Below, in pieces: positions 1 through 64,000 of a stretch of DNA of 64,000 nucleotides. Under the pieces are notes generated by a model that made no database searches, had not been told where the DNA came from, and worked only from the letters and a program-made list of their open reading frames with translations. The position numbers and the translations under genes are program-made. How positions within the stretch are numbered: the first letter of the stretch is position 1; every line of letters begins with the position of its first letter. The stretch is from Hyphococcus sp. (GTDB lineage Bacteria; Pseudomonadota; Alphaproteobacteria; Caulobacterales; Parvularculaceae), in the NCBI RefSeq assembly GCF_965228385.1, contig NZ_OZ245810.1:1075565-1139564 (forward strand). The letters run 5' to 3'.

Positions 1-666
1 AATCACAATATCTGACGCTTCCGCTTCATAAAAAAACGGATACAGAACTGGATTACCCATATATCCGCCGTCCCAGAAATAATCACCGTCTATCTCTACG
101 GCCTTGAAAAGAAACGGCAGGCAGGCGGAGGCGCAAATCACGTCTGAGGTCACTTCATCTGTGTCAAACACTTTTACCTTTCCCGTGCGCACATTCGTTG
201 CGGCAATAAAAAGTTTTGTGTGTTTGCAATCCTTGAGACTGTCGAAATCAATGCACGCCGCCAGAATTTCGCGTAGAGGGTTTATATCGAATGGATTGAA
301 TTGGTAGGGAGAGAGGGCGCGCGTAACTGTTTCAAACATCTGATAGGAAAATGCATTCACCAGATCATTGGCGCCAAAGTTCAGTGGAAAAGGATTTGCG
401 CGCACGGGACTATAGTACTCACCTGCGTTGCTCACCTCGCGCCAAAGGTTATCCAGCGTTTCGCGTGCGCCCTCACACCCGTTCTTGTGCAGTCCGTATG
501 CGACCGCCACGGCATTTACAGCGCCTGCGCTTGAGCCGGAAATGGCGTCTATTTCTATCCTGGGATCTTCCAAAAAACGGTCTGCGACGCCCCAGGTGAC
601 GGCGCCGTGAGAGCCGCCCCCCTGTAGTGCAAGGTTAATATGCTTCGTAACTGCTGCGCCGGCCAT
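1..666 (-). CDS. Patatin-like phospholipase/esterase, runs off the window edge (possible PHB-related depolymerase)
   Basis: My translation from ATG at 666 gives MAGAAVTKHINLALQGGGSHGAVTWG...ISGSSAGAVNA...FWDGGYMGNP, i.e. the GGGxxG, GxSxG and DGG patatin motifs. The start overlaps the bdhA stop (TAATG). Not in the ORF track. Confidence 0.9.
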   Translation of the reverse strand, partial: MAGAAVTKHINLALQGGGSHGAVTWGVADRFLEDPRIEIDAISGSSAGAVNAVAVAYGLHKNGCEGARETLDNLWREVSNAGEYYSPVRANPFPLNFGANDLVNAFSYQMFETVTRALSPYQFNPFDINPLREILAACIDFDSLKDCKHTKLFIAATNVRTGKVKVFDTDEVTSDVICASACLPFLFKAVEIDGDYFWDGGYMGNPVLYPFFYEAEASDIVI

Positions 667-1448
667 TATTTGGCGACCCAGCCGCCATCGATCTGATGGG
701 CCGCGCCGGTGATTTGCGATGCGGATGAGGAACACAGAAAGACAGCGAGCGCGCCGACTTGTTCTACAGTGACAAACTGTTTGGTCGGCTGCGCTTCAAG
801 AATAACCTTTTGCACCACTTCTTCTTCGCTCATGCCTCGAGCGTTGGCTGTATCGGGTATTTGCGCTTCCACAAGCGGCGTTTTTACATACCCTGGACAG
901 ATTGCATTGCATGTGACGCCAAATTCCGCACCTTCCAAAGCAATCGTTTTGGTAAATCCGACAATACCGTGTTTGGCGGCTACATAGGCGGATTTAAACG
1001 GAGACGCGACGAGGCCATGTGCTGAGGCAACATTGATAATTCTTCCAAAGCCTCGCTCTTTCATCTGCGCGAAAACCGCTTTCGTTGTATGAAAGGCGGA
1101 AGATAAATTGATAGCGATAATGGCGTCCCATTTTCCGGCTGGAAAATCCTCAATCGGCGAGACATGTTGAATGCCCGCGTTGTTGACAAGAACATCGACC
1201 TGACCAAACGCCTCCTGCGCGTCATTGATCAGAGTCTGGATTTCGTCAGGCTTTGTCATATCAGCGTTATTGTATTTCACGTTGACGTCGTATTTCTCCG
1301 CCAGCCGGGAGCGTTCGCTTTCAATTTCGTTCTCGTCGCCGAAACCGTTCAGCATCACATTCCAGCCTTCGGCGGCGAAAGCCGTCGCAATGCCAAGTCC
1401 GATGCCGGAGGTGGAGCCGGTCACAACAGCATTCAGAGGTTTGCTCAT
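666..1448 (-). CDS. bdhA: 3-hydroxybutyrate dehydrogenase (SDR family)
   Basis: VTGSTSGIG, NNAGIQH, YVAAKHG and CPGYVKTPLVEAQI motifs. Start set at MSKPL (1448), inside the longer ORF. Confidence 0.9.
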   Translation of the reverse strand: MSKPLNAVVTGSTSGIGLGIATAFAAEGWNVMLNGFGDENEIESERSRLAEKYDVNVKYNNADMTKPDEIQTLINDAQEAFGQVDVLVNNAGIQHVSPIEDFPAGKWDAIIAINLSSAFHTTKAVFAQMKERGFGRIINVASAHGLVASPFKSAYVAAKHGIVGFTKTIALEGAEFGVTCNAICPGYVKTPLVEAQIPDTANARGMSEEEVVQKVILEAQPTKQFVTVEQVGALAVFLCSSSASQITGAAHQIDGGWVAK

Positions 1449-1589
1449 GGGGTCCGTTCCTTTTTTGTAGAATGATACGCGTAGCACACTTGTTGCGACG
1501 CACAAAAGAGCGCAATATAAAGCTGCGATTGGCGTTGCAAATAGTGCAAGCGCATGGCTAGGCCGTGGTTTGCGAAGGAGAGGCCAACC

Positions 1590-2123
1590 ATGCGCATGAT
1601 GTTGATGATTTTTATGTTCGGCGCGGCGGCGTTTCCGGCGGCGGCGCAAATGTCCGTAACGACTATCGGGGCGACTGACGCCGGGGCGTGCTATCAAAAC
1701 GCGGCGACAGAAGCTTCAAACGATACAGCGCCATGCGACCGTGCGTTAAACGACCAGTCTATCACACGGCTGGATCGGAAAAAAACGTTCGTCAATCGCG
1801 GTGTCATACACAATCGCAATGGCGACCTGATGGCCGCACGGAATGATTTTGATGAGGCGCTGGCTATCGATGATATGTTGCCGGAGGCGTACCTTAACCG
1901 CGGGAACAGTTATTTTCTGGCGGCGCGCTATTTTGAGGCGCTTGCTGATTATGAACGCGCCCTTAGCGCGGGCGTATCAAAGCCTTGGGTGGCGTGGTAC
2001 AATATTGGACTTGTGTACGATTCACAAAAGAATACCGATAAAGCGCGCGGCGCATACGAAAAGGCGCTTGAGGAGAATCCAGATTTTACGCTCGCTGAAC
2101 AAAAGCTAGAGAGCCTTTCTTGA
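1590..2123 (+). CDS. Secreted TPR-repeat protein
   Basis: AAGGAG RBS before ATG 1590, signal peptide, TPR helices (AYLNRGNSYF, AWYNIGLVY). Confidence 0.85.
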   Translation: MRMMLMIFMFGAAAFPAAAQMSVTTIGATDAGACYQNAATEASNDTAPCDRALNDQSITRLDRKKTFVNRGVIHNRNGDLMAARNDFDEALAIDDMLPEAYLNRGNSYFLAARYFEALADYERALSAGVSKPWVAWYNIGLVYDSQKNTDKARGAYEKALEENPDFTLAEQKLESLS

Positions 2124-3334
2124 CTTTTGTAACTCATCTGGAATGCACTGGAACAGGTAAGCATTATAAAGCCGGCCGTCCGCATAACCTTTCGGAAGCG
2201 GGCAAGCCGCTATTTGTGCGTTATGATCTGGAAGGCGTCAAAAACGCACTGAGTAAGGATGAATTGGCCGCGCGCACAAACGGTTTGTGGCGTTATCGTG
2301 AGTTCTTACCTGTGACCAATCCGGAAAATGAGGTTTCTCTGGGTGAGGTGATCTCACCGCTTTTCCGGCTGCGCAAGAGTGAAAAAAAGCTCGGTGTAAC
2401 AGGCGAGGTCTTGATCAAGGATGAAAGCCGCCAGCCTTCAGGTTCGTTCAAGGCGCGCGGTCTCGGCATGGCGGTTTCCATGGCCAAAGAATTTGGCTTG
2501 ACCCATCTGGCGATGCCAACGAATGGAAACGCGGGTTCGGCGCTGGCGGCGTATGCAACGCGCGCGGGCATTTGCTCTACCGTGTTGTGTCCTGACGACA
2601 CGCCGGAATGCCACATCAATGAAACGATATATCAGGGTGCTGACGTTTATCTTGTCAATGGGTATATAAACCATTGCGGCAGGATTGTCGCCGAAGGAAG
2701 AGAAAAAACCGGATGGTTCGACGTCTCTACGATGAAAGAGCCATATCGCGTCGAGGGTAAAAAAACACTCGGCATCGAAGTGCTTGAACAGCTCGGCTGG
2801 GAAATGCCTGACGCCATATTTTTTCCCACTGGCGGAGGGACCATGCCGATTGGGGTATGGAAGGCGTTTGACGAACTGGAAAAGATCGGCTGGATCGGTC
2901 CCGAACGGCCAAAAATGATTGTTGTGCAGGCTGCAGGTTGTGCGCCGATCGTTGAAGCCTGGGAAAGAAATGAAGCGCACGCGCGCGTCTGGGAAGAGGC
3001 GCATACAGCGGCCGCCGGCATTCGCGTGCCTGCCGCCGTCGGTGATTTCTTGATCCTCAACGCCGTTCGCAAGTCGAACGGTTTCGCCGCTGCTGTAGAC
3101 GAGGACGTCATTTTTGACGTCTGGCGCGACATTGGCCGCGAGGAAGGGTATATGCTCTGCCCTGAAGGCGCGGCAACTTTCGCAGCTTACCGTCAGGCGC
3201 TGCAAGAAGGACGAATAGATAAAACCGAACGCGTCGTGTTATTCAGCTGTGCGTCAGGTCTTAAATATCCATCGACAAGTGCTGTGAAAAATATAGATCG
3301 TCATCAGCCCGTTGATTTTAGCCGTTTCAAATAA
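2120..3334 (+). CDS. Threonine synthase-like PLP enzyme (fold type II), paralogue 1
   Basis: PSGSFKARG PLP-lysine motif, TNGNAG, EGKKT, PTGGGT, PEGAA. TTG start overlaps the TPR stop. Confidence 0.85.
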   Translation: MTFVTHLECTGTGKHYKAGRPHNLSEAGKPLFVRYDLEGVKNALSKDELAARTNGLWRYREFLPVTNPENEVSLGEVISPLFRLRKSEKKLGVTGEVLIKDESRQPSGSFKARGLGMAVSMAKEFGLTHLAMPTNGNAGSALAAYATRAGICSTVLCPDDTPECHINETIYQGADVYLVNGYINHCGRIVAEGREKTGWFDVSTMKEPYRVEGKKTLGIEVLEQLGWEMPDAIFFPTGGGTMPIGVWKAFDELEKIGWIGPERPKMIVVQAAGCAPIVEAWERNEAHARVWEEAHTAAAGIRVPAAVGDFLILNAVRKSNGFAAAVDEDVIFDVWRDIGREEGYMLCPEGAATFAAYRQALQEGRIDKTERVVLFSCASGLKYPSTSAVKNIDRHQPVDFSRFK

Positions 3335-3366
3335 ATTATACCGTAGCATGATTATATGAGGCCCCG

Positions 3367-4581
3367 TTGACTTTCATATCGCATCTTGAATGCTCCTATA
3401 CCGGAAAGAAGTATACTGCAGATATTCCTCATAACCTTTCAGAAGCGGGAAAGCCGCTTTTGGCGCGGTACGACCTTGACGCGGTTTCGTCGGCTTTAAC
3501 CAAGGAAATGCTGGGTGGGAGAAGCGAGGGTTTCTGGCGATACCGCGAGTTACTGCCGGTCTCCAAAGCGGAGAACCGGATTTCTCTTGGAGAAATCGTT
3601 ACGCCGCTTGTGAAATTGCCGCGCCTGGCGCAACGTTTGAATTTCTCAGGCGATTTAACCGTCAAGGATGAGGGGCGTTTGCCAACGGGCTCGTTCAAGG
3701 CCCGCGGCCTGGGGCTTGCCGTTTCAATGGCGAAAGAATTTGGTCTTGAGCATCTCGCCATGCCGACTAACGGCAACGCCGGGTCTGCGCTTGCCGCTTA
3801 CGCAAAGGCCGCTGGCATGCGCGCTACGGTTTTCTGTCCGGATGATACGCCGCGCGTGAATATTGATGAAATCGCTTTTCAGGGAGCAGATGTTTACTGC
3901 GTAAACGGGCTTATCGGAGATTGCGGCAAAATTGTCGGGGAGGGACAACGCGATGCCGGTTGGTTCGATGTTTCAACTTTGAAGGAGCCCTACCGGGTTG
4001 AAGGCAAAAAAACCATGGGGCTTGAACTCGCAGAACAATTTGGCTGGGAACTCCCCGATGCAATTTTTTATCCGACCGGCGGCGGCACAGGTCTTATTGG
4101 TATGGCGAAAGCGTTTGACGAACTGGAGGCTATGGGCTGGATCGGCTCAAAACGGCCGAAGCTCATCGTTGTTCAGGCTGCGGGGTGCGCGCCTATCGTG
4201 AAAGCCTGGCAAACCGGCGCGGAACATGCCGAGCCTTGGGAAAACGCACACACGGCGGCGGCCGGTATACGCGTTCCCGCCGCAATTGGCGATTTCCTGA
4301 TTTTGCGCGCTGTCCGCGACAGCAATGGATTTGCCATCGCCGTTGAAGAAGATGACATATTCGCTGCGCGTACGGAAGTTTCACAGTCTGAAGGCTTGCT
4401 CTTGTGCCCTGAAGGCGCAGCAACCTATGCCGCATTCAAGCAGGCGCTCGCAAAGCAATGGATATCGCCTGGGGACAAGGTCGTCCTGTTTAATTGCGCG
4501 ACCGGGTTGAAATATCCGATGACAGCGGCGCCCGCGACAATCGATAAGGATGGCGCTATTGATTTCAGCCGGTTTCGCTAA
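3367..4581 (+). CDS. Threonine synthase-like PLP enzyme, paralogue 2
   Basis: PTGSFKARG, TNGNAG, EGKKTMG, YPTGGGTG, PEGAA. Collinear with paralogue 1; GAGG RBS before a TTG start. Confidence 0.85.
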   Translation: MTFISHLECSYTGKKYTADIPHNLSEAGKPLLARYDLDAVSSALTKEMLGGRSEGFWRYRELLPVSKAENRISLGEIVTPLVKLPRLAQRLNFSGDLTVKDEGRLPTGSFKARGLGLAVSMAKEFGLEHLAMPTNGNAGSALAAYAKAAGMRATVFCPDDTPRVNIDEIAFQGADVYCVNGLIGDCGKIVGEGQRDAGWFDVSTLKEPYRVEGKKTMGLELAEQFGWELPDAIFYPTGGGTGLIGMAKAFDELEAMGWIGSKRPKLIVVQAAGCAPIVKAWQTGAEHAEPWENAHTAAAGIRVPAAIGDFLILRAVRDSNGFAIAVEEDDIFAARTEVSQSEGLLLCPEGAATYAAFKQALAKQWISPGDKVVLFNCATGLKYPMTAAPATIDKDGAIDFSRFR

Positions 4582-4608
4582 ATCCATTAAATGTTTCCGG
4601 AGAAATGA

Positions 4609-5262
4609 ATGTCTGTTCAAAACAAAGGACCGGACCCTTCCGCTGCCTATCCCATGCCCGGCGTCAAGCAGGTCGGATTTTTAAAGCCGCTGGTCGATCA
4701 TCCAATGATCGAAATAGGTGAATACACCTATTATGACGACCCGGCGGGGCCGGCGCATTTTGTTGAGCGCTGCGTTCGCTATCACTTTGAACATATGGGC
4801 GACCGTTTAAGAATAGGCCGTTTCTGCGCGATCGCGTCCGGTGTGCAATTCATCATGAATGGCGCCAATCATGCGCTGGAGGGTTTTTCAACCTACCCAT
4901 TCGCAATCTTCGGCAGCGGTTGGGAAGACGAAACCGCCGATTGGGCCAAAGGTTCGCGCGGCGACACCAACATCGGCAACGATGTCTGGATCGGAACTGA
5001 CGCGCTGATAATGCCGGGCGTTCGCATTGGCGACGGTGCTGTTGTTGGCGCAAGGGCGGTGGTCGCTGCGGATGTGCCGGCATATGGGATAGCTGTTGGG
5101 CATCCGGCGCGGACCAGAAAAAAACGGTTTGATGACAAGACTATTCGCAAGCTGCTGGAGTTGAAATGGTGGGATTGGCCGCCCGAAACGATCACCTCCA
5201 ATCTGTCCACCATCCGCGGCGGCAATCTTCAGGCGCTTTATAGCCTTGAAATCAAAGACTAA
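4609..5262 (+). CDS. Vat/CatB-family xenobiotic O-acetyltransferase (hexapeptide repeat)
   Basis: [21 protein letters not shown]...[13 protein letters not shown] and WWDWP motifs. Confidence 0.88.
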
Positions 5263-5425
5263 TTAAAGATCCGAATTGTTGGCTTCGACGTCGGTTGAAA
5301 AAATTTACTCCCCTATATCCCCTTACGACAAGTAGGTGAGTAATGGCACTATCCAGGAAAAGTGACGTTTCCCGAATCGCGCGCGGTCGAGTACCGTCTG
5401 CAACCGCGCAAATAAAGGTTCAGGT

Positions 5426-6082
5426 ATGGCCGAGGTTAAATGGCGGGCGGCTTGGCGATGGTTTGTGGACATCGCTATTGGCGAAGCCGTTTCGCGCCTT
5501 GTCAATTTCGGCGTCACAAACTGGCAATCCTTGGCCGGGGCATTCGCGGCGTTTGGTCTATCTTCAATGATAGACGGCGCTACTCTTTTTTGGATGTTCA
5601 TGGCGTTCCTTGGGGGCGGAACCTTGGTCGCCATTTGGCGAAACCAAGCGGTGCAGCGACAAATTTTGTACTCTCCGGAGCACAAGCTGCAAATTGGTCG
5701 GGCCGTTTTGGTCGCCGTTGAGCACAAACCTAACACATATCAACTAGGTATTGAGCTTTATAATGCTGGCAATTTCCCAGTATCAACAAAGGTTGATCGA
5801 ACATATGCGCAATTAGGCAAATCGACCGGCAATCCCGGTAAGCGCCTAAATGACGGCGCTGAAATTGCACCCAGACAAACCTCTGTTCTCTGGATGAGTG
5901 AGTATGAACTCGAAGAAAGAAAAAAGCCCTATAAAGGGAAAATTCACTTGGATATTAAGTATGGAAAAAAGGATAAAGAGCGGTATCCGCGCATTGTTTG
6001 GAGTCAGGTGGGTTTCCGCATCGACGGCTCGCCAGTTGTTCCCGTGAATGGAAGCCAAGTAGAACCTTTTGCGTTATCGTAA
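5426..6082 (+). CDS. Hypothetical membrane-anchored protein, IS passenger
   Basis: 218-aa ORF inside the IS, with an N-terminal hydrophobic segment and a beta-rich C-terminal part. AT-richer than the core genes. Confidence 0.7.
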   Translation: MAEVKWRAAWRWFVDIAIGEAVSRLVNFGVTNWQSLAGAFAAFGLSSMIDGATLFWMFMAFLGGGTLVAIWRNQAVQRQILYSPEHKLQIGRAVLVAVEHKPNTYQLGIELYNAGNFPVSTKVDRTYAQLGKSTGNPGKRLNDGAEIAPRQTSVLWMSEYELEERKKPYKGKIHLDIKYGKKDKERYPRIVWSQVGFRIDGSPVVPVNGSQVEPFALS

Positions 6083-6285
6083 TGACTAACACCATCAAGC
6101 AACGCTTTGACCGGCTTTTAAAGAAGATGGCGCACGGCGAACCGGCCTCGAAAACGCTTGCAAAAGGATCGGCAACATCAAGTGCGGCTGCTTCCGAAGA
6201 TTCCAGCGATACTCAAACTCACCGAGATAAACCGGCAGGTACTTCGGTGACATATGAACGTAAGTCCCGCGATAAGCGCCCTTAA
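6082..6285 (+). CDS. Small ORF (67 aa) antisense to the transposase 3' end
   Basis: ATG overlaps the passenger stop (TAATG). Begins MTNTIKQRFDRLLKKMAHGEP. Confidence 0.4.
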   Translation: MTNTIKQRFDRLLKKMAHGEPASKTLAKGSATSSAAASEDSSDTQTHRDKPAGTSVTYERKSRDKRP

Positions 6286-7021
6286 ACAGGTTCCAGAAGC
6301 CTTCGATGGTGTTCGTGTGCGTATCGCCGCGCGCGTATTCTTTTTTCGCGTGATTAATTGTTGAGTGACGGAAACCAAAATCATCAAGATTGTAGAATGC
6401 TTTTGCTTCGTCAGTGTTGATGTGCGTTCCCGGCTTAACGAAATGCTTGATGACCGGGCGAATGGCCTTGCGTCCCCGATGAGGAATGATCCACGTCATG
6501 ACGTTGCCGCCGCGCTCCGCCATGCCGAGAACGATAGACTTGTCGCCAACCGGGTCTTTTGCTCCCTTATCGACGCCGCCAATGAAAGCCTTATCGGCCT
6601 CGACAATCGGACCGCCTTTGCCGCCAAGGGGATCGGAGCCGTCAATCTCGCCCATATATTCGCGGATAAGCCGCGCCATGCGCCACGCCGTTTTGTACGT
6701 TACGCCTAGCTGGCGTTCCAATTCCTTCGCAGCGACGCCGTTGCGGCTGGCGCAGAACAGGAACATCGCGAAGAACCAAGAGTGGAGAGACGTGCGGGAC
6801 TTCTCGAAAGGCGTCCCGGCCTTGGGCGCAACCTGAAAGCCGCAATGCTCACAGGCGTACTGCTGGCGCTTTTTGATCCGGTAGTAGTGCGCCAGCTTGC
6901 CGCACCCTTGGCAGTCATGGCGCTCGCCGTACCGGGTGCGCATCAAATGCTCTAGGCAGGCGTCATCGTCCGGGAACTCATCGAGGAAGTCTTTGAAAGT
7001 AGGCAGTTTTTGCTTGGGCAT
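6095..7021 (-). CDS. IS1595-family DDE transposase
   Basis: Zn ribbon (CQGC...YACEHC), FEKSRTSL, VEAD, NTDE, HTNTIEGFW and YLGEFEYRWN motifs. Confidence 0.92.
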   Translation of the reverse strand: MPKQKLPTFKDFLDEFPDDDACLEHLMRTRYGERHDCQGCGKLAHYYRIKKRQQYACEHCGFQVAPKAGTPFEKSRTSLHSWFFAMFLFCASRNGVAAKELERQLGVTYKTAWRMARLIREYMGEIDGSDPLGGKGGPIVEADKAFIGGVDKGAKDPVGDKSIVLGMAERGGNVMTWIIPHRGRKAIRPVIKHFVKPGTHINTDEAKAFYNLDDFGFRHSTINHAKKEYARGDTHTNTIEGFWNLFKGAYRGTYVHMSPKYLPVYLGEFEYRWNLRKQPHLMLPILLQAFSRPVRRAPSSLKAGQSVA

Positions 7022-7104
7022 GGGATCGTCTCTCTCCGATGCCCTTTATGTAGGTATCCCGGCTACTTGTTTCAAGGGGATAATCTCGAATTTACTCGAC
7101 AAAA

Positions 7105-7137
7105 GAACAAAAGGAGAATAAGGAACATAAAGGGAAC
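7105..7137 (+). promoter_or_regulatory. Two tandem alphaproteobacterial LexA (SOS) boxes
   Basis: GAAC-AAAAGGA-GAAT at 7105-7119 (one mismatch) and GAAC-ATAAAGG-GAAC at 7123-7137 (perfect GAAC-N7-GAAC). Confidence 0.8.
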
Positions 7138-7156
7138 ACAATAAGGAGCACGACCT

Positions 7157-7252
7157 ATGGAAAACGAAAGCTTGCGTGACATCGTCGGACTCGGCGTACT
7201 CATCACCGTCATCGGCGCGGCGCAGTTCTGGGGCGTGCTACTGGGCGCTTGA
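7157..7252 (+). CDS. 31-aa hydrophobic peptide, SidA-like SOS division inhibitor candidate
   Basis: AAGGAG RBS at 7143-7148. Translation MENESLRDIVGLGVLITVIGAAQFWGVLLGA. Follows the LexA boxes and ends 44 nt before dnaE. Confidence 0.7.
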   Translation: MENESLRDIVGLGVLITVIGAAQFWGVLLGA

Positions 7253-7296
7253 CCGCCTGTTGAAAACCATATTTCCGGGAGGTCTTGTAGCTGGTT

Positions 7297-10200
7297 GTGA
7301 CGGCGCAGTTTGTACATCTTCATCTTCACTCAGCCTATTCCCTGGCGGAAGGCGCTATCCCGATCACGCGGCTCAAGGACCTTTGTCTGAGCGACGGAAT
7401 GCCGGCCGTCGCCGTTACGGACACGAATAATTTTTTCGGCGCGCTTGAGGCGTCTACGGTACTGGCCGGAGCCGGTATTCAGCCGATTACAGGATTGCAG
7501 CAAGCCTTTAACGCGGCGGATTTTAGTCTTCCCTTGTCGCGGGGCGGCCGCCAACCGTCACTTGTGCTGCTGGCGCAATCAGAACTGGGCTATCGAAACC
7601 TGTTGAAGATTTCGAGCCGCGCTTTTCTGGATTCCCAATCGGATGACGGTGCGTGTGCGTCGCTGGGTTGGCTGGAGGGGGCTGGCGACGGCGTGATCTG
7701 TCTGACCGGCGGTTTCGACGGCCCGGTTGACCGGCTGCTGCGCGAGAACCGTGAGGCTGAGGCCCGCGCGGCGCTGGAACGATTGAAGGCGATTTTTCCG
7801 GATCGGCTTTATGTGGAAATTCAGCGTCACGACAAGCGGGAGGAAGAAAACATAGAGGCGGGACTTCTAGATCTGGCGTATGATTTGGACCTGCCGCTTG
7901 TCGCCGCAAACGAGCCGTTTTTTCCGCGTCCGGATGACTATGAAGCGCACGACGCCCTGCTTTGTATCGCGCAGGGCGCCTATGTGCATCAGGATGACCG
8001 GCGAAAGGTGACGCCTGACCATTACTTTAAAACGGCCGATGAAATGACGGCGTTGTTTGCAGATCTTCCCGAGGCAATCGAAAATACAATCGAAATTGCA
8101 CAACGATGTGCGTACCGGCCGCGCTTTCACGATCCCATCCTGCCGCGTTTCGCCGCGCAATCGAGCGATGATCTCGAGGCTGAGGCAATGGAGCTCGAGC
8201 GTCAGGTTCGCGAAGGGTTGAAACAGCGTTTGCGCTCTGTCGAACTTGCAGAACCTGAAGACGCATATTGGGACCGGTTGAAAACAGAGCTTGAGATTAT
8301 CAACCGGATGGGATTCCCGGGCTACTTTCTCATTGTCGCCGATTTTATCAAATGGGCGAAGAAGAACGGCGTACCTGTCGGGCCGGGCCGTGGATCGGGC
8401 GCCGGCTCGCTGGTCGCCTGGTCATTGACGATCACCGATCTGGATCCCTTGCGTTTTGGCCTCCTGTTTGAGCGTTTCTTGAATCCGGAACGGATCTCCA
8501 TGCCGGACTTTGACGTCGACTTTTGTCAGTACCGGCGGGATGAAGTTATCCGTTATGTGCAGGAGAAATACGGCCGCGACCGCGTGGCGCAAATTATCAC
8601 CTTCGGAAAACTGCAGGCGCGCGCAGTCCTGCGAGATGTAGGACGCGTTTTAAACATGCCGTTCGGGCAGGTGGACCGGATATGCAAACTGGTTCCGAAT
8701 AATCCGGCTAATCCCGTCACGCTCGCCGAAGCGCTTGAGACAGAGCCGCGTCTTAAAGAACAAAGAGATGATGACGAATCAGTAGCGGCTCTCATTGAGA
8801 AAGCGCTGAAGCTTGAAGGTCTTTATCGTCATGCCTCTACCCATGCCGCCGGCGTGGTGATCGGTGACCGTCCGCTCGATGAGTTGGTGCCGCTCTATCG
8901 CGATCCCCGTTCGGACATGCCCGCGACGCAATTCAACATGAAATGGGTTGAACCCGCGGGTCTCGTAAAGTTCGATTTTCTGGGTTTGAAAACCCTTACC
9001 GTGATTGATCGCGCAGTTTCCCTCGCTGCGCAGCGAGGCGTAACGCTCGACATAAGCAAAATTCCGTTTGACGACGAAGCAACATTTAAAATGCTGGGCG
9101 AGGGCGCAGCTACAGGCGTGTTTCAGCTTGAAAGCACGGGCATGCGTTCGACTTTGCGCTCCATGAAGCCGGATACGCTCGAGGACATCATCGCGCTGGT
9201 CTCGCTTTATCGTCCCGGTCCCATGGAAAATATTCCAACCTATATCGAGCGTAAACAGGGCAAACAGGAGCCTGATTATCTCCACCCCATGCTGGAAGAG
9301 GTTTTGAAAGAAACCTACGGGGTAATCATTTATCAGGAGCAGGTGATGCAGATCGCGCAGATCCTGTCTGGTTATTCTCTTGGCGAAGCGGATTTGTTGC
9401 GCCGCGCCATGGGCAAGAAAAAGAAAGAGGAGATGGACCGGCAGCGTATCCGGTTTGTCGACGGCGCCAAGGAAAAAGGCGTAAATGCAGCAAAAGCGTC
9501 TTCAATTTTTGATCTTGTTCAGAAATTCGCCGGTTACGGGTTTAACAAGTCACACGCTGCGGCTTACGCCTACATCGCGTATCAGACCGCCTGGCTGAAA
9601 GCCAATTATCCGGCGGAGTTTCTCGCCGCTTCGATGTCGCTTGACCGGGCCAATACTGACAAGCTTGCGATCTTTTTGAAAGAGGCGCGCCGAACAGAAG
9701 TTGCAGTGTTGCCGCCGCATATTAACCATTCGCAACCTGACTTCTCGGTAAAGGACGGCGCTATTGTTTATGCGCTTTCCGCGGTGAAAAATGTCGGGGA
9801 AGGCGCTATGGCGCTCATCGCGCAGGAGCGTGAAACAAACGGGCCCTATCGCGATTTAATGGATTTCGCCGAGCGCCTTGACTTAAAACAGGTCGGCAAG
9901 AGATCGCTGGAAAATCTCGCGCGCGCGGGCGCCTTTGACGGGCTTTGCGCCTCGCGCGCCCAAAGCTTCGCCGCCGCGGATTTGTTGATCCGCACCTCCG
10001 CCGCCATGGCTGAAGAACGTAACAGCGACCAGGCGGGTCTTTTTGCGCTCGATACTGCGCCAGCCCTCGCCAAACCGAAGCTGCCAATTGTTGAACCATG
10101 GACGCCGCAAGTGCAACTCGATGAAGAACGTGCGGCGGTCGGCTTTTACTTCAGCGGCCATCCCCTTGACGATTACGAAACAGAATTGAAACGGTTAAAT

Positions 10201-10743
10201 GTCGTTGCGTATACGGAGGCGGTGCAGCGCGCGAAATCAGGCAGATCCGCCATGCAGATGGCTGGCGTTATCCGCACGGTGCGCATGCGCCGTTCGAAAA
10301 CGGGCAAGCCGTTCGCCTGGGTGGAACTCTCCGATCCAAGCGGCGAGTATGAAGTGACAATGTTCTCAGAAAGCTTGAACGCGTCACGTGAGTTGCTCGA
10401 GGCAGGCGCTACTGTGCTTGCAGTCGTTACAGTTGAGCACAGGGACGGCGATGCACGCTTTACCTGCGAATCCATGCGCAGTCTGGACGCCGCCGCCGCC
10501 GCGTCGGTTTCTCAGTTGCGCGTTTCGGTTTCGTCGTCTTCTGCGCTCGCAGGTCTGAAACGGCGTCTAGCTTCTGTAAAACCCGCCACCTCCCGGGAAA
10601 CCGGTTCTGTCGTCGTTGTCATGCGTCTGCCGGATACGGGTCGTGAAGTGGATATTGCCCTGCCGGAAGAAGCCGCGTGCACGCCGGCGATGCGCGGCGC
10701 TTTGAAAAGCCTTGAAGGCGTAACCGACGTTGAACTGATTTGA
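7297..10743 (+). CDS. dnaE: DNA polymerase III alpha subunit (replicative DnaE)
   Basis: PHP domain HLHLHSAYS, GRGSGAGS, RISMPDFDVDF, KFDFLGL, GYGFNKSHAAAY and a C-terminal OB fold; 1148 aa. Confidence 0.97.
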   Translation: MTAQFVHLHLHSAYSLAEGAIPITRLKDLCLSDGMPAVAVTDTNNFFGALEASTVLAGAGIQPITGLQQAFNAADFSLPLSRGGRQPSLVLLAQSELGYRNLLKISSRAFLDSQSDDGACASLGWLEGAGDGVICLTGGFDGPVDRLLRENREAEARAALERLKAIFPDRLYVEIQRHDKREEENIEAGLLDLAYDLDLPLVAANEPFFPRPDDYEAHDALLCIAQGAYVHQDDRRKVTPDHYFKTADEMTALFADLPEAIENTIEIAQRCAYRPRFHDPILPRFAAQSSDDLEAEAMELERQVREGLKQRLRSVELAEPEDAYWDRLKTELEIINRMGFPGYFLIVADFIKWAKKNGVPVGPGRGSGAGSLVAWSLTITDLDPLRFGLLFERFLNPERISMPDFDVDFCQYRRDEVIRYVQEKYGRDRVAQIITFGKLQARAVLRDVGRVLNMPFGQVDRICKLVPNNPANPVTLAEALETEPRLKEQRDDDESVAALIEKALKLEGLYRHASTHAAGVVIGDRPLDELVPLYRDPRSDMPATQFNMKWVEPAGLVKFDFLGLKTLTVIDRAVSLAAQRGVTLDISKIPFDDEATFKMLGEGAATGVFQLESTGMRSTLRSMKPDTLEDIIALVSLYRPGPMENIPTYIERKQGKQEPDYLHPMLEEVLKETYGVIIYQEQVMQIAQILSGYSLGEADLLRRAMGKKKKEEMDRQRIRFVDGAKEKGVNAAKASSIFDLVQKFAGYGFNKSHAAAYAYIAYQTAWLKANYPAEFLAASMSLDRANTDKLAIFLKEARRTEVAVLPPHINHSQPDFSVKDGAIVYALSAVKNVGEGAMALIAQERETNGPYRDLMDFAERLDLKQVGKRSLENLARAGAFDGLCASRAQSFAAADLLIRTSAAMAEERNSDQAGLFALDTAPALAKPKLPIVEPWTPQVQLDEERAAVGFYFSGHPLDDYETELKRLNVVAYTEAVQRAKSGRSAMQMAGVIRTVRMRRSKTGKPFAWVELSDPSGEYEVTMFSESLNASRELLEAGATVLAVVTVEHRDGDARFTCESMRSLDAAAAASVSQLRVSVSSSSALAGLKRRLASVKPATSRETGSVVVVMRLPDTGREVDIALPEEAACTPAMRGALKSLEGVTDVELI

Positions 10744-10784
10744 GCCTTCGCGTACGCTGAAGACTCGCATTGCATAAGCTGCAT

Positions 10785-11654
10785 TCAGCTTATGTCGTCC
10801 AGAAAATCTTTCAATTTTGAAGCGAACTCGGGCCTTTTCAGACCCAGTGCGATATTCGCTTTGAGCCATCCAAGTTTGTCTCCGCAATCATGGCTGACGC
10901 CTTCATATATAAACGCATAAAATGACTGTTCTTTCATCAGCGCGTCCATGGCGTCGGTCAATTGAATTTCGCCGCCCGCGCCGCGGGGTGTTTTTTCAAG
11001 CAAATCAAAAATTTCGGGCTGCAGTATATAGCGCCCTGTGATCGCCAGGTTTGACGGCGCCTGTCCCGGCGCCGGTTTTTCGATCATACCGGACATCTCA
11101 AACAATGCGCCGACAGCTTCGCCCTTCGGCGCGACGATGCCGTATTTATTTGTCTCTTCAGGCGCAACTCTTTCAACGGCGATAATGTTGCCGCCCGTTT
11201 TTTTATAATGCTCGACCATCTGCGCCAGGCAGCCAGTGTTTCCGTCCATGACAACATCCGGGAGCGACACTGCAAATGGTTCCGCGCCGACAATCTGGCG
11301 TGCGCACCAGATCGCATGGCCAAGCCCCAGCGGCGCCTGCTGGCGCGTATAGGAGAGTGCGCCGGCTTTCGGTATAGTGTTTCTCACATCATTAAGGATG
11401 TCGGTTTTCTTTTTTCCCTCCAGACCGGCTTCCAGTTCAAAAGCGTGGTCAAAATAGTCTTCAATCGCCCCCTTGTTGCGGCCTGTTACCAGCACGGCAT
11501 GATCGATACCGGCGTCAAAAGCCTCATTCACGACGTAATCGATCAGGGGACGATCGACGAGCGGAAGAAGCTCCTTCGGAATTGATTTTGTTGCCGGTAA
11601 TACGCGGGTGCCGTGGCCGGCGACAGGAATAACGACTTTGCGTACTGATTTCAT
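10785..11654 (-). CDS. galU: UTP-glucose-1-phosphate uridylyltransferase
   Basis: VIPVAGHGTRVLPATKSIPKELLP, LGLGHA and GEIQLTDA motifs. Confidence 0.95.
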   Translation of the reverse strand: MKSVRKVVIPVAGHGTRVLPATKSIPKELLPLVDRPLIDYVVNEAFDAGIDHAVLVTGRNKGAIEDYFDHAFELEAGLEGKKKTDILNDVRNTIPKAGALSYTRQQAPLGLGHAIWCARQIVGAEPFAVSLPDVVMDGNTGCLAQMVEHYKKTGGNIIAVERVAPEETNKYGIVAPKGEAVGALFEMSGMIEKPAPGQAPSNLAITGRYILQPEIFDLLEKTPRGAGGEIQLTDAMDALMKEQSFYAFIYEGVSHDCGDKLGWLKANIALGLKRPEFASKLKDFLDDIS

Positions 11655-11937
11655 GGGGCGTCCGTTTAATTTCTGCTGTAGATGAATGAGTGTTTACGAA
11701 TTGGCGCGAGCGGAAACGATTTGGATACGTTTGGCCCCTTATCCTTAGTCTGGCAGGCAAGATCAACCGGTTGCAAGGTCTGCCTTCATTTTCCCGGCGG
11801 CGCCGCCATAAATTAACCGGACCCGCGCCGCGCGAGGGCCGTAACTGTGATATAACTTGCGCTTGTAGGCGGAGGTCGTACATAAAATCTGCTGCCGGCG
11901 GCAACAATCGCCCGGAAAAAATGTTTATGAGCTATCG

Positions 11938-12762
11938 ATGAGCAAAAACGGCGAAAACAAAGATCAAGATTCCGGCGAACGTCGTTCCGGCCTTGGCGGC
12001 GACGGCCCGTTGATTCAACCTAAAAAGCAGGGCGTTTTTTCCGGCCTGTGGTCAAATTTTCTTGCCGGCGTGGTGGTTGTCGCGCCGATCGGCATCACGA
12101 TCTGGCTATTTTATCTGCTGATAACGGGCCCCATGGCGCGGCTGGACTCGTTTGTAAAGCGAACATTGCCTGTCAGCGAGAGTATGCGCGAGCAAGTCTT
12201 GCAGGTTCTGCCGGGAGTCGGGGTGCTGGTCGCGATTATTATTCTCGTGTTGCTCGGCGCGCTGGCGAAAAACATTGTGGGCCGGTCCTTTATTCGCGTC
12301 GGCGAACGGCTTTTTGAGTCTATTCCGATTATTCGCAACGTATTCGGCTTTTTTAAAAATGTTTTTGAAACAGCGCTGCAGCAGTCCGACCGGTCATTCA
12401 AGGAGGTCGCACTCGTAGAGTATCCGCGTAAAGACGCCTGGGTCATGGCGTTTGTGGTCGGATACACTAAAGGTGAAGTCTTATCGAGACTGGATGATAT
12501 GGGCGATGAGTTGACGTCTATTTTTATTCCAACGGTGCCAAACCCGACTTCCGGTTTTCTGCTTTTCGTACCGCGCAGCGATCTGCGAGTTCTGAAAATG
12601 AGCGTAGAGGAAGCAGCGAAAGTCGTATTTTCGCTGGGACTGGTTGTTCCCGAACACGCCGACGGGGCGGAAGCAGTCAGAAAGCTCGAATCCTTAGCCG
12701 ATGAGGCGGCGTCAAAACGTCCGCCCTTGAAAGAACGCATATTCAAATCCTGGAAAAATTAG
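11938..12762 (+). CDS. DUF502-family membrane protein
   Basis: FLAGVVVVAPIGIT, VALVEYPR and IFIPTVPNPTSGF motifs. Confidence 0.85.
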   Translation: MSKNGENKDQDSGERRSGLGGDGPLIQPKKQGVFSGLWSNFLAGVVVVAPIGITIWLFYLLITGPMARLDSFVKRTLPVSESMREQVLQVLPGVGVLVAIIILVLLGALAKNIVGRSFIRVGERLFESIPIIRNVFGFFKNVFETALQQSDRSFKEVALVEYPRKDAWVMAFVVGYTKGEVLSRLDDMGDELTSIFIPTVPNPTSGFLLFVPRSDLRVLKMSVEEAAKVVFSLGLVVPEHADGAEAVRKLESLADEAASKRPPLKERIFKSWKN

Positions 12763-14846
12763 CCGGCGCTTAAAAGCTTCACGGCGTCGTCACGGCTGAA
12801 CAGGTAAAGCAGACAACGCAGCGCTGCGCCGCGTTCGGTTTCAAGTCCTGCATCGCGCTCCAGTATCAGTTTGGCGTCATCGCGCGCTGTAGCAAGTAAT
12901 TCTGCGTGCACGCTGATATCAGCCAGGCGGAATTGCGGAAAACCGGATTGGGCGGCGCCCAAGACATCGCCTGCGCCGCGCAGGCGCAAATCTTCTTCTG
13001 CGATGACAAAGCCGTCTTCTGTATCGCGCAGGACTTTCAGTCGCGCTTTCGCGGTTTCACCAAGCGGGGGCTTGTATAAAAGAATACAACTCGATGACTT
13101 GTCGCCCCTGCCAACGCGGCCGCGCAACTGATGTAGTTGCGCAAGGCCAAATCTTTCGGCGTGTTCGATAATCATAATGGTTGCATTCGGGGCGTTTACG
13201 CCGACTTCAATAACCGTCGTTGCGATCAATACAGCCAGATCCCCGCGGTAAAACCGTTCCATGACGCTGTCTTTTTCAGGACCGGACATGCGCCCATGTA
13301 CAAGTCCCACCTTTTCAGCGCCTATCGCGGTTTTAAGGGTTTCAAAACGTTCCTCCGCGGCCGTCAGGTCCAGCAGCGAGGATTCTTCAACGAGCGGACA
13401 CACCCAATAAGCTTGCTCTCCCTTGTCAGCTGCACGGCGCAAACCCTCGATAACGTCGTTCAAACGGGTTATGGGCAAAGTGCGCGTATCCACCGGTTTG
13501 CGTCCGGGAGGTTTCTCCATGATCCGGCTGTGATCCATATCCCCGTAGGCTGTGAGGGAGAGGGTCCGGGGGATTGGCGTCGCGGTCATTACGAGAAGGT
13601 CGGGCTTCGGGCCTTTCTGCGTGAGGGCGATGCGTTGGCGGACGCCAAACCGATGTTGCTCATCAATGACAACCAGCGCCAGATCCTGAAACAGGACATC
13701 GTCCTGGAACAACGCATGGGTGCCGATCAGAATTTTTATTTGCCCTGAACGAAGCTGTTCCAGTTTTTTTGCGCGCACGCCTGATTTATCCCGGCCCGTT
13801 AGAATCTCCAGTTGCACGCCAAGCGCTTGTGCAAACGGTCCCAGTGTTTCCATGTGCTGGCGCGCCAAAATTTCCGTGGGCGCCATGAGCGCCGCTTGTG
13901 CGCCGCTCTGTACTGCGCTCAGCATGGCGAAGAAAGCAACGATGGTTTTGCCGGAACCAACGTCGCCTTGCAGCAGGCGGACCATGCGTTCATTGGAGCG
14001 CAGATCGGCAAAAATATCATTTAACGCCTGTTTTTGCGCATGCGTCAGGGCGAATGGCAGGGCCTTTTTCATGCGCGCCAGCAACTCTCCGTCGCCCTTT
14101 ATGGCGCGCCCCCGGGACTTTTTTCTCGCCTTGCGGATCAGCAACAGGGCCAATTGATTGGCGAGCAACTCATCATACGCCAGTCGCTGACGCGCCGGCG
14201 CCAAAGGGGATAAGTCTTCCTGTTGTCCCGGCGCGTGCAAGAGTTCGACGGATGTCTTCCAGCCGCGCCACTTACGCGCACTTAGCCAACTTTCATCCTG
14301 CCACTCCGCGAGCACCGGCGCACGGTCTAAGGACTGTGCAACGGCTTTTCGTAACACGTTGGAAGACAATCCGGCCGTTAGCGGGTAAACAGGCTCAAAA
14401 ACAGGCATATCGCCCGGGTTTTCCGGATCAGCTATATAATCCGGGTGCGCCATTTGTCTTTGCCCGTTGAAATCCTCGATCTTGCCGGAGACTAGCCTTT
14501 GCGATCCTTCCGGCGCCTGCTTTTTCAGGTAATCAGCGCGAGCGTGAAAAAACACGAGCGTGACAAACCCGGTTTCGTCGGAGCAAATTATCTTATAGGG
14601 AAGTCGGCGCCCCTTCGGCGCAGGGTCGTGCTTGTCGATCTGAACCTTTAAAGTGACAATGCGGCCGCTTGGCGCTTCTGCGATCGCAGGCCTGAAAGAG
14701 CGGTCTATCAGTCCGGCGGGAGGCGTCAGTACAAGATCGACGATGCGCGGCCCCGCCGCCCTGGAGATTAGCGCAGCTATCTTTGGGCCAACGCCGTTGA
14801 GCGTGGTAATGTCGGCGAACATTGAATTCAGAATTTCAGGACGCAT
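12759..14846 (-). CDS. recG: ATP-dependent DNA helicase RecG
   Basis: LLQGDVGSGKT, DEQHRFGVRQR, MTATPIPRTL and LHQLRGRVGRG motifs. Confidence 0.97.
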   Translation of the reverse strand: MRPEILNSMFADITTLNGVGPKIAALISRAAGPRIVDLVLTPPAGLIDRSFRPAIAEAPSGRIVTLKVQIDKHDPAPKGRRLPYKIICSDETGFVTLVFFHARADYLKKQAPEGSQRLVSGKIEDFNGQRQMAHPDYIADPENPGDMPVFEPVYPLTAGLSSNVLRKAVAQSLDRAPVLAEWQDESWLSARKWRGWKTSVELLHAPGQQEDLSPLAPARQRLAYDELLANQLALLLIRKARKKSRGRAIKGDGELLARMKKALPFALTHAQKQALNDIFADLRSNERMVRLLQGDVGSGKTIVAFFAMLSAVQSGAQAALMAPTEILARQHMETLGPFAQALGVQLEILTGRDKSGVRAKKLEQLRSGQIKILIGTHALFQDDVLFQDLALVVIDEQHRFGVRQRIALTQKGPKPDLLVMTATPIPRTLSLTAYGDMDHSRIMEKPPGRKPVDTRTLPITRLNDVIEGLRRAADKGEQAYWVCPLVEESSLLDLTAAEERFETLKTAIGAEKVGLVHGRMSGPEKDSVMERFYRGDLAVLIATTVIEVGVNAPNATIMIIEHAERFGLAQLHQLRGRVGRGDKSSSCILLYKPPLGETAKARLKVLRDTEDGFVIAEEDLRLRGAGDVLGAAQSGFPQFRLADISVHAELLATARDDAKLILERDAGLETERGAALRCLLYLFSRDDAVKLLSAG

Positions 14847-14921
14847 AAAAATCTATTAGCCGGGTTTTCAGAAGTTTTCCATTTCTGCAATAACCGCCAT
14901 AAACTGTGTAGAGGGATTTGG

Positions 14922-15311
14922 ATGTTGAGATCGTTTATTGCGGTGATCGTCGCGGTCGTTGCAGGGCTGACAACGGCGAAATTCGCCGAAGGCGCGGGCG
15001 CTGGATTATTGAATTCGGCTCCTCCATCGGGCGCATATCAAATCATTCTATTGATAAGCTGGTTTGCCGGCGCCTTTATCGCAGGGTGCGTGGCCCTGAT
15101 CATCGCCCGGCGATGGGCGCCTGTGGGTATAATCGCGTCAGCATCCATTTTTATATCGGCGGTTGCAGCCATGCTTGCATCGCCAATGAACTGGTTAGTG
15201 TGGTGCGGCGCTGTTGCTGTGACGTTTGCGGGATCGTATATTTCAATATTAATTACGCACGCCAGATTTTCTTTTCCTGATAAGCCTGCGAAAACCGGAT
15301 TGTTCGAATGA
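14922..15311 (+). CDS. Hypothetical membrane protein (about 4 TM)
   Basis: 129-aa hydrophobic ORF; its stop overlaps the NUDIX start. Confidence 0.7.
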   Translation: MLRSFIAVIVAVVAGLTTAKFAEGAGAGLLNSAPPSGAYQIILLISWFAGAFIAGCVALIIARRWAPVGIIASASIFISAVAAMLASPMNWLVWCGAVAVTFAGSYISILITHARFSFPDKPAKTGLFE

Positions 15312-16087
15312 ACAGGACATATATACCAGCGGCTACAATCATCTTTTTGCGGGACAAGCCGGAATTTGAAGTGCTGATGGTAGAGCGCCATGCAGAGATC
15401 GCATTCGCCGGCGGCGCGATGGTGTTTCCCGGTGGAAGGATTGAAGAGTCTGACAGCGCACAGGAATGGCGTGCGCTATGCAATGGCGCAGATGATTGCC
15501 CCGAAGAGCAGTTTGGACCGCGCATTGCGGCCATCCGTGAAGCATACGAAGAAACGGGTCTGTTACTTGCCACGCGAAATGGAGAGCCAATTGGCGCCGA
15601 GGCTGAACAATACAATGAGCAGCGCTTGACGATTGAAAATGATGATGCACAGTTTTTGAAATTGATCGGTGACAATAACCTGAAACTGGAACTTGACGGT
15701 CTGCATCTTTTTGCAAGGTGGCGCCCGCCGGTAGAAGCCAAGCATAAGCGTTTTGACACCTGGTTTTTTGTTGCAAAAGCCCCGGAGCGTCAACATGCGA
15801 CGGCTGACGGCGGCGAGGCAGTGAAACTGATCTGGAGCCCGCCGGCTAAGCTGCTTGCAGACCGTGAAGCGGGGCGGCGGAAAATGATTTTTCCAACAGT
15901 CCGTAATGTAGAACTTCTGAATGTCAGCCATTCGGCGGAGGACGTACTCAGTTTCGCAAAAGAGCGCGATATCCGGCCGGTAACGCCTGCGCGCATGCGC
16001 AGGGACGGGATCGACTATTTAACGATTCCGGCTGATATGGGCTATCCGGTTACGGAAGAGCTGCTTGAAAAGGCGCTTCGCTTCTAG
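15308..16087 (+). CDS. NUDIX hydrolase (Nudt19-like)
   Basis: VFPGGRIE...AAIREAYEETG Nudix box and RFDTWFF. Confidence 0.88.
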   Translation: MNRTYIPAATIIFLRDKPEFEVLMVERHAEIAFAGGAMVFPGGRIEESDSAQEWRALCNGADDCPEEQFGPRIAAIREAYEETGLLLATRNGEPIGAEAEQYNEQRLTIENDDAQFLKLIGDNNLKLELDGLHLFARWRPPVEAKHKRFDTWFFVAKAPERQHATADGGEAVKLIWSPPAKLLADREAGRRKMIFPTVRNVELLNVSHSAEDVLSFAKERDIRPVTPARMRRDGIDYLTIPADMGYPVTEELLEKALRF

Positions 16088-17628
16088 GGCGATGTAGGCT
16101 CAATGACAAAGATCGATCCTGTGATGGTCAAAATATAGAGATTTCCGGCAGTATCTTCTCCAAATCCGACGATATCGGACAATGAACCGGCGTCTGGCGC
16201 GAAAGCGCTATTTTGTATCAGAAATGACTCCGATGAGAGCGTTGCATCCTGCATCACCGCATCGAGAGGAAAAGACCAAATGTTGTCGGATATAAAGTCA
16301 GCGAAAATATAGTGGCCCTGCAATGCGGTAGCGGGCCCGCGATAGACAAACCCACCCGTTATGGAACCGCCCTCCCGCTCGCCTGAACCATGGCTGTACT
16401 CCGCTATCGGGGGCGTAAATGCCGGATCATCGGGTCCGGTGTAATTTTGCGTGCCTTCTCTTACAGGCCAGCCGAAATTAAGCCCGCCATCGCCCGCCTC
16501 AATCCGGTCTATTTCTTCACGCGCGTTCTGACCGACATCGCCGATATAGAGATCGCCGGTATCGCGATCAAAACTGGCGCGAAAGGGATTTCGCAATCCA
16601 TACGCCCATATTTCCGGCGCGCCGCCCCCGCCGGCGAAAGGGTTGTCCGCCGGGATTGAATAGTCGCGTTCGGCATCGCCGGGAAAATCATCTGACGCAG
16701 GATCAATCCGTAAAATTGTCCCGAGCAACGTGTTTTGATCTTGTCCGTTGCCGAACGGGTCGCCAGCGCCGCCGCCGTCGCCCAGTGAAATGTACAATAA
16801 ACCGTCCTGGCCAAAATCAATCCAGCCGCCATTATGATTTGTGTCTGGTTGCGCGACGGTGAGGATCACATCCCCGCTCGCGGCGTCAGCCCTGTCGGGA
16901 TCGCCCGCCGAACGGGTATACCGGCGGATTTCCGTATCGCCGACAGCGTTGGTGAAATGCACATAAAAAATACCGCTAGCGTCATAATCAGGCGCGAGCG
17001 CAAGGCCTAACAATCCGCCTTCGCCCGCGGCGCCGACGCTGGCTGAAATATCGAGAAACGCTGTTGTATTGAACACGCCGGTTGCAGGATCAAGGATGCG
17101 AATGACGCCATTGCGTTCGCCGACAAGCACGTCGCCGCCAGTCCGGCCGACAAGAGAAAGCGGCGCGGAGGCGGCGGCGGTGACCCGGCGTACCGCGAAG
17201 TTTTCTGCAACATCAGTAACAGTCACATTGAGGCCGAGATCCGCCGCTGCGGATCCATCGCTGACCTCAATGGAAATTTCATAAACGTTATCTGTGTTTG
17301 CGTCTGCCGGTATCTCAAAATCCGCAGGGGATATGAACGACAAATCGCCGGTTGACGAAAGTGAAAACAGAGCGGCGTCTGCGCCGCCGCCGATTGAATA
17401 AGTCAACGTATCGCCGTCCGCATCACTTGCGGTTGCGGTGTAGAAAACGCCAATCGTATTTTCCTGAACATTCGCCGATGCGGGGGACGTAAAACTTGGC
17501 GCCGCGTTCGCTGTTCCGCCGCCGCCCCCGCCGGGCATGGGCGGCGGCGTATTATTGTCGCCATCGCCGCCGCAGGCGAGCGTTAAGAGCGAAACCGTAA
17601 TTGCAGACAATTTTAATGAGTTGCGCAC
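16084..17628 (-). CDS. PQQ-dependent sugar dehydrogenase (GSDH) lipoprotein with a cadherin-like domain
   Basis: Lipobox LLTLAC, cadherin-like repeat (DADGDTLTYS, DFEIPADANTDNVYE), and NHNGG, GLRNPFR motifs. GTG start at 17628 follows GGAGG. Confidence 0.85.
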   Translation of the reverse strand: MRNSLKLSAITVSLLTLACGGDGDNNTPPPMPGGGGGGTANAAPSFTSPASANVQENTIGVFYTATASDADGDTLTYSIGGGADAALFSLSSTGDLSFISPADFEIPADANTDNVYEISIEVSDGSAAADLGLNVTVTDVAENFAVRRVTAAASAPLSLVGRTGGDVLVGERNGVIRILDPATGVFNTTAFLDISASVGAAGEGGLLGLALAPDYDASGIFYVHFTNAVGDTEIRRYTRSAGDPDRADAASGDVILTVAQPDTNHNGGWIDFGQDGLLYISLGDGGGAGDPFGNGQDQNTLLGTILRIDPASDDFPGDAERDYSIPADNPFAGGGGAPEIWAYGLRNPFRASFDRDTGDLYIGDVGQNAREEIDRIEAGDGGLNFGWPVREGTQNYTGPDDPAFTPPIAEYSHGSGEREGGSITGGFVYRGPATALQGHYIFADFISDNIWSFPLDAVMQDATLSSESFLIQNSAFAPDAGSLSDIVGFGEDTAGNLYILTITGSIFVIEPTSP

Positions 17629-17709
17629 AGCCGCCTCCAGACATTCATTTCGGCGAAATTCCATGATCATTCTCGCCGCGGTAAATTAACACGAAATGGG
17701 CGGATTGGT

Positions 17710-18318
17710 TCAGATGCGATGCGTTCTCCAGCTTTGCACGGCCCGGCGCGTGTATTCCAGCGCCACGGCGTCGTATAAGGCGTGCGTTACCATGGGTGTT
17801 ATTAAATTCTCGGTGAGTGTGAATATGACGCCAAGATAGACGCCCACCAGGCCGGCGATGAATGCGTAAAGAACTGTCCGCATGTGTAGAACGCCGAATA
17901 GTAAATTCGACGCAATAATCGCGACGGCCACAGGGAAAAATCCTGCGAGCCAGGTTTGCAAAACGCCGCGAAACAAAAGTTCTTCAGCGACGCCTGCGGC
18001 AATTGCCATCAAGGCAATTCGCATAGGCGTAATAGTAAATCCGATTTCAGCGAAAAACTTTATCTGCGAATTTCGAAAGGCCGCAAGATTTTTCAGCGTC
18101 GTATTTGAAAACCACCAGAGAAAAACGGCCAGCGGTAATGTTGCGATCACGCCGATAAAAAAGTCATTGAAGGACAATGCGAATTGCGCGTGCAACGGCG
18201 TTTTTAAGATAAAGCTCAACGCGACAGCGATGACGGCCAGCAGCATCGTGCCCGCCAGTACGGCGATGAAGGTGCGCGATTCCGAAGGCGATTGATCGGG
18301 CTGGGGGGCGTCCGCCAT
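17710..18318 (-). CDS. CPBP/CAAX-family intramembrane metalloprotease
   Basis: EELLFRG, FGVLH and HALYD motifs. Confidence 0.88.
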   Translation of the reverse strand: MADAPQPDQSPSESRTFIAVLAGTMLLAVIAVALSFILKTPLHAQFALSFNDFFIGVIATLPLAVFLWWFSNTTLKNLAAFRNSQIKFFAEIGFTITPMRIALMAIAAGVAEELLFRGVLQTWLAGFFPVAVAIIASNLLFGVLHMRTVLYAFIAGLVGVYLGVIFTLTENLITPMVTHALYDAVALEYTRRAVQSWRTHRI

Positions 18319-18327
18319 AGGTTTTGT

Positions 18328-19788
18328 TTACCGTCTTTTCAGGCTGCCGAGCAAACCGCGCACAAGTTCGCGGGCCAGCGTTCGCGCCGCCGTCTTGAAT
18401 GCGGCCTCGCTCACGGTTTGACGACTTGACCGGCGTGACTTCGCGGGCTTTTTCGATCGTCGGGATTTTGTTTCTTTCGCGCGGGCCTTTTCTTCCGCTT
18501 CAGCTCTTTTCGCCGCGCGTTCTTGCAGTTCCTCGTATGCGGACTCACGATCTACGGCGTCATCGTATTTATCCGTCATATCGGAATATCGCAGAATATC
18601 GTTTCGCTCCCGTTTGGTGATTGGGCCCATGCGCGAGGAGGGCGGCCGGATCAGCGTGCGTTCAACCACGCCGGGCGCGCCTTTGCTCTGCAACGTGGAA
18701 ACCAGCGCTTCTCCAATTCCAAGCTCGGTGATGACGTCGAGCGTTTTAAAGGCGGGGTTTGGTCGAAAGGTTTCCGCCGCAGCCTTGACGACGCGTTGCT
18801 CGCGCGGCGTGAATGCGCGAAGCGCATGTTGCACGCGATTTCCAAGCTGACTTGAAACGGAGTCAGGAACATCAAGCGGATTTTGCGTGACAAAAAATAC
18901 GCCAACCCCTTTTGAACGAATCAATCGAACAACTTGCTCGATTTTCTGAATGAGCGCCTTGGGTGCATCGTCAAAAAGCAAATGCGCTTCATCAAAGAAA
19001 AAAACCAGTTCCGGCTTTTCCGGATCGCCGATTTCCGGCATTTCCTCGAAAAGCTCCGACAACAGCCACAGCAGAAATGTCGCATACAGCTTTGGCGTTT
19101 GCATTAACCTGTCTGCAGCAAGAATATTGACGACGCCGGCGCCGTCTTCCGTGGTGCGCAGAAAGTCTTTCAGGTCGAGAGCGGGTTCGCCGAAAAACAG
19201 CTCGGCGCCCTGTTCTTCAAGCGCAAGCAGCCGGCGCTGGATTGCGCCAACGGATGCGCGAGACACATGGCCGTATTCAGCCGATAATTCCTTCGCGCGT
19301 TCAGCGACTTCCACGAGCAAAGCGCGAAGATCTTTCAGATCGAGTAGCAACAGACCTTCATCGTCGGCAAGGCGGAAAGCCAATGTGAGAACGCCTTCCT
19401 GGGTGTCGTTCAGGTCAAGCAGCCGCGATAGCAAAAGCGGGCCCATTTCAGAGACGGTCGCCCTGATCGGGTGTCCCTGTTCACCGTAAAGATCCCAGAA
19501 GCACACCGGAAAGGATTGCGGCGTATAGTGATCAAGGCCGATTTTGTCCGCCCGTTCCTGTAAAAAATCTTTCATCTCCACAGGCTGCGAAAGGCCTGCA
19601 AGATCGCCCTTCACATCCGCCACGAATACGGGAACGCCGGCCTGCGAGAGACCCTCGGTAATGATCTGCAATGTGACGGTTTTACCGGTGCCGGTTGCGC
19701 CGGAAATCAATCCGTGCCGGTTGGCGTATTTCAGTTTCAGCGCCTGGGGCGCGCCGCTTTTTCCCAGAAAAACGGATGGGTCAGACAT
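18328..19788 (-). CDS. HerA-like P-loop ATPase (DUF853/YjgR)
   Basis: [25 protein letters not shown] and [14 protein letters not shown] motifs. Confidence 0.9.
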
Positions 19789-20032
19789 GTTCGCCCCGCA
19801 TTATCGGTGATCGTGGAAAGGCTGGACTTCGCGGTTTAGAAGGCGTCAGGCGGCTTCGCAACCGCCAAAAGCCGCTATCTGTCCGGTAAATGAAGGTATT
19901 ATTTACCCCGCTGGAAAATGGGGATAAAATACAAGCAGTTGCACAGAAGGTCGTTGCGCCGGACTACACGGTGAAACGGGGGTGTGTGACGGCGACGACA
20001 TTGGGCGGAAAGCAACACAGGAAGGGGTTGTT

Positions 20033-20512
20033 ATGTTAAGAATACTTCTCGTCATCGCGGTAGCGCTGGCGGTTATTATCGGGCTGATGAAGCTCACCGA
20101 CAATGAAGCGACATTGGACGAAGCGGTTGATGCGGTTGAAGAGGCCGCGGACGACGCCGGCGATGCGATCGAGGAAGCGGCGGACGATGTTGGCGACGCC
20201 ATGTCTTCCGACGATGACCTAGACGGCGACAACGCCATGGAAGAGTCGATGGAAGATGCTGGCGAAGCCATGGATGACGCCATGCAGTCCATGGATGAAG
20301 CGGCTGAAAACGCCATGGAAGAAGCCCGGGAAATGGCTGACGACGCCGGCGACGCCATGGAAGAGGCTGCGCAAGACGCCGGCGATGCTGCTGACGAAAT
20401 GATGGACGACGCAGAAGACGCCGCAGAGGAAGCTGGCGATGAGATGGAAGAGGCTGGCGACGAGATGGAAGAAGCCGCCGATGAGGCGACGGAAGACGAT
20501 CCCAATAACTGA
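20033..20512 (+). CDS. Membrane-anchored, extremely acidic Asp/Glu/Ala/Met repeat protein
   Basis: N-terminal TM segment, then EEAADDAGDA-type repeats with a single basic residue after the anchor. GGAAGGGG before ATG 20033. Confidence 0.75.
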   Translation: MLRILLVIAVALAVIIGLMKLTDNEATLDEAVDAVEEAADDAGDAIEEAADDVGDAMSSDDDLDGDNAMEESMEDAGEAMDDAMQSMDEAAENAMEEAREMADDAGDAMEEAAQDAGDAADEMMDDAEDAAEEAGDEMEEAGDEMEEAADEATEDDPNN

Positions 20513-20540
20513 TCTGTTCCATTTTGAACGATAACGATCA

Positions 20541-20572
20541 ACGCCGCATTGTCTTGACCGGGAATGCGGCGT
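20541..20572 (+). terminator. Inverted-repeat hairpin after the acidic protein gene
   Basis: ACGCCGCATT ... AATGCGGCGT followed by a T-rich tract. Confidence 0.6.
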
Positions 20573-20579
20573 TTATATT

Positions 20580-20595
20580 TTAACTTTGCGTTAAC
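20580..20595 (+). promoter_or_regulatory. CtrA binding site
   Basis: TTAA-CTTTGCG-TTAAC, a perfect TTAA-N7-TTAAC, about 90 nt upstream of the Hpt gene. Confidence 0.7.
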
Positions 20596-20681
20596 CAGAG
20601 CGAATAAAATTTTAACGAGTTTGAAGCGGCCTTCACCTAGAGTTCTGTCAGACGGAAGAACAAAACAGGGATGGGTGCGCC

Positions 20682-21032
20682 ATGTCAGTATCCAGTGCAA
20701 TCGATTTCAAACACCTGGACAAATATGTCATGGGCGATGATGATCTGCGCGACGAGGTGCTGGAGATTTTCATCGACCAGTTACATCTTCAATTACGCAA
20801 CCTCGATCCGTCCAAAGACGATATATCCTGGAAACATACGGCGCATACGCTGAAGGGCGCGGCGCGGGGCGTTGGCGCCTGGGATGTGGGCGATCTTTGT
20901 CAGGAAGCGGAATTGCTTGTGGGCGATATCAACAACAAGCAAAAAGCCCGCGAGGCCCTTCTGGCGGCGCTAAGAGATAAAGCGGAAAGCGCTGAGCATG
21001 CGGCGCGGAATATCACCGGCGTATCGGCTTAA
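20682..21032 (+). CDS. Single-domain histidine phosphotransferase (ShpA-like)
   Basis: IDFKHL...WKHTAHTLKGAARGVGAW resembles Caulobacter ShpA as I recall it. Confidence 0.8.
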   Translation: MSVSSAIDFKHLDKYVMGDDDLRDEVLEIFIDQLHLQLRNLDPSKDDISWKHTAHTLKGAARGVGAWDVGDLCQEAELLVGDINNKQKAREALLAALRDKAESAEHAARNITGVSA

Positions 21033-21107
21033 ATATTGAAATAGCGCCGTTGCGCCGCGCTGACATCGCCCGGTGAAAACACAGCCGCCCATGCGAACAT
21101 TTCCCGA

Positions 21108-22283
21108 TTATCGCTTCAGCTCCCGCATAGCGTACTCAATGCCGCTGAGAGTCAGCGGATACATTCTGTCTCCAATCAGTTCACGGATGAGTTGCGTAGA
21201 CGGGACATAGTCCCAGCTATTGTCTTTCACCGGGTTCAGCCAGACCACGCGTTCATAAATATCCGTGAGGCGCCTCATCCAGATCGCGCCCGCTTCTTCG
21301 TTGAAATATTCCACCGATCCGCCGGGCACGGTGATTTCATAAGGCGACATGGAGGCGTCTCCGACAAAGATCACTTTGTAGTCATGCGGGTATTTGTGAA
21401 GCACGTCCCATGTCGGGGTTTTCTCCGACCAGCGGCGCCGGTTGTCTTTCCACACAAAGTCGTACAGAAAATTGTGGAAGTAGAAATACTCCATATGTTT
21501 GAATTCCGCCCGCGCGGCGGAGAATAATTCCTCGGTAATTTTGACATACGGATCCATCGATCCGCCGACGTCGAAAAAGATCAGCACCTTGATGGTGTTC
21601 CGGCGCTCTGGCCGCATTTTAATGTCGAGATAGCCGGCGCGCGCCGTCGCCTCGATTGTATTGTCCAGATCGAATTCGTCCGGCGCGCCTTCGCGTGCGA
21701 ACCGGCGTAATTTGCGCAAGGCCATCTTGATATTGCGCGTGCCCAGCTCGACGCTGTCATCAAGGTTTTTATAGTCGCGCTTTTCCCAGACCTTGACGGC
21801 GCGGCCCTGCCGCTTGCCTTCATTGCCGATGCGCACGCCTTCCGGGTTATAGCCGCCGGAACCGAAGGGCGATGTCCCGCCCGTGCCGATCCACTTATTG
21901 CCGCCCTGATGGCGTTTCTTTTGTTCTTCCAGCCGCTGTTTCAAGGTTTCCATCAGCTTGTCCCAGCCTCCGAGCGCCTCAATTTCCTTCATCTCTTCTT
22001 CACTGAAATAACGCTCGGTCATGAGGCGCAGCCAGTCTTCGGGAATTTCGGCGCTCACGCCTTCCGCCACAGATTCAAGGCCCTTGAAGACATGGGCGAA
22101 GACCCGGTCGAACTTGTCCAGATTGCGCTCGTCCTTCACCAGCGCAGAACGCGAGAGGTAATAAAAATCCTCCACCTTGCGCCCGGCCAGATCGGCGTCC
22201 ATCGCCTCAATCAGAGTCAGATATTCGCGCAGGGAAACCGGCAGTCCGGCGGATTTCAGCTCATGGAAAAATTTTGTAAACAT
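21108..22283 (-). CDS. VWA-domain CoxE-like protein
   Basis: WIGTGGTSPFG, DVGGSMDP and FVGDASMSPYEI motifs. Confidence 0.88.
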   Translation of the reverse strand: MFTKFFHELKSAGLPVSLREYLTLIEAMDADLAGRKVEDFYYLSRSALVKDERNLDKFDRVFAHVFKGLESVAEGVSAEIPEDWLRLMTERYFSEEEMKEIEALGGWDKLMETLKQRLEEQKKRHQGGNKWIGTGGTSPFGSGGYNPEGVRIGNEGKRQGRAVKVWEKRDYKNLDDSVELGTRNIKMALRKLRRFAREGAPDEFDLDNTIEATARAGYLDIKMRPERRNTIKVLIFFDVGGSMDPYVKITEELFSAARAEFKHMEYFYFHNFLYDFVWKDNRRRWSEKTPTWDVLHKYPHDYKVIFVGDASMSPYEITVPGGSVEYFNEEAGAIWMRRLTDIYERVVWLNPVKDNSWDYVPSTQLIRELIGDRMYPLTLSGIEYAMRELKR

Positions 22284-22489
22284 GGGGCCATCCTAACAAG
22301 GCGCGCGCTTGAGGAAAGGGGCGGGCGCAGCGCCGCGAAACGCATCCGTCGCCGTCGCCGAAAATGTTGTGCAACCCTGAACGTCCCGGCGCGTCTTGTT
22401 GGCTTCATTGCTGGCTTTGCGCCGGATGTTGCACAACTTCGCCAAAATATTTGTACAACTTTTTCATTTCGACATGCTTTCCTGTTTTT

Positions 22490-22660
22490 CCCGGCGCGAC
22501 GCATGACGCTATCGGGCGATCTTCAACCTGAGGCGCATGATACGGCGCCCGGCCAGGGGGGTGGATATCTATCCACCAACACTGGGAAATATTGAAGACT
22601 TTACGGTCTGGGTTGTGCGGCTGCCGTCGGACGCAACTGGCCAACACCTCTCATTCGGGG
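22490..22660 (-). ncRNA. Structured ncRNA, probable 6S RNA-like (boundaries approximate)
   Basis: About 170 nt, intergenic. The 5' GUGUUGGCCAGUUG can pair with the 3' CGAUAGCGUCAUGC; apical hairpin GUGGAUA-GA-UAUCCAC. These segments resemble proteobacterial 6S ends as I recall them; not verified with a model. Confidence 0.45.
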
Positions 22661-22729
22661 CCCCCTTCACTTTATTTTTTAACGTGCTAGAGCGGCTTAA
22701 AACCCAACGCATATGCGGGAGCCGCCCTT

Positions 22730-24040
22730 ATGGATCACGGAAAGAACGAATTCGCCAGTAATGAGAGCCTGAAAGCGCGCCGCGACGAGGCGTGTCCTGT
22801 AGGGTTGCCGTCAAAATCGGGAATATACGCAGCGCGCGCCAAGGGCGCCGAGCTGTGGGACGTCGAGGGCAAGCGCTATATCGATTTCATCGGCGGCATC
22901 GGCGTTTTGAATGTGGGGCACGCGCACCCGAAAGTCGTCGAAGCGATTAAAAAGCAGACCGAAAACTTCATCCATACGGCGTTCGGCATCGCGCAATATG
23001 AAAGCTACATTGAAGTTGCGGAAAAACTGAACCGCTTGACGCCCGGCGATACGCCGAAAAAGACCGCGCTGTTCAATTCCGGCGCCGAGGCGGTGGAGAA
23101 CTCCATCAAATTCGCCCGGCAGATCACAGGCCGGCCCGGCGTCATCGCCTTTTCCGGCGCGTTTCACGGACGGACATTGCTGGCGACGACGCTTACCGGC
23201 AAATCCAAACCCTACAAGGTCGGTTTCGGCCCTTATGTGCCGGCCGTCTTTCATGCTGAGTACCCTGACGAGTATCACGGCGTTTCGGTTGCCGATGCGA
23301 TCGCCAGCATCGATCATATCTTCAAGTCCGCGATCAACGCGAATGAAGTTGCAGCCATGATCGTTGAACCGGTGCAGGGCGAGGGCGGCTTCAACCCGGC
23401 GCCGAAGGAATTCCTCGAAGCCTTGCGCAAGAAATGCGACGAGCACGGTATTATGCTGGTGGCGGATGAAATCCAGTCGGGCATGGGCCGGACAGGCCAT
23501 TATTTCGCGTTTGAGCGGTCCGGCGTAGAGCCGGATTTTGTCTGCGTCGCCAAATCCATCGCCGCAGGGCTTCCGCTCTCGGCTCTCACCGGCAAGGCGG
23601 AATTGATGGACAAGGTGGTCGCCGGCTCCATGGGTTCGACTTATGGCGGCAACCCCGTCGCCTGCGCCGCGGCGCTGGCCGTATTCCAGATCATCGAGGA
23701 AGAGGGGTTGCTGGCGCGCGCAGAAGAGATTGGCGCGCAGACGGAAAAACGCTGGAAGGAACTGCAGTCCGGCGTTGGCAAGGGCGTTATTGGCGACGTG
23801 CGCCGCGTCGGCGGCATGATGGCGCTGGAATTTGTAAAAGACGGCGACCCGGCGCAGCCGAACGGCGATGCGGCGGCGGCGATCATGCTCGAAGCGCGCA
23901 AGCGCGGCCTTATCATGACGACCGCCGGCGCCTACGCCCAGTGTCTGCGCTCGCTCGCGCCGCTGGTGATTTCCGATGAATTGCTGAACGAAGGGCTCGA
24001 CATTTTCGCCGATGCGACGGAGGCTGCGCTGAAAGGCTGA
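22730..24040 (+). CDS. gabT: 4-aminobutyrate aminotransferase (class III)
   Basis: YIDFIGGIG, NSGAEAVEN, EPVQGEGG, DEIQSGMGRTG, AKSIAAG and STYGGNP motifs. Confidence 0.85.
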   Translation: MDHGKNEFASNESLKARRDEACPVGLPSKSGIYAARAKGAELWDVEGKRYIDFIGGIGVLNVGHAHPKVVEAIKKQTENFIHTAFGIAQYESYIEVAEKLNRLTPGDTPKKTALFNSGAEAVENSIKFARQITGRPGVIAFSGAFHGRTLLATTLTGKSKPYKVGFGPYVPAVFHAEYPDEYHGVSVADAIASIDHIFKSAINANEVAAMIVEPVQGEGGFNPAPKEFLEALRKKCDEHGIMLVADEIQSGMGRTGHYFAFERSGVEPDFVCVAKSIAAGLPLSALTGKAELMDKVVAGSMGSTYGGNPVACAAALAVFQIIEEEGLLARAEEIGAQTEKRWKELQSGVGKGVIGDVRRVGGMMALEFVKDGDPAQPNGDAAAAIMLEARKRGLIMTTAGAYAQCLRSLAPLVISDELLNEGLDIFADATEAALKG

Positions 24041-24066
24041 CAAGTCAAGCACAGAGGAATTTAATC

Positions 24067-24150
24067 CTTCATCCTGAGGGCAAAATTTCTTTGCCCTTCG
24101 AGACGGTCTTTCGGCCTCCTCAGGATGAAGAAATTTTGCGTCTCGAAGGA
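24067..24150. repeat. REP-like palindromic element
   Basis: 13-bp inverted repeat CTTCATCCTGAGG/CCTCAGGATGAAG plus a CCTTCGAGAC/GTCTCGAAGG pair. Confidence 0.7.
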
Positions 24151-24185
24151 TCGAAGGATTTAAGACTGCCGGGGGAGAGAGCTTC

Positions 24186-25217
24186 ATGCGTTTTATTAAA
24201 TTATTGTCGGCCGGCATTGCAGCGCTTTGTGCGCCGCTGGCGCCGGCGTTCGCGCAAAAATGCGAACCGGCGGAAGGCCGCAGCGCCTATTTTGTCGAGC
24301 GCGAAGTCGCCGGGAACCGCGATTTCAACGAATATCTCGAAGGGCCCGGCTGGACGTTTCAGCTAAAGCGCGCCCCCCATGGCTGGGACATTCGCCTCAA
24401 CGATGAAAACGGTCTCGACCTGACGCAGATGACGCCGCCATTGCGCGGCGCGCCGAACCCGCGCGAGATTTATGGCTGGCATTTCAGGAACGCCGGCAAT
24501 ACCGGGCCGAACACGGGCGACGTCAACGCGCCGCAACATCTGCGCCTCTTCGGGTTCGATCCGGCGCTTTCCGGCACGGGCGGGTACCGCCCCAATGCGG
24601 CGGGCGGGGTCGCGCCTGAGAACCAGCCCGGGCGCGGCGCGCTGACCATCAAGGATATGGGGCTCGCCGACCTCGACGAGGGTGAAAAAGCCCGGCTCAA
24701 CTATCTGAAATTCAACGTCTGTATGACATGGCCCAAGACGCAACGTGAACATCAGATGGAAGCGGCGGATGCCGCCGAGATGACCGAGCTGCGAAAGGTG
24801 ACGCCGGAACTGATCGAGATGATGGACTCCTGCGGGCTCGATTATGAAATGTATCAGATCACGCCTTACCTCACGCCGGTGGAGCTGGGCGGCGATTTCG
24901 ACGCCGACGACGCCCACGATCAGGTTGTGCCCATCATCCGCAAGGCCGACGGCAAGCGCGGTTTGTTTTTCTGCCGGGCGCTGACATACGGCGATGTGGT
25001 CGGCATGACGGGACGCATGGGCGCGCATTTGACGCCCGCCTATTTCGACTCGATTGACTGGTGGGCCTTACATACCGGCCCGGCGCGTCAGGGCGCGGGC
25101 GGGACGCCGCCGCCGGCGCTGAAGGGCGACGCCGTCACCATCGGCAAGGAAGGCGCGTCATCGGTCCTGATCTATTGGACGGGTTCGGAATATTCGTCTT
25201 ACTGGCAGGGGGACTAG
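24186..25217 (+). CDS. Secreted hypothetical protein
   Basis: Signal peptide, 343 aa, GC3-rich coding pattern, GDFDADD motif. No family recognised. Confidence 0.75.
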   Translation: MRFIKLLSAGIAALCAPLAPAFAQKCEPAEGRSAYFVEREVAGNRDFNEYLEGPGWTFQLKRAPHGWDIRLNDENGLDLTQMTPPLRGAPNPREIYGWHFRNAGNTGPNTGDVNAPQHLRLFGFDPALSGTGGYRPNAAGGVAPENQPGRGALTIKDMGLADLDEGEKARLNYLKFNVCMTWPKTQREHQMEAADAAEMTELRKVTPELIEMMDSCGLDYEMYQITPYLTPVELGGDFDADDAHDQVVPIIRKADGKRGLFFCRALTYGDVVGMTGRMGAHLTPAYFDSIDWWALHTGPARQGAGGTPPPALKGDAVTIGKEGASSVLIYWTGSEYSSYWQGD

Positions 25218-25221
25218 GCCC

Positions 25222-25548
25222 ATGCGCATGGTCGCCGGTGTGCTGGTCTGGGCGTTGTTCATCGCGTGGGCGGCGTGCGTCGCGCTCGGCTTTAACGCCT
25301 ATATGACGCTGGAAGCGGACGGGAGCGGCTTTACCCGCGGCTGGAACCGCGTTTCGGCGTTCCTGCAATGGCAGGGCTACGCGCTGATCGCGGCGATCGC
25401 CGGCTCCATCGCAGGCCGCGTCGCCAGCGCCACGGGCGTCATGCGCTTCGCCTCGCGCATACCGCTGTGGCTCTCCGGCGGGTTCTTCATTGTACTGACG
25501 GTGCTGTTTGTCGGCGCGATTGTTTATACGCGGGTGGTGGGGCAGTAA
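25222..25548 (+). CDS. Small membrane protein (about 3 TM)
   Basis: 108-aa hydrophobic ORF starting 4 nt after the preceding gene. Confidence 0.7.
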   Translation: MRMVAGVLVWALFIAWAACVALGFNAYMTLEADGSGFTRGWNRVSAFLQWQGYALIAAIAGSIAGRVASATGVMRFASRIPLWLSGGFFIVLTVLFVGAIVYTRVVGQ

Positions 25549-25557
25549 TGCATCCGC

Positions 25558-25583
25558 TCATCCCGGCGAAAGCCGGGATCCAG
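25558..25583. repeat. REP-like palindrome
   Basis: TCATCCCGGCGAAAGCCGGGATCCAG, a stem with a GAAA tetraloop. Confidence 0.7.
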
Positions 25584-25606
25584 CCTTTCTAGAAACTACT
25601 TTGCGT

Positions 25607-26365
25607 TTAAATATTCTTTTCAATATCGGCGTCTTCTGGAAAATCGCTAGGACAAACCATCCGCAGCCCCCACCAACAAGCCAACGGAGCTTTATATCGC
25701 GGTTCGATTTTCGAGCTAGCAATCCTTGTCAAATTCTTATCATAAAACACTAACTCTCCATTCTCGGCGCGTAAATATCCGTTTTCTAGGATTAGGACTA
25801 GCGCGCCCGTTGCTGAAGGAGCGTTTCCATATTTTTCCCTTATGGAGTTGCTCGAGATTATGCCATGAATTGTCGCAATGCTTACCAAAAACCACACTGT
25901 AAGGCATGATTGCAAAAATTTGCGCGAGTTTTCGGTTTCCGGCAGCAAACTATTGCAGGATTGAATTATGCAACCAGCAAAGAATAAGAACGCAAAGCCT
26001 GCAAAAAGGATGGGCTGACCGTAATCGATGAAAAATATCAGCAGGAGAACAATTGCTGAAAAAAACAAACTTACTTTTACTTCTGCGGAGATTTTAGTCG
26101 GGCCACTTTTTTCCGATTTAGTCTTTATTGAATCGTGATTGCGAAAAGTTGATGTATAACATGCTGTGGCCAATATTATCCAAATCGCCAGGGTGAGTAT
26201 AACGGCTGCGAAAAGCGAAACAGACTTGTCGAAGTAATCCGAAATTGTGAGAAGCGATGGGTTTAGGCCATCAAACTTTAGAAAAAAAGACGTGTAAAAG
26301 ACTGAAGAATATATAAGCGCTATTCCAGGAATTAGTATTAAAGCATCTCTTATAATTTTAGTCAT
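25607..26365 (-). CDS. AT-rich hypothetical membrane protein
   Basis: 252-aa multi-TM ORF, visibly more AT-rich than its flanks. Confidence 0.7.
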   Translation of the reverse strand: MTKIIRDALILIPGIALIYSSVFYTSFFLKFDGLNPSLLTISDYFDKSVSLFAAVILTLAIWIILATACYTSTFRNHDSIKTKSEKSGPTKISAEVKVSLFFSAIVLLLIFFIDYGQPILFAGFAFLFFAGCIIQSCNSLLPETENSRKFLQSCLTVWFLVSIATIHGIISSNSIREKYGNAPSATGALVLILENGYLRAENGELVFYDKNLTRIASSKIEPRYKAPLACWWGLRMVCPSDFPEDADIEKNI

Positions 26366-26379
26366 GAGACTTGCTTCGC

Positions 26380-27381
26380 CTAACCCTTCTTCCAGACGCT
26401 CCCCTTGCGCAGCGCATCTGCGACTTTGCCCGTGCGTTTGCGCTGGGTTGGGTGGTGATGGGTGAAGGCGTCGTCGAAGCTGGTTGCGGGCGCGCGATAG
26501 ATAACGCCGAGCGGCATCGGGAACGATCCCATGGGCAGGGTCAAGAGCATCTGCGCCATGACGCGGTTGGTTTCGTCATGCACGAGGACGTCTTCAACCG
26601 GCGCGGCGTTCTCGCCCACATCGATGATTTCCAGCGTCAGCGTGGACGTATTGAGCTTCAGGCCCTTTTCGCCCTTCGCGAAGAGGAGCGGCTTGCCATG
26701 CTCGCAATGGATCTGCGTTTCCGGAGCGGTTTTCTTGGCGACAAAACCGTCGAACACATCCTTGTTGTAGACGATGCAGTTCTGGAAGATCTCCACAAAC
26801 GCCGCGCCCTTGAACTCGCGTGCGGCCTTGAGGACCGGCGACAGGTTCTTCGCATCCGTGTCGATGCCGCGGGCGATGAAGCGCGCATTGGCGCCGAGCG
26901 CGAACGCGCCGGGCGACACCGGCGCATCGATGGAGCCCGACGGCGTTGAGGGCGAGCGCGTGCCGACGCGGGATGTGGGCGAATACTGGCCTTTCGTCAG
27001 CCCGTAAATCTCGTTGTTGAACAGCAAAACAGCCATATCGACATTGCGCCTGAGGACATGCAGCAGATTATTGCCGCCGATGGAAAGCCCGTCGCCGTCG
27101 CCGGTGACGAGCCACACGTCAAGTTCAGGGTTCGCGAGTTTGAGGCCGGTCGCAAAGGCCGGCGCGCGCCCGTGGATCGTGTGAAAGCCATAGGCGTTCA
27201 TGTAATAGGGAAAGCGCGACGAACAGCCGATGCCGGAAACGAAGACGGTCTTGTCCGGGTCGGCTTCGACATCGGCGAGCGTCTTCTGCACGCATTTCAG
27301 GATCGCATAGTCGCCGCAGCCGGGGCACCAGCGCACTTCCTGATCGGTGGCGAAATCTTTGGCGGTGAGGGGTTTGTTCAT
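26380..27381 (-). CDS. korB: 2-oxoacid:ferredoxin oxidoreductase beta subunit
   Basis: WCPGCGD, SGIGCSSR, HTIHGRA, GDGDGLSIGGN and YGLTKGQYSPT motifs. Confidence 0.92.
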   Translation of the reverse strand: MNKPLTAKDFATDQEVRWCPGCGDYAILKCVQKTLADVEADPDKTVFVSGIGCSSRFPYYMNAYGFHTIHGRAPAFATGLKLANPELDVWLVTGDGDGLSIGGNNLLHVLRRNVDMAVLLFNNEIYGLTKGQYSPTSRVGTRSPSTPSGSIDAPVSPGAFALGANARFIARGIDTDAKNLSPVLKAAREFKGAAFVEIFQNCIVYNKDVFDGFVAKKTAPETQIHCEHGKPLLFAKGEKGLKLNTSTLTLEIIDVGENAAPVEDVLVHDETNRVMAQMLLTLPMGSFPMPLGVIYRAPATSFDDAFTHHHPTQRKRTGKVADALRKGSVWKKG

Positions 27382-27406
27382 GACGTTATGCCTTGTACGG
27401 AATTCT

Positions 27407-27514
27407 CACCCCCTCCGTCCGCTTCGCGGACACCTCCCCCGTAAACGGGGGAGGAAGGGTGCTCTTTTCTTCCCCCGCTTGCGGGGGAAGTGGCCCGAAG
27501 GGCCGATGGGGGTG
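27407..27514. repeat. Inverted doublet of a REP/RIME-like element inside the korAB operon
   Basis: Unit A is CACCCCCTCCGTCCGCTTCGCGGACACCTCCCCCGTAAACGGGGGAGG; unit B (reverse complement) is CACCCCCATCGGCCCTTCGGGCCACTTCCCCCGCAAGCGGGGGAAG. Confidence 0.8.
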
Positions 27515-27529
27515 TAAAACGAAAATGCA

Positions 27530-29446
27530 TCACTCCGCCGCCTGTTTTGCGCCGGGATAGTTCTCGCGGATCGCGCTTAAGATCTCCGCAATCTTGAAAG
27601 GCTGGCCGGACGTCTTGTTGAGCTGCACGACTTCCAGGCCCAGCTTGTCGCGTAAGAGCGTCGCACACTGGCCCATATTCATTTCCGGCAGCAATACGCG
27701 GTCATAATCGGCGAGGAGCCGGCCGAGGTTCTTTGGTAAGGGCGACAGCCAGCGCAGATGGATTTGCGCCACATCCAGACCCTGCTCGCGCGCTTCATGG
27801 ACTGCGCGCCAGATGGCGCCATGGGTCGAGCCCCAGCCGACAACCGCGAGCGGACCTTTGGTATTGCCTTGCTCGACGATCTGATCGGGGATGAATTCAG
27901 CGACAGCGGCGACTTTTTTGGCGCGCAGGTCCGACATCGCCTGATGGTTCGCGGCGTCATAGGAGATGTCGCCGGTCTCGATGTCTTTTTCCAGCCCGCC
28001 GATGCGATGGGCGTATCCCCGCGTACCCGGTTTGATCCACGGTCGCCCGAATGTGGTTTCGTCGCGCCGCCAGATGGCTTTTTTGAGCGCTGACGGATCA
28101 TCGCCGCCCGCCGCGTCGCCGCCCGCCGCGTCGCCGCCCGCATCGCCGTTTACGGCGTTCGACAGGATCGGTTCATAATCGTCCATGTTCGGCAATTCCC
28201 ACGGGCCCGCCGCATTGGCGATATAACCGTCGGTCAGGAGAAACACCGGCGTCATGTGGCGGATGGCGGCGCGCGTCGCCTCGATCGCCGCATCGAAACA
28301 GTCGCCGGGGCCGGCGGCTGCGATGACGGGCAGGGGCGCATCGGCGTTTCGTCCGTAGACGGCCTGATAAAGGTCCGACTGTTCGGTCTTGGTGGGCAGG
28401 CCGGTGGAGGGGCCGCCGCGCTGCGAGTTGACGATGATCAGCGGCAGTTCCACCGCCATGCCGAGGCCGATGGCCTCGCCCTTCAGCGCGATGCCGGGAC
28501 CGGAGGAGGAGGTGACGCCGATAGCGCCGCCGAAAGACGCGCCGATAGCGGCGCAGCAGGCGGCGATTTCGTCTTCCGCCTGAAACGTCGAAACGCCGAG
28601 CTCGCCCATTTTCGACAGATGGTGAAGGATCGACGAAGCCGGCGTGATGGGATAGCCGCAGAACATGATCTCGCGGCCGGCCAGTTCGCCTGCGGCGGCG
28701 AGGCCCAGCGCGATCGCTTCCGCGCCGGTGATGGAGCGGTATTCGCCCGCTTCCATGGGCGCTTCGCCGATGACGAATTGCGGGATCTCGGCGGAAAGTT
28801 CCGCCGTTTCGGCGAAGGCGTGGCCGGCGTCGAGGGCTGCGAGGTTGCCGGCGAGAATTTCCGGCGCCTTTTTCGCAAACTTCTTGTTCGCCCATTCGAC
28901 AATCGGTTTCCGGTCGCGACCGAACATCCATAAAACGGCGCCCAGCGCCCAGAAGTTCTTGCACTGTTCAGCGTCGGATTTGGAAAGGCCGAGGGGCTTT
29001 ACCGCCTCGAGCGTCTGCGTCGAAATCCCGATTTCGATCACCTGAAAATCGTCCAGCTCGCCGGTCTGGCGCGGGTCGGCGGCGATATTGGCTTTCGAAA
29101 AGTTCCGGTCGTTAAAAGCGTCCGTATTCAGAACAATCAGCGCGCCTTTCTGCAAAAGCGGCAGGTTCACTTTCAGCGCCGCCGGATTAAGCGCGACGAG
29201 AACATCCGGCTGGTCGCCGGCGGTGGAGATGCGCCGCGCGCCGAGATTGATCTGGAACGCGGAAACGCCAAAGGTTGTACCCACCGGCGCGCGGATTTCC
29301 GCAGGGAAGTCCGGAAATGTCGAAAAGTCAGAGCCGGCGAGCGCCGTCGATTCCGCGAACTGCGAGCCCAGAAGCTGAACGCCGTCGCCGCTGTCGCCCG
29401 CAAAACGTACAACGACCGATTGATTTTCGGGGGTTATTTTACCCAT
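27530..29446 (-). CDS. korA: 2-oxoacid:acceptor oxidoreductase alpha subunit
   Basis: RFAGDSGDG, YPITPAS, QAEDEIA, SSGPG, QRGGPSTG and PEMNMGQ motifs. Confidence 0.92.
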   Translation of the reverse strand: MGKITPENQSVVVRFAGDSGDGVQLLGSQFAESTALAGSDFSTFPDFPAEIRAPVGTTFGVSAFQINLGARRISTAGDQPDVLVALNPAALKVNLPLLQKGALIVLNTDAFNDRNFSKANIAADPRQTGELDDFQVIEIGISTQTLEAVKPLGLSKSDAEQCKNFWALGAVLWMFGRDRKPIVEWANKKFAKKAPEILAGNLAALDAGHAFAETAELSAEIPQFVIGEAPMEAGEYRSITGAEAIALGLAAAGELAGREIMFCGYPITPASSILHHLSKMGELGVSTFQAEDEIAACCAAIGASFGGAIGVTSSSGPGIALKGEAIGLGMAVELPLIIVNSQRGGPSTGLPTKTEQSDLYQAVYGRNADAPLPVIAAAGPGDCFDAAIEATRAAIRHMTPVFLLTDGYIANAAGPWELPNMDDYEPILSNAVNGDAGGDAAGGDAAGGDDPSALKKAIWRRDETTFGRPWIKPGTRGYAHRIGGLEKDIETGDISYDAANHQAMSDLRAKKVAAVAEFIPDQIVEQGNTKGPLAVVGWGSTHGAIWRAVHEAREQGLDVAQIHLRWLSPLPKNLGRLLADYDRVLLPEMNMGQCATLLRDKLGLEVVQLNKTSGQPFKIAEILSAIRENYPGAKQAAE

Positions 29447-29839
29447 TGATTTGGCCCACCCGTATGCTGGCCGGTTAGCATGTCAAAACCGTCAATAAAA
29501 ACAAGCGCGTTTCCGGGCTGCGGCGCCGGGTCCCGCGCATTCTCGATTGTCGCATATCTCAAGCCTCATACAAGAAAACAAGACTTTTCCGGTGCGGCCT
29601 CTCAGCCTGTTGAACGGCGGCTGCGCCCCCGCAAGAAAAGCTAAAGTTTACAATAGGAAACATTACAAATCGGGATATACCGGCGGTAAGCCGCCATAAG
29701 GCGCAAACAGGGACGGCGCGTCAGCATGAACCGGGCCGGACATCGCCGCCGTCAGCCTGTCAGAAAGACCGGCGTTGCTGCTGACAAGGAAATCGCACTC
29801 TAGTAGACCTCGTCGGCGAATCTGAAGGAACGTCCTGTT

Positions 29840-30493
29840 ATGAAATTCTTTGTCGACACCGCCGAAATTAGTGAAATCAAGGCGCTCTTGCCAACAGGCC
29901 TCGTGGACGGGGTGACGACCAATCCCAGTCTCGTCATGAAATCCGGCCGGGATTTCCGGGAGGTGGTTGCCGAGATCTGCGATCTCGTGGACGGGCCGGT
30001 GAGCGCCGAGGTGACCGCGACACAAGCTGACGCCATGATCGCCGAGGGCGAATCGCTCGCGAAGATTGCGAACAATGTCACCGTCAAGCTGCCATTGACG
30101 CTTGATGGTTTAATCGCCTGCAAGACGCTGACGGGAAAGGGGATCGACACCAATGTGACGCTGTGCTTTTCCGCCAATCAGGCGTTGCTGGCGGCGAAGG
30201 CGGGCGCAACGTTTATCTCGCCATTTATCGGCAGGCTCGATGACGTCAATATCGATGGTATGGAGCTTATTCGCGATATTCGCCTGATTTACGACAATTA
30301 CGATTTCGAGACGGAAATTCTGGCGGCGTCAATTCGTAGCGCCAATCATGTTAAGGACGCGGCGCTGTTCGGCGCTGATGTTGCAACCGTACCGCCCGGC
30401 GTCATCAAGTCGCTGGTAAAACATCCGCTTACGGATAAAGGGCTTGAAGCCTTTCTGAGCGACTGGGCGAAGACAGGCCAGAAAATAATCTAG
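29840..30493 (+). CDS. fsa: Transaldolase / fructose-6-phosphate aldolase
   Basis: [21 protein letters not shown] and [10 protein letters not shown] motifs. Confidence 0.92.
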
Positions 30494-30501
30494 GAGCGGC
30501 G

Positions 30502-31512
30502 ATGCAGGACGCAAGCGCAGCCGGGCCGGCGGGCGATTTCGACACCGGCCCTCCATTCGTTTTCGGATTTGGATTTAACAACGGCGCCGCTGAAGAAATG
30601 CGCTGGGAAGACGCCGCCGCGGCGAAATCTTCCTATGACTGGATCTGGCTGCACCTGAACATGAATAATGACGAGGCGCGTTCATGGATTCACGCACAGG
30701 AAGATATTCCATACGCTGCGCGCAGCGCGCTTCTGGCGGGTGAAACGCGGCCCAGAGTCAGCAGTTTTGAAAACGGACTGGTCGTCAATTTGCGGGGCGT
30801 CAACCTGAATGAAGGCGCTGAGCCGGAAGATATGGTGTCGATCCGCATCTGGTTCAGCAAAAACCAGGTAATCACTACCCGCCGCAGGCGCCTGAAAGCG
30901 GCGCAGGACATCCGCAGTGAAATCATAGAAAACGGTCTGCAGCTTTCAGCGCCGGGCGTGCTGGTGGCGCGCATCGCATCGCGCCTGACTGAGCGCATGA
31001 CGCCGTTTGTTGAACAGATCGAGGATCGCGTCGATGAAATCGAGGATGAGGTTTTGTCCGCCTCAGGCGACGGCGTCAGGCCGCGCCTTGCAGAAGCGCG
31101 CCATGATGCGGTGATGGTCCGCCGGTTTATTGCGCCTCAACGCGACGCCCTGACGCGGCTCGCGCAGGATGAATCAACGCTCTTCGATGCGACGACGCGC
31201 ATCGATTTGCGAGAGACGGCCGATCAGGTGACCCGCCTGACGGAGGAAATCGATGCGGCGCGCGAGCGGGCCATGGTCCTTCAGGATCAATTGACGGATC
31301 AGCGTGCGGAGGAAATGAATCGCAACATGATGGTGTTGTCCATTGTTGCGGCGATTTTTCTGCCCTTGGGCTTTTTGACCGGCTTGTTCGGCATCAATGT
31401 CGGCGGTATGCCCGGCGTTGAAGACCCGGCGGCGTTCTGGCTGGTTGTGTTCGCCTGCGGCGTTATCGGGGCCCTGCTTCTCGTGATTTTCAGGATGATG
31501 AAATGGCTTTGA
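30502..31512 (+). CDS. zntB: ZntB/CorA-family metal transporter
   Basis: NLRGVNLN, MVSIR and the GINVGG signature loop. Confidence 0.88.
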   Translation: MQDASAAGPAGDFDTGPPFVFGFGFNNGAAEEMRWEDAAAAKSSYDWIWLHLNMNNDEARSWIHAQEDIPYAARSALLAGETRPRVSSFENGLVVNLRGVNLNEGAEPEDMVSIRIWFSKNQVITTRRRRLKAAQDIRSEIIENGLQLSAPGVLVARIASRLTERMTPFVEQIEDRVDEIEDEVLSASGDGVRPRLAEARHDAVMVRRFIAPQRDALTRLAQDESTLFDATTRIDLRETADQVTRLTEEIDAARERAMVLQDQLTDQRAEEMNRNMMVLSIVAAIFLPLGFLTGLFGINVGGMPGVEDPAAFWLVVFACGVIGALLLVIFRMMKWL

Positions 31513-33914
31513 AGCGAACGCTTCTCTGGCTTCTTTTTTCGCTGACGGTTTTTGCGGCGTTAATCGCGGGCGCGCATGCGCAGTCAGGCCGCTCTGCGGC
31601 GATCGAAACGGCGAGCCGTGAAATTGCGGATGTGCGGCGCGCGGTGGATGATGATTCCATCGAAGAACCCGAGGCGCTGGAAAACCGATTGCGGGAAATT
31701 CGCGACGGCAGCCGCCAGCGGCTTGGCGCGATTGAGCGCGAACTTGAAGCCAACCGGGCGCAGATCGAATTGCTGGGCCCGGCGCCCGGCGAAAATGATC
31801 CGCCTGAAAGCGATTTTCTCGCGGAAGAACGCGCTGCGCTGAACGAGACCCGCGCGCGCCTGTCAGGCCAGCGCACGCGCGTTTTGGCGAACATCTATGA
31901 AACCGGCGATTTACTGGCGCGTTTATCCAGCGCCCAGCTCGGAGCGCTTTACCGGTCTCTGACGGAACGCGGCGTTTCGCCATTGTCGCCTGAAATCTGG
32001 AGCGGTGCGGCGCAATCGGCGCTGGACGTCGGCGACAGGTTCAGCCGTTATTTTTCAGGCTGGTCGGACCGGAAAAAAGAAAATGGCGTACTCACGCCCA
32101 CCTTGTTCGCGGTGTTCGCCGCAATCATCATTTCATTGATGTTGTTCGGGCCGGTGCGCGGCTGGGTGATTTCCACATTCACGCATCAGGTGCAGCGTCG
32201 CACGCCGACCGCTTCGCGCAGGATTTTTGTCGCCGCCATGACAATGATCGCGCGAACCGCGCCCGGCGTGATCGGCGGTCTTGTCATCATAGAAACATTG
32301 CGCGCTACAGGCGTTTTAACCGATGAAGGCGAAAACGCCGCCAGAGCATTCTGGATCGGCGTGCTCGCCGTGCTCACGGTTTCGGGGTTTACTTCCGGGT
32401 ACTTTTCGCCGCGGGCGCCGTCGTGGCGCATCGCGAAAGTGGACGTGGCGCGCGGAAAGATCATCAGCCGTCTGGCGATGGTCATCGTCGTTGTATTCTC
32501 GGTCAAGATACTTTTCACGGCCATCGCCGTCGCCGCCCGCGCCGATGAATCGCTCATTTTGCTGATTAAAGCCGTCTCAAGCATCACCGTGGGCGCATTC
32601 TTGTTTTTGATATGCCGAACGCGTTTGTGGCGTGCGGAAGCGCCGGCGAATGAGGACGAACCGCTCGCGGCGGCGGACAATGGGGGCGCCTGGCGCCTGA
32701 TCCGCCGTCTTGGCCGCGTGCTGGCCGGGGCGATCATTATTGCGACGCTGGCGGGATATATCGTTCTGGCGGACTTCGTCGTGACCAGACTTTGCCTTCT
32801 GGCGCTGATCGTCGGCGTTGCATGGTTGTTGCGGGCCATGCTGGCGGAGCTTGCATTGCGCATGCGCGCGCAACTCGCCGTCGCGCCGGAAGAAGCGGCG
32901 GCCGCCGAAGAAACCTCTGCGAATTTCCGCTTCTGGTCGCGGCTCATCATCAATATCGTTCTGTTCGCCGCGCTGGCGCCGGTGATACTGGTGCTTTTCG
33001 GCGTGCCGGCGGAATCGGTGCGCGATCTTGGCGGTCAGGCGCTGTTCGGTTTCAATATTGGCGGCTTTCACGTTCCGTCCATCGCCAAGCTGTTCTACGC
33101 AATTCTTGTTTTCATCATTCTGATGGCGGTGACGCGGCTTGTGCAAAGCGGACTGAAGCGCGGGCCGCTGGCGCATTCACGAGCCGATATCGGCGTGCAG
33201 AATTCGCTGACGACGCTGGTGGGTTACGCCGGTCTGGTCATCGCCATGTTTTTCGGCATTTCCGCGCTTGGGTTCGATCTGTCGAACCTGGCTTTGATTG
33301 CGGGGGCGCTTTCGGTCGGGATTGGCTTCGGTCTGCAATCCATCGTCAACAATTTCGTTTCCGGCCTGATCCTGCTGTTTGAACGGCCTATAAAAGTCGG
33401 GGACTGGATCATCACCAATTCCGGTGAAGGGACAGTCAAAAAAATCAGCGTCCGCTCCACAGAGATTGAAACGTTTGACCGCTCCTCGATTATTATCCCG
33501 AATTCCGAATTGATCTCTTCCGCCGTTACCAACTGGACTCACAAGAACAAGCTCGGGCGCATTACGGTGCCGGTTGGGGTTTCCTACAACGCCGATCCTG
33601 AACTTGTGCGCGATATTCTGATGAAATGCGCAAAGGAAGAGGAATTGATCGTCTCCTATCCGGAGCCGTTCGTCACCTGGATGGATTTCGGGGCGTCGTC
33701 GCTTGATTTTGAACTGCGCGCCTATCTTCGCGATATCTCCGAAGGGTTGCGCGTGCGTACTGCGCTCCGGTTCGCTATTTTCAAGGCGTTGGCCGAAGCC
33801 GGCGTTGAAATTCCGTTCCCGCAGCGCGATGTACATATTAAATCGTTACCGGAAGACTATGAGATCGCGCATCGCGATAAAATGAGTGGCGGCCATGCTG
33901 AAGCTGAAGGCTGA
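31503..33914 (+). CDS. Large mechanosensitive channel (MscS/MscK-like)
   Basis: ALSVGIGFGLQSIVNNFVSG, ERPIKVGDW, IPNS and EIPFPQRDVH motifs; long N-terminal helical and TM region. Confidence 0.9.
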   Translation: MALKRTLLWLLFSLTVFAALIAGAHAQSGRSAAIETASREIADVRRAVDDDSIEEPEALENRLREIRDGSRQRLGAIERELEANRAQIELLGPAPGENDPPESDFLAEERAALNETRARLSGQRTRVLANIYETGDLLARLSSAQLGALYRSLTERGVSPLSPEIWSGAAQSALDVGDRFSRYFSGWSDRKKENGVLTPTLFAVFAAIIISLMLFGPVRGWVISTFTHQVQRRTPTASRRIFVAAMTMIARTAPGVIGGLVIIETLRATGVLTDEGENAARAFWIGVLAVLTVSGFTSGYFSPRAPSWRIAKVDVARGKIISRLAMVIVVVFSVKILFTAIAVAARADESLILLIKAVSSITVGAFLFLICRTRLWRAEAPANEDEPLAAADNGGAWRLIRRLGRVLAGAIIIATLAGYIVLADFVVTRLCLLALIVGVAWLLRAMLAELALRMRAQLAVAPEEAAAAEETSANFRFWSRLIINIVLFAALAPVILVLFGVPAESVRDLGGQALFGFNIGGFHVPSIAKLFYAILVFIILMAVTRLVQSGLKRGPLAHSRADIGVQNSLTTLVGYAGLVIAMFFGISALGFDLSNLALIAGALSVGIGFGLQSIVNNFVSGLILLFERPIKVGDWIITNSGEGTVKKISVRSTEIETFDRSSIIIPNSELISSAVTNWTHKNKLGRITVPVGVSYNADPELVRDILMKCAKEEELIVSYPEPFVTWMDFGASSLDFELRAYLRDISEGLRVRTALRFAIFKALAEAGVEIPFPQRDVHIKSLPEDYEIAHRDKMSGGHAEAEG

Positions 33915-34116
33915 GTGCGAAAAATGCGGCGCGCCGCTGCCGCCAGACGCCGACGCGCGCATTTGCACTTTCGAGTGCACATTTTGTCCGGATTGCGCGG
34001 AAAGAAAACTTGAAGGCGAATGCCCGAATTGCGGCGGGAATTTTGAAAAGCGGCCCATACGGCCGGCGAATTTGTTGCAGAAATATCCCCCGGCGCCAGC
34101 CATAACTGAAAATTGA
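33895..34116 (+). CDS. DUF1272-family Cys-rich small protein
   Basis: CEKC...ICTFECTFCPDC...CPNCGG...RP pattern. Confidence 0.85.
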   Translation: MLKLKAECEKCGAPLPPDADARICTFECTFCPDCAERKLEGECPNCGGNFEKRPIRPANLLQKYPPAPAITEN

Positions 34117-34150
34117 GCCTGTAGCGGCGGAAAGAAGCAGGTTTTTGAAT

Positions 34151-34579
34151 ATGGTGTTCGCCAAATGGATTATCGCCGTTGGCGGTCTTGTTTTCCTGCT
34201 GCTCGGCGCGATGCATTTTCGCATGACAGTGGCGGATATGAAAAATCCGCGAAAATTCGCGCCGGCAAAGGATGGACTGCTGGAAGAGCTGCAATCGACG
34301 CGCATGCGTTTTCGCAAAGATCTTAAAAGTTTTTGGGATTCGTATATCGGCTTTCACTTCAGCCACAGCATCGGGGTCATATTTTACGCGTGTATTGTGT
34401 TGTACTTTGCGCTGATACGGCCAGATATTTTGTCCGATTACATTATCAGGGTCGGTATAGTTGTTTTCGGCGCGGCCTATGTGCTGCTGGCGAGATGGTT
34501 CTGGTTTATTATCCCTTTTCTTGGCGCGCTCATCGGCGTGTCGGTGATCGCCATTGGTATGGCGATGCTCTATCCTTGA
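34151..34579 (+). CDS. Hypothetical membrane protein
   Basis: Hydrophobic ORF with FHFSHS and WFIIPF segments. Confidence 0.75.
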   Translation: MVFAKWIIAVGGLVFLLLGAMHFRMTVADMKNPRKFAPAKDGLLEELQSTRMRFRKDLKSFWDSYIGFHFSHSIGVIFYACIVLYFALIRPDILSDYIIRVGIVVFGAAYVLLARWFWFIIPFLGALIGVSVIAIGMAMLYP

Positions 34580-34591
34580 GGGTCCGAGTTT

Positions 34592-35275
34592 ATGAGTTTT
34601 GTTTTTGAGCCGCCATCCCGCCCGGGCGTCGCCGTTGACGGCGGCGGTGTATTTCCGGTCCGGCGCGTATTCTGTATTGGCCGCAATTATGCGGACCATG
34701 TTCGTGAAATGGGCGGGGATCCGAAATCGTCCGCGCCCGTATTTTTTACAAAACCTGCGGACGCCGTCGTTGGGGAAGGTGAAACTATCCCCTACGCGCA
34801 GGCGACGACGAACCTGCATTTCGAGGGCGAACTGGTTGTCGCGCTTGGCGGCGGCGGCAAGGATTTAGCAAGCGAAGACGCCGCCGCCGCGCTGATTTAC
34901 GGCTACGCCGCAGGATGCGACCTCACAAGACGAGACCATCAGGCGCGCGCGAAAGAGGCCGGCGGCCCCTGGGATACGGCAAAAGCCTTCGATCATTCCG
35001 CGCCTATCGGCGCTATCGTCAAAGCGGACGAAATTGATCTTTCATCGGCCCGGTTGAAATCCAGCGTCAATGATGAAACGCGCCAGGATGTGATGCTCGA
35101 TCAGATGATCTGGCCGGTTCCGGAAATCATTATCGCGCTTTCCGAACAGTTCGAATTAAAACCGGGCGATCTTGTTTTCACCGGCACGCCGGAGGGCGTA
35201 GGGCCGCTGGCGCCGGGCGACCGGATTGAAATTGCAATCGGCGACCGGCTTGGTTTGAACTTCAAGATTGGTTAG
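34592..35275 (+). CDS. Fumarylacetoacetate hydrolase family protein
   Basis: RVFCIGRNYADH, FFTKP, HFEGEL and GDLVFTGTPEGVG motifs. Confidence 0.9.
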   Translation: MSFVFEPPSRPGVAVDGGGVFPVRRVFCIGRNYADHVREMGGDPKSSAPVFFTKPADAVVGEGETIPYAQATTNLHFEGELVVALGGGGKDLASEDAAAALIYGYAAGCDLTRRDHQARAKEAGGPWDTAKAFDHSAPIGAIVKADEIDLSSARLKSSVNDETRQDVMLDQMIWPVPEIIIALSEQFELKPGDLVFTGTPEGVGPLAPGDRIEIAIGDRLGLNFKIG

Positions 35276-35283
35276 GAGCCGCG

Positions 35284-35760
35284 ATGACGCCGTCCGAAAA
35301 AGCCGCACGATACGAAGACGTCGCCAAGGAAATTGCCGCCGTCATTGACGGCGAACGAAATCTTGTGGCGCGCATGGCGAGCGTCTCCAATATTCTGCAT
35401 CACGCCTTCGACCACTATTTCTGGACCGGGTTTTATGTGGTCGATCCTGAAAAGCCAGACGAACTTGTGATCGGCCCGTATCAGGGCTCCCTTGGATGTT
35501 TGCGCATTCCGTTCGGCAAGGGCGTTTGCGGCGCGGCGGCGAAGACCCGCCAGACGCAACTCGTCGCCGATGTTCACGCGTTTCCGGGTCACATCGCCTG
35601 TGACGCACGATCGAAATCTGAAATTGTCGTACCCGTTCTGGATTCAGGCGGACAGCTTATCGCTGTGTTCGATGTCGACAGTGATAAAATGGATATGTTT
35701 AGCGACGTTGACCGCACCGGACTGGAATCTATTCTGAAAGCGTCTTTCAGTTCGGAGTAG
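35284..35760 (+). CDS. GAF protein, free methionine-(R)-sulfoxide reductase-like
   Basis: WTGFY, GPYQGSLGC, GVCG, HIACDARSKSEIVVP and DVDS motifs. Confidence 0.85.
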   Translation: MTPSEKAARYEDVAKEIAAVIDGERNLVARMASVSNILHHAFDHYFWTGFYVVDPEKPDELVIGPYQGSLGCLRIPFGKGVCGAAAKTRQTQLVADVHAFPGHIACDARSKSEIVVPVLDSGGQLIAVFDVDSDKMDMFSDVDRTGLESILKASFSSE

Positions 35761-35773
35761 GGCGGGTTTTTTC

Positions 35774-37072
35774 ATGGCGCTATCCAGCCGGTTACTGCGT
35801 GCGTGCCTTATTGCCGGGGCGCTGCTGTGTTCAGCGTGCAGCGTCATCGCTGCGCCGAACGAGACGGTCAGCGCATCCGGCCATGATCTTTCCATCGATC
35901 ATTTGCAGCGAATTGAACCAGCGCTGCAGGAAGAGGTGGACAACGGCGTGCGCGCCGGTTTTGTGGCTGTAGTCGTCGACAAGAACGGCGCCGTTTACGA
36001 AACCGCGGTCGGCATGGCCGATCTCTATAACGCCGTTCCCGCAACGGCGCAGACGCGGTTTCGCATCGCCAGCATGACAAAGCCTGTTGTAACGGCGGCG
36101 GTGATGCAACTGGTTGATCGCGGCGACGTCCGTTTGAACGATCCTGTATCCCGGTTCATTCCGGCGTTTGCCGATTTGCGCGTCGCCACATCGCCTGAGC
36201 GCAACGGCGACGGTGAATTCGAAACGCGCGCGCCGGCGCGCCAGATGACGATTCACGATTTGCTGACGCACATGTCAGGGCTGGGCTACGTATTCGATTA
36301 CGAAACCGATCTCGGCAAAGCGTATCTTGCTGCGGATCTTTATGGAAAAACCGGATCGCTGGCCGAACGTATGAATATTCTGGCGGCGCTGCCGCTCTAT
36401 GAAGATCCGGGCCGCAAATGGCGGTACAGTTACGCAACGGATGTCGCCGGGCGCGTCATAGAAGTCGCCTCCGGCCGGACGCTCGAAGATTTTCTGAAGC
36501 AGAACATGTTCGAACCGCTCGGGATGAACGATACGGAATTTTTTCTTGACGAGACTGATTTTGAACGTCTGGCGGTGGTGAATGAATTCGATGAATCCGG
36601 CGACCTTGTAAGGCTGGAGGCGGCGAGTCCGGACCGCGCGGGCGTCAATGACGAAGCTTTCGGCGTCATGTCCGGAGGCGCGGGGCTTGTCTCGACGGGG
36701 CGCGATTTCTCACGGTTCATGCTGATGTTGCTGAATGAAGGAGAGCTTGACGGTGCGCGCTTACTCTCCCCGGCGACGGTGCGGCTGATGTTGCGCGATC
36801 ATGTGCCATACGACGCCAGACCGGAAGACTGGCGCGAGAAGGGGCTGACTTTCGGCCTGGGCGGGGCGATTATTGTCGAGCCCGGCTATTTCGGCGCCGT
36901 CGCGGCGAAAGGCGAATGGGGTTGGTCCGGCTTTTGGGATACGTGGTTTTTCATCACGCCGGAACTTGGCGTCGGCGCCGTGCTGCTGGCGCAAACCCAA
37001 TCCAATGCATTCACGCCAACCTCGCGCGCGCGCGACCGGCTGAAGGCGATCGTCTATGGCGCGCTTGAATGA
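35774..37072 (+). CDS. Serine hydrolase (beta-lactamase class C fold)
   Basis: RIASMTK (SxxK), LLTHMSG and YSY motifs; signal peptide. Confidence 0.9.
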   Translation: MALSSRLLRACLIAGALLCSACSVIAAPNETVSASGHDLSIDHLQRIEPALQEEVDNGVRAGFVAVVVDKNGAVYETAVGMADLYNAVPATAQTRFRIASMTKPVVTAAVMQLVDRGDVRLNDPVSRFIPAFADLRVATSPERNGDGEFETRAPARQMTIHDLLTHMSGLGYVFDYETDLGKAYLAADLYGKTGSLAERMNILAALPLYEDPGRKWRYSYATDVAGRVIEVASGRTLEDFLKQNMFEPLGMNDTEFFLDETDFERLAVVNEFDESGDLVRLEAASPDRAGVNDEAFGVMSGGAGLVSTGRDFSRFMLMLLNEGELDGARLLSPATVRLMLRDHVPYDARPEDWREKGLTFGLGGAIIVEPGYFGAVAAKGEWGWSGFWDTWFFITPELGVGAVLLAQTQSNAFTPTSRARDRLKAIVYGALE

Positions 37073-37083
37073 GCAGTTGATGT

Positions 37084-37626
37084 TTAATCGTCGTCGTCGT
37101 GGTTGATGCGGCGGCGTTCGCGCTGGTCGGATCGCAGCGCGGATTTCGCATTCTCGATAATCTTCCGCAATGTGATCGGGTTATCAAGATCGGGCAGCGT
37201 AATGACGCCGACGCCCGTGCCGCGCAGGATCAGCTTGCCATAGCCCAGAAAGCGCCCCCAGATCGACTGGTGCAGCGTGATTTCCTCAATCTTGTTGAGA
37301 CTGACTTCCTGCGTGTCGCGCGAAATCAGGCCTTTTTTGTAAACGAAGCGATAGGTGGTCACGACGATTTCGGTCGTAATCAGAATGATCATGTGATTGA
37401 GCAAAATGATCGCGCCGCAAGCCGTCGCGACGCCTGCGGACCACCAGCCGACCTTGAGCTCTTCAAAAGGCACGCCGGCGGCGTATTGCACGAAAAATAT
37501 CAGCGCAAGGGACGCTGCGCCCAGTGAAAACCAGAAAACCGGAAAAAAACTGTAGGTCCAGTTGAAATTGGCGCGGTGGATAATGTCCTCACCGCCTGCA
37601 AGCGTTTTCTCGACGTAACCTGACAT
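37084..37626 (-). CDS. Bacterial PH-domain membrane protein
   Basis: Two TM segments, then VVTTYRFVYKKGLISR...KIEEI...QSIWGR.LGYG. Confidence 0.8.
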   Translation of the reverse strand: MSGYVEKTLAGGEDIIHRANFNWTYSFFPVFWFSLGAASLALIFFVQYAAGVPFEELKVGWWSAGVATACGAIILLNHMIILITTEIVVTTYRFVYKKGLISRDTQEVSLNKIEEITLHQSIWGRFLGYGKLILRGTGVGVITLPDLDNPITLRKIIENAKSALRSDQRERRRINHDDDD

Positions 37627-37786
37627 CTCGCCCTCATCCCCGCTATTTTGCGCCCACCACCCTATAAGCGATCAGCGCGTGAACGGAAACGTTCTATTGC
37701 GTTGAAATGCACAGGCAAGCGCGATAAGACGCCGCGCTGTTCCCCGCTTGCAACGCAAAATCCGCATCAGGAGGCCGAAAGGCGCT

Positions 37787-39454
<1,668 letters not shown>

Positions 39455-39459
39455 AAGCG

Positions 39460-40047
39460 TTATGTGGTGCAGTTATTGGCGTCATCGCAAAGCTGCACGC
39501 GGTTCGTCAGGCGCGGCCAGCGGATCGACTGCCGATTGAAGACAATTGGCGAGCTGATGAAATGGCCTGTGAGGCTGGGCGTGTAGGTATACGTCATTTC
39601 AACGACGATGATGGAGCCGATATCGCTGACAACGTCATCGTCGCTTAAATTCGTATAGCTGGCGCCCTGGGCATAAGGGGTCGCGCCTGTATGGTCTCTG
39701 CTCCAGTGAACAATCGGATCGTCGTCATCGTCCAGAATGACGCTCACCAGTGTGAGCTGCAAACCGGTCGGGTCGTTGGGTTCGACAATCGTCATCACCC
39801 CTTCAAACAGATCATCCATTTCCGATATGCGAAGCTCGTCGGACTGCGCCGCAAGATCGGCAAGCGTGTTCGATGAAATCGCGACCTTCCGGTTGACCGT
39901 CATGGCGTTCGACGCCTCGACCAGGCCGAAGAACAAGATCACGAGGACCGGTAACAGCAGCGCGAATTCGGTCGCTGCAAGACCGCTCGTGCAGCTTTGC
40001 AGGTCTTTCCAGCCGTTCAGGAAACGATTGCGCATTTCAGTGCTCAT
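39460..40047 (-). CDS. TadE/TadG-family pseudopilin
   Basis: GLAATEFALLLPVL N-terminal motif. Confidence 0.85.
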   Translation of the reverse strand: MSTEMRNRFLNGWKDLQSCTSGLAATEFALLLPVLVILFFGLVEASNAMTVNRKVAISSNTLADLAAQSDELRISEMDDLFEGVMTIVEPNDPTGLQLTLVSVILDDDDDPIVHWSRDHTGATPYAQGASYTNLSDDDVVSDIGSIIVVEMTYTYTPSLTGHFISSPIVFNRQSIRWPRLTNRVQLCDDANNCTT

Positions 40048-40638
40048 TTAATCTTCATCTTGCTGGTTGAGTTCGTAGGGTTCGTTGCGGAAAATCATGG
40101 TCGATACGAGCCGACGCATATTCGTTCCCTCTTCGGCCATGCTGATGCCGATTGCCGGGTTCAGCGTCGTATAGAGATAACAAACACGCACACGGATGAT
40201 CTGCAATTCCTCGCCGGGATCGAATGGCAAAGCCGCCAGGTCTTCCGGCGGCGCGTCCGCGCAAACCGGCGGGGTGTTGTCGGCGGCCAGCTCGTTGAAA
40301 GTGTCAAACGTATCGACTTCCAGCGTCAGGCGGTTGTCGCACCCGCCGAATGAAGAGACAATCCGGCATACGTCGTCGTAAAGACGGTCATATTTTTCTT
40401 CATCGTCGCCGTCCCAGCCTTGCACCTGGCCGGTTTTCACGAGCCGCGCCATGTCCGTAATGGAGGCGTCAACCGCCGAGTTGGCGAAATAAAACCAGCC
40501 GACCTCGAAAATCGAGAACATCATCACCAGGAAGAGCGGCGCGACAATCGCAAACTCGACCGCCGCCGATCCGTCGGTGTTGCTGCGAAAGCCGCAGCGC
40601 CGTCTTTTCAATCGTCGATTTGCCGAACAGCGTAACAT
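40048..40638 (-). CDS. TadE-family pseudopilin
   Basis: GSAAVEFAIVAP motif. Start set at MLRCS (40638). Confidence 0.85.
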   Translation of the reverse strand: MLRCSANRRLKRRRCGFRSNTDGSAAVEFAIVAPLFLVMMFSIFEVGWFYFANSAVDASITDMARLVKTGQVQGWDGDDEEKYDRLYDDVCRIVSSFGGCDNRLTLEVDTFDTFNELAADNTPPVCADAPPEDLAALPFDPGEELQIIRVRVCYLYTTLNPAIGISMAEEGTNMRRLVSTMIFRNEPYELNQQDED

Positions 40639-40651
40639 GGGCCAGCGCCGC

Positions 40652-42760
40652 CTATTTACTGATATGAAGATCGACGAGGTCCGCAGCAATATCGCCGAAT
40701 GCGTCCTCAAGGTCGTTGCCGTCAACCGCGTCATGGAAGTACGGCGCCGTCGGCTTGGTGGCGCAGGCCTTGAACATTTTCCGGACGCTGTTGGAATCGA
40801 GGCCGAACATGATGGTGTAGACGAGATAGCCTTCCGCCTTCATGCGGTGACAAACGCGCAGCAGTTTGTCGTCCAGTTCATTTTTCATTTTCGAATGACT
40901 GTTTCTGCCGACACCCATGCGTTCTTCAATCGCAAAGCCGTACTGGCCCTGGGTGGAGCCATAATGCGTATTGTTGTCGCTGCCGACGACGTTTTCACCA
41001 TCGGTCATGATGACAACGGCCTTTTGCCATTTTTCATAATCGGCGTCGCCGGGGCCGATGCCTTCGGTGAAGGGGGCCTGTTTGGAGAGGACGCGCCATC
41101 CCCAGGCGGCGCCGTGAGCGATGTCGGTATTGCCGTTAGGATAGAGGGAGTCGACATGGTCTTCCACCTCGTCGCGAACATTTGTCAGCGGCAGAATGGG
41201 TCTCGGGCAATCCACCTCCGCCGAAATATAGCTGGAGTTCGGCGTATCGTATTTGCCCTTGTAGGTCATGGTGACGGGGTCCCACCAGCCGACATAGGCC
41301 ATGCGCAGCAAATATTCCTGCCACCCTCTGCCATGGTTGCTATCGTTCAGCGGCGTTGTGGTGATGCTCAGTTCATCAAGGAAGTCGACAAAGTCGGAAT
41401 CGGCAATATCGCCTGACAAAACTTCGCGAAAATAGTGCACAACCTTGGCGTACTTATCGAATTGTGCGTTTCCCGCATGCGTATAATTATTGTCGTTGAC
41501 GAAATAGTAGTGGTTTTGTCCGTACGCGCTTTCGCTGATATTTCTGTTCGATTTGTGGTTGTTATCATCATCCGGGTCATCGAAATAATAGCCATACCAT
41601 GGCGTGCCATAAATAGTGGTTCCAGAAGCATTGTTATAATCGCTGTCAGATTGGCAATCGGCTGAATTATTGCAGTCTGCAGCGTCAGGCAGGAACACGG
41701 GCACCCAGTTGAAGTTTACCGAGCTTGTCAGTTCCGATGAATCGACGGAATATGCGGGCGCGTTATTGAACGCGTCGTACATTTCCTCTTCTTCATCGTT
41801 TTCTTCATCCTGATATTCCTCAGGCGTGGCCATATAGACCGCCAGATCCGTGGATGACATCGAGCCGCCGGGCGGAATATCAAGTTCGTCCAGCGGGTAG
41901 GGGCGCGCCTCGACGCATCCCTGCCAGTCGGCGCCGGGCGTTGTATTGTAAAGCGTGAAATGATTGACCTTCGTGTCCATATCGACGTTACCGTCTTTAT
42001 CGACATGGAAAAACCGGCGGCCGTGATAATAGGCGGCGGCGCCGGTGTCCGCCCAGGCGTTATTCCAGCCTGTCGAACCGCCCGGGTTGATGTTGGCGTT
42101 GAACGGCACAACGCCGATCTTGATGTTTTCACTCGTCTCGTCGCCGCCGTAAAGCACGTCCATCAGCGTATCGACGGCGTCCTTCAGGCTGTCGATTTTC
42201 TTCTCTCCGTCGATTTTGTCGTCCATTGAACCGGTGACGTCGAGAACAAGCGCCAGTTCAACGCGGCCTGAACCTTTTTTGGTAATCTCGACGCATTTAT
42301 CGATATTCAGATTTTTGATACCGGCGGCGCCGAGCAGATAGGTGTCTATTCTTCCTGTAATGCAGGTTCCGACGACCGCGTCATTATCGAGCGCAAATAC
42401 AATGTTCCATCCCGCTTCAAGGTTTTGCTCATAGTTGAAGTTCGCTTCGAAAAATTTCCGGCCGTAATCTTTCAGTTCTGCTTCCGTCAGGTCAGGGTTG
42501 TTAGCGGCGAGCTGCGCCAGCGCAAGACTGGCGGCGTCCATGGACTCCACCATGTCGGCGCGCACGGCGTTCCAGCGCGAATAATCCACCGCGCCGCCGG
42601 CGAACAGAAACAGGAGCGTCGCCATGAACGCAAAAAGAAAGACGATATTGCCGTCGCGATTGGCGCCAAATCGTTTGACGAGATGCGTCAGGCGGCGCCG
42701 CGTGCGGGCGCCTGAACGATTTTCAGCATCAACTTTTCTACCGGCATTCTGGACCAGCAT
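40652..42760 (-). CDS. TadG-like pilin with split VWA domain (CpaL-like)
   Basis: GNIVFLFA Tad N-terminus, LVLDVTGSM, GNTDIAHG and IMTDGEN; GGGGAG RBS. Confidence 0.85.
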   Translation of the reverse strand: MLVQNAGRKVDAENRSGARTRRRLTHLVKRFGANRDGNIVFLFAFMATLLFLFAGGAVDYSRWNAVRADMVESMDAASLALAQLAANNPDLTEAELKDYGRKFFEANFNYEQNLEAGWNIVFALDNDAVVGTCITGRIDTYLLGAAGIKNLNIDKCVEITKKGSGRVELALVLDVTGSMDDKIDGEKKIDSLKDAVDTLMDVLYGGDETSENIKIGVVPFNANINPGGSTGWNNAWADTGAAAYYHGRRFFHVDKDGNVDMDTKVNHFTLYNTTPGADWQGCVEARPYPLDELDIPPGGSMSSTDLAVYMATPEEYQDEENDEEEEMYDAFNNAPAYSVDSSELTSSVNFNWVPVFLPDAADCNNSADCQSDSDYNNASGTTIYGTPWYGYYFDDPDDDNNHKSNRNISESAYGQNHYYFVNDNNYTHAGNAQFDKYAKVVHYFREVLSGDIADSDFVDFLDELSITTTPLNDSNHGRGWQEYLLRMAYVGWWDPVTMTYKGKYDTPNSSYISAEVDCPRPILPLTNVRDEVEDHVDSLYPNGNTDIAHGAAWGWRVLSKQAPFTEGIGPGDADYEKWQKAVVIMTDGENVVGSDNNTHYGSTQGQYGFAIEERMGVGRNSHSKMKNELDDKLLRVCHRMKAEGYLVYTIMFGLDSNSVRKMFKACATKPTAPYFHDAVDGNDLEDAFGDIAADLVDLHISK

Positions 42761-43362
42761 CGGAAACTCCCCGCAACTATTTGCGCGAAGGACAGAATGC
42801 AGCCGCTATCATTAAAGCGCCGTAAGCAAACGTAGTTAATAAAAAAAGAAAAGCTGCAATTTGAAGAAAAAGTGAAAGCCGCGCGAAACGGGCGCCTTTG
42901 CAGATAAAGGATGCACATGGAGTTCTTAAACGGCGTTAACAGGCGCGCTACATTTGCGTTGAAGCGGAAATAATCGCGATCAAAAAAACAAACGCCCGCG
43001 CGGCGCCCTATGGCGCCTTCCGGCAGTCTTTTACGAAAGAGGGCGCGGGAAGGACCGGCAATCCTTCCCCGCCGCATGGCTGCGCCGGCGCCCTCGACTG
43101 CGGCCCTGAAGCATCACAACTGACATAGCGCGCTGTGGAAAGGCCTTTGGCTGGAAGCGGCCGATTCCGGCGCGCGCCGCAAGAGGCAGGCGCTTATTTC
43201 CTAAAGATATCAATTGTATAGGAACATCGCCTGTGTCGTCGCCTATCGCCGCCTGGCGCTCGTTTTCACGCCCCGGCGCTCTCAAAAATTTCACGCAAAT
43301 CTCGCTGTTTTTCCCAGAATCCGTGTTATTAACCATATTACTGGTCTTTATGGAGGGGAGTC

Positions 43363-44454
43363 ATGGGTTCCAAACTGGCGTATCGCCGCGTCGCCGCAGG
43401 CGCAGTCATCACCGCCGCTATGTTGTCGGCGTCGCCCGCAATTGCCGGGCGTTGCGGCTATTCCTATGCGGTGGATTCCCCGACAACGCTCTCCAAGGTT
43501 GCGCGCGCCTGTAATGTATCTTTTGCAGCGCTGGTGGAAGCCAATCGCGGCGTCGACCCGGGTTACGTTCGCCCGGGCGAGCATCTGGCTGTGCCCGACG
43601 AGGTGGACAATCCCCAAGACGCCGTGGCGCCCGATCCTGATGCGCCTTCCGTCGATACGAGCCCGGCCGCGCCGGTGGTGCGTCATCCCTATATCGCGAC
43701 GCGCCCGCTGAACACGCAACGCCGCTACGACGCGAGCTATGAAACGAGTTATGAGACTCAGCGGCGCTACGAATATTATGACGGGTACTACAATGATGAT
43801 GGGCGCCATTATGACGATTATTATCATGATGATGGGCGCAGCGACTTTCGCCCGATCAACGCCAGCGCCCGCGCGCCCGCGACCTATTTCGGGATAAGCG
43901 CCGCGCCGGTTGAGACACGCCGGGATTCGCGCCTGAGCTATCAAAAACTGTCCGCGTCGCGAATCCGCAACGCCGGTTATGCGGCGCAACCGCAGATTAC
44001 GCCCCGGTCTGTCTATTGGGATAACCCCGCGCAGATACGCACCGTCAGCGCCTATCCAACGCCGATTATGGAATGTTCCGTCCTGCGGCGTCAGCCAAAC
44101 GGAAAAATCCAGCAGGTGCGGGAATTGAGACCGGCGCCGGAGCTGGAACATCAGGAAACGCCGGCGCATTGCGCGTCCGTTAAGCTAGGCAAGCCCGCCA
44201 GCGCGATCATGACGCGCAGCGCATTCGCGCAAAACCTGCCGCAAGAGTTTGCGGTGCTGCGCGGCCGCGTCGTCTCGGTGGATTTCGGCTGCATGACGTT
44301 ACAGGGCGATGATGGATTGCATTGGCGTATCAATGCGCCGCAATCCGCCAGCGATATGTTCGGCAAGGAAGCCACGGTCTGGGCTGCGCCCACGCGCGAT
44401 CAGTCCTGCGGCGGCCTTATGCTGGATCATGCGGTGTACGCTGAGAAACTATAA
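43363..44454 (+). CDS. Secreted LysM-domain protein with a Tyr/Asp-rich region
   Basis: Signal peptide and LysM (TLSKVAR...LVEANRGVDPGYVRPGEHLAVP); C-terminal Cys-containing domain. Confidence 0.8.
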   Translation: MGSKLAYRRVAAGAVITAAMLSASPAIAGRCGYSYAVDSPTTLSKVARACNVSFAALVEANRGVDPGYVRPGEHLAVPDEVDNPQDAVAPDPDAPSVDTSPAAPVVRHPYIATRPLNTQRRYDASYETSYETQRRYEYYDGYYNDDGRHYDDYYHDDGRSDFRPINASARAPATYFGISAAPVETRRDSRLSYQKLSASRIRNAGYAAQPQITPRSVYWDNPAQIRTVSAYPTPIMECSVLRRQPNGKIQQVRELRPAPELEHQETPAHCASVKLGKPASAIMTRSAFAQNLPQEFAVLRGRVVSVDFGCMTLQGDDGLHWRINAPQSASDMFGKEATVWAAPTRDQSCGGLMLDHAVYAEKL

Positions 44455-44679
44455 TTCGTGAGTTGCATCAACGGATAGAGGAACGCGTCGCATTCTGTTG
44501 CATTTGCGTGATTGCGAAGGTTTTTCGCATCGGTCTTTCTGCAAATGGCATCACAGCTGCGTCTCTGTCATCCGGCGAACGTTGTGTTGGCGGCCACGAT
44601 ATAATTTTTTGCCGGCGAATGCGGCAGAGTTGACGACCGTTCGCCGCGAAAACGCAAGTGATCTAAAACGGGGGGATTT

Positions 44680-45717
44680 ATGGCCTATTCAAAGACGTGC
44701 GGCGCGGCGGTTTTCGCCGCTTTTTTATTGATCGCTTCTTGCGGCTCGCCGGAGGCGAAAACCGAAACCGCCAATGATGCGGCGGCAATGCAGACGCAAA
44801 GCGCCGCTGCGGCGTCCGGCGCGCAAACATCACCGGGCGCGGCGGCGCAGACTGCAGCGCAAACGCAACCCGTTTTCGGCTTTGAATCGATCCTGAAAAC
44901 GCCGATCTACGACGATGGAACCATTGCGCTGACAGAGTATGATCTGATTTTTGCGCCGCAAGGCGAAGTGGACGCCAGCGCCGTCATCAAATCGGGAAAC
45001 GATACCGCTGCAACATTCGGGTTTTTTCCCACTTACAAGTTCGGGCAGGGCGTCTTTGGCCGTCTGCGTGCGGAAAATCATTCCACCGCCACTTTGACGC
45101 CAGGAAATTATAAATTGGACCTCTACGTATCAGGCGCGCTGGCGACGAGCGTACCGTTCAATGTGGTCGCCGGCGCATCGAGCGATGATCCGTTCAATCC
45201 GCAGAGCACGGTGAAATTTGTCGGACCGTGGCAGGAATTTGCATATTTCATTTTCACGCCGTTTCAGGACAGCGAAGCGGTGAACGTCAATTTCTGGGCG
45301 GGCGCGAGCGATCTGGCGCCGGGCGTGACGCGCGCGCCGGTGCAAATCAAACTGAGCCGCAATGGCAAGCTTGTGGCGCATAGTAAACAGACGCAAGGCA
45401 TGCTGGACCATGAATTGCTCCGTAAACACACTTTGACGCTTTACCAGCCGCACGACAGGAACGGGGCGGCCAATGCAACCCTGTTCAGCAAGAACGACAT
45501 TCAACAAAACGGCGACTACACGCTGACAGTGGAGCTGACTGAAACCGGTGAGACAATCCGCGAATACGCCTTCCAGTCGAAAGGCGGCGAACTTGTGCCC
45601 CATGCCCGCACGGCGTTGGGCTATCAGCCGCGGGAGGATTACATCGCGCCACGGGTGTTGAAGCCGGGAACGACGTCATATGAATTCGTGGAAGCGTACT
45701 GGATAGAGGCGCCCTGA
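44680..45717 (+). CDS. Hypothetical lipoprotein
   Basis: Lipobox LIASC, Ala/Gln linker, beta-rich body. Confidence 0.75.
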   Translation: MAYSKTCGAAVFAAFLLIASCGSPEAKTETANDAAAMQTQSAAAASGAQTSPGAAAQTAAQTQPVFGFESILKTPIYDDGTIALTEYDLIFAPQGEVDASAVIKSGNDTAATFGFFPTYKFGQGVFGRLRAENHSTATLTPGNYKLDLYVSGALATSVPFNVVAGASSDDPFNPQSTVKFVGPWQEFAYFIFTPFQDSEAVNVNFWAGASDLAPGVTRAPVQIKLSRNGKLVAHSKQTQGMLDHELLRKHTLTLYQPHDRNGAANATLFSKNDIQQNGDYTLTVELTETGETIREYAFQSKGGELVPHARTALGYQPREDYIAPRVLKPGTTSYEFVEAYWIEAP

Positions 45718-45726
45718 ATTGTCAGA

Positions 45727-45748
45727 CGCGGCGCTTGAAAACGCCGCG
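45727..45748. terminator. Hairpin after the lipoprotein gene
   Basis: CGCGGCG-CTTGAAAA-CGCCGCG. Confidence 0.45.
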
Positions 45749-45817
45749 AAATCGACACGATCACTGACTACCGGAAAGCCCGTCACCCAATAGTCGAGAG
45801 GCCGCTTGACGAAGTTC

Positions 45818-46753
45818 ATGCAGATAGACAGTTTGCGCGCCCATTTGCGCAGCCGGGTGGAAGACCGCCTCGACAGGGCCGCCAAGATTTATCTTGGCGA
45901 TCCCATGCTGGCGAAAGTCAATTTCGCCGAGCCGGCGGGAGAGCCGGCGCTTGTGGGGCCGGATTCAGTTTCCTGGCGGATTTTCAAAAATCCGGTGACG
46001 CTGTTTATCGGCGGCGTCGCCGCGGTCATTCTTGAATTCGCCGAACCGCGCGTGCGGTCAGGCGTGTGGGACAACACAAGTTTCCGGACGGACCCGGTGC
46101 GCCGGCTGAAGCGCACGGGGCTGGCGGCCATGGTCACTGTTTACGGCGCTCGAAGCGTTGCTGAAACGATGATCGCCGGGGTCAATCGCATGCATGCGCG
46201 CATCGCAGGCGAAACCCCGGAGGGAACGCCTTATACAGCGAGCGATCCTGAATTGCTGCGCTGGGTGCAGGCCACCGCCGCTTTTGGTTTCATGGAAAGC
46301 TATTCCGCCTACGCATCACCTTTAAGCGACGCCGACCGCGACCGGTACTACGCCGAAGGCCGGCCGGCCGCGCTGTTATACGGCGCGGCTGACGCGCCGC
46401 GCTCGCTGGCTGAGGAACGCGCGCTGTTTAAAGACATGCTGCCCGCCCTGGAAGCGTCTGGGATTATTTTTGAATTCCTATCGATCATGAAAAAGGCGGA
46501 AGCGTTTCCGCAGCCGGCGCAACTGGCGCAGCATTCGCTGGTGCGCGCGGCTGTCGACATCGTGCCTGAGGAAATCCGCCAAATTCTCGGTCTCACCGAG
46601 CGCCATGGGTTGCGACCGTTTGAGGGGCGCGTGGTGAAGCGCATGGCGCGCCGGGCCGACCGTCTGGTGTTGCGATCGAGCCCGGCGGCGCAGGCCTGCA
46701 AGCGTCTGGGGCTTGCAGCGGATTATCTGTATAGACCGCGTTATTCCGGCTGA
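45818..46753 (+). CDS. Oxygenase MpaB / DUF2236 family protein (start uncertain)
   Basis: SVSWRIF, GGVAAVILE, RRLKRTG, VNRMHARI and LRWVQATA motifs. Confidence 0.85.
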   Translation: MQIDSLRAHLRSRVEDRLDRAAKIYLGDPMLAKVNFAEPAGEPALVGPDSVSWRIFKNPVTLFIGGVAAVILEFAEPRVRSGVWDNTSFRTDPVRRLKRTGLAAMVTVYGARSVAETMIAGVNRMHARIAGETPEGTPYTASDPELLRWVQATAAFGFMESYSAYASPLSDADRDRYYAEGRPAALLYGAADAPRSLAEERALFKDMLPALEASGIIFEFLSIMKKAEAFPQPAQLAQHSLVRAAVDIVPEEIRQILGLTERHGLRPFEGRVVKRMARRADRLVLRSSPAAQACKRLGLAADYLYRPRYSG

Positions 46754-47889
46754 TCGCGCGGCGCCTTCCGCATCATTTTCACCCCGAACAGTTCTTCAGT
46801 GACGATCATTGCAGCAATATCGGCGTTCACCTCAGGATTGTTCGATGCGGTGAAAATGATCAGGCCGTGATCGGCGTAGTCGGTCCAGTTGGCGAAGAAA
46901 TTACCATTGCCGCCATTGTGCCAGTAGGACCGTCCAAAAAACGGATCTTCCATCACGACTAATCCATAGCCGTAATGGCCGGGCGCGTTTTCGCCTTCGC
47001 GCTGCATGGGGGCCTGCGCCAGTTCAACCGCTGCGGGAGAAACAATATCGCCGCCGGCGAATGCGCGCCGGAATTTTATCATGTCTTCAGCCGTGGCGAT
47101 CAATCCGCCGTTGCCGATCAGCGCCCAATGGGATTTACCGCCCCAGCTGCCTTCGGCGATGGCTTTTCCATCCTGCATGAGAAGAGATTTTCGGGCGTCA
47201 AAAGCCTTCTCATAGCCGACCGCGTCGACGCCCGCGCCTTTCAGTAACTCCTCGCGCAGAAACGCCTCATACGACTTGCCCGAAACCTGCTCGATAATGG
47301 CGGCGGCGAGGGAAAATCCTACATTGGAATATTCATACCCGCTTCCCGGTTCAAACAGGAGATCCGACGCCATGGCGCGGTTCAGGAATTCATCCCTGGA
47401 AAGAAATTCCAGATCTTCGCCGAGCGCGGGCGCAAAACCGGCTGAATGCGTCAGCAATTGATGGACCGAAATGTTGGCCTTGTCCGCCGGGGCGTCCGGG
47501 AAATATTTCGACAATCGATCCGCCATGGAAAGCTTGCCCTGATCCACAAGTTTGACCGCCGCCGCGCCGGTGAAGGTTTTTGTGATCGAACCGACGTCAA
47601 GAAGGGTGTCTTTATCAGGCAGCCCGTCTGCGGCGGCGTTCTCGCCAAAGCCGGCGTAAACCGGTGCGGCGCCGTCTTTTGCGAGTGCAATGACGCCGGT
47701 AAAGCCCATGTCTCTGAGCCTTTCCCCGGCGCTGTCAAATCCATCGCTGATCTGGACGGCTGTCGGGGTGGAAAGCGGCTGCGCATGGGCGGGCGCGCAC
47801 AGCGTCAGCAGCGCCACAGCGCAGCATGAGATTTGGCGAATGCGGCGCGCGGTGAAGCGAATAGTGTTTGTGTTGTAGATGAACGTCAT
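46741..47889 (-). CDS. Serine hydrolase (beta-lactamase fold)
   Basis: GSITK, LLTHSAG, YSN and HNGG motifs. Confidence 0.88.
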   Translation of the reverse strand: MTFIYNTNTIRFTARRIRQISCCAVALLTLCAPAHAQPLSTPTAVQISDGFDSAGERLRDMGFTGVIALAKDGAAPVYAGFGENAAADGLPDKDTLLDVGSITKTFTGAAAVKLVDQGKLSMADRLSKYFPDAPADKANISVHQLLTHSAGFAPALGEDLEFLSRDEFLNRAMASDLLFEPGSGYEYSNVGFSLAAAIIEQVSGKSYEAFLREELLKGAGVDAVGYEKAFDARKSLLMQDGKAIAEGSWGGKSHWALIGNGGLIATAEDMIKFRRAFAGGDIVSPAAVELAQAPMQREGENAPGHYGYGLVVMEDPFFGRSYWHNGGNGNFFANWTDYADHGLIIFTASNNPEVNADIAAMIVTEELFGVKMMRKAPRDQPE

Positions 47890-47978
47890 TTGGATAAAGT
47901 CCTTCGATTAGTTACACTTGTCGCGTTTTGCACCGATGCGGACGTGGAAAGCCTGAAGAAAACATTTCGAGATATGTC

Positions 47979-48590
47979 ATGTCCCTCACGCAAACGACGA
48001 AGCATCCTTCTGATCCCGCTGAAAACTGCCACATCCGGCTTGGCGCGGCGACCTACGATCCGAAATTGCGCATTGTGACGGCGAATGGCGGCGCGCAGCC
48101 GCTGGAGCCAAAATTGGGCGAGTTACTTGTGCTCCTGGCGACATCAGACGGTCCCGTTTCCAGGGACGCGTTACTGGACCGTATCTGGGGCGATGAAGGC
48201 TCGGACGAGGCGCTGACGCAGGCGGTTTCGAAATTGCGCCGCGCATTGGGGGATGTGAACAGGCCCTACGCCATCATCCAGACTGTTCCGCGTTATGGAT
48301 ATCAAATCGGCAATGGCATTGCTGTTCCTGTCCACTCAGTCGAAGCGGCGGATGATTCGCGCAGTATCACATCGGGTTTGCGTGCGCATGTGAACAGGCG
48401 CCGCGAGTTTTACTTTGGCGCGCTTTGCGGCGCCGGGCTAGTTATCGTCGCGGTTGCGATTTTGGTGCTGCTCAATCCGCCAAGGCTCCTTGAAAAGGAA
48501 GTTATCTGCGGGGAGGGCGTATCGGCGGCGGATTGCGTGACGACCATACGAAGCGGGTCGGACAGCCCTGGCGGCAATCGCATCGATTAA
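47979..48590 (+). CDS. Membrane-anchored winged-helix regulator (CadC/ToxR-like)
   Basis: LEPKLGELL...SRDALLDRIWG...LTQAVSKLRRAL...TVPRYGY, then one TM helix and a short tail. Confidence 0.85.
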   Translation: MSLTQTTKHPSDPAENCHIRLGAATYDPKLRIVTANGGAQPLEPKLGELLVLLATSDGPVSRDALLDRIWGDEGSDEALTQAVSKLRRALGDVNRPYAIIQTVPRYGYQIGNGIAVPVHSVEAADDSRSITSGLRAHVNRRREFYFGALCGAGLVIVAVAILVLLNPPRLLEKEVICGEGVSAADCVTTIRSGSDSPGGNRID

Positions 48591-49138
48591 GTCACGCCGT
48601 CCCGGCAAGCGCGAATAACGCGCCGGTATTTGGCGTCGGGCGGCAGCTCCATGCTTTTGCCCTGCATGCGAACCGTAAAGGCGCTTTCAGTTTGCATGAG
48701 CGCGTCCACAAACAGCCCGTTCGGCGCTGCGGCCCCTTCAACCATGGGAAGGCCCTGGCCTCTGTCGACCACCTCGATATTCGTTGGCGATCCATCGATT
48801 TCCATGGTCATTTCACCATTGTCGCCGTTTAAAGGCCCGGCGTGGGTAAAGATGATCTGGCCGTTCTGACAACTGATCGCAAACACCGCTTCACTGGCCG
48901 GAGGGCCGAACCCCGCCCAGGGATAGCCGTCCGTTTCTTTATAATGCCACTCGCCGGGAACCGTGGCCACGGATCTGGCGACATTGCGTTCTGAGGCAGT
49001 TGCATTCGTGTTTGCGCGCTCCGGCGCCTCGTCAGCGCGGCCGGCGGCGGTTCGATCGTCCGCCGTCACGTCGCTATCGGAATCTCCACAAGCAGCGGCG
49101 AGGGCGGCCAGTCCGGCGATGGCAATGATTTTTTTCAC
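48587..49138 (-). CDS. Hypothetical lipoprotein
   Basis: Lipobox LAAAC; 183 aa. Confidence 0.75.
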   Translation of the reverse strand: MKKIIAIAGLAALAAACGDSDSDVTADDRTAAGRADEAPERANTNATASERNVARSVATVPGEWHYKETDGYPWAGFGPPASEAVFAISCQNGQIIFTHAGPLNGDNGEMTMEIDGSPTNIEVVDRGQGLPMVEGAAAPNGLFVDALMQTESAFTVRMQGKSMELPPDAKYRRVIRACRDGVT

Positions 49139-49264
49139 AGCGAATTCCTTTGATCCCGCCTTCTACTAACCCGGCCCATTTAAAGCGGTTCCGAACATCG
49201 CTATTTGCGCCCCGCGCCCAAGCGGATTAAGGATGCGGCGCATTCAAAGCCTTCACGGATTTCC

Positions 49265-52009
49265 ATGACCGCCATTACCCCTGAAATTGTCGCCGAGCAT
49301 GGCCTCAAGCCCGAAGAATACGAGCGTATCAAGACACATATGGGCCGCGAGCCCAATCTGGTCGAGCTTGGCGTCTTTTCGGTCATGTGGTCGGAGCATT
49401 GCTCGTATAAATCATCGCGCCGCCACCTGAAGAAACTGCCGACCTCCGCGCCATGGGTTGTGCAAGGTCCGGGCGAGAACGCAGGCGTCATCGATATCGG
49501 GACGGATAATGACGGCGTCCCGCTGGTGGCGGTCTTCAAGATGGAGAGCCACAACCATCCAAGTTTCATCGAACCCTATCAGGGCGCGGCGACGGGCGTC
49601 GGCGGCATCATGCGCGATGTCTTCACCATGGGCGCGCGGCCCGTGGCCAATATGAACGCGCTGCGCTTCGGCGAGTGGGCGCACCCCAAAACCCGCCATC
49701 TCGTGGCTGGCGTTGTCGGCGGCATCGGCGGTTACGGCAATTGCATGGGCGTGCCGACCGTCGGCGGCGAGACCAATTTCGACGCCGGCTATAACGGCAA
49801 TATTCTCGTCAACGCCATGACCGTGGGCGTTGCAGAAAAAGCGAAGATTTTCTATTCCGCCGCGCGCGGCGCCGGCAATCCTGTCGTCTATGTCGGATCG
49901 AAAACCGGGCGCGACGGCATTCACGGCGCCACCATGGCGAGCGCTGAATTCGACGACGCTTCGGAAGAAAAGCGTCCCACCGTGCAGGTCGGCGATCCGT
50001 TTACGGAGAAATTGCTGCTCGAAGCGTGTCTGGAGCTCATGGCGTCCGACGCGATTATCGCCATTCAGGACATGGGGGCGGCGGGCCTCACATCCTCTTC
50101 GGTTGAAATGGCGGCGAAAGGCGGGGGCGGTTTTGAGCTTGACCTCGACCACGTGCCCCAGCGCGAAGACAACATGACAGCCTATGAGATGATGCTGTCG
50201 GAAAGCCAGGAGCGCATGCTCATGGTGTTAAAGCCGGGCCGCGAAGACGACGCGCGCGCCATCTTTGAAAAATGGGGCGTCGATTTCGCGGTGATCGGCG
50301 TGACCACGGATACGGGGCGGCTGGTCATCATGCATGAGGGCGAGACCGTCGCCGACATGCCGGTGCCGCCGCTGGCGGACGACGCGCCGAACTATGACCG
50401 CCCGCATGAGCCGGCCCCGAAGCCCGCGCCGCTGGACGATCCGAAAGTCTCCTATCGAGAGGCCGAAGCGATTTTGAAATCGCCCGGCAAGTCGGAAGAG
50501 GAAATGCGCAATGTGGCGCGAACCCTCATCGATGACCGTCTCGCCGATCCTGATCTTGTCGATGCGGTGGGCATGACGGCGCAGGCCGGCGAGGCGCGGG
50601 TCTATGTGCGATCCGGGCCCGAGGGCGTCAGCTTCTCCGGATTTGAAGAAGCCGTGCGCAACCTATCGTCGGGCGGTGTCGTTGAAACGACCGAAGTCGA
50701 ACAGCGCGAGGAAACCTTGTCGCTGGCGGAGGCGCCGGGCGGCGACACCATGCTGACGGCGCTTGCGAAACTTGTCGCGTCGCCCGATCTGTGCTCGCGC
50801 CGGTGGATATGGGATCAGTATGATCACACGGTGATGGGCGACACGGTGATCCACCCCGGAGGCGACGCTGCTATTGTGCGCGTGCACGGAACAAACCGCG
50901 CGCTCGCCATAACAACCGATGTGACGCCGCGTTATGTGAAAGCTGATCCGCATGAGGGCGGCAAACAGGCGGTGGCGGAAACATACCGCAATATCTGCGC
51001 AACCGGCGCCGCGCCGCTGGCGATCACAAACTGTCTTAATTTCGGCAATCCGGAACGCCCGGAAATCATGGCCCAGTTTGTCGGCGCCATTGAGGGCATG
51101 GCGGAAGCCTGCGAGGCGCTGAATTATCCGGTGATTTCCGGCAATGTCTCGCTCTATAACGAAACCAACGGCGCCGCGATTCCGCCAACCCCGGCCATTG
51201 GCGGCGTCGGCGTTCTGGAAGACGCCACGAAAGCCTGCCGGGTCGGCGGCGCGGAAGCCGGCGAGGAACTGCTCGCCATCGGCGTGACGCGCGGATGGCT
51301 CGGACAGTCAATTTACATGCGTGATCTTTTCGCAATTACGGACGGCGCGCCGCCGCCGGTTGACCTGGAGAGCGAACGCAAGACCGGTGAACTTGTCCGT
51401 AAGCTGATCAGCGAAGGGCTGGTCACCGCATGTCATGACGTATCGGACGGCGGATTGCTGATCGCGGCGGCGGAAATGGCGCTGGCTGCAGGCAGGGGCT
51501 TAAACCTGACGACGCCGGTGAAGCAGCGCAAGGCCGCCTTCTGGTTCGGCGAGGATCAGGGGCGCTATCTTGTGGCCGCCGCGCCCGCCGCCGCCGACAC
51601 GCTTTTGTTGAAAGCCGCCATGGCGGGCGTTCAGGCGTCGAAGATCGGCCGTTTCGGCGGTCCCGACCTGACGCTGGACAGCAATGATTCGCTCTCATTG
51701 CTTGATTTATCTGATATTTTTGAAGCCGCCCTGCCAGATTACATGAACGCCCAGACGAAAAAGGAGCCCGCCCCCATGCCTATGGCCGGAGACGACATCA
51801 AGAAACTCATTCTCGACGCGCTGCCCGACGCGGAAATTGAACTGGAGGACCTTGCCGGCGACAATGACCACTGGCGCGCGCGCATAATCTCATCGGCGTT
51901 CAACGGAAAGTCCCGCGTTCAGCAGCATCAGTTGGTCTACAGAGCATTGAAAGGCCGCATGGGCGGCGAGCTTCACGCCCTCGCGCTGGAGACGGAGGCG
52001 CGGGAGTAG
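49265..52009 (+). CDS. purL: Phosphoribosylformylglycinamidine synthase subunit PurL, in frame with BolA
   Basis: [37 protein letters not shown] and HDVSDGG motifs. PurL homology ends near 51751 and the frame continues into BolA. Confidence 0.92.
51776..52009 (+). CDS. bolA: BolA/IbaG-family protein, nested in frame at the end of the purL ORF
   Basis: Own AAGGAG RBS at 51761-51766. MPMAGDDI...DLAGDNDHW...[14 protein letters not shown]...LHALAL. Confidence 0.88.
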
Positions 52010-52033
52010 GTTCAAGCGGCAAAGGGGAGACTA

Positions 52034-52585
52034 ATGTTCAAACTTAAACGGCTAGCGATAAAAACAGCATTTGTATTGCTCGGCGTGCTTTGCACATTGG
52101 GTTGCGCAAGGAGCGCGGCAGAGAACGATATTCACGATGACATCGATGCGGTCATCATCAATCTTGAAAGCGCCTGGGCGGCCGCCGACGGCGAGGCGTG
52201 GTCTGATCAGTTCACCGACGACGCTGACTTCATAGTCTGGTTCGGGCTGCGCCTGCACGGCGCAAAGGAGATCGGCGATGGCCATCAAGGCATCTGGGAC
52301 GATTTTTACGCCGGAACGGTTTTCGACCTTGAAATAGAATCTGCGCGCCTGATCGCTGACGGCGTTGCAATTGCGCATCTGGATGGCTGGATTTATCGTG
52401 CAGGTGAATCTCGTCCGCAAACGCCTGCCGTTTCGAAGCCGATAGTCGTTTTGGCGCAAACCGAACGGGGCTGGAAAATTGAAGCCTTCCAGAACACGCC
52501 GGGCTTTGGCCCTCAATGTTTCGGCAACGAACTCGCTGATGTCGTTGCGCGCGGCGGCTGCGTTGCGCCCGGCGGCGGGGAGTGA
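52034..52585 (+). CDS. SgcJ/EcaC (SnoaL-like) family exported protein
   Basis: WAAADGEAWSDQFTDDADFIVWFG and GWKIEAFQNT; signal peptide. Confidence 0.8.
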   Translation: MFKLKRLAIKTAFVLLGVLCTLGCARSAAENDIHDDIDAVIINLESAWAAADGEAWSDQFTDDADFIVWFGLRLHGAKEIGDGHQGIWDDFYAGTVFDLEIESARLIADGVAIAHLDGWIYRAGESRPQTPAVSKPIVVLAQTERGWKIEAFQNTPGFGPQCFGNELADVVARGGCVAPGGGE

Positions 52586-52598
52586 CACGCCCAGCGGG

Positions 52599-52688
52599 CA
52601 GCAGCTTCAGTTGGTCTACAGAGCATTAAAGGGCCGCATGGGCGGCGAGCTTCAAGCCCTGGCGCTAGAGATGGCGGCGCGGGAGTAG
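52599..52688 (+). pseudogene. Duplicated 3' 90 bp of bolA
   Basis: 82/90 nt identical to 51920-52009, including the stop codon. No 5' part or start. Confidence 0.9.
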
Positions 52689-52793
52689 TGGGCTTTGGGT
52701 CCGGTTAAGGGGCCACTTTCGTTCTTCAGGCCTTTGCTAGCGGATGGCCGAAAATCGCCCTCGAAGTGGACGGTCGAGGCCGACGTGCATCTG

Positions 52794-53153
52794 TCAAATC
52801 GCGGCGCCCTCAAATTCTCCGAGCTTCATTACATGATTTTCCAGGAATTTGTCACGAAGGTTTTGCCGCAAAACGCGAAATTTGCCGCCAACTAAAGTGA
52901 CCGAACTATTTGGGAGACGCGCAAATGCATAGGACGCGTTCGGAGGGATAATTACATCGCGCCCGTTCACGAGAGACTGAAACGCATCCGTATCATCGTT
53001 CGCGCCGTTTCCCCACAGCACAGGGACATGTGCTTTTGCCCCGGCTGGAATTGTCACAGATGAGGCGATTGCGGTCGCGAGAAATGCCCGTCTCGAAAAT
53101 GCAATCAACTCCGAATCTCCGTCCGCAACACCTACTGAGAATTGCTGCATCAA
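52794..53153 (-). CDS. Hypothetical or fragmentary ORF with a Tat-like signal and a GxxDDT motif
   Basis: SRRAFLATA and LWGNGANDDTDAFQ. Confidence 0.4.
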   Translation of the reverse strand: MMQQFSVGVADGDSELIAFSRRAFLATAIASSVTIPAGAKAHVPVLWGNGANDDTDAFQSLVNGRDVIIPPNASYAFARLPNSSVTLVGGKFRVLRQNLRDKFLENHVMKLGEFEGAAI

Positions 53154-53243
53154 TTTATTCCCTAGTTTGCAGGAGAATGATAGAGCGGGATGCAGTTGAA
53201 TTCCGGCCGAACAGCAGCCTAGGCCGTTGGATGGAGAATTGTA

Positions 53244-54044
53244 ATGAACCGCCTAAGAAATGATCACCTCTATATGATGCCTGCCCATTTTGGGGGAAAA
53301 CCGGGAGGTATGACGGCGACAACCTATCATGACACGGTGAGCGCCACCATCCGATACGAAACCGATCAAGACGCACTCGAAGCGCTGATACCAGAAGGTT
53401 TTGAACTTCGTTCTGCGGAGATTATGGTTGCCGCAATGATGAATAGAGGCGTGGAATGGATGGCGGGTGAGCCCTATAACATCGTCGCAGTGAATGCGCC
53501 GGTGCGATACCGAAAAGCATCACCAAATATCGATGGCTGGTATTCATTGGTTGTATGGGAAAACAAAACCACGCCGATTCTTCCCGGCCGGGAACAAACC
53601 GGTATTCCCAAGATTTATTCGGAAATTGAAGAATTTCGGTTCCTCGGCGATGAGATGCGCACTTGGGCGCATTACGGCGGCCATAGTTTTTGCGACCTAC
53701 ATTTTTCGAATATCCGCGAAGCCAGCGCTGATGAGCGGCGCCAAGTTGATGATGAGTTTCGCACAATGAACTGGATGGCATGGCGCCATATTCCCAAACC
53801 GGGCGAAGGCGGCGGTGCATCGTTGTCCGAAGCGACCCTGTTTCCGCAAGAATTTGAAAGCAGTCGGGTAAGGCTAGCAGATGCAAGCTGCGTCTGGTCA
53901 ACGCCGCCCTTTTGGAAAAACCCAATTCAGGCCCATATCATTGCGCGCCTTGAATCTTTGCCAATCGTTTCGCCTGTTGGGCCAGCAATAATCATGAATG
54001 CAAAGAATATATTGCGCGGCGATCTAGCGAAGCTGCTCGATTAG
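53244..54044 (+). CDS. Acetoacetate decarboxylase family protein
   Basis: YMMPAHFG, YETDQDALEALIPEGF and PILPGREQTGIPKIY motifs; GGAG RBS. Confidence 0.8.
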   Translation: MNRLRNDHLYMMPAHFGGKPGGMTATTYHDTVSATIRYETDQDALEALIPEGFELRSAEIMVAAMMNRGVEWMAGEPYNIVAVNAPVRYRKASPNIDGWYSLVVWENKTTPILPGREQTGIPKIYSEIEEFRFLGDEMRTWAHYGGHSFCDLHFSNIREASADERRQVDDEFRTMNWMAWRHIPKPGEGGGASLSEATLFPQEFESSRVRLADASCVWSTPPFWKNPIQAHIIARLESLPIVSPVGPAIIMNAKNILRGDLAKLLD

Positions 54045-54083
54045 CATTTCTGACCCGAATGTCCGAGTAGGGCCCCAAAGCAG

Positions 54084-54158
54084 TCATGACCACAAAATCA
54101 AAATGATGAACATGGCAATCGGCGCGGCGTAACGGATGAAGAACCGCCATTCGCGGAA
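54084..54158 (-). pseudogene. Diverged duplicate of the NSS transporter 3' coding segment
   Basis: Translates FREWRFFIRYAAPIAMFIILILWS* against FRYWRFFIRYAAPIAVFLILILG in the intact gene. 54115-54149 matches 55460-55494 at 33/35 nt. Confidence 0.85.
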
Positions 54159-54322
54159 GCGGCCGCAACGCGTATACACATTTTTTCCACCGATGACCTG
54201 CATAAACGCGCGCATCGCGGGCTGAGGTTCCATAGTCGGTGATCCGTTGCTTTATTGCGGCGATCCGGCTTGCTTGCACGGCGTTCCATAGGTCAAAAAG
54301 TTCACGTAAAGAGGGGATAGAT

Positions 54323-55387
54323 ATGAGACACGGCGCAATTGCGTGTGCAGGCCTGGTCCTGCTGGGCTGCGGCGCAGAAAACGCCGCGCCGCCGGCGCGG
54401 CGGCCCGCGCCAGACATACCGGCGCTTATGGCGGCTGCGAATGCGCCCGGCCTGTCGATCGCAACGATTGACGACTGTGAATTGTCGGATGTCTCCCATT
54501 ATGGCGTTGCGGATATCGAAACCGGCGAGCCGGTTGACGACACCACCCGATTTGAGGCCGCATCCTTGACCAAGACGATCTTCTCGCTGATTGTTAATCA
54601 GCTTGCGGATGAAGGCGTGATTGATCTCGATCATCCGATCGCCGACAATTTTGATTACCCGCGTGTGACCGACAAGGACGCCTATGCGGTTTTGACCCCC
54701 CGCATGATTTTAGCGCACAGGTCCGGTTTGCCGAACTGGGCGGGCGATCCGCTCGACGCGGAAACCTGGGGCGACATTCCCTTCAACAACCCGCCCGATA
54801 CGCAGTTCGGCTATTCCGGCGAAGCCTATCAGCTGCTTCAGGCCTATGTTGAGAACGTCACAGGAAAGTCTCTCGATGTTCTGTTCGCAGAACGCCTCGG
54901 CGATTTAATGCCGCTTTCTTCCTTGTCGGTGGCGAGAGAGGACGCAAGCCCGAGTTTTGGCCATGACAAAGACGGCGGCAAGGAAAAAGGCCGCGCCATT
55001 GGCGAACTGACCAGCGCGGGCGCCGCATATTCGGGGCAGAGCAACGCGCGCGACTATGCGCGGTTTCTCAGTCATCTGTGTGAGGGCGCTGGCATGAGCG
55101 CCGATGCGCGCGATGCGATGCTGGAGCCGCAATCCCCGACTGACGCGCCTGAAATCGCGTGGGCGCTTGGCTGGGGCGTGCAGACGGGCGAAAATCCTGT
55201 TTATTTCCATTGGGGCGACAATGGACCGTTCAAGGCGTTTACGGCGTTCAACCGGGAAACCGGCGACGGCGTCGTTTATTTTGCCAACGCCATGAACGGG
55301 CTGATGCTGATCGAACCCATCGCCGCTCCGGTGGTGGGCGATGTCGGCCCGATCGTTGACTGGCTTGATTACGGACGGGTCGACTAG
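54323..55387 (+). CDS. Serine hydrolase lipoprotein (beta-lactamase fold)
   Basis: Lipobox LLGC; ASLTK, HRSGLPNW, YSGE and HWGDNG motifs. Confidence 0.88.
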   Translation: MRHGAIACAGLVLLGCGAENAAPPARRPAPDIPALMAAANAPGLSIATIDDCELSDVSHYGVADIETGEPVDDTTRFEAASLTKTIFSLIVNQLADEGVIDLDHPIADNFDYPRVTDKDAYAVLTPRMILAHRSGLPNWAGDPLDAETWGDIPFNNPPDTQFGYSGEAYQLLQAYVENVTGKSLDVLFAERLGDLMPLSSLSVAREDASPSFGHDKDGGKEKGRAIGELTSAGAAYSGQSNARDYARFLSHLCEGAGMSADARDAMLEPQSPTDAPEIAWALGWGVQTGENPVYFHWGDNGPFKAFTAFNRETGDGVVYFANAMNGLMLIEPIAAPVVGDVGPIVDWLDYGRVD

Positions 55388-56745
55388 CCGCCCGACAACA
55401 TTGCGTTCAACCCAAGCTGAAACTTTGCGTCGATTCCCAGAATTAAAATCAGAAACACCGCAATCGGCGCGGCGTAGCGGATGAAAAACCGCCAGTATCG
55501 GAAAACGCCGTCGCTCGTATTGTGCAGTTCCCCGCGCATGATCGCGCGCGGCACGATCCAGCCGGCGAAAATGGCGACGAGCAATCCGCCGAGCGGCAGG
55601 AAAACGCTCCCTGAAAAAAAGTCGAGCCAGTTCCCGAGACCGCCGATATAGATCGTCATGGCGCCGATGACCCACGCGATAAGTCCGAAAATTATCGCGG
55701 ACGATGTACGCCCGAGGCCGAGCTGATCTTCGCCGACCGAAGACGTCACCAGCAATAGCGATATGGACGATGTCAGCGCCGCGATAAAAGCGAGAAAGAA
55801 GAACAGCCCGCCGATAAGCGCGCCGGCCGGCATGCCGGAAAAAACTGCGGGCAGGGCGTTGAAAATCAGCCCCATGCCCGCGGCGGGATCCAGCGCATAA
55901 GCAAATACGACCGGAAATATCATCAGCCCGGCGACGATGGCGACGAGTGTATCGGCCCCGGCGATGACAGCGGCGTTGTCGCCGATATTTTCGGTTTTGG
56001 GCAGGAATGAACCATAGGTCATCATGATCGCGCCGCCGACGCCGATGGAAAAGAACGCCTGTCCCAGCGCGGATAAAACGATGCCCGGCGTGATTTCCGA
56101 AAAGCGCGGCGAGAAGAGGTAATCGAATGCCTGGCCCGCAGCCCCTGTCATCAAGGCGTAAAGGCTGAGGCCGATCAGCATCAGGAAAAAGATCGGCATC
56201 AGGATTGTCACCACGCGCTCGATCCCGCCTTTCAGGCCGCGCGTAACGATAAAAATGGTGAGCCCCATGAACAGCGTGTGCCAGAACAGCGCCATGCCGG
56301 GGCCGTTATAAAGGGAAGTTGCAACGGCCGCGTCCGCCGCCGAGCGCCCGGCGAATTCACCCATGAAAGACATCAGCGAATAGGCCATCACCTGCCCGGC
56401 GATCACGCTGTAAGTTGTCAGAACGAGAAAAGCTGCGAGCACGCCTGCCAGCCCGACGACAAGCCAGCCGGGAGATTTCCCGATATCGACGGCAAGCTGT
56501 TTCGTGCTGCCGACCGCCGACAAACCCTTGTGGCGGCCGATGGCGAGCTCGCCCATGAGGATCGGGTAGGCGATAAAGGCGACGCAGATGAGATAGACGA
56601 AAACAAATGCGGAACCGCCGTTTTGTCCGGTTTGAAACGGAAACCGCCAGAGATTGCCAAGACCGACGGCGGAACCGATCGCCGCCATCAAAAATGCAAA
56701 ACGTGACGACCATTGTGGCGTGACGCCGCCGGTTGGACCTGCCAT
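55384..56745 (-). CDS. Sodium-dependent transporter, NSS family
   Basis: WSSRFAFLMAAIGSAVGLGNLWRFP, GQAFFS and FLAFIAALTSSIS motifs. Confidence 0.93.
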   Translation of the reverse strand: MAGPTGGVTPQWSSRFAFLMAAIGSAVGLGNLWRFPFQTGQNGGSAFVFVYLICVAFIAYPILMGELAIGRHKGLSAVGSTKQLAVDIGKSPGWLVVGLAGVLAAFLVLTTYSVIAGQVMAYSLMSFMGEFAGRSAADAAVATSLYNGPGMALFWHTLFMGLTIFIVTRGLKGGIERVVTILMPIFFLMLIGLSLYALMTGAAGQAFDYLFSPRFSEITPGIVLSALGQAFFSIGVGGAIMMTYGSFLPKTENIGDNAAVIAGADTLVAIVAGLMIFPVVFAYALDPAAGMGLIFNALPAVFSGMPAGALIGGLFFFLAFIAALTSSISLLLVTSSVGEDQLGLGRTSSAIIFGLIAWVIGAMTIYIGGLGNWLDFFSGSVFLPLGGLLVAIFAGWIVPRAIMRGELHNTSDGVFRYWRFFIRYAAPIAVFLILILGIDAKFQLGLNAMLSGG

Positions 56746-56906
56746 GAGACCTCTCAAAAATAGCGCTGCGCGGTTTGCGCGTTTTTTCGAATTATACGTG
56801 TTTGCAACCGGCGCGAATAGCCGCGCCGCCGCCTGATTTCGCCCGCGTCTTGCTACGCGCATGCGGGGCGCCTAATGTGCGCGAAAATCCAATATGAGGT
56901 ATTCCC

Positions 56907-58832
56907 ATGAGTTTACGCGCCGCTGCCCTGGTTTTTTCGCTTTCCGCCCTTGCCGCCGGTTGTTCCCGCGATGGCGGCGACGCGGAGAGGGAGCCGGTAA
57001 GCGATGAGCCTGGCGTGGAGACGGAGGCTCACTGGTCGCCGGTCCCGGCGGATGAGGTGCGTGATCCGTTTACCTACTCGAACTATCACGAAGCGCGGGT
57101 CACCCATGTGGAGCTCGATCTCGATGTGGATTTTGAGACGAAAACCCTGTCCGGTTCGGCGCAACTGGATTTTGAAAAATTAAGCGACGATGTTTCCACG
57201 CTTGTTCTCGATGCGAATGATCTCGATATCGAACTCATTGAGGCGGAAACTGACGACGGCTGGGTAACGGTCAGCTATGAAATCGGCGCCGACGACGCTG
57301 TTATGGGGTCGCGTCTCGCCATAGAATTGCCGGACGGCGCTGAATCGGTTCGTGTCAATTATTCAACAAGTCCGGATGCGGAAGGCATACAATGGCTTTC
57401 GCCGGAACAGACAGCCAGCGGCGAACATCCATTCCTGTTTACGCAGTTCCAGCCGCTGCTGGCGCGCACCATGGTTCCCTTGCAGGACACGCCCGCCGTG
57501 CGCATCACCTACGACGCCCGTATCACGACGCCGCCGGCGCTGCTCGCCGTGATGAGCGCGCGCCAGGATGAAAGCGGCGAACGCGACGGCGATTATTCAT
57601 TCAGGATGTCGCAGCCGATTCCGTCTTATCTTCTGGCGCTGGCGGTCGGCGATATTCAGTTCGAAGCGATCAGCGCCGATGTCGGGGTTTATGCGGAAGA
57701 TTATATCGTCAGCGAGTCCGCGGCGGAGTTCGAGGATACGCCGCAAATGGTCGATACGGTGGAGGCGCTTTATGGCCCCTATCGCTGGGGCCGCTACGAT
57801 CTGATTGTGCTGCCGCCGAGCTTTCCGTTTGGCGGCATGGAAAACCCGCGGCTGTCTTTCATGACGCCGACGCTGATAGCGGGCGATAAAAGCCTCACCA
57901 ATGTTGTTGCGCATGAACTGGCGCATTCATGGTCCGGGAATCTGGTGACCAATTCCACATGGCGCGATGCATGGTTGAACGAAGGGTTCACCAGCTATGT
58001 TGAAAACCGGATCATGGAGGGCCTTTACGGCCCGGAGCGCGCCGTGATGGAGCGCTCGCTTGATAAGCAGAGCCTGATGCGCGACGTCAACGAGGCCGCG
58101 CGTCCGGAACTGACGGCGCTGAAAATGCCGGAAGACATCTCCCATCCGGATGAGGCGTTCAGCCAGGTCTCCTACGCCGGCGGCATGTTCTTCCTGAAAT
58201 TTATGGAGGAGCGTTTCGGGCGCGAAGCCTTTGATGCGTTCCTGCGCGATTATTTCGACAGATTCGCGTTTCAGAGCATCACGACGGAAGATTTCCTCGC
58301 CTATTTTGAAGATCATCTCTGGGCGGATCAGCCCGATGCGGTGACCAAGGCGGAGATTGACGCCTGGGTTTATGAACCGGGTTTTCCGGACACGATTGAA
58401 AATCCGCAGTCCGACGCCTTCAACCGCGTGGAAAGCCAGCTCAACGCCTGGCTTGGCGGCGGCGATGTGGCCGGTCTGGAAACCGGCGCATGGACGACCC
58501 ATGAATGGCTGCACTTCATCAGCGTATTGCCTGCGGAGATTTCGTCCGAGCAGATGGCGGCGCTGGATGCGCGGTTTAATCTTTCAACGTCGCAAAATGC
58601 GGAGATCGCAAGCGCCTGGTATCTGAAAGCCATTCCCGCCGGCTATGAACCCGCGTTCGAGCCGCTTGATGCTTTCCTGATGCGGGTCGGGCGGGGCAAA
58701 TTTATCTATCGCCTGTATCAAAGCCTTGCTGATAACGGCCGTCGCGAATGGGCCGAAGCCGTCTATGAACGGGCGCGCCCCGGTTACCATCCGATCGCGC
58801 AGCGCCGTATCGACGAGATTTTCGGCGAATAA
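56907..58832 (+). CDS. M1-family aminopeptidase (LTA4 hydrolase-like) lipoprotein
   Basis: GGMENP, HELAH...WLNEG and VGRGKF motifs. Confidence 0.93.
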   Translation: MSLRAAALVFSLSALAAGCSRDGGDAEREPVSDEPGVETEAHWSPVPADEVRDPFTYSNYHEARVTHVELDLDVDFETKTLSGSAQLDFEKLSDDVSTLVLDANDLDIELIEAETDDGWVTVSYEIGADDAVMGSRLAIELPDGAESVRVNYSTSPDAEGIQWLSPEQTASGEHPFLFTQFQPLLARTMVPLQDTPAVRITYDARITTPPALLAVMSARQDESGERDGDYSFRMSQPIPSYLLALAVGDIQFEAISADVGVYAEDYIVSESAAEFEDTPQMVDTVEALYGPYRWGRYDLIVLPPSFPFGGMENPRLSFMTPTLIAGDKSLTNVVAHELAHSWSGNLVTNSTWRDAWLNEGFTSYVENRIMEGLYGPERAVMERSLDKQSLMRDVNEAARPELTALKMPEDISHPDEAFSQVSYAGGMFFLKFMEERFGREAFDAFLRDYFDRFAFQSITTEDFLAYFEDHLWADQPDAVTKAEIDAWVYEPGFPDTIENPQSDAFNRVESQLNAWLGGGDVAGLETGAWTTHEWLHFISVLPAEISSEQMAALDARFNLSTSQNAEIASAWYLKAIPAGYEPAFEPLDAFLMRVGRGKFIYRLYQSLADNGRREWAEAVYERARPGYHPIAQRRIDEIFGE

Positions 58833-58836
58833 ACCG

Positions 58837-59943
58837 TTATTGCTGCGTCGCCGCCGGGCCGCGCAGCAATATTTCCAGCATTGGACAGACCATCACGTGT
58901 CCGTCAAACACGGCGCCCACAATCAGCGTGTTCGCCCAGACGGCGCCCACCGACGACGCGTTGATTTCGCCGTTGACGGAGATCAAAACGTCCGACGCGA
59001 GCCCGTTGCGCGGATTGAGGCGAATAACATGCGACGGCGCCTTTGCATTTTCATCCTTGGCGTGTTCGAGAAATTCAAAAATCCTTGAATGGCCCGCCAC
59101 CCACAATGCGCCGTCCCGCGAGACCTCTATGTTGTCCGGCGCCGTATTTATTTTCAACGCCTTCACGCGCGAGAGTTCTCCGGTCTCAATATCGCGGTCG
59201 AAAACCAGAATACGGCGTTTTAACAGCTCGGCGACATATATTGTTTTTCCGTCAGCCGACTGATTAATACCGTTTGCGTAAGCGATGCCGCCTTTGGCGA
59301 TCCGGCCGTTTTCACCGTCGTAATAGGCGACGTTCGACAGCGGCAACGCCAGATAGGCTTCCATTGCAGCGAGAAACCCGCGGTCAAATTTCTGATCGTT
59401 GGTGACGTAAAACTGCCTTGGCCCGACGGCGACCAGATCGTTGGGCGATTTCATTTGCGGAAAGGAAATCGTTTCCAGATGCGTCAGCGCGCCGTCCGCC
59501 GCGATATCGAAAAGTTCGACCAGCTCCTCGCCCGTCGGCGGATGTGAAATCACAAAGAGGCGTTTTTCGCCGTTTGGTCCGCGCCAGAGACTGACGCCGT
59601 GCGGCAGGAAATTCTCCATCGGCGGCGACACTTTGCGCACGTCCGATCCGTCCATCGACATGGCGTAAATGCCGTTCCTCGGGTTAACCGATTGCTCTGC
59701 GTCCTTGGCGTACCAGCCGCGCCGGTCGGCGGCGGATATGAACGCAAGACCCAGATCCGGGTCGATCGTGACGTCTTCAGCGCCCGGCGCAACATCGACC
59801 CTCGCACACTGATTAACGAGCTTGTTGGAAAGTTCTACGCCCGCGCCGGAAGCGGGAATCGCATGCAGCAGCGACCATGCCGCCGCCGCCGCGATAATCG
59901 CAGCCGCCCCGCCTAACAGATACTGCATACGTATTCTCACCAC
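58837..59943 (-). CDS. Arylesterase/paraoxonase-like beta-propeller (SMP-30 family)
   Basis: GAEDV, PHGVS, PNDLVAVG, YANGI and PDNI motifs. Confidence 0.85.
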   Translation of the reverse strand: MVRIRMQYLLGGAAAIIAAAAAWSLLHAIPASGAGVELSNKLVNQCARVDVAPGAEDVTIDPDLGLAFISAADRRGWYAKDAEQSVNPRNGIYAMSMDGSDVRKVSPPMENFLPHGVSLWRGPNGEKRLFVISHPPTGEELVELFDIAADGALTHLETISFPQMKSPNDLVAVGPRQFYVTNDQKFDRGFLAAMEAYLALPLSNVAYYDGENGRIAKGGIAYANGINQSADGKTIYVAELLKRRILVFDRDIETGELSRVKALKINTAPDNIEVSRDGALWVAGHSRIFEFLEHAKDENAKAPSHVIRLNPRNGLASDVLISVNGEINASSVGAVWANTLIVGAVFDGHVMVCPMLEILLRGPAATQQ

Positions 59944-60072
59944 ACCGGCGCTTCCTCGGCCGAACTCGCCGCAGAAAACTTTACATCACTCGGGAAAAAT
60001 CCGCTACCCGTGTGGAATTCAACGATTTTTCCGCCATCATGGAAATATTGAGCCTGAATTTGGAGCGAAATT

Positions 60073-61035
60073 ATGACCAGACCCGTCATCGCAACGCCGC
60101 GCCGCCTGCCGGAAGCGCTTTCCGGCATGTTTCGCATGAAGTTCGATGTCCGCGAGCCTGATGCGCCGGTCGCGGACCCGGCGGCTTTCGCAGAACTGGC
60201 CGGGGATGCGCAGGCGGTCATCGCCACGGCGTTTGACGACATGGACGCTGCGTTTTTCGAACGTCTGCCGGCGGGCGTAAAGTTGATCGCGTCCATCGGG
60301 GTTGGCGTCGATCACATCGATCTGGCGGCCGCGAAAGCGCGCAATGTCGCCGTCTCCAACACGCCCGAAGTCACAACCCCCTGTCTCGCCGACACGACCA
60401 TGGGGCTGATTATTGCGGCTTGCAGACGTTTCCGGGAAGGGCTTGATATAGCGCGCACCGGCGAGGGGCGCGGCATGCTCACCCCCGAAAGCTGGGGCCA
60501 GCGTGTGACGGGCAGAACGCTTGGCGTGGTCGGGATGGGAAATGTCGGCCGTGAAGTTGCGAAACGCGCGCGCGCATTCGACATGAACATCATCTATACG
60601 ACGCCCCGGCCGTCGGCGGATATCGACAAGACTTTCAACGCCCGCGCCATATCCCTTGATGAACTCCTGCGCGAGGCGGACGTCATCACATTGCATTGTC
60701 CGTTAAAGGAAGAAACGCACCGGCTGATCGACGCCAAAGCCATCGCGAAAATGAAACCGGGCGCGGTCATCATCAATATTTCCCGCGGGCCTGTAATTGA
60801 TGAGACGGCGCTGATCGTGGCGCTGAAAGAAAACCGGATATTTGCAGCCGGCCTTGATGTCTATGACACTGAGCCGGGTCCAATCCGCGAAGCCTTGCGC
60901 GCCTTGCCGAATGTTTATTGCCTGCCGCACATTGCGTCTGCGACCACCGAAAGTCGTTCCGCCATGGCGGTGCGCGTCCTCGCCAATCTTGACGCGTTTT
61001 TCGACACCGGCGCGCCGCTCGACCGGGTTGTGTAG
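60073..61035 (+). CDS. D-2-hydroxyacid dehydrogenase (glyoxylate reductase-like)
   Basis: GVGVDHID, GMGNVG, LHCPL, INISRG, GLDVY and LPHIAS motifs. Confidence 0.9.
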   Translation: MTRPVIATPRRLPEALSGMFRMKFDVREPDAPVADPAAFAELAGDAQAVIATAFDDMDAAFFERLPAGVKLIASIGVGVDHIDLAAAKARNVAVSNTPEVTTPCLADTTMGLIIAACRRFREGLDIARTGEGRGMLTPESWGQRVTGRTLGVVGMGNVGREVAKRARAFDMNIIYTTPRPSADIDKTFNARAISLDELLREADVITLHCPLKEETHRLIDAKAIAKMKPGAVIINISRGPVIDETALIVALKENRIFAAGLDVYDTEPGPIREALRALPNVYCLPHIASATTESRSAMAVRVLANLDAFFDTGAPLDRVV

Positions 61036-61040
61036 TCTTC

Positions 61041-61892
61041 ATGACGGTTTCGAGCGTGTTGATCTTCGGCGCAGGCGGCGCGGTTGGACTTGAAGCGGCG
61101 CGCAATGCGGCGGCGCGCGGGCTATCGGTTGTCGCCGCCTATCGCACAGAGCGCAGCGGCGTCTCTGAAAAAATTCAAAATTGCGGGGCGCGCGCGGTTA
61201 AAGCGGATCTTGAAGACACGGATCATATAAAAACGCTGCTGGCGCAGTCAGACGCCGTCATCTTTACGCCGATATTATCGGTCTCGGCGCAGGCCGCGCC
61301 GCTGCTCGGAAGAACCCAGCGCGCGATATTTTTCTCCAGCAACAATGTGGCCATCGATCCGCAAGCGGATGATTACGCGAGAATTCTCGAAGCGGAGGCG
61401 ATGGTGCAGCGCGCCGCGCCCGCGGCGGCGATCCTGCGGCCCACCATGATTTACGGCTATCCGGGCGACGGAAATATATCGCGATTAATGACGCTGATGC
61501 GGCGCGCGCCGCTGGTTCCCATGATCGGGCGCGCCAGCGCATTGCAGCAGCCGGTTTATTTCAAGGATCTGGCCCGTGCAGCGCTTGATGAACTGTTCAA
61601 TGACGCGAAGCCGGCGGGCGTCTGCGCGGTGGCTGGGCCGACAGCCATAACAAAAAAAGAACTCTACCAGGCTGTTGCAGCCGCCTCGGGCGCCAGAACC
61701 CATATCTTGCCCGCGCCTGTGGGGCCGGCGGCGGCCATGGCGCAATTCCTCGAGAGGGCCGGCCAGAAAACAGGGTTGAAAAGGGCGCAATTACAACGCG
61801 CAGATCTGGACAAGACGCCGAGAGGCGGGCGCCTCATTCTTGGCGAAACCCGCCTGGAAGACGGATTGCGGGCGCTCGCCGCCGAACTCTGA
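61041..61892 (+). CDS. NAD(P)-binding atypical SDR/epimerase-like protein
   Basis: IFGAGGAVG, LRPTMIYG and QPVYFKDLA motifs. Confidence 0.8.
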   Translation: MTVSSVLIFGAGGAVGLEAARNAAARGLSVVAAYRTERSGVSEKIQNCGARAVKADLEDTDHIKTLLAQSDAVIFTPILSVSAQAAPLLGRTQRAIFFSSNNVAIDPQADDYARILEAEAMVQRAAPAAAILRPTMIYGYPGDGNISRLMTLMRRAPLVPMIGRASALQQPVYFKDLARAALDELFNDAKPAGVCAVAGPTAITKKELYQAVAAASGARTHILPAPVGPAAAMAQFLERAGQKTGLKRAQLQRADLDKTPRGGRLILGETRLEDGLRALAAEL

Positions 61893-61915
61893 CCCATACC
61901 GCCGGCGCAACCGGC

Positions 61916-61945
61916 CTTGACGATGCGCCGGGCGGCGCCTAGCTA
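61916..61945 (+). promoter_or_regulatory. Possible RpoH-type promoter for grxD
   Basis: CTTGAC-N16-CCTAGCTA, about 30 nt upstream of the ATG. Confidence 0.35.
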
Positions 61946-61973
61946 ACGGTGATCTGTCAGGAGTTTTAATATT

Positions 61974-62306
61974 ATGACCGACGCCGCACATGCCGATATC
62001 AAGTCGAAAATCGACGCCAACCCGGTAATGGTTTTCATGAAAGGCACGCCGCAATTTCCGCAGTGCGGATTTTCCTCGGTCGTCGTCCAGATTCTCGACC
62101 ATCTCGGCGTGGATTATGGTTCCGCGAATGTGCTTGAATCCGACGACTTGCGTCAGGGCGTCAAAACCTTTTCTGACTGGCCGACAATTCCCCAGCTTTA
62201 TGTGAAGGGCGAATTTGTGGGCGGCTGCGATATTGTCCGCGAAATGTTCGAGCAGGGTGAATTGCGCGGATTCCTGCAGGAAAAAGGCGTTCCGGTCGCA
62301 GCCTGA
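61974..62306 (+). CDS. grxD: Monothiol glutaredoxin (CGFS)
   Basis: [22 protein letters not shown] and GGCDI motifs. Confidence 0.96.
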
Positions 62307-62461
62307 CGCGGTTTAAAAAAGATCTTCGCAATATTTGCGGACGCCTCCTCGCCAGGGAGCGCGCAGGCGAATTTGCGCATTGCGCCAGCGCTTTTGCATT
62401 TGACCCAATAATGCTAGACATTCCGCTTTCGAGATGAAATTTACGGCGAGGCGGGCGCATC

Positions 62462-63775
62462 ATGAAAGCACGATCCTTTTTGACCGTCATTATCCTGACG
62501 GCGTTTGCCGGCGCGTGTTCCGGCGGCGGTGATTCGGAAGCGGAATACGCTGATCGCGACGGCGACGCAGCCGCTTACCAGACCGGCGCGGAGCAGAACG
62601 AACCCTATGCGCAATCACAGCAGGGCATGGCGCAACAAGGTATGTCGCAACAAGGTATGGGGCAGTCCGCGCCGGCGCAGCGTTCGATGGCCTCTCAGCA
62701 AATGTCCTCGTCGGGAACAGGCACGGGAACAATCGCGGCGGCAAAAGATCTGCCGCCGGGCGCGTACCGCCTGAAGCGGGTTGAGATTATCGACCGGCAA
62801 GGCTTTGAAAAACCCATGACGGCGATGACGATGATGGTCCCGGTCGACTGGACGGGACAGGGCGGCGTTGTCTGGGGCGCGAATTCGGGTTGCGGCGCCG
62901 GTTCGGGTTATACGACGGACTACACTGTCAGCTCTCCGGACGGGCGTTCGAGGGCGCATCTTTTCCCGTCATATAACTGGGTCTGGAACAGTTTTTCCGG
63001 CGGCGCCGGACAGGGCAATTGTCCGTTTCTGCAAATCCGAACCGTCGAGCAATATCTGAATTATCTCGTTTCGCAGACGCGTCAGGGCGCGCGCATCCTT
63101 GATTATCGCCCGCGCGCGGATATCGCGGAGGGTTATAAATTCATGAATTCCCGCTCGCCGATGGCGGGCGGTGAAATGCGCAGCTGGGTCGAGGCGGGCG
63201 AAGTCCTGATCGGCTATAATCAAAACGGCGCCGAATTAAGAGAAAGCCTCGCCGCGGTGGTCTATTTCAACCAGACGCTGACGCAGCCCTCCATGGGGAT
63301 GGCGGGTTCTGAAATTATCGCCGGATCGGCCATGCCCGGTTTCGCCATGCGCGCGCCCGACGGCGCCCTTGATTTCAACTTCGCCGAGCTGGTGCGCAAA
63401 TCCATTAAACCATCGCCTGAATGGTCGCAGCGCATCGCAAGGCATAATTCAAAGATCGCCCAGACCAATCTTCAGGGCGCGCGCGACCGGTCAAAGATCA
63501 TCGCGCAGACAGGCGAGGAAATTCGCCAGATTCAGTCGGACACATGGCGCACCCAGAGCGAGAGTTTCGACCGCACGTCCAGAGAAACGTCTGAAGCGAT
63601 CCGCGGCGTCGAAACCTTTAATGACCCTTATTACGGCGGCACCGTTGAACTCGATCATAGCTACGACAATGCGTGGCAACTGAATGACGGGACCTATGTC
63701 CTCACCGACGATACGATGTTTGAGCCATACCGCGATCTCGGCGTTGACGGGCAGCGGCTAGAGCCTTCGCAATAA
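62462..63775 (+). CDS. Hypothetical lipoprotein with QQGM repeats
   Basis: Lipobox FAGAC, low-complexity linker, globular domain, coiled-coil C-terminus. Confidence 0.8.
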   Translation: MKARSFLTVIILTAFAGACSGGGDSEAEYADRDGDAAAYQTGAEQNEPYAQSQQGMAQQGMSQQGMGQSAPAQRSMASQQMSSSGTGTGTIAAAKDLPPGAYRLKRVEIIDRQGFEKPMTAMTMMVPVDWTGQGGVVWGANSGCGAGSGYTTDYTVSSPDGRSRAHLFPSYNWVWNSFSGGAGQGNCPFLQIRTVEQYLNYLVSQTRQGARILDYRPRADIAEGYKFMNSRSPMAGGEMRSWVEAGEVLIGYNQNGAELRESLAAVVYFNQTLTQPSMGMAGSEIIAGSAMPGFAMRAPDGALDFNFAELVRKSIKPSPEWSQRIARHNSKIAQTNLQGARDRSKIIAQTGEEIRQIQSDTWRTQSESFDRTSRETSEAIRGVETFNDPYYGGTVELDHSYDNAWQLNDGTYVLTDDTMFEPYRDLGVDGQRLEPSQ

Positions 63776-63785
63776 GGGGAATTCA

Positions 63786-64000
63786 ATGAAGCGTTTCGCA
63801 TATCTGTCGGCCATGTTGTGTCTATGGCCCGGCGCCGCCCTGTCGCAGGACAGTTTTGGCGGCTCCCAGTCGTCCCGCCCACAGCAACAGCAGGAACAGC
63901 AACAACAGCAGCAGCAACAATCTCAGAGCCGCGAACAGATGGACCGTCAGTCTGTCCCGCAACAACAGCCGCAGCAGCGTCCTTCGAACGCCGATCCGCA
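63786..64000 (+). CDS. Secreted poly-Gln protein, runs off the window edge
   Basis: My translation: MKRFAYLSAMLCLWPGAALSQDSFGGSQSSRPQQQQEQQQQQQQQSQ...; GGGA RBS. Not in the ORF track. Confidence 0.75.
   Translation, partial: MKRFAYLSAMLCLWPGAALSQDSFGGSQSSRPQQQQEQQQQQQQQSQSREQMDRQSVPQQQPQQRPSNADP

Follow-up and report, generated by a model that had tools for sequence, protein, structure and literature searches.

Remnants of flanking-gene 3′ ends in a gene-turnover hotspot between purL-bolA and an NSS transporter gene in Hyphococcus

In the Hyphococcus sp. genome G000 (3.76 Mb), a decayed fragment of a transporter gene of the sodium:neurotransmitter symporter (NSS) family was found one gene away from the intact copy. 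Judged from sequence comparison, its source is a different allele from the resident one, closest to that of the relative G006 and functional until fairly recently. The scar probably marks the join of a related bacterium's DNA in a fast-changing gap between two conserved genes. Similar scars recur in related genomes, so the route of gene gain that it records would be an everyday one that seldom leaves a trace. All coordinates refer to the window, i.e. the whole stretch of 64,000 nucleotides that was analysed, and loci were compared among about 33 sampled genomes of the genus Hyphococcus/Marinicaulis. Every sampled relative is at least 17% diverged from G000, the nearest sequence having ~83% identity. 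Closer relatives and conspecific contigs were also sought and none were found, the best metagenome BolA match being 75% identical. The site-pattern arguments on the remnants draw on 36-98 nt of sequence only.

The right-hand part of the locus holds the following features:
54084..54233, minus strand: spurious ORF holding the NSS remnant, ending ...GRFREWRFFIRYAAPIAMFIILILWS and a stop codon
54093..54164, minus strand: NSS remnant of 72 nt, non-functional, 24 codons corresponding to NSS residues ~447-470
54323..55387, plus strand: PF00144 serine hydrolase (E 1.7e-41), between the remnant and the intact NSS gene
55384..56862, minus strand: intact NSS gene (PF00209; NF037979), right conserved flank of the hotspot, ending ...GVFRYWRFFIRYAAPIAVFLILILGIDAKFQLGLNAMLSGG and a stop codon
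55438..55509, minus strand: counterpart of the remnant inside the intact NSS gene
56907..58832, plus strand: M1 aminopeptidase (Pfam), conserved outer neighbour, lying directly 3′ of bolA at empty hotspots

When the two NSS copies were compared at the DNA level, 54093-54158 matched 55438-55503 with 81.8% identity over 66 nt, and tblastn placed the remnant in frame with NSS residues 449-470. A preliminary description of this DNA had reported an in-frame, diverged copy of the NSS 3′ region with 33/35 identity in its core, and both statements are correct. The match has an E value of 1.7e-7 against the whole 3.76-Mb genome (8e-12 in a separate search), which together with the in-frame alignment rules out a chance match. 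Only two copies of the NSS 3′ stretch exist genome-wide, the remnant and the intact gene. The remnant does not represent the extreme 3′ end of the gene, as the last 17 NSS codons are absent from it, and its ending in WS and a stop codon is best read as a truncation. The loss of these 17 codons needs an extra deletion under every model. No significant NSS similarity was found upstream of the G-R-F codon of the remnant or elsewhere outside 54093-54164; the remnant in G006, however, extends further. Extension of the G000 remnant upstream to the ORF start at 54233 or into the lost tail gave only ~50% identity, which is not significant, and was rejected. Annotation of the ORF at 54084-54233 as a gene should be avoided.

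The only gene between the two copies is the serine hydrolase, as had been described. It carries a lipoprotein-type signal (LLGC) and an SLTK motif, and orthologues are present in G001, G010 and G017. A class C beta-lactamase identity was rejected (46 bits against cut-offs of at least 415), and the gene should not carry that name. The hydrolase starts only 157 nt from the remnant, and no trace of NSS was seen in these 157 nt. At its other end, the stop codons of hydrolase and NSS gene overlap by 4 nt, and the identical junction occurs in G010, which has the long NSS tail and no remnant. Because the junction is identical in this remnant-free genome, the hydrolase and the NSS end behave as a unit. 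The idea that the hydrolase was captured de novo between the two copies is therefore not supported: G010 has the hydrolase and the same NSS tail without the remnant, the very combination that the preliminary description had named as speaking against it. The same holds for a proposed swap of the transporter's C-terminus. Most orthologues, those of other genera included, have a tail of the same type as the intact gene (GIDAKF...GG), so the functional gene gained no new C-terminus.

The origin of the remnant was examined at the level of alleles. Its identity to the G006 allele is 88.9%, whereas that to the G000 allele is 81.8%. At diagnostic sites the remnant sides with the G006 allele against its own genome's gene at 9 positions, and the reverse was seen at 2. 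Private changes in the remnant number only 5-6, four of them non-synonymous, while the resident gene has ~9, mostly synonymous; the source allele was therefore under selection until recently. The remnant falls in the same NSS clade as the resident gene, which together with its closeness to G006 argues against a deep NSS paralogue. Its earlier interpretation as a local duplicate was thus not sustained.

A mirror-image scar lies at the opposite side of the gap, where the left flank is formed by an in-frame fusion of purL and bolA; the fusion was stop-less in 31 of 31 genomes examined. The features on this side are:
49205..52009, plus strand: purL-bolA in-frame fusion ORF, left conserved flank and anchor; bolA part at 51776-52009 (PF01722, E 1.3e-14)
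51912..52009, plus strand: last 98 nt of bolA, repeated downstream (self-blastn)
52034..52585, plus strand: SgcJ/EcaC (DUF4440/SnoaL-like) gene (TIGR02246, E 1.7e-20), between bolA and its remnant
52591..52688, plus strand: bolA 3′-end remnant, non-functional, 29 codons and a stop codon, mirror-image partner of the NSS remnant
52698..52714, plus strand: weak terminator-like hairpin just 3′ of the bolA remnant, from a consensus scan alone

The two bolA copies show 88.8% identity over 98 nt in self-blastn, in agreement with the companion scar of the preliminary description. The remnant has six specific changes, five of them non-synonymous, at sites that are invariant in 29 alleles. It is closest to the allele of its own genome (87/98, versus 76/98 for G006), and a duplication in situ would fit this copy about equally well. 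The SgcJ-like gene occupies the same bolA-adjacent place in G001 and L035. Of the earlier account, a real, non-random scar with a mirror partner is supported; the C-terminus swap, the hydrolase capture and the local copy are not.

Between the two remnants lies an inner block of lower GC content (0.50-0.52, versus 0.57-0.65 in the flanks), and the drop coincides with the interval that the remnants bound. It contains two genes:
52794..53153, minus strand: 119-aa ORF with no assigned function (ORF list), divergent partner of the following gene
53244..54044, plus strand: acetoacetate-decarboxylase-family (ADC) gene (PF06314, E 1.9e-29)

The nearest ADC homologues are 73-76% identical and lie in unrelated genomic contexts with a small divergent ORF alongside, the latter compared by position alone. 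We searched the surroundings of the closest homologues for the native context of the block and found no flanking-gene remnants there. The order bolA, 119-aa ORF, ADC, NSS was not found in any sampled genome, and a search with the ADC protein for conspecific contigs returned G000 alone.

Across the genus Hyphococcus/Marinicaulis, the gap that separates bolA from the NSS/M1-peptidase genes forms a hypervariable hotspot. In all sampled genomes it is flanked by purL-bolA and NSS/M1 peptidase, with the cargo directly beside the anchor, and its content ranges from empty to five genes. For instance, the hotspot is empty in G012, G024 and L034, and other relatives carry several unrelated genes. Cargo types include SgcJ-like, ADC-family, PF00144 hydrolase, DUF1622 and AraC regulator genes and similar ones. 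No integrase, transposase or recombinase came up in Pfam scans that covered every hotspot ORF of G000 and 10 of the ~20 cargo ORFs of relatives.

Altogether seven gene-3′-end remnants of 26-98 nt were found in five of the ~33 loci (G000, G006, G008, G015 and G017). Both flanks are affected, and the boundaries differ per event. The bolA remnants measure 98 nt in G000, 57 nt in G008 and 36 nt in G017, beginning at these same distances from the gene-end region. The NSS remnants span different segments of the gene, namely 72 nt in G000, 45 nt plus a decayed 65-nt upstream part in G006, and 61 nt plus a tentative 26-nt piece in G015. Some of the inserts that they bound are only ~350-480 bp long. 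In three genomes the remnant is followed by the neighbour of a relative's intact gene, exactly in two cases and approximately in one. The bolA remnant and adjoining 288-aa gene of G008 correspond to bolA and the 288-aa gene of G011, and the NSS remnant and adjoining 885-bp region of G015 correspond to the NSS gene and the same region of G018. In G017 the bolA remnant is followed by an extra ~170-185 nt and then a DUF1622 gene, which in G010 lies 11 nt after bolA. Since the signature recurs independently in G006, G008, G015 and G017 and no recombinase was seen in the scanned cargo, a repeatable process anchored on the flanking genes, as had been suggested, is a fair description. Elsewhere in G000, at least about three further gene-3′-end remnants with cargo were detected. 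An integron-like repeat array in another part of the genome was also considered; it proved to consist of tandemly arranged members of one gene family that have their 5′ end in common.

Several of these cases bear on the origin of the second copy. The NSS copies of G015 differ in allele type, the remnant being short-tailed and the intact gene long-tailed. The bolA remnant of G008 is a weak case of allele difference, with 51/57 matches to alleles of other species versus 45/57 to its own, and that of G017 is closest to its own gene. On these patterns, the two copies are different alleles for the NSS remnant of G000, for G015 by tail type and, though the case is weak, for G008. A recombination tract beside the scars was not visible at this divergence by sliding-window identity (G000 against G006, G007, G010 and G009 along NSS; G008 against G011, G018 and G015 along purL-bolA).

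To explain the scars we lean, without great assurance, towards homology-anchored import with one illegitimate joint and subsequent deletional trimming. Such import would be of the type known as homology-facilitated illegitimate recombination (HFIR), in which foreign DNA adjoining a conserved anchor is joined illegitimately and no dedicated recombinase is needed (PMC5361080, PMC2884548). Applied here, related strains would swap by recombination the contents of the gene-turnover hotspot onto which purL-bolA and NSS converge with their 3′ ends, and the conserved flanking genes would supply the homology. At times the incoming DNA would recombine homologously at this anchor by one end alone, while its other end would be joined illegitimately within the final ~30-100 nt of the flanking gene or next to them. 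A short 3′ fragment of the second allele would then stay beside the new cargo, being either the displaced end of the resident or the dangling end of the donor piece. Once stranded, it would decay and be trimmed by small deletions. In G000 one such event may have left the NSS fragment beside the hydrolase-NSS unit and another the bolA fragment beside the SgcJ-like gene. The scars, their recurrence, their variable boundaries, the scanned cargo free of recombinases and the foreign allele behind the NSS fragment are observed; we infer the HFIR-type mechanism, the donor side and the route of DNA delivery. HFIR joints are expected at 3-10 nt of microhomology between donor end and recipient, and the process is expected to depend on RecA and on DNA uptake by competence, a gene transfer agent or conjugation; experimental cases are mainly replacements with deletion.

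Other explanations were weighed against this import. The NSS remnant could be what is left of a second NSS gene, arranged in tandem with the first around the hydrolase and whittled to 72 nt by deletions, so that its boundaries are deletion endpoints; this would overlap with HFIR-type import if the tandem itself arose by import. G014 indeed holds a tandem pair of full-length NSS genes separated by a single gene, a 102-nt deletion between 8-nt near-repeats (ATGCGTGA and ATGCGCGA) inside the G006 remnant demonstrates that such whittling occurs, and the G000 remnant lacks both its tail and its upstream part. However, the G014 copies belong to two deep clades (~61% identical), whereas the G000 remnant lies in the clade of the resident and is nearly identical to the G006 allele, so that it is not the deep paralogue, and the 157 nt up to the hydrolase are free of NSS traces. 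We hold a decayed tandem copy to be unlikely, if worth keeping in mind. Somewhat less probable still is that 52591-54164 arrived whole from the bolA-to-NSS hotspot of another strain and came to lie between two genes that were already there, SgcJ and the hydrolase, the remnants being the ends of the block. The GC drop fits this, the bolA-SgcJ (G001, L035) and hydrolase-NSS (G010) adjacencies look older, the NSS fragment is a foreign allele, and one event would suffice instead of two. Against it, both joints would be illegitimate and anchorless, which leaves the landing in the same hotspot unexplained. Moreover, the two ends differ in affinity, the bolA fragment being closest to G000 itself and the NSS fragment to G006, and the gene order of such a block is absent from the sampled genomes.

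A staggered break or a replication template switch that duplicates 36-98 nt in situ and captures foreign DNA would give the remnants no homologous donor at all. The topology, a direct repeat around an insert, agrees with this. Short local repeats in G000 are direct in 197 of 199 alignments, and in both G000 and G017 the bolA remnant matches the gene of its own genome best. A split near the G000/G006 divergence, however, predicts ~20 or more neutral changes where the NSS remnant has 5-6; the G015 copies differ in tail type, and those of G008 differ more than alleles of different species do. We consider this explanation quite improbable. Insertion at the 3′ end of a gene is typical of integrative elements, which bring a replacement end; here too an intact gene, cargo and a displaced 3′ piece are the outcome. 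The remnants as worn attachment-site repeats of islands at the bolA and NSS 3′ ends, their integrases since lost, are nevertheless very hard to credit, since no integrase occurs in the scanned hotspot cargo proteins, the repeat boundary differs in every case (26-98 nt) with no common crossover core, two target genes face each other across one gap, and some inserts measure only ~350-480 bp. Target-site duplication by a transposon or IS, the hallmarks of which are a fixed-length, identical duplication of 2-14 bp, terminal inverted repeats and a transposase, was rejected: the repeats are 26-98 nt long and diverged, and transposase is absent from the scanned cargo.

Hotspots that lack mobile-element genes commonly gain genes, but the joints can seldom be seen. 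In the present hotspot, short flanking-gene fragments remain from several independent events, which points to the homologous loci of congeners as source, with one joint often illegitimate, and lends natural multi-genome support to HFIR-type acquisition outside toxin loci. The signature of an intact gene end, cargo and a decayed copy can be counted genome-wide and would give an estimate of how frequent this route is. More speculatively, and doubtfully in our own estimation, convergent 3′ ends of conserved genes might serve across the family as reusable docking points for recombinase-free accretion. One possible route would be short linear congener fragments, delivered by gene transfer agents or transformation, that recombine at one end. 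If so, stacked remnants would be a readable stratigraphy of successive gene gains, biased to 3′ ends.

The locus resembles several known systems. With integrase islands it has in common that a direct repeat of the 3′ end of a target gene brackets the insert; it differs from them in that the scanned cargo holds no integrase, there is no fixed core or boundary, two target genes share one gap, and some inserts are below 0.5 kb. Like the variable segments between core genes, the contents of which change hands through homologous recombination in the flanks and for which HFIR has been proposed (PMC2884548), it holds gene sets that differ between genomes, some sites are empty, and the cargo scanned is free of mobile-element genes. 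Clean double crossovers in such segments are scarless, whereas at the present locus pieces of the flanking genes stayed behind in some events and document the joints. For Rhs orphans and for the effector/immunity arrays of T6SS loci, an HFIR-type displacement with 3′ fragments as its residue has been put forward (PMC5361080). At T6SS effector, Rhs and CDI loci, too, an intact gene is followed by new cargo and then by the displaced old 3′ end, and both processes are repeatable, two stacked remnants being tentatively seen in G015. Those loci diversify toxin tips, and their displaced pieces keep immunity genes under selection. The hotspot, in contrast, is anchored on a transporter gene and on purL-bolA, a housekeeping fusion, and its cargo is made up of accessory genes of an ordinary kind. 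Its remnants are dead, and the ancestral end has been retained by the intact gene. Toxic variable tips at the C-terminus, downstream of a constant core and accompanied by cognate immunity genes, are not present, so only the topology is common. HFIR itself was shown in transformable Acinetobacter, Pseudomonas stutzeri and Streptococcus pneumoniae (PMC5361080, PMC2884548), and the hotspot shares with it the conserved anchor, the adjoining foreign cargo, a probable illegitimate joint and the absence of a recombinase from the scanned cargo. It differs in that we infer the process only from the scars that natural genomes of one environmental genus of Alphaproteobacteria carry, and in that the joints lie within the last 30-100 nt of the anchor gene, so that a short duplicate remains. 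What is new is the setting; the kind of process is known.

The gap between the purL-bolA fusion and the genes for the NSS (sodium:neurotransmitter symporter family) transporter and M1 peptidase, here called the hotspot, holds in the source genome (G000) a short decayed copy, or remnant, of the 3′ region of each flanking gene. The locus is laid out as follows (window positions):

49205-52009, plus strand: purL-bolA fusion ORF (bolA part 51776-52009)
52034-52585, plus strand: SgcJ/EcaC (DUF4440-like) gene
52591-52688: copy of the bolA 3′ end, 98 nt
52794-53153, minus strand: 119-aa ORF
53244-54044, plus strand: acetoacetate-decarboxylase-family gene
54093-54164, minus strand: partial copy of the NSS 3′ region, 72 nt
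54323-55387, plus strand: PF00144 serine hydrolase
55384-56862, minus strand: NSS transporter
56907-58832, plus strand: M1 aminopeptidase

The minus-strand NSS fragment reads GRFREWRFFIRYAAPIAMFIILIL, and the corresponding part of the intact gene reads GVFRYWRFFIRYAAPIAVFLILIL. Their DNA is 81.8% identical over 66 nt (E 8e-12 in one search, 1.7e-7 in the genome self-comparison) and they are the sole two copies in the 3.76-Mb genome, which confirms the NSS copy reported in the preliminary description; the 33/35 identity given there for its core was also right. The fragment stops 17 codons short of the gene's end, and significant NSS similarity does not extend upstream of it. The bolA remnant is 88.8% identical to its source over 98 nt, stop codon included. 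Class C beta-lactamase models, with cut-offs of at least 415, gave the hydrolase (54323-55387) 46 bits, ruling out an AmpC identity; it is a generic exported serine hydrolase. In the fusion ORF (49205-52009), as in loci L015-L049 of the relatives, purL runs into bolA in frame without a stop codon. Because the same fusion, with the linker ...LPDYMNA-x8-MPMA, is found in 31/31 group genomes examined, it is old and stable and not a recent stop loss. The PurL part presumably carries an insertion of ~90 aa (50438-50725) relative to typical small PurL proteins.

The content of the hotspot differed widely among ~33 loci of the Hyphococcus/Marinicaulis group of Parvularculaceae (G, genomes of relatives; L, their loci). 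The gap was empty in G012, G024 and L034, held SgcJ alone in L035 and G020, and held NSS alone, 17-22 nt from bolA, in G021 and L039. It comprised DUF1622, hydrolase and NSS in G010, AraC, a metallo-beta-lactamase fold protein, a 190-aa ORF and NSS in G007, and two tandem NSS genes in G014. SgcJ, a 561-aa protein and the hydrolase were found in G001, where NSS was cleanly lost: compared with G010 (L005), exactly this gene is missing in G001 (L015), and the distance between hydrolase and M1 peptidase falls from ~1.5 kb to 28 nt. The G001 SgcJ gene appears frameshifted, because tblastn gave two segments in different frames. Since the convergent bolA/NSS pair is also found in other genera, it is probably the older state.

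When the ends of all alleles were used as queries in tblastn and blastn searches, seven remnants were found in five genomes. Those of bolA measure 98 nt in G000, 57 nt in G008 and 36 nt, without stop codon, in G017. Those of NSS measure 72 nt in G000, 61 nt in G015 (with a tentative second piece of 26 nt) and 45 nt in G006, where a further 65 nt of decayed upstream sequence lie beyond an internal deletion of 102 nt. The scar in G000 is thus a real and recurrent recombination scar of the hotspot, and this recurrence supports the earlier proposal of a repeatable accretion based on anchor genes. The cargo, meaning the genes between intact gene and remnant, varies: in G006 it is a different PF00144 protein in opposite orientation, which shares 26% identity with the hydrolase of G000. 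G008 differs from G011 by having a 476-bp insert and a second bolA end of 55-57 nt; the 288-aa gene next to its remnant is the one found behind bolA in G011. In G017 an extra ~170-185 nt separate the remnant from the downstream DUF1622 gene, which in G010 begins 11 nt after bolA. The G015 remnant leads into the 885-bp stretch located behind NSS in G018. The G006 deletion (L018, reverse-oriented coordinates ~2380-2560) is bounded by the 8-nt near-repeats ATGCGTGA and ATGCGCGA. The 102 nt lost there are the sole part kept in the G000 remnant, whose source allele is G006-like; we treat this match as a probable coincidence. In the draft genome G016 (L027, contig 24 start; contig 18 end) both contigs break inside bolA, and one begins with the bolA 3′ end with NSS directly after; a repeated bolA end may have caused the break.

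Similar scars exist elsewhere in G000. In its self-comparison, 197 of the 199 local alignments between repeats separated by less than 8 kb were direct. After arrays and paralogues were set aside, and with genes taken from a home-made gene call, ~5 cases, bolA and NSS among them, consisted of a gene 3′ end, cargo and a copy of that end, and ~2 concerned 5′ ends. The further 3′ cases (C1, the G000 contig) are:

G000:C1:1165388-1166314: dehalogenase-like alpha/beta hydrolase, three cargo genes
G000:C1:1472909-1473298: 129-aa gene with the 3′-end pattern
G000:C1:3022002-3023101: membrane-protein gene pair with the last 48 nt in common

The dehalogenase-like gene has a decayed 59-nt 3′-end copy 1.7 kb downstream (G000:C1:1163647-1163705 vs 1165401-1165459), which is 85% identical and contains stop codons. 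A TetR regulator intervenes together with two small genes, and the NSS remnant has the same signature. The 129-aa gene is associated with a 114-nt repeat, 96% identical (G000:C1:1471649-1471762 vs 1472891-1473004), that crosses a convergent gene junction and adjoins a 957-aa DNA-methyltransferase-like gene. An 83-aa ORF takes its C-terminus from the left copy, and the repeat has the look of a recent event of this type. A tandem array of ~15 minus-strand genes of ~250 aa was seen at G000:C1:3727511-3740002. These share ~125 nt at the 5′ end, which encode the membrane anchor MLLRRITEHVKAQNWTAVALDFVIVVVGVFIGIQVANWN, and diverge in the remainder, so that an integron cassette array was rejected in favour of a gene family with a constant N-terminus.

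Two parts of the preliminary description were not supported. It had proposed that the event swapped the NSS C-terminus; the intact tail, GIDAKF...GG, is common to most orthologues, other genera included, and because it is so widespread, the functional transporter has gained no new C-terminus. Nor was the hydrolase freshly captured between the copies, since the same 4-nt overlap of hydrolase and NSS stop codons (CTAG) occurs in G010, which has the long NSS tail and no remnant. Because this junction is kept and divergence from G010 is similar (amino-acid identity 70% for hydrolase, 72% for NSS and 66% for peptidase), the hydrolase-NSS pair behaves as an old unit. The remnant marks the joining point of this unit or of the block on its other side.

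The origin of the remnants was assessed by allele comparisons, all of them based on 36-98 nt. The 72-nt NSS remnant has 64 sites in common with the G006 allele and 57 with G000's own gene, and these two alleles share 60. Nine diagnostic sites join the remnant to G006 to the exclusion of the resident gene, as opposed to two that join it to the resident gene; when G007 serves as outgroup, the majority of the nine turn out to be private changes of the resident gene, nearly all of them synonymous. The remnant carries only 5-6 private changes, four at conserved residues (e.g. Y to E in FRYWRF), whereas a neutral local copy would have gathered ~20 or more since its split from the resident gene, assuming a per-site change at least equal to the rate at the latter's synonymous sites. 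For the NSS remnant, an in-situ duplicative insertion was rejected. Given this deficit of changes, the source allele stayed functional over most of that period and was truncated fairly recently; remnant and resident gene are different alleles united by DNA exchange. The same is indicated by G015, whose remnant is of the short-tail type of G018 and whose intact gene carries the long G011 tail, and by the G008 remnant, which by small counts resembles alleles of other species more than its own. NSS genes at the locus form two deep clades, ~60% identical, that do not track purL-bolA relationships (L025 and NSS tree). The G009 gene belongs to the 'other' clade and the G014 tandem pair has one gene from each, which points to either old paralogy with differential loss or allele replacement. 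The G000 remnant lies in the resident gene's clade, which rules out a deep paralogue as source and also points to different alleles. The G000 bolA remnant agrees best with the allele of its own genome (87/98) and shows six private changes, 5/6 non-synonymous at invariant sites; here a close-relative donor and local duplication fit about equally well, and in-situ duplication was not rejected.

Two readings remain for G000. There may have been two anchored events, one per side, or a single imported low-GC block with the remnants as its ends. The drop in GC from 0.57-0.65 outside the remnants to 0.50-0.52 between them is in line with a single block, but the two ends differ in allele affinity, and this insertion would lack an anchor. 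Sliding-window comparison at the relatives' divergence level revealed no recombination tracts, and no genomes closer to G000 than the compared relatives were found. Decay of a second full NSS copy is possible, given the internal deletion in G006 and the tandem genes in G014, and would agree with import and later whittling. An origin as integrase att scars is unlikely: no integrase or transposase was detected by Pfam in all G000 hotspot ORFs and 10 of ~20 cargo ORFs of relatives, remnant boundaries differ in every case, the two target genes face each other over one gap, and some inserts are shorter than 0.5 kb.

The data fit an import by homology-facilitated illegitimate recombination (HFIR). 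The source DNA would be the homologous hotspot of a congener; one end of it would recombine within the long stretch of conserved flank, its other end entering by an illegitimate joint at a flanking gene's 3′ end or inside it. Each remnant would then be either the end of the resident gene that was displaced or a dangling end of the donor DNA. That only short remnants are seen may reflect joints outside the gene, which would leave nothing recognisable, and long repeats were probably lost again by recombination. HFIR has been proposed for variable segments generally (PMC2884548) and for the sequential displacement by which effector 3′ ends and immunity genes remain at T6SS/Rhs loci (PMC5361080). 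The process is of a known kind and the example is new.
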